Under the pieces are notes generated by a model. That model saw only the letters and a program-made list of their open reading frames with translations. It was not told where the DNA came from and did not search any database. Positions 1-16,819 of a stretch of DNA of 16,819 bases are shown here, in pieces (position 1 is the stretch's first letter; each line of letters begins with the position of its first letter). Where the stretch lies: assembly GCA_016933055.1 (NCBI GenBank), contig JAFGBS010000023.1, positions 1-16,819 on the forward strand. Direction: 5' to 3'. A program made the translations under genes and the position numbers. Source of the stretch: Promethearchaeota archaeon. Lineage in GTDB: Archaea > Asgardarchaeota > Lokiarchaeia > Sigyniarchaeales > Promethearchaeaceae.

Positions 1-256
1 CTTCTGCAAACAATCAGCAGATATTGACAAGTTGAAGCAATTATTCTTACAAGATAAGATAGAACAAATTAAATCCAAGAAATTTCTTGAAGATTACCTA
101 TCACTAAACGTATATTTCGCATTTAAAATTCAATTAATACATTTGGGCGTTCTTCAGAACCGAAAATTCCAAGATGATAGGAAATCGGGAGGATTTTCAG
201 GAAAGTACGAGAATTATGATTTTGATAATGATATTTGGGTTATGAATAAGGTATAA
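1..256 (+). CDS. Hypothetical protein, 3' part; 5' end lies outside the window
   Basis: The frame of the listed ORF 32..256 is open back to position 2 (FCKQSADIDK-LKQLF...), so the TTG at 32 is probably not the start. No recognisable motif. Confidence 0.55.
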   Translation, partial: FCKQSADIDKLKQLFLQDKIEQIKSKKFLEDYLSLNVYFAFKIQLIHLGVLQNRKFQDDRKSGGFSGKYENYDFDNDIWVMNKV

Positions 257-280
257 AAACCAAATTGGAATGAAAAATTC

Positions 281-1135
281 TTAGTAATAACATCCATAAG
301 CTTTATTCATACTCAGAATTTCTCTAACGATATTTTTATGAGCTTTAAAAGGATTGTTTACAGTTCGTTCACTGGTAGGTAATGGATTAAAAGGTAAATT
401 TTCTTTCATAGAAATTTCATTATAAGCGAAATTCAGTAAATATTCAAGATTTAGGACATCTTCAGCATTATAAGCAAGTAAAGTTTCAAGATATCTCTCA
501 TCTCTTGTTTTCCTATATTGATTCCACAGCAATACGGCATGATAACCATCAAGCTTACTCAAAATACCTCTTGAAAATCGAAATTGTTTCTCAATCGCTT
601 TTAATCCACCACTAAAACCAATTTTTTTTAGAAGAAAACAGACATCGAAATGTATTTGGGGCATCTCTATTCCCAAGTAGTTCCTAATGAAAGGGATATC
701 GAAACATTTACCATAGAAAGTGGCAATTGTAGGAAATTGTCCGATAAATCTCCTAAATTTTCTTAAATTTATTCCATCAACAAATGTATTAACTGTTTTT
801 CCATCAAATACTGCAATAGTGGTAATTTGAGAATTATTATAGGACAATCCGGTAGTTTCAATATCCAAGTATGCAATTCTGCCTTGGTAGTTTGGGATAG
901 CTCTCCATGTTAAATCTTTCGGGATTGTTTCATTAAGAGTTCTATAATCATTTCTTCTTAGTAACTTCTTATATTCATAGATATTTTCTCGTATTATCCG
1001 CCAAAGATTGTTTGATATCCCATTAGGACAATTTTTCATTTCAATGTCATCCCAAGATCTGATACCTAAATCCCAAAGAGATTTCTCTGTTTTTTCTCCG
1101 ATACCTCTTATAATTCGAAAGCTATTTTCAAGCAT
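281..1135 (-). CDS. RNase H-like DEDDy 3'-5' exonuclease (YprB/RNase_H_2-like) with N-terminal helix-hairpin-helix
   Basis: ExoI YLDIETTG, ExoII FYGKCFDIPF, ExoIII YNAEDV; N-terminal IRGIGEKTEKSLWDLGI HhH motif. The ATG (1133-1135) directly follows the helicase TAA (1136-1138). Confidence 0.88.
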   Translation of the reverse strand: MLENSFRIIRGIGEKTEKSLWDLGIRSWDDIEMKNCPNGISNNLWRIIRENIYEYKKLLRRNDYRTLNETIPKDLTWRAIPNYQGRIAYLDIETTGLSYNNSQITTIAVFDGKTVNTFVDGINLRKFRRFIGQFPTIATFYGKCFDIPFIRNYLGIEMPQIHFDVCFLLKKIGFSGGLKAIEKQFRFSRGILSKLDGYHAVLLWNQYRKTRDERYLETLLAYNAEDVLNLEYLLNFAYNEISMKENLPFNPLPTSERTVNNPFKAHKNIVREILSMNKAYGCYY

Positions 1136-3193
1136 TTAGAATTCATCCTCCACTTCCACTTCTTCATAAACTCCCGAATCGCAAATTTCTGTAAGGAAAC
1201 GAGATGGACCTTCGATTATATCACTCCTTCCATAATTATACGTGGGAAAAAACTGAGGATAGGTTAGAATTAAATGATCTTTTGCTCGAGTACAAGCGAC
1301 ATAAAAAAGTCTTCTTTCTTCCTCAATCTCGTCGGGATCTCCTATACTTTTCGAGATTGGCATTTGTCTCTCCACAAGAGTCATCACAAATACAATTTTC
1401 CATTCTAAACCTTTTGCTTGATGGATGGTGGACAATACTAATGGTTTTTCTTCATCTAGTTCGTTTCCAGCATTAATTGTTTGTCCTTCCAAATCATATT
1501 GAGTCAAAATATCTGCAAGAAAAGAATTCAAATTGCTATATGGTCTAATGAGATTTGTCATTTCTCTCAATTCCATTATTCTTTCTTCGGGGTTCTTATT
1601 TACATAATTTTGTTTTATTAATGGTTCTAAATAGTGGATGTTTTTTTCTGCAAGAAATTCCAAAGGTGGTAATTTATCAATTAGAAGAAATTTATAGGAA
1701 GAATTTGAATCCACTTCAAATATTGTATCTCGAAATAACTCTTGTAAATTTTTCAGATGGTCAATACCTTTTTTCATTACCCTTTTTCCTTTCAATACTT
1801 CTTCATAGTCGGTATTAACAAATTGCTCTAATTGATTGATATTATTTTCGAACCCTTCGATTACCTTTTGAGCACTCACTGGACTTAAACCTTCATGTAG
1901 AGAAATTAAACGCATCCATTGAATGATATCAGCGGGATTTGTGATCAAGATCAACGTTGAAAGAAAATCCTTTATATGACCTTTTTCAAAAAAACGGATT
2001 CCAGCACGAACTTCATAAGGAATATTGTGTCGATTAAGTTCTAATTCTAAAACTGAAGAATGAAAACCAGCACGGAATAACACAGCTTGTTCATGTAGAG
2101 GAATCCCTTCATCTCTAAATCGGAGTATTTCAGAACAAATTGCCGCGGCTTCTTGTTCTCGATCTCGGCAGGAAACGAGTGCAGGTAATTCCCCCCTTTC
2201 ACGAGACGTGAATAATGTCTTCTTAAATTGTTTCTTATTATGGTGTATACTTGCATTTGATAGCTTCAATATTTCAGGGGTGCTCCGATAATTTTCCTCT
2301 AATTTATATTCAGAATAATCAGGATATTTTTTGGGAAATTCTAACATATGAGTAAAATCGGCGCCTCGAAAACGATAGATTGCTTGCGCATCGTCTCCAA
2401 CAACTGTTAAGGATTTAGCTTCAGAAGCGAGTAAATCAATTATTTTTGATTGCACGGAATTTACATCTTGGTACTCATCTACGAGAACATGAGTAATTTT
2501 TTTCTTGTATGAATTTGATGCTGGTTCTTGAAGAAAAGCAAGGAAAAACAGTAATAAATCATCATAATCCAAAGTGTTATTCTGACGTTTCAAACCCTCA
2601 TATTCGTCAAAAATTGCCTTAATCACAGACAATTCTTCTAAATATTGGGGATAAAAGTTTTCTAATGCATCTTTGAGTTTCATTGCCCAATTGATTCTTC
2701 GGGAGTATAAATCTACAAGTTGAGAACTATTTGGGTATCTTTTTTCTTTCTTTTGTTCTTTTGAAACCTTTCTATTAAGTGCAATTTTCATTAATTGTAT
2801 TCGGTCGGATTCATCAAGTATGGAGAAATTATTTTTCAATTCAACTACTTTCGCGTATTTATGGAGAACCACATTAGCAAGATGGTGAAATGTGCCAGCT
2901 TGAATTCCCTTGATTTTAGTTCCAGATAATTTTTCCACACGTTCTATCATTTCTCGGGCAGCTTTTTTGGTAAATGTAACAAGGATAATCGATTCAGCAG
3001 GAACACCATTGTCAACTAGATAAGCAACCCGATACGTAAGAGCTCGAGTTTTTCCAGAACCAGCCCCCGCAATAATTAAAGCAGGACCTTTACCGTGTGT
3101 AACAGCCTTATACTGGCCTTCATTCAACTCTTTTCTATATCTTTCTTCCAGTTCAGATGATATAGGTTTCTTTATTAGGATCTTTCGTGTCAT
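1136..3193 (-). CDS. uvrD: UvrD/PcrA/Rep family SF1A ATP-dependent DNA helicase
   Basis: Canonical motifs present: AGAGSGKT (I), TFTKKAAREM (Ia), GTFH (Ib), LVDEYQD (II), VGDDAQAIYRFRGA (III), LEENYRS (IV), STIHQAKGLEW (V), EERRLFYVACTRAK (VI). SD-like GAGGAG upstream. Family call is firm; the exact orthologue (uvrD vs pcrA) is not resolved. Confidence 0.93.
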   Translation of the reverse strand: MTRKILIKKPISSELEERYRKELNEGQYKAVTHGKGPALIIAGAGSGKTRALTYRVAYLVDNGVPAESIILVTFTKKAAREMIERVEKLSGTKIKGIQAGTFHHLANVVLHKYAKVVELKNNFSILDESDRIQLMKIALNRKVSKEQKKEKRYPNSSQLVDLYSRRINWAMKLKDALENFYPQYLEELSVIKAIFDEYEGLKRQNNTLDYDDLLLFFLAFLQEPASNSYKKKITHVLVDEYQDVNSVQSKIIDLLASEAKSLTVVGDDAQAIYRFRGADFTHMLEFPKKYPDYSEYKLEENYRSTPEILKLSNASIHHNKKQFKKTLFTSRERGELPALVSCRDREQEAAAICSEILRFRDEGIPLHEQAVLFRAGFHSSVLELELNRHNIPYEVRAGIRFFEKGHIKDFLSTLILITNPADIIQWMRLISLHEGLSPVSAQKVIEGFENNINQLEQFVNTDYEEVLKGKRVMKKGIDHLKNLQELFRDTIFEVDSNSSYKFLLIDKLPPLEFLAEKNIHYLEPLIKQNYVNKNPEERIMELREMTNLIRPYSNLNSFLADILTQYDLEGQTINAGNELDEEKPLVLSTIHQAKGLEWKIVFVMTLVERQMPISKSIGDPDEIEEERRLFYVACTRAKDHLILTYPQFFPTYNYGRSDIIEGPSRFLTEICDSGVYEEVEVEDEF

Positions 3194-3199
3194 TTATAT

Positions 3200-3210
3200 G
3201 CTCTCCTCTT
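3200..3210 (-). promoter_or_regulatory. Shine-Dalgarno-like site of the helicase gene
   Basis: Minus strand reads AAGAGGAGAGC-ATATAA-ATG. Confidence 0.6.
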
Positions 3211-3519
3211 TTTTCAGCATGAAAGACACATAGCTATTGAAAGATTTTTTAATGTCTTGATTAATCCACTTGTTAAAAGACCACAAGTAACACTTGATTT
3301 TACTCACATACCTTAGATTTTCGTGTCCCTTCTTAATTACCTATAGCGTTCTTTTTCCTAATAAATTGACTTCGTTGAATATTCCCACACAAAAAGATTA
3401 TGAATATCCACCAAAATAATTTCTATTCACTTAACAAACTTAATAATCATGTAGCGATGTAAAAAAACTAGTGTAATATTGCAATTTTGTTCAGGTCAAA
3501 ATTCAAATTAAGTTGGTAA

Positions 3520-3755
3520 ATTTCGGATTGGGAAATATACAAAGAGACTTATAAAATCTATCAAGATTCCGTTGTAATTAAACAAGTATTTTGGAGCAAT
3601 CAATCTGGAATATCAGCAGATATGCAATAATATACTCACAGCAAATTAACTTGAAAGATGGGAGAATAATTACTTATACGACTTTAAGTCTTTTAATTCT
3701 ATCTGCTTTGGGTATATCTGCATTTCTTATTATCAAAAAGAGTAGAACAAATTAG
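3520..3755 (+). pseudogene. Frameshifted 3' remnant of a membrane-anchored protein gene
   Basis: Frame 1 (3520-3621) reads ISDWEIYKETYKIYQDSVVIKQVFWSNQSGISAD. Frame 3 from 3621 reads YAIIYSQQINLKDGRIITYTTLSLLILSALGISAFLIIKKSRTN* (stop 3753-3755), a hydrophobic helix plus basic tail. One extra T at gca-gat-[t]at would join them. No start codon found. Confidence 0.4.
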
Positions 3756-3785
3756 AAAACAATATTTCCAAGTAAAAATATCTTT

Positions 3786-4967
3786 TTATTGGTTTTTTCT
3801 CTTGTATTTCAATCCTATACTTGTAATAACTAAAATCAACACGGTTATTAGATTCCAAGCATTAAATCCCGGTATCTGTTTAGGATGCTCATTGAAAATC
3901 AATCTTGAGTAAAGATAAGGATAATATTCTACATATGAAAATGATGAATCGTCATCATGATCTCGTATTTTCGATTGTATAATTTCTGCATCTGTCGTTC
4001 CCCACCAATTCTTTGCCGCATTTATTATAATTGATGGATATTCATATGTGCATTCAATATTATATTGTGTATTATTGAAGATGTTGTTATGTTGAATTTT
4101 AAACGAGTTATCATAGTTATACCATTCTAATAAGTAATCTAAAAATATTCCATTAACACCATTGTGATGGATTTCGTTGTGGAATATATTTATCTGGCTA
4201 TACATATCATATAAACTACGAAAATTAATGCCATTTTTTGAATTATTAAAAATTTGATTGTTAGTGAAATTCCAATTGCTTCTAGATTTTCCCTCCCAAA
4301 AATATATTCCATCTTCTGAATTTTCATATACTTGATTATGTTCAAATAACAATGTTAGGTACGAAAAACCAAATCGGTAAAAGTTTATTCCATAATCATT
4401 AAAACGAAAAGTGTTGTTTGAAAAAATAACAGTAATATCACTGGATTCCCAAAAATTCACATAAATACCATTTGTGTTATATTCAAACACACAATTACTT
4501 ACATTAACTAAGTCATTATTAAGAAGAACACCATTCTCTCCATAAGAAAATTCAACATATTCTAATTCGGATTTTTGACTTAAATTATTGGATTGAAAAT
4601 TTATTGCTTCCCAATCCCCTTTTTCAGGATTGCTGAAATCTGATGTGAATATAATTGGATTATCAAATGTTCCAATTGCATGCAATTCTCCTTTTACGTT
4701 TACCGAATAATCTCCTGTAAATAACACTTGAACTCCAGAATCAATGGTTAGTCTTATATTAGGTTCAACGGTCAAATCACTTGCTACATAATAAGGAGAA
4801 TTAGAAATATCCCATGTTGTACTTGATGATATAGAACCTCCTACATAACACCCAACATTGGATGAAGATTCTGCTAAATGAGATTTTGTGCTAAATAAGG
4901 GTATTATTAATAATAATACCAAAAAACTCAAAATGGGTGCAGAGATTTTTTTTTTGTAAGTTATCAT
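3786..4967 (-). CDS. Secreted right-handed parallel beta-helix protein with C-terminal IPGF-TM-basic (Loki-CTERM-like) anchor
   Basis: N-terminal signal peptide (KKK + hydrophobic stretch); TTWDISNSPYYVASDLTV...GELHAIGTFDNPIIFTS N-cap; repeated N-x-I/F-x-x-N-x-x-x-G-I-x-F turns; NWWG C-cap; ends IPGFNAWNLITVLILVITSIGLKYKRKNQ. Confidence 0.82.
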   Translation of the reverse strand: MITYKKKISAPILSFLVLLLIIPLFSTKSHLAESSSNVGCYVGGSISSSTTWDISNSPYYVASDLTVEPNIRLTIDSGVQVLFTGDYSVNVKGELHAIGTFDNPIIFTSDFSNPEKGDWEAINFQSNNLSQKSELEYVEFSYGENGVLLNNDLVNVSNCVFEYNTNGIYVNFWESSDITVIFSNNTFRFNDYGINFYRFGFSYLTLLFEHNQVYENSEDGIYFWEGKSRSNWNFTNNQIFNNSKNGINFRSLYDMYSQINIFHNEIHHNGVNGIFLDYLLEWYNYDNSFKIQHNNIFNNTQYNIECTYEYPSIIINAAKNWWGTTDAEIIQSKIRDHDDDSSFSYVEYYPYLYSRLIFNEHPKQIPGFNAWNLITVLILVITSIGLKYKRKNQ

Positions 4968-5133
4968 CTCGTTTCTATCTCCTCCAAGTTAATAATTCAA
5001 ATTAAACCTAAAGAGATTCTGAAAAATTTAGTTAATTTAATACCCGTTCAGATGTAGAATAGGTCGGTCCTCTGTACGGGTAGGTGGCACGATTAACTAC
5101 CCAAAAGCCGAATGTGAAAAATAAGGCATATTC

Positions 5134-5460
5134 ATGAATCTACATTCAAGTATCACGGATAGGCAAATTGACAGAAGTTCGTACTATATACCCCCTATTC
5201 ACCTAACGTAACATTTTTGGGTATCACGGGATAAATTTTTACCAATTAAATCAGGATTTCGCGAATATTTCTCTAGTGGAAATTCTGTTTACATATCGTA
5301 TGCTGAAGATGGAATTTATAAAAATTATCGATTTAGTAAAAGCAGCAAAATCCATATAAAAGAAGATGAGATATTAGATTTAAAGGAAGGATACTATCGG
5401 ATAAAATTCAAGAAAACCAAAGGAATCTACGTCGAAGTTCTAAGCATAGAACAATTCTAA
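5134..5460 (+). pseudogene. Interrupted small hypothetical ORF (108 codons with in-frame TAA at 5209-5211)
   Basis: ATG at 5134 gives MNLHSSITDRQIDRSSYYIPPIHLT, then TAA, then the same frame continues 82 codons (HFWVSRDKFLPIKSGFREY...GIYVEVLSIEQF*) with no ATG of its own. Confidence 0.4.
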
Positions 5461-5545
5461 ACTTACGTTCAAAATACAGAGAGAGTTAAAGGAGACAGAA
5501 AGAGTTGAAGAAAATATTTTCATTATGAATGGGATTTTTCAATTG

Positions 5546-6172
5546 TCATTTTTCATTCTTTAAAACCGCTTGGATAAAACTATTGATCTCAATAGCTACC
5601 CAATATTCATTTCCTTCAAAATAATGACCCCTTTTTTCAAAAATAGAATAATTCTCCGGAGGAAGATTTAATAATTGAATTGCGTTTAAGGTATTTTCGT
5701 ATTTTACGACGGGATCATTCTTATTTGCCATCATAAACACCCGAGCATTATTTGGTGTTGGTTTGACCTCGTCCCGTAAACAGATGCCCTCAGCTTTAAA
5801 ATAATTCACCGCGCTATATTTTTCCAGTTCCTTATCATCATTTGGGAATTTAAAACCGTTTGCCTTGTACAGAAGGTATTCCAATTTACTCATACTGTTC
5901 TTTGTGAAAAGTAAATCATACGCTCCCGACATCATAATGATTCCTCGCACATCGGGATGAGGATACGCAACAACTGCAGCTTTCGTAGCTCCAAGACTCA
6001 TTCCAACAACCATAATTTTGTTCCGATTGACATATGGTAGGGCTGCTACTGTATCAATAAAGTCTTTACAATCATCAATTTGACGAAAATCGCTCTTATC
6101 TCCTGGAGTCAATCCTTGACCGGTAGCATCATAAGTAAAATATATGTAGTGATTTTTTTGGACAATAGGGAG
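5546..6172 (-). pseudogene. Alpha/beta hydrolase (S9/S15-like fold), apparently N-terminally truncated
   Basis: Nucleophile GMSLG, acid NKNDPVV and His RGHYF are present. The frame extends upstream of the listed TTG (6112) as LPIVQKNHYIYFTYDATGQG, resembling the F-D-x-R-G-x-G strand, to a TGA at 6173-6175. No credible start and the first beta strands are missing. Confidence 0.65.
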
Positions 6173-6281
6173 TCATATCAACATTTTCGATGGTTGTAAG
6201 GTTTTTAGTGAGATAATTATCAGATAAGCAGAATTTCCATGCTTAACTATATGAAAAAAAAGGATTAGAAAAAAAATCGGG

Positions 6282-9200
6282 TTAGGTTGTTGAGCTTCCC
6301 ATAAAGAAAACGTCTTTTCCCACTGCTATAATATAAGTTGTATCTCCACAAGTAAAAACTAGCACTCTTATCCACCCGATTTCCCCATTCCCATAAATAA
6401 ATTGCAGATTTGCCAGCCCCCAAGTTCCTGTTATATCCCATTGTGCAACTACATCCTCGATTTCCATTTCAATTGTTGTATCTGTGATAGTCATCGTGGC
6501 ATCACCTATATACCGATCACCGTTCACAACTAACATTCCCCATCCAATATAGGTAATTCCGATTTCTTCCACAAATTCAACAAATGTACTCTGAATTAGT
6601 CCAGCATTTCCAGCTAAGTCCGTGCTGTAATATCTGATGACGTAATTGCCGTAGTCATACCCTGTTAAGTCAAATGCATCAACAAATACAACCCATTCAC
6701 TATTATTTATTGAATAGTATGAGTATAGAACTAAACTCTCATTATCCATTCCCACCACAATGAACATGGATTCATTCACTACAAAAATTGTACCATTTTC
6801 ATCTGTATATCCATCGGTGATAAAGAGTTCGGTGGTAGGTGGGGTGTAATCAATTGAAATAATAGTCGAAGTACTGAAAATCAGACCCGCGTTGTCGATT
6901 AGTCTGAGGAATAACTTGGTCTCCCCTTGTTCAGTGATCTCGAAATCACCTAAATAAGTATTCCAGTTCTCTCCATCGTAACCGTATTCAATAGTGCTAA
7001 TTCCAGAGGTTAAATCTATTCCCGATATGGATACGGTAACATTTGAGGTATACCAATTATTCTCACCAAGAGTTCCCATCAGTGTTAGTGATCCTTCTGG
7101 TAAACAAGTATCTATCTTGAAGGTTGTGGATTTGATAATTTCTACGTTTCCTGCAAAATCTACAGCTCTATAATAGATTGTATTGTAACCTTCAACGGTA
7201 ACTAACTTAGGGCTGTAATAATCTTGCCATGTGACTCCATCTGTGCTAAATTCGATTTTATATACTCCCGAATAATCATCTAATGAATCTATCGTGAAAT
7301 CCACTGCAGAGGTATACCATCCATTTTCTCCTATTACACCATCCAATGTTATAATACTTGTTGGACTTCGTTTATCGATTTTAATCTCTGATAATTGTGC
7401 TTCCTCAATATTTCCATATTCATCTGTGGATCGGTAATAGATTTGGGTAATTCCAGAGGTATCGAATGGAAATAGTTTAGAATATACAAACCATGTTATT
7501 CCATCGAAACTGTATTCGGTTAATTGTATATCAGATAGGATGTCTTTAGCAGACAAAGTAATATATACATCAGAAGTAAACCAGCTATTTGCTCCTTCTA
7601 TTCCTCTTATGGTCATTGTAGTTGATGGCGGTTCATAATCTGGCTGCAAAATTGAAAACATAGAAAAACTAGTGGTTTCACCATACACCAGGTTATTTAT
7701 AGTATCAACATAAGTCGTAATATCCACCCATTCTTCCAATTCGTCATCCCAATGCATTAATCTCAATTCACTCTCATCCACTTGAATCTCGTCTTCATCA
7801 TATTCAAGGCAAATTGTGATTGTTCCAGAAAACTCTGCTGTCGTACTTATTTCATAATATTCTCCAGCTAATCCAAAGCCATCTTCCGGATCTATACCAG
7901 TATTGCTAGAAACAACGGTAGTCGTACCTCCTTGAGAAATTTCATCGAAAGTTAAGTTCAAAGCATGGTAATCGTCATATATCTCAACTTCTAATCCTTC
8001 TGGGGTTTCAACTTCCACAATCAGCGAAACATCTATAAATCGAACTATGTTCATAGAATTCCAATGAAATCCTGTAAAGCTATTGTTGTAAGCCACGTAT
8101 GTCGTAGGAGTAAATAAATAAACACTTGGCATTAAATCCTCCACAATATACTGTTGAAAATCCAAGTATAGTTGTTTTCTTATAGTGTGGTTTGTTTCAA
8201 TTCGAGCTTGTGTTAGTAAACTATCAATGTATGAATCGTTTACTTGAAAGACATTTTGGGACCCTGTTGAGAGATATTGGCTATCAAAATTAGATGGATC
8301 ATTAAAATCCATGCCCCACCCATAAAAGAATAGTTCAAAATCATCACGGGAATAAGGCTCAATATCTTGAATTCTATTCAACCATACCTCATATTCAACT
8401 TCTTCGATAGTAATATTAATTCCGATTGATGCAAGGTTTTCTGTTAAAAGAGTGCCTAAAAGGATATTAAAAGAGGATATTCCCATGGTAGTGAAGTTAT
8501 ACTTCATAATTGGATTATTATTTGCTGCTAATATCCATTCATCATCAGAGTAAATGTTATAATTACAAATACCCGCATCTACAAGGATTTCTCTTGCTCT
8601 TGTGACGTTAAAAATTGCTGCATCAAAATTTGCATAAGAATATAATGAGGGAGATGGATAGGGTGATGTTAAACGGGAATAACTCTTTCCTCCACCAAGA
8701 ATTTCCATCATATGAGAATAATTAAATGCATATGAAATTGCTTGGCGCATTGTCTTGTTTATGAAATTGTTATTTATACCAATATAGTAAGCAATTTGTT
8801 GGACACTGGATAAAACTGTTGTATTGGCATCATTCTGATATTGTTCGATTTGAGATCCTCGCACATTCAAACAAAAATCTATTTCACTAGCAAAATATGC
8901 ATTTTCCATTTCATTTGCATCATTATATAGAATTCCTGTCAAAAGATCGATATTTGATAACCCAGAGTGGTAATGTTTGAACGCATGGAAATTTATCGTT
9001 GAACCATTAAATCCGTCATAAACAAAAGGACCAGTTCCATATATATCATCCTCTACACTCAATAATGAATGTTGTGGTGTAGAGTATGGGGATATAAGTG
9101 ATGTACTCATGGTGGTTAATAGTGATTCTAAAGGTACATATCTCCTGTTTAGGACAAATCTTATTGTTAATGGATTAATGACCTCAGTTCTGTTGATAAT

Positions 9201-11273
9201 TGGGGTTACTCCATCTTCAAAAAAGAAAAGAAAATTTGATTCAGGTAATATTTCCCAAGGGGGTAGATCACCCGTGAGATTCATGAAATATTCACGTCGA
9301 TCAAAGTTCCACTTCACAGCAAATGCGTCTAATTCTGTCCCATCATGAAATTTTACATCTTGTTTCAATGATATGGTATAATTTAAGCCGTCTTCAGACC
9401 ATTCTCCCAATTCCGTTGCAAGGCACGGAATTATTTCTAAGCTCGGATCGGTTAAATTATTCATCAACAAACTCTCAAGAAATTGACTTGAAATGAAATA
9501 ACTATTGAGATCCAAATTAATAATAGGATCTACTTGAGGCAAACCACCTAGCAACCCGAATTTCATTGAGATGTGTTTTTCAACTGGAATTTTCTTACTC
9601 GATACATTAAAAAAATCAACCTCTCCAAACGATCTCCACCCAATTCCAACAATGTTTTTGTGATGAGCAATATGGTTTTTATATGACCAGAGGAATGCAC
9701 AAGGCATTAAATCCTCAACCACGTATTGCTGTATTGTGTTATAAATATTTTTTCTCGCAATTCGATCGGTTTCATGTAACCCGGATTCAATAAGATAATC
9801 TAAATATGGATCCGAAACCATCATGTTGTTAATTGAACTAGAGTGGAATAATTTATCGACAACTGATGTTGGATCATTAAAATCAGCTCCCCATCCTGTA
9901 AAAAATAAGTCAACTAGATGATGTTTTTGGGAATCATATACCACAGTTACATAGTCCTTCCAATCCATTTGTACCAGATCGATTTTGATACCAATTTGTT
10001 TTAAACCATTTATTACTAAAGTACTATAAAATTCCGTTCCATAATAAGTCGTGAAATTGAATTTCATTACTGGATTAAGACTTTCAGCAGCGTTTATCCA
10101 TACTAAATCATCATAAATATTAAAATTACATACTCCCGAGTCCACAAGAATTTCTCTGGCTTTTGTAATATTAGTAGTTGCTACATTATAACCCCAATTT
10201 GAATATCGTATAGCTTTAGGTAATGGGGATTTTAACCTGATTCGCTGATCTGTTCTCAGAAACTCCGAATAATTTAAAGCGTACGATATAGCACGTCTTG
10301 TAGTTGTGTTTATGTGCGCATTATTCATACCTATATAGAATCCTATATGCGAATCGATATCTTGTACTACCAAATCGAAATGTTGTCGATAGAATTCTAA
10401 ATCTGATGGATTTAAGTTGATATCAACAATACCTTCTACAAATGCGTCATTTAATAATTCGTGATTCTCATATATTTTGATTTTAAGAATTTCTTTAGAT
10501 GCTATTCCACGGTGATAATAAGGAAATACATGGTATACTATTTCTGAATTATTCAAAGAGTCTAATATAAAAGGTCCAGTTCCAACTAATTGGTCGTATT
10601 TAGTTAAGTAACTTTGATTGGGCGATGAATATGGAGAAAGAATCCCTGTGCCAGTTATGCAGGACAATAATGATTCAAACGCACCATTCGCTCTATTTAG
10701 AATAAAACGTATAGTATATTCATTGATTATTTGTGTTGAATTTATAATAGGAGTTCCATCTTCCCATCGATATATGTCATTCGCATGTGTTATTTGATCA
10801 TTTATACCCAATTGCCCAGTGACATTCATAAAATAAGCCAGACGGTCAAAATTCCACTTGATCGCGGTTGCATTCACTGGTCCTCCATCTTGAAATATCA
10901 CGTTCGATTTAAGTGAAATAGTATAGAATAACTTATCAGGGGACCATGTTCCAAAATCTGAAGCTAAGCATGGAATTAATCCTTTTTCTGGATCTGAAAC
11001 ATTTTCAGTAAACAGAGTTTCAATTACAGGTGTTGTTATCTGAATATCTTTCATCGAGAATATTAGTAAAGGATCTATATCTTGGATATAACTTGTCATT
11101 CCAATTTTCAAAACATTACATTCTTCCTCAGGAGGAGTTTCTGCTTTAACATATTTAGTATTTTTATTGATTAGTAGACAACTCCCCCCAAATATTATCA
11201 AGCAAAACAATACTAAGAATATTCGATTATTCTTCAAACTAGTTCCCTTCTTTTTATGGTTTTGAGAAGACAA
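6282..11273 (-). CDS. Large surface protein: two tandem family-5 (oligopeptide/nickel type) ABC solute-binding domains, a beta-rich linker domain, four Ig-like repeats and a C-terminal beta domain
   Basis: N-terminal hydrophobic helix. Two homologous SBP_bac_5-like units (approx 11117-9600 and 9575-8020), each with LA..W...YT..L...V.F.DG...A.A.KWNFDR and GTGPF motifs. Four approx 88-aa repeats of the type G-x-N-x-W-Y-T-S...EYS.DG..W...YY.S.D..GN. TTG start. Confidence 0.88.
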   Translation of the reverse strand: MSSQNHKKKGTSLKNNRIFLVLFCLIIFGGSCLLINKNTKYVKAETPPEEECNVLKIGMTSYIQDIDPLLIFSMKDIQITTPVIETLFTENVSDPEKGLIPCLASDFGTWSPDKLFYTISLKSNVIFQDGGPVNATAIKWNFDRLAYFMNVTGQLGINDQITHANDIYRWEDGTPIINSTQIINEYTIRFILNRANGAFESLLSCITGTGILSPYSSPNQSYLTKYDQLVGTGPFILDSLNNSEIVYHVFPYYHRGIASKEILKIKIYENHELLNDAFVEGIVDINLNPSDLEFYRQHFDLVVQDIDSHIGFYIGMNNAHINTTTRRAISYALNYSEFLRTDQRIRLKSPLPKAIRYSNWGYNVATTNITKAREILVDSGVCNFNIYDDLVWINAAESLNPVMKFNFTTYYGTEFYSTLVINGLKQIGIKIDLVQMDWKDYVTVVYDSQKHHLVDLFFTGWGADFNDPTSVVDKLFHSSSINNMMVSDPYLDYLIESGLHETDRIARKNIYNTIQQYVVEDLMPCAFLWSYKNHIAHHKNIVGIGWRSFGEVDFFNVSSKKIPVEKHISMKFGLLGGLPQVDPIINLDLNSYFISSQFLESLLMNNLTDPSLEIIPCLATELGEWSEDGLNYTISLKQDVKFHDGTELDAFAVKWNFDRREYFMNLTGDLPPWEILPESNFLFFFEDGVTPIINRTEVINPLTIRFVLNRRYVPLESLLTTMSTSLISPYSTPQHSLLSVEDDIYGTGPFVYDGFNGSTINFHAFKHYHSGLSNIDLLTGILYNDANEMENAYFASEIDFCLNVRGSQIEQYQNDANTTVLSSVQQIAYYIGINNNFINKTMRQAISYAFNYSHMMEILGGGKSYSRLTSPYPSPSLYSYANFDAAIFNVTRAREILVDAGICNYNIYSDDEWILAANNNPIMKYNFTTMGISSFNILLGTLLTENLASIGINITIEEVEYEVWLNRIQDIEPYSRDDFELFFYGWGMDFNDPSNFDSQYLSTGSQNVFQVNDSYIDSLLTQARIETNHTIRKQLYLDFQQYIVEDLMPSVYLFTPTTYVAYNNSFTGFHWNSMNIVRFIDVSLIVEVETPEGLEVEIYDDYHALNLTFDEISQGGTTTVVSSNTGIDPEDGFGLAGEYYEISTTAEFSGTITICLEYDEDEIQVDESELRLMHWDDELEEWVDITTYVDTINNLVYGETTSFSMFSILQPDYEPPSTTMTIRGIEGANSWFTSDVYITLSAKDILSDIQLTEYSFDGITWFVYSKLFPFDTSGITQIYYRSTDEYGNIEEAQLSEIKIDKRSPTSIITLDGVIGENGWYTSAVDFTIDSLDDYSGVYKIEFSTDGVTWQDYYSPKLVTVEGYNTIYYRAVDFAGNVEIIKSTTFKIDTCLPEGSLTLMGTLGENNWYTSNVTVSISGIDLTSGISTIEYGYDGENWNTYLGDFEITEQGETKLFLRLIDNAGLIFSTSTIISIDYTPPTTELFITDGYTDENGTIFVVNESMFIVVGMDNESLVLYSYYSINNSEWVVFVDAFDLTGYDYGNYVIRYYSTDLAGNAGLIQSTFVEFVEEIGITYIGWGMLVVNGDRYIGDATMTITDTTIEMEIEDVVAQWDITGTWGLANLQFIYGNGEIGWIRVLVFTCGDTTYIIAVGKDVFFMGSSTT
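6565..7635 (-). repeat. Four intragenic Ig-like (OmpL47-type beta-sandwich) protein repeats
   Basis: Units begin PPSTT, SPTSI, LPEGS and PPTTE. The first three share G.N.W(F/Y)TS, DG..W and D..G(N) motifs; the fourth is more diverged. Boundaries approximate. Confidence 0.75.
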
Positions 11274-11761
11274 TACAAAATTGTCTTCTAATTGTTAAAC
11301 TTTTGAACTTTTAAAGCTTCGTATTCATCACTTAGCTTCCCGTTTAGTAAAATACGTGAGAGTTTATGAATGTCAAGAAGATAAAAAATGGGAGATAAAA
11401 CGATTTTTCGCTCATTATTATGAAACAAAATTATTTAATCTAAAATATCATTCAGATCAGAAAGTTCATCCATCATCATTACTTTCATTCAAACTTTATA
11501 TGCTTTACTCCAGTTTAACAAATTGAGAAAAAGGTTATGAGAAGAATGAATAAAACTCGAAATGATTGCATACCTACATCATTCAAAGGATCTTTCATAG
11601 GATTTAGCTATTTAGCTTAATCTCCATACTATTCTACTTTTCTCTTTCAATACTTTGTTCTCCAAATTAACCATCTGTAGTAGCCAATCTCCTAGTTATT
11701 TCAATTTTCTTTAAATATATAATTCGGATATATATAATTATAACACATATTAACCCCACAC

Positions 11762-11767
11762 GGAGGT
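11762..11767 (+). promoter_or_regulatory. Shine-Dalgarno of micro-ORF A
   Basis: GGAGGT 9 nt upstream of the ATG at 11777. Confidence 0.7.
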
Positions 11768-11776
11768 AAAAACACA

Positions 11777-11845
11777 ATGAACTCATATATGCTCGAAAAA
11801 CAAGTCGAACAAAAACTAAAGGAATCCCGAAATAGAAAATGGTAA
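11777..11845 (+). CDS. 22-aa small protein A (MNSYMLEKQVEQKLKESRNRKW)
   Basis: Strong SD; 11/22 identity without gaps to the ORF at 11986; same length; conserved 5' leader. Confidence 0.7.
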   Translation: MNSYMLEKQVEQKLKESRNRKW

Positions 11846-11985
11846 ATTCTTTCAACACAAAAGAATCCAACCCGCATTTCTCACTTTTTAGGAATATGCG
11901 AAAAATTGGTCTCAAAATCATATGAATATGAAACGCATCAATATCACCATATAATAAAAAAAACCTAACCCATGGAGATAAAAAA

Positions 11986-12054
11986 ATGAACGATTACATC
12001 ATTGAAAAAATTGCTGAATATAAACGAAACGAAATCCGAAAAACCAAGTGGTGA
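11986..12054 (+). CDS. 22-aa small protein B (MNDYIIEKIAEYKRNEIRKTKW)
   Basis: GGAGA at 11974-11978 upstream; paralogue of 11777-11845 with synonymous differences (Tyr TAT/TAC, Lys AAA/AAG, stop TAA/TGA). Confidence 0.7.
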   Translation: MNDYIIEKIAEYKRNEIRKTKW

Positions 12055-12070
12055 GATCGCCTTCCTATTC

Positions 12071-12100
12071 TGAAATCTTGAGACTTTACTCTAGATTTCA
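12071..12100 (+). terminator. Hairpin downstream of small protein B
   Basis: TGAAATCT (12071-78) pairs with AGATTTCA (12093-100), plus GAG/CTC, loop ACTTTA. No clear U-tract, so function is uncertain. Confidence 0.35.
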
Positions 12101-12180
12101 AATCTCAATACTCCGCAATCAATCTTTTACCATAATATAACAACCTCTTTTATCCACGATTTTATCCCTTTTGAGGAAAC

Positions 12181-12220
12181 GGGAGAGCTTATGGAACTCT
12201 CCCAATCCTTATTTTTTTCT
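12181..12220 (+). terminator. GC-rich hairpin followed by T-run
   Basis: GGGAGAG (12181-87) pairs with CTCTCCC (12197-203), followed by AATCCTTATTTTTTTCT. Confidence 0.45.
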
Positions 12221-12262
12221 GTATGCTTCAGGCTTAGAAAGTGTCAAGAGTCTTAGGTCTTA

Positions 12263-12304
12263 TTAAAAAACGAAAATTGGGATAGAATAACCACCATTCT
12301 TCCC
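12263..12304 (-). terminator. Terminator-like hairpin downstream of the helicase fragment
   Basis: Minus strand GGGAAGAAT-GGTGGTT-ATTCTATCCC (one bulge) followed by AATTTTCGTTTTTTAA, 12 nt after the stop at 12317. Confidence 0.45.
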
Positions 12305-12316
12305 GCTATTCCCGCA

Positions 12317-13141
12317 TTAAGGTATTTTCCCTTCTAATCTTCGTGAACTCTTTTCTGTCTCGTCTATCGTGTTGATAAAATGAAGTTCTTCATAGATTCT
12401 CTTGAATTTTTTCATCAACTCTTCAATAAGCGGATCAACTTTTACATCCTTCGTTTGAAGAAAGTCTTCATAATCATTCTTTTTTCCATATCTCCGGTAT
12501 TCTGAAGAAGTAACAAAAGCATTTCCTTCTTTTAGAATTTCAGGTAAAAATTTCTCGAAATACGTTTGAAAGAATACTTTTGTTTCCCTATCGTCGATAT
12601 AAGGAGGTAATTGGTTTTGATCCCCTACTATTACCCATTTCTTAGCCCTTGTTGCTGGAATTAGAAATTCCAAGACCGTAGCTTTACTTGATTCATCAAT
12701 GACCATTAAATCAAAATCCTCGATGTCGCGTTTCTCATCATAGATATATACAACACCAGTTGATGTGCCGCACACGAGATTACATGAATTGAGAAGCATA
12801 TCTTCAATCAAGTAAGGTTCACTTTCGATGTTCTCAATGAATTCGTTTTGAATTTGTTTCAGGGAACTCAATTCTACTCCCTTGAACTTAGTGAATTTTA
12901 GGACTTCCTTTTTTCTAATCCCATCAGATCCGAACTCAATCTCTCTTTTTTTTAATTCTTTGGTGCTTTTAACGAAATGAAACCAGTTACGTTTTCTTTC
13001 ATTGAGTGTATATTTCTTTACCTGGTATGAAAGGCGTCGAGCCCGTCCTATGCGAATTGCTTGAATAAAATTATCACTTTCCTCATCAAATCTTTCAAGA
13101 ATATTATCTAAAGAACTTGAAGTGATCAAAAAGAAAATCAA
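12317..13141 (-). pseudogene. Internal fragment of a Upf1/DNA2/NAM7-like SF1B helicase (AAA_11 part)
   Basis: LDNILERF (end of motif Ia), AIRIG, LVCGTSTG, Walker B LMVIDESSKA and motif III VIVGDQNQLPP are present. No Walker A and no C-terminal AAA_12 motifs (QYR, VDxFQG, NVA.TR). Confidence 0.78.
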
Positions 13142-13523
13142 AACTTCTGAGAAAAAACAGTCATCGGGAAAATCTAGAACAAGAAGGAGAAAATTAAATT
13201 TGGATTCAATTTCCCGATTAAATCGAGACGAACGACGCGTTTATGAACAATTACGACTCTGGCGAAATTCGCAAGCACGTAGAGAAAAAATTAGACCGTA
13301 TATTATTGCTCATAATACAGCGTTGATGGCGATTGTATACTATAAAGTGTCCAATATCGAGGAGCTAATGAGAATTTATGGATTTTCGGAACGTAAAGCG
13401 AACAAATATGGAAATGAGATTATTGAGATCATGAACCAGTATAAAATGGCTACTGGTATTATAGACCACACATTACACATAAACAACAACATTCCGGTTC
13501 CAATGCTTATCACCCCCCAATGA
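13122..13523 (+). CDS. HRDC domain-containing protein, possibly a 5'-truncated gene
   Basis: VYEQLRLWRNSQARREKIRPYIIAHNTALMAI...EELMRIYGFSERKANKYGNEIIEI matches the HRDC pattern of RecQ/RNase D. The GTG start overlaps the opposite-strand fragment and has no SD; the frame is open back to 13065. Confidence 0.75.
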   Translation: MIKKKIKTSEKKQSSGKSRTRRRKLNLDSISRLNRDERRVYEQLRLWRNSQARREKIRPYIIAHNTALMAIVYYKVSNIEELMRIYGFSERKANKYGNEIIEIMNQYKMATGIIDHTLHINNNIPVPMLITPQ

Positions 13524-13660
13524 GGAGAACAACTAAGAATAGGCGAAAAAGAAGATTTTCTCGAAGAGAAATGAGATGTGTCTGTACGATCCTAGTTATG
13601 ATCTTTGTGTTAATCACGATACTTTTATCCTCTTAAATCGAGGGTACTTCTAGTTTTCAA

Positions 13661-13692
13661 TTTTCGTGAAATCGTGTGTAACGATCTTTTGA
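13661..13692. repeat. Copy 1 of a 32/33-bp imperfect direct repeat
   Basis: TTTTCGTGAAATC-GTGTGTA-ACGATCTTTTTG; the 13-nt and 12-nt ends are identical to copy 2 at 16430. Confidence 0.65.
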
Positions 13693-14038
13693 GATTTCGT
13701 ATCGTGTTGTCTGATCATTTTTATCTTTCATATATCCAACATTCTTTGAGTAAAATTGATTATTATACTCAAGATACCGATTATGAAATGTTTGTATATA
13801 CATCTCTAATTCATAACGTAGCATTAAGACAAGCTTGGCGAAAATAGCTATTTATTGTATAATTGAGTACTGAAAAAGGTTGTAAATGTAAATTCGGTCT
13901 ATTGAATCAGATTCATCCGAACTAGCAAAGAACAGAACAAATACCGAAGAAATCAGTTCTATTATCACTGGTCAATTTTATTAAGAAAATAATAACTGTC
14001 TGCACCAACTTGGACTACTCAATGTAATAATGACTTAG

Positions 14039-14080
14039 GAAAATTATTATATAGTTCTTAAGGGGAGGAGATCATTTAGG
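14039..14080 (+). promoter_or_regulatory. Possible archaeal BRE/TATA and SD upstream of the BspA-like gene
   Basis: Purine-rich GGAAAA followed by TTATTATATA, roughly 40-55 nt upstream of the ATG; GGGGAGGAG and AGGAG further downstream. Confidence 0.4.
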
Positions 14081-14093
14081 AGCTAATTGAAGG

Positions 14094-16196
14094 ATGAAAA
14101 AACCTGGTAACTCAATCAAATTGAAGAAAAAAGTACTCTCAGGAACGTTAATCATAATTTTAATGGTCATTGCTCTTTCATCGAATTCTTTGTTCTCAAA
14201 AAAGCAATATGAAGATCAAGATTTTACCAAACCATTTAATCCAGAATCATCGAATCCCGATGCATTCATCTCCATATGGCAAAGCAGCGTTATTCGGTTG
14301 CCATTAGAATCAACGGGCACCTACAATTTCTTCGTTGATTGGGGAGATGGGACAAATGATACCATTACTGCTTGGGATCAAGCCCAGAGATACCATGATT
14401 ATGGTGTATTTGGGACTTATACAGTGAATATCACGGGTACAATAGAGGGATGGAGATTTAATTACGATTTTACTCGAAATTTCATTCAAGAAATTCAACA
14501 GTGGGGATGTCTTCGGTTAGGTAACAACGAAAGGTATTTTTATGGTTGTGAAAATCTTAGAATAACCGCAACGGACAGTCCAGATTTTACGGGAACCACT
14601 TCACTCAGCTACATGTTTTATTACTGCCATAATCTTGGCGAGGGGGACTCCTTCAATCAATGGAATACATCAATGATATCCGACATGTCTTATATGTTCT
14701 ATTATGCTACATCGTTTAATCATCCAATCGGAAACTGGGATACAAGCAGTGTTACAACTATGGAGAGTATGTTCTCCTCTGCTTATGCATTCAACCAATC
14801 TATCGGGACATGGGATCTCAATAGCGTAACTAGTGTAGAGGGCATGTTTTACAACGCATACTCATTCAACCAACCACTTAATGCATGGAATACTTCGAGA
14901 ATTTCGGATATGTCTGCAATGTTTTCTAGTGCATCTTCTTTCGACCAGCCTTTAGAAAATTGGGACACTTCAAGTGTAACAAACATGGCAAGTCTATTTT
15001 ACAATGCAACATCGTTCAATGGATCTATTTGGAGCTGGAATACTTCCAATGTAGAAAGGATGAATAGCATGTTCAAATACTGTGATTCTTTCAACCAATC
15101 TATAGAAATGTGGGATGTATCTCAAGTGACATATATGAGCGATATGTTTGCACATACAGACTCATTCAATAGCCCAATTGGAAACTGGGGTGTATCAAAT
15201 ACGCAATATTTTGATTGGATGTTTTACCAAGCGTCGTCTTTTGATCAATCTCTTGGTGATTGGGATATTTCCTCTGGAACGAGTTTTTCGTTCATGTTAA
15301 GTTACACTTCACTTTCTGTTGAAAACTATGATGAAACTCTTATCGGATGGTCTGAATTATCCCTCTCATCCAGTAAATTTTTTCATGCTTATGGCATAAT
15401 GTGTAGTCTTGCAGGTTCACAAGCTCGCGACTATATTACTTCCACGTTTAGTTGGACAATATTTGATGGCGGAGTGGATCCTAATGCATTCGATTTCACC
15501 TTAACTTCAACAGCGGACGAGATCGATCTGGATGGACAATTTTTACTTGAATGGACAGCTAGTTACAGAGCCAATAATTATTCGTTGTACGTTTATACTG
15601 ATCTAATCACAGATTTAAATAGTAGTCTCACTGTAGTATCAAACCAAACAGACGATGTGGCTCACTTAATTGATAATTACACCGATGGAACATATTTCTT
15701 CATTGTTGAAGCACATAATGGCTACGAACTTACATTAACTGAATGTATTGAGGTTGTGGTGTATATTGATCGTGAAATTACTGTTCATAGTCCAGCAGAG
15801 ACAATCTCACTAAGTCCAGACAGCCAACTAGTAATTCAATGGAATTCAACTGGTCTTATATCTCATGTAAAACTCGAGTTCTATAAAGGAGAAAGCTATA
15901 TTATTGAGATAATTGCATCAACGGAAAATGATGGTGAATTTCTATGGTTGATTCCTGCGTATATCGGGCAATCGGAGGAATATCGGGTGAAGATTATCGA
16001 TATATCTAATACAACAGTGTTTGGTTTCAGTAAATCGTTTACAATATCACCAGATATACCTCAGCAACCAAAACCGAGTTTAACTCCACTGATACTATCC
16101 ATTGTTGGGTTGGTAATTGCGACGGGTGCTGCTGCATTAACCACTTACATGTTCATAGAACTGCGTAAAAATAGGAAAATGGATATATTGAGTTAA
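14094..16196 (+). CDS. BspA-family (DUF285-type) leucine-rich repeat surface protein with C-terminal TM anchor
   Basis: Signal peptide; VDWGDG PKD-like N-domain; 25-aa repeats W(D/N)TS.V..M..MF..A.SFNQ.I..; LS.ENYD..LIGWS cap; two beta-sandwich domains; TM LILSIVGLVIATGAAALTTYMFI followed by RKNRK. Confidence 0.9.
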   Translation: MKKPGNSIKLKKKVLSGTLIIILMVIALSSNSLFSKKQYEDQDFTKPFNPESSNPDAFISIWQSSVIRLPLESTGTYNFFVDWGDGTNDTITAWDQAQRYHDYGVFGTYTVNITGTIEGWRFNYDFTRNFIQEIQQWGCLRLGNNERYFYGCENLRITATDSPDFTGTTSLSYMFYYCHNLGEGDSFNQWNTSMISDMSYMFYYATSFNHPIGNWDTSSVTTMESMFSSAYAFNQSIGTWDLNSVTSVEGMFYNAYSFNQPLNAWNTSRISDMSAMFSSASSFDQPLENWDTSSVTNMASLFYNATSFNGSIWSWNTSNVERMNSMFKYCDSFNQSIEMWDVSQVTYMSDMFAHTDSFNSPIGNWGVSNTQYFDWMFYQASSFDQSLGDWDISSGTSFSFMLSYTSLSVENYDETLIGWSELSLSSSKFFHAYGIMCSLAGSQARDYITSTFSWTIFDGGVDPNAFDFTLTSTADEIDLDGQFLLEWTASYRANNYSLYVYTDLITDLNSSLTVVSNQTDDVAHLIDNYTDGTYFFIVEAHNGYELTLTECIEVVVYIDREITVHSPAETISLSPDSQLVIQWNSTGLISHVKLEFYKGESYIIEIIASTENDGEFLWLIPAYIGQSEEYRVKIIDISNTTVFGFSKSFTISPDIPQQPKPSLTPLILSIVGLVIATGAAALTTYMFIELRKNRKMDILS
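14661..15300 (+). repeat. Eight complete and one partial 25-aa (75-bp) DUF285-type repeats
   Basis: Units start WNTSMI, WDTSSV, WDLNSV, WNTSRI, WDTSSV, WNTSNV, WDVSQV, WGVSNT and WDISSG. Confidence 0.88.
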
Positions 16197-16391
16197 ATAG
16201 GTATTGTCCGCAATGAAAGTGCACAAAACTTTGAAGAATTAGGTCAACCAAAATTTGCTCTTAGATTTTATAAGAAAACTACGGGCTTAGCAAATGAATA
16301 TCCTGACCAAATCCCTCCTGTGAATCCATTTTTTATACCAGAAATACAAGAAAAAATTAAAAAATTGAAAAGAAAAATACATCAGAATTGA
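16197..16391 (+). pseudogene. TPR-like remnant in frame with, and immediately after, the BspA-like stop codon
   Basis: IGIVRNESAQNFEELGQPKFALRFYKKTTGLANEYPDQIP...EIQEKIKKLKRKIHQN*. The pattern N-x-A-x-x-F-x-x-L-G-x-x-x-x-A-L-x-x-Y-x-K resembles a TPR plus capping helix. No start codon. Confidence 0.5.
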
Positions 16392-16429
16392 GGATTCAAG
16401 ATTTTTTGAACTGAAAACCTTAAAATCAG

Positions 16430-16462
16430 TTTTCGTGAAATCATTGTTTCACGATCTTTTTG
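16430..16462. repeat. Copy 2 of the 32/33-bp imperfect direct repeat, with internal dyad
   Basis: TTTTCGTGAAA-TCATTG-TTTCACGATCT-TTTTG; TCGTGAAA/TTTCACGA is a perfect 8-bp inverted repeat around a 6-bp spacer. Confidence 0.65.
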
Positions 16463-16704
16463 TTAAAAATAGAGACGTTCCAATCATCTTAAGCGAGAAT
16501 CTAGATTTTTTCTCTGATAAAGATATAAAACCTCTCGTGAATACGACCACCGGTAAAGGAAAACTGAAAATTGTGAATTTGATAAATGGTAAAAGTCATT
16601 TTATGATTAAATCACATATTCTAGAATATTCTAAACACGATTCCATTAATGAAATAATGAAGGACGAATATCAATACATTTTTTCGTCATTCTCGGATAC
16701 ATAA
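16435..16704 (+). CDS. Hypothetical 89-aa protein or gene fragment
   Basis: Open frame with protein-like composition, but the GTG start lies within the repeat, no SD is seen and no motif is recognised. Confidence 0.35.
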   Translation: MKSLFHDLFVKNRDVPIILSENLDFFSDKDIKPLVNTTTGKGKLKIVNLINGKSHFMIKSHILEYSKHDSINEIMKDEYQYIFSSFSDT

Positions 16705-16727
16705 ACCATGGAACCAATCAAACTCGA

Positions 16728-16819
16728 TTATGATTCCTCAGTGTATTTCTGAATTTTCGAGGTGCGATAAGTTGTAATCACGATTATTTCTCCATCTTCC
16801 TTTCGATAAATTACCCGAA
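16728..16819 (-). CDS. 3' end of a DUF4258-like (RelE/BrnT-fold) putative toxin; 5' end outside the window
   Basis: Minus strand reads RVIYRKEDGEIIVITTYRTSKIQKYTEES* (stop 16728-16730), matching the R-V-I/V-Y...I-V-I-T-x-Y ending typical of DUF4258 proteins. Only 29 residues are visible. Confidence 0.6.
   Translation of the reverse strand, partial: RVIYRKEDGEIIVITTYRTSKIQKYTEES

Follow-up and report, generated by a model that had tools for sequence, protein, structure and literature searches.

Paralogous genes of about 20–25 codons that lie side by side and encode peptides without a signal peptide are found in the psm-alpha operon of Staphylococcus aureus and among multi-peptide leaderless bacteriocins, whose products are hydrophobic or strongly amphipathic and have dedicated exporters. 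In the archaeon Methanosarcina mazei, the 23-aa micro-protein sP26 is encoded by spRNA26, a short intergenic transcript of its own, and binds the large enzyme glutamine synthetase; its mRNA is leaderless and its gene is single-copy (bioRxiv 10.1101/2020.05.06.080432).

Here we analyzed a window of 16,819 nt, the complete contig C32 of a 3.76-Mb assembly (33% G+C; hereafter G000) of a Loki-type Asgard archaeon, in which a sequence-only reading had picked out two neighbouring 22-codon ORFs. Like sP26, the two encode soluble archaeal micro-proteins of about 22–23 residues, are intergenic, are kept together with their promoter and upstream region within one genus, and have been overlooked by standard annotation. 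Unlike sP26, they belong to a family with a predicted 35–40-nt leader bearing a Shine–Dalgarno (SD) sequence, with 4–5 copies per genome, a tandem layout and an upstream block of ~175 nt; the likeness to sP26 is one of description. The tandem genes share the side-by-side arrangement of ~20–25 codons without a signal peptide with the psm-alpha operon and the leaderless bacteriocins, from which they differ in that the peptides are highly charged and hydrophilic without a significant hydrophobic moment, no recurring transporter gene lies nearby, and each gene apparently has its own promoter. A lineage-restricted, unannotated micro-protein gene is already a known kind of thing; the family itself has no known relatives, and its block is unusual. 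Because proteins this short fall under the length cut-offs of standard gene callers, they are absent from Asgard annotations and protein databases.

Members and distribution of the micro-protein family

Gene A (11777..11845, plus strand; 22 codons and TAA) and gene B (11986..12054, plus strand; 22 codons and TGA) lie inside a gap of ~1040 nt that separates two minus-strand ORFs, and neither has an earlier in-frame start. Recounting from the translations reproduced the reported gapless alignment, in which 11 of the 22 residues are identical (M1, N2, Y4, E7, K8, E11, K13, E16, R18, K21 and W22), as well as the synonymous differences at Y4 (TAT/TAC), K21 (AAA/AAG) and the stop codons (TAA/TGA). 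The likeness of the two is far above chance: in an exhaustive profile scan covering the genome's 148,220 short open frames, five matches reached E values of 1e-12 to 1e-10, and the next lay at E=1.1.

The homologue search proposed along with the original observation yielded 13 further intact copies, bringing the family to at least 15 intact members, of which five lie in the window's own genome, four in G001 (Promethearchaeota MAG AMARA_1, the one congeneric genome), and six are spread over four metagenome contigs. A profile search placed the own-genome copies in the window pair, on contig C30 at 99794 (copy a) and 103480 (copy b), and on C28 at 132177-132245 on the minus strand, the last ending in Phe. 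Of the four G001 copies, two form a tandem pair on C44, and C145 and C58 hold one each. C66 of the same genome holds a degenerate member (17394-17456, minus strand; L036:2395-2457), which a TAA stop cuts to 12 codons and which suggests birth-and-death turnover of the family copies. The metagenome loci (L038, L039, L040 and L041, with tandem pairs on L039 and L040) were found by a degenerate pattern derived from the peptide, and all four loci returned were true members with the same upstream sequence; the second tandem copy on L039 came from a later profile scan of the four loci. Since their flanking proteins are 52–84% identical to the G000 and G001 counterparts, these contigs come from close relatives.

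The peptide pattern was also run over 185,579 species representatives, where its only hit was C44 of G001 (SDNX01000014.1, 'Promethearchaeota archaeon isolate AMARA_1'), and it gave no match in viral contigs. Across 400 genomes of the phylum, a profile search detected full-length matches in G000 and G001 only; the other 398 gave just short partial matches at E ~0.01, mostly within long ORFs. In the DNA searched, the family thus came up in a single genus of Loki-type Asgard archaea. No named family had been recognised in the peptides, which agrees with the databases searched: Pfam, NCBIfam and PDB returned no match to family peptides, and PHROGs and PADLOC only single weak matches to one member each (E ~0.01-0.02).

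Coding tests were run on a gapless alignment of 13 ORFs. Mean column entropies at codon positions 1, 2 and 3 are 0.57, 0.62 and 1.15 (permutation of columns, p=0.0005), and a Goldman–Yang codon model gave an omega of 0.098 (F1X4) or 0.084 (F3X4), with an lnL of -530.07 versus -569.88 when omega is fixed at 1 (2dlnL ~80). The constraint is spread along the peptide and is strongest at residues 1-12. For most pairs, pN/pS lies between 0.08 and 0.30; L039 and L041 differ by 8.5 synonymous and 3.5 non-synonymous changes on 11 and 55 sites, respectively. Gene B and its G001 counterpart differ by nine synonymous codon changes, a CGA/AGA exchange and a stop swap among them, and by four replacements (pN/pS 0.11). 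Gene A is looser than gene B, with a pN/pS of 0.62 against its G001 counterpart and 0.26 against that of L040. Both alternative frames are interrupted by stops in every copy, and between the window and G001 the ORFs contain no indels versus 13 gapped columns in leader and spacer.

Furthermore, 14 of the 15 intact copies have exactly 22 codons counted from the family-aligned ATG, including the A-type copies of the matching tandem pairs on G001 C44 and L040; in the G001 C58 copy, one codon is deleted and an extra N-terminal Met compensates. An additional in-frame Met directly 5' of the start occurs in two or three copies. The last residue is Trp, Phe or Tyr in every copy, and the stop site is constant though TAA, TGA and TAG all occur. 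An in-frame start further upstream, which would lengthen the ORF, is confined to the two C30 copies (one ATG, one TTG); it lies in a frame that crosses the TATA box and is closed in the other copies. We also considered whether the ORFs are the N-terminal remnant of a longer gene, which was ruled out since the six-frame genome has no longer paralogue. Taken together, these patterns make it very probable that the micro-ORFs are coding. The earlier suggestion of selection on the peptide rather than recent DNA duplication holds up well: omega is ~0.09, codon positions 1 and 2 have half the entropy of position 3, indels fall in the spacers and not in the ORFs, and the stop site is kept with three different stop codons.

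The control block and the tandem layout

Most family copies carry a conserved block of ~175 nt, which in the window, together with the 5' leader of gene A, spans 11603..11776 on the plus strand as defined by the alignment with the G001 module and by a 10-copy alignment. It is 75% identical to that of the orthologous G001 module, and identity drops to 36% further upstream. From its 5' end, the block comprises a distal box of the form TTAACC..TAGCT (11604-11620), a variable T-rich stretch, a middle box seen in the 10-copy alignment (11657-11676), a palindrome-like box (11681-11704) and, adjoining the latter, a TATA box TTTAAATA (11710..11717) that matches the archaeal consensus perfectly, lies 67 nt 5' of the ATG of gene A and is invariant or nearly so in all ten block copies. 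In these copies, the TATA box is followed by a second AT-rich box, a short variable leader and the SD. The consensus of the archaeal TATA box and its spacing at -26/-27 are well established. Given this spacing, the transcript is predicted to start near 11740, which would leave a leader of 35–40 nt.

As had been noted, both leaders contain an SD; the two sites lie 8–10 nt 5' of the ATG. That of gene A, GGAGGT at 11762..11767, is spaced 10 nt from the ATG and is kept in all block-bearing copies; that of gene B is the SD-like GGAGA at 11974..11978, with GGAGGT as its counterpart in G001, L040 and L039. In the genome as a whole, GGAGG is 4.5-fold enriched 5' of long ORFs with a spacing peak of 7–10 nt to the ATG, and the micro-genes, spaced at 9–10 nt, keep to the genome's preferred range. 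Downstream of the stop codon, 12 of 13 copies have a run of at least five T within 40 nt, compared with a chance rate of about one window in 7 by a rough estimate from 33% T, and the downstream sequence is otherwise unconserved; in gene A, the T5 run at 11885..11889 is a candidate oligo-T terminator by its position after the stop.

The block is better conserved than the ORF it precedes, with a mean column entropy of 0.53 versus 0.78 in the 10-copy alignment, and is devoid of 3-periodicity. RNAalifold, applied to block and leader, predicted no conserved pairing for the plus strand and, for the minus strand, eight pairs that lack covariation; with no Rfam match at the gathering threshold either, a structured RNA in the block was rejected. 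Likewise rejected was a 20-codon ORF that runs divergently on the block's minus strand and looks conserved in three copies: its ATG is ACG in L038 and L041, an early stop occurs and codon periodicity is lacking. Because the block is better conserved than the ORF, has no conserved RNA fold and does not keep the minus-strand mini-ORF, we read it as regulatory DNA probably bound by protein. A control region of at least 140 nt that is better conserved than its own ORF is unusual, and a plain promoter reading explains it only partly.

The block is a non-coding, unstructured and portable module. A search with nhmmer recovered exactly five copies of it in the window's own genome (E 1e-31 to 1e-45), the fifth of which, at C19:12764-12914 (L042:3765-3915), has no micro-ORF; the sequence 3' of it differs from the micro-genes and is ~95% conserved in G001, where the block is missing. 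This copy fits a portable promoter module. After the C19 block lies a stretch of ~170 nt (12945-13115) with 60% G+C in a 33% G+C genome and a predicted fold of -60.6 kcal/mol (z=-2.1), to which Rfam gave no match. It looks like a small insertion, since it is missing from the otherwise contiguous orthologous site in G001 (C3:3149-3205); a weak copy (71%) is present at C2:4768-4858.

A search with the boxes of the block returned a single extra exact match, of the distal box, at C11:95238-95254 on the minus strand. It has the consensus form of the 17-nt box (TTAACCATTTAGCTTAA) and is located near a TTTAAATA box ~150 nt 5' of a gene that starts at 95404 on the plus strand and encodes a 340-aa protein with bactofilin-like repeats and a C-terminal zinc ribbon. 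This copy may be a second target of the same putative regulator or a chance match. A regulon defined from the boxes was set aside, one extra exact match being too thin a basis.

In the tandem pairs on C32, G001 C44, L040 and L039, the same order recurs: full block, first gene, T-run, a conserved 42-nt element and the second gene. Between the window and G001 C44, the alignable part is limited to 11603-12054, at 72.7% over 468 columns, with unrelated genes on either side; conservation of the module starts at the distal box and stops exactly at the stop codon of gene B. The 42-nt element (11897..11938, plus strand), which has ATATGAATAT at 11920-11929 in the TATA position, is the best-conserved part of the module, above either ORF, with ~40 of 42 positions matching G001, and it also precedes the second gene on L040 and L039. 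At the same distance from the ATG, it resembles the block's proximal promoter in an abridged and diverged form; given this resemblance, each tandem gene probably has its own promoter.

The whole unit of ~250 nt is repeated at 71–91% DNA identity. On reading the unit ends in the multi-copy alignments (TTAACC...TAGCT box at the 5' end, stop codon and T-run at the 3' end), we noted no inverted termini or flanking direct repeats.

Genomic neighbourhoods

In the window, one ORF bordering the gap encodes a 1663-aa protein with an SBP_bac_5 domain of the oligopeptide-binding type and is divergent from the micro-gene module. The other (12317-13141, minus strand) is a 274-aa fragment of an AAA_11 helicase, in which the profile match spans only positions 64-254, and it overlaps an opposite-strand HRDC-domain ORF (13122-13523, plus strand) by 20 nt. 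We tested whether the module is an insertion into a truncated AAA_11 helicase and found no AAA_12 domain remnant anywhere in 11274-12316. The surroundings of the window's micro-genes look rearranged or decayed. At 281-3193 on the minus strand of this short 16.8-kb contig, an RNase_H_2-type nuclease gene (PF13482) lies directly 3' of a gene for a UvrD-type helicase, with the two ORFs meeting at 1135/1136, an arrangement known as a recurrent helicase–nuclease pair. Rfam, searched at E<=1, gave no match at the gathering threshold in the whole window and the related loci, the module included; a sub-threshold match to RF03531 (n00280, 'C. difficile sRNA included into helicase gene'; 43.9 bits versus a gathering score of 65.2) at 1252-1348 (minus strand), within the UvrD helicase gene, most likely reflects conserved helicase coding sequence.

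The family copies occupy about five kinds of locus. C30 copy a, G001 C44, L040 and L041 share a locus with trypsin-like/CARDB proteases and a DUF3276 (PUR-like) protein; C30 copy b and L039 adjoin a metallo-beta-lactamase/RMMBL protein; C28 and L038, the window, and G001 C145 represent the others, and an M23 peptidase occurs among the neighbours at other loci. Directly 5' of C30 copy a are three tandem trypsin-like CARDB proteases of 530–536 aa (L005:2533-7583; G000 C30:94532-99582), of which paralogues are present in G001 C44 (two) and L041 (one). A link to oligopeptide-binding proteins was considered and dropped, as the 530–580-aa neighbours are trypsin-like/CARDB proteases and not SBP_bac_5 proteins.

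An all-against-all comparison of 6 kb around every copy revealed no neighbour family common to all loci. Because of this and of the differing gene orders, we regard the micro-genes as stand-alone. The genes 3' of the copies vary by locus, and several are convergent, so that the constant same-strand downstream gene of a leader peptide or attenuator is lacking. Within the same 6 kb, no cognate receptor, regulator, exporter or transporter gene recurs beside the copies, as would be expected of RRNPP/SHP-type signals or leaderless bacteriocins. The recurring neighbour sets fit plain synteny of one ancestral locus.

Peptide properties and possible roles

The peptides are strongly hydrophilic, with a mean Eisenberg hydrophobicity of -0.3 to -0.56, 10–12 charged residues out of 22 and no hydrophobic stretch. 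They have a two-part design: residues 1-12 hold all hydrophobic and most acidic residues at a net charge of 0 to -2, and residues 13-22 are basic (+1 to +5, mostly +3 or +4) with an aromatic end. Whether computed for the whole peptide or for residues 1-12, the hydrophobic moment does not exceed that of shuffled sequences, of which a median fraction of 0.20 reaches the observed value. An amphipathic helix was therefore rejected, and a picture in which such a helix docks to a partner is unsupported, as is the earlier proposal that the peptides are single helices. In line with the earlier view of the peptides, their hydrophilicity sets them apart from type I toxins, which are hydrophobic and membrane-inserting. 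As conservation ends at the stop codon, there is no conserved antisense promoter downstream.

As in a stand-alone micro-protein gene, conservation at the amino-acid level (omega ~0.09, fixed length) is combined with expression signals of the gene's own (SD, TATA box, T-run). On balance, we lean towards the reading that genes A and B belong to a genus-restricted family of micro-protein genes that are each complete and independently expressed, with a peptide that binds a larger partner and paralogues that are co-regulated via the block. Each unit, of ~270 nt, would consist of a control region with an archaeal TATA box, a 35–40-nt leader with a strong SD, a 22-codon ORF and an oligo-T terminator, and its product would be a hydrophilic, cytosolic peptide of 22 residues with a fixed two-part design. 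By analogy with characterised soluble prokaryotic micro-proteins, this peptide may bind and modulate a larger partner, either a protein complex or, via its basic tail, nucleic acid. A putative DNA-binding regulator acting on the shared block would switch the paralogues on together.

The multi-copy, often tandem arrangement of genes of ~22 codons without a signal peptide would also suit leaderless export, by which the peptides would reach the exterior and serve there as signals, antimicrobials or surface-active agents, like leaderless bacteriocins, phenol-soluble modulins or SHP-type pheromones. Secreted or surface proteins are indeed frequent neighbours, namely the SBP_bac_5 protein of the window, the trypsin-like/CARDB proteases and the M23 peptidase; however, the neighbour sets vary by locus and their recurrences are consistent with plain synteny of a single ancestral locus, neither a transporter nor a cognate regulator gene is found repeatedly beside the copies, and the peptides are markedly hydrophilic and lack a significant hydrophobic moment, which together make export improbable. 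About equally improbable is a role of the RNA or of the act of translation, as in a dual-function small RNA or a regulatory mini-ORF of the nascent-peptide or leader type, with no role of its own for the released peptide. Such a role would account for the very short predicted transcript (~125 nt), for upstream DNA and leader being conserved above the ORF, and for the invariant aromatic residue right before the stop codon. Against it, an oligo-T run follows the stop, downstream genes are inconsistent and often convergent, and folding of the block and leader, as distinct from the ORF-containing transcript, revealed no conserved RNA structure; moreover, a stalling motif is expected at the C-terminal end, whereas the constraint runs along the peptide at an omega of ~0.09 and is strongest at residues 1-12.

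It is highly improbable that the ORFs have no function and are simply carried along by a repeated DNA element with a promoter, their likeness being due to copying or gene conversion and not to selection. The repetition of the entire ~250-nt unit at 71–91% DNA identity, the C19 block without an ORF and the degenerate C66 copy of G001 would all be expected of such an element, but synonymous changes far exceed non-synonymous ones between diverged copies (8.5 versus 3.5 for L039 and L041), length and stop site are kept in all intact copies, conservation ends exactly at the stop codon, and the unit ends, as read in the alignments, showed no terminal inverted repeats or target duplications.

The reading as independently expressed micro-protein genes can be carried further, to a regulon of micro-proteins specific to the genus. 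In it, a dedicated DNA-binding regulator would recognise the three boxes of the block, which could also be placed before other genes as in C19, and the co-induced peptides, first-gene and second-gene products paired by the tandem layout, would bind nucleic acid or a protein complex via their basic, aromatic-ended tail. We put this forward tentatively and consider it rather doubtful; if true, it would represent a new class of archaeal stoichiometric modulators.

Given that the family is confined to one uncultured genus, the wider significance is moderate. The databases that lack such proteins are those used to compare these relatives of eukaryotes. The family is a clean case with good statistical support, its fifteen copies being divergent enough to reveal purifying selection on a frame of 22 codons, and the well-delimited control region could be used to find the regulator. 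The family adds to the evidence that Asgard genomes hold many lineage-specific micro-protein genes.
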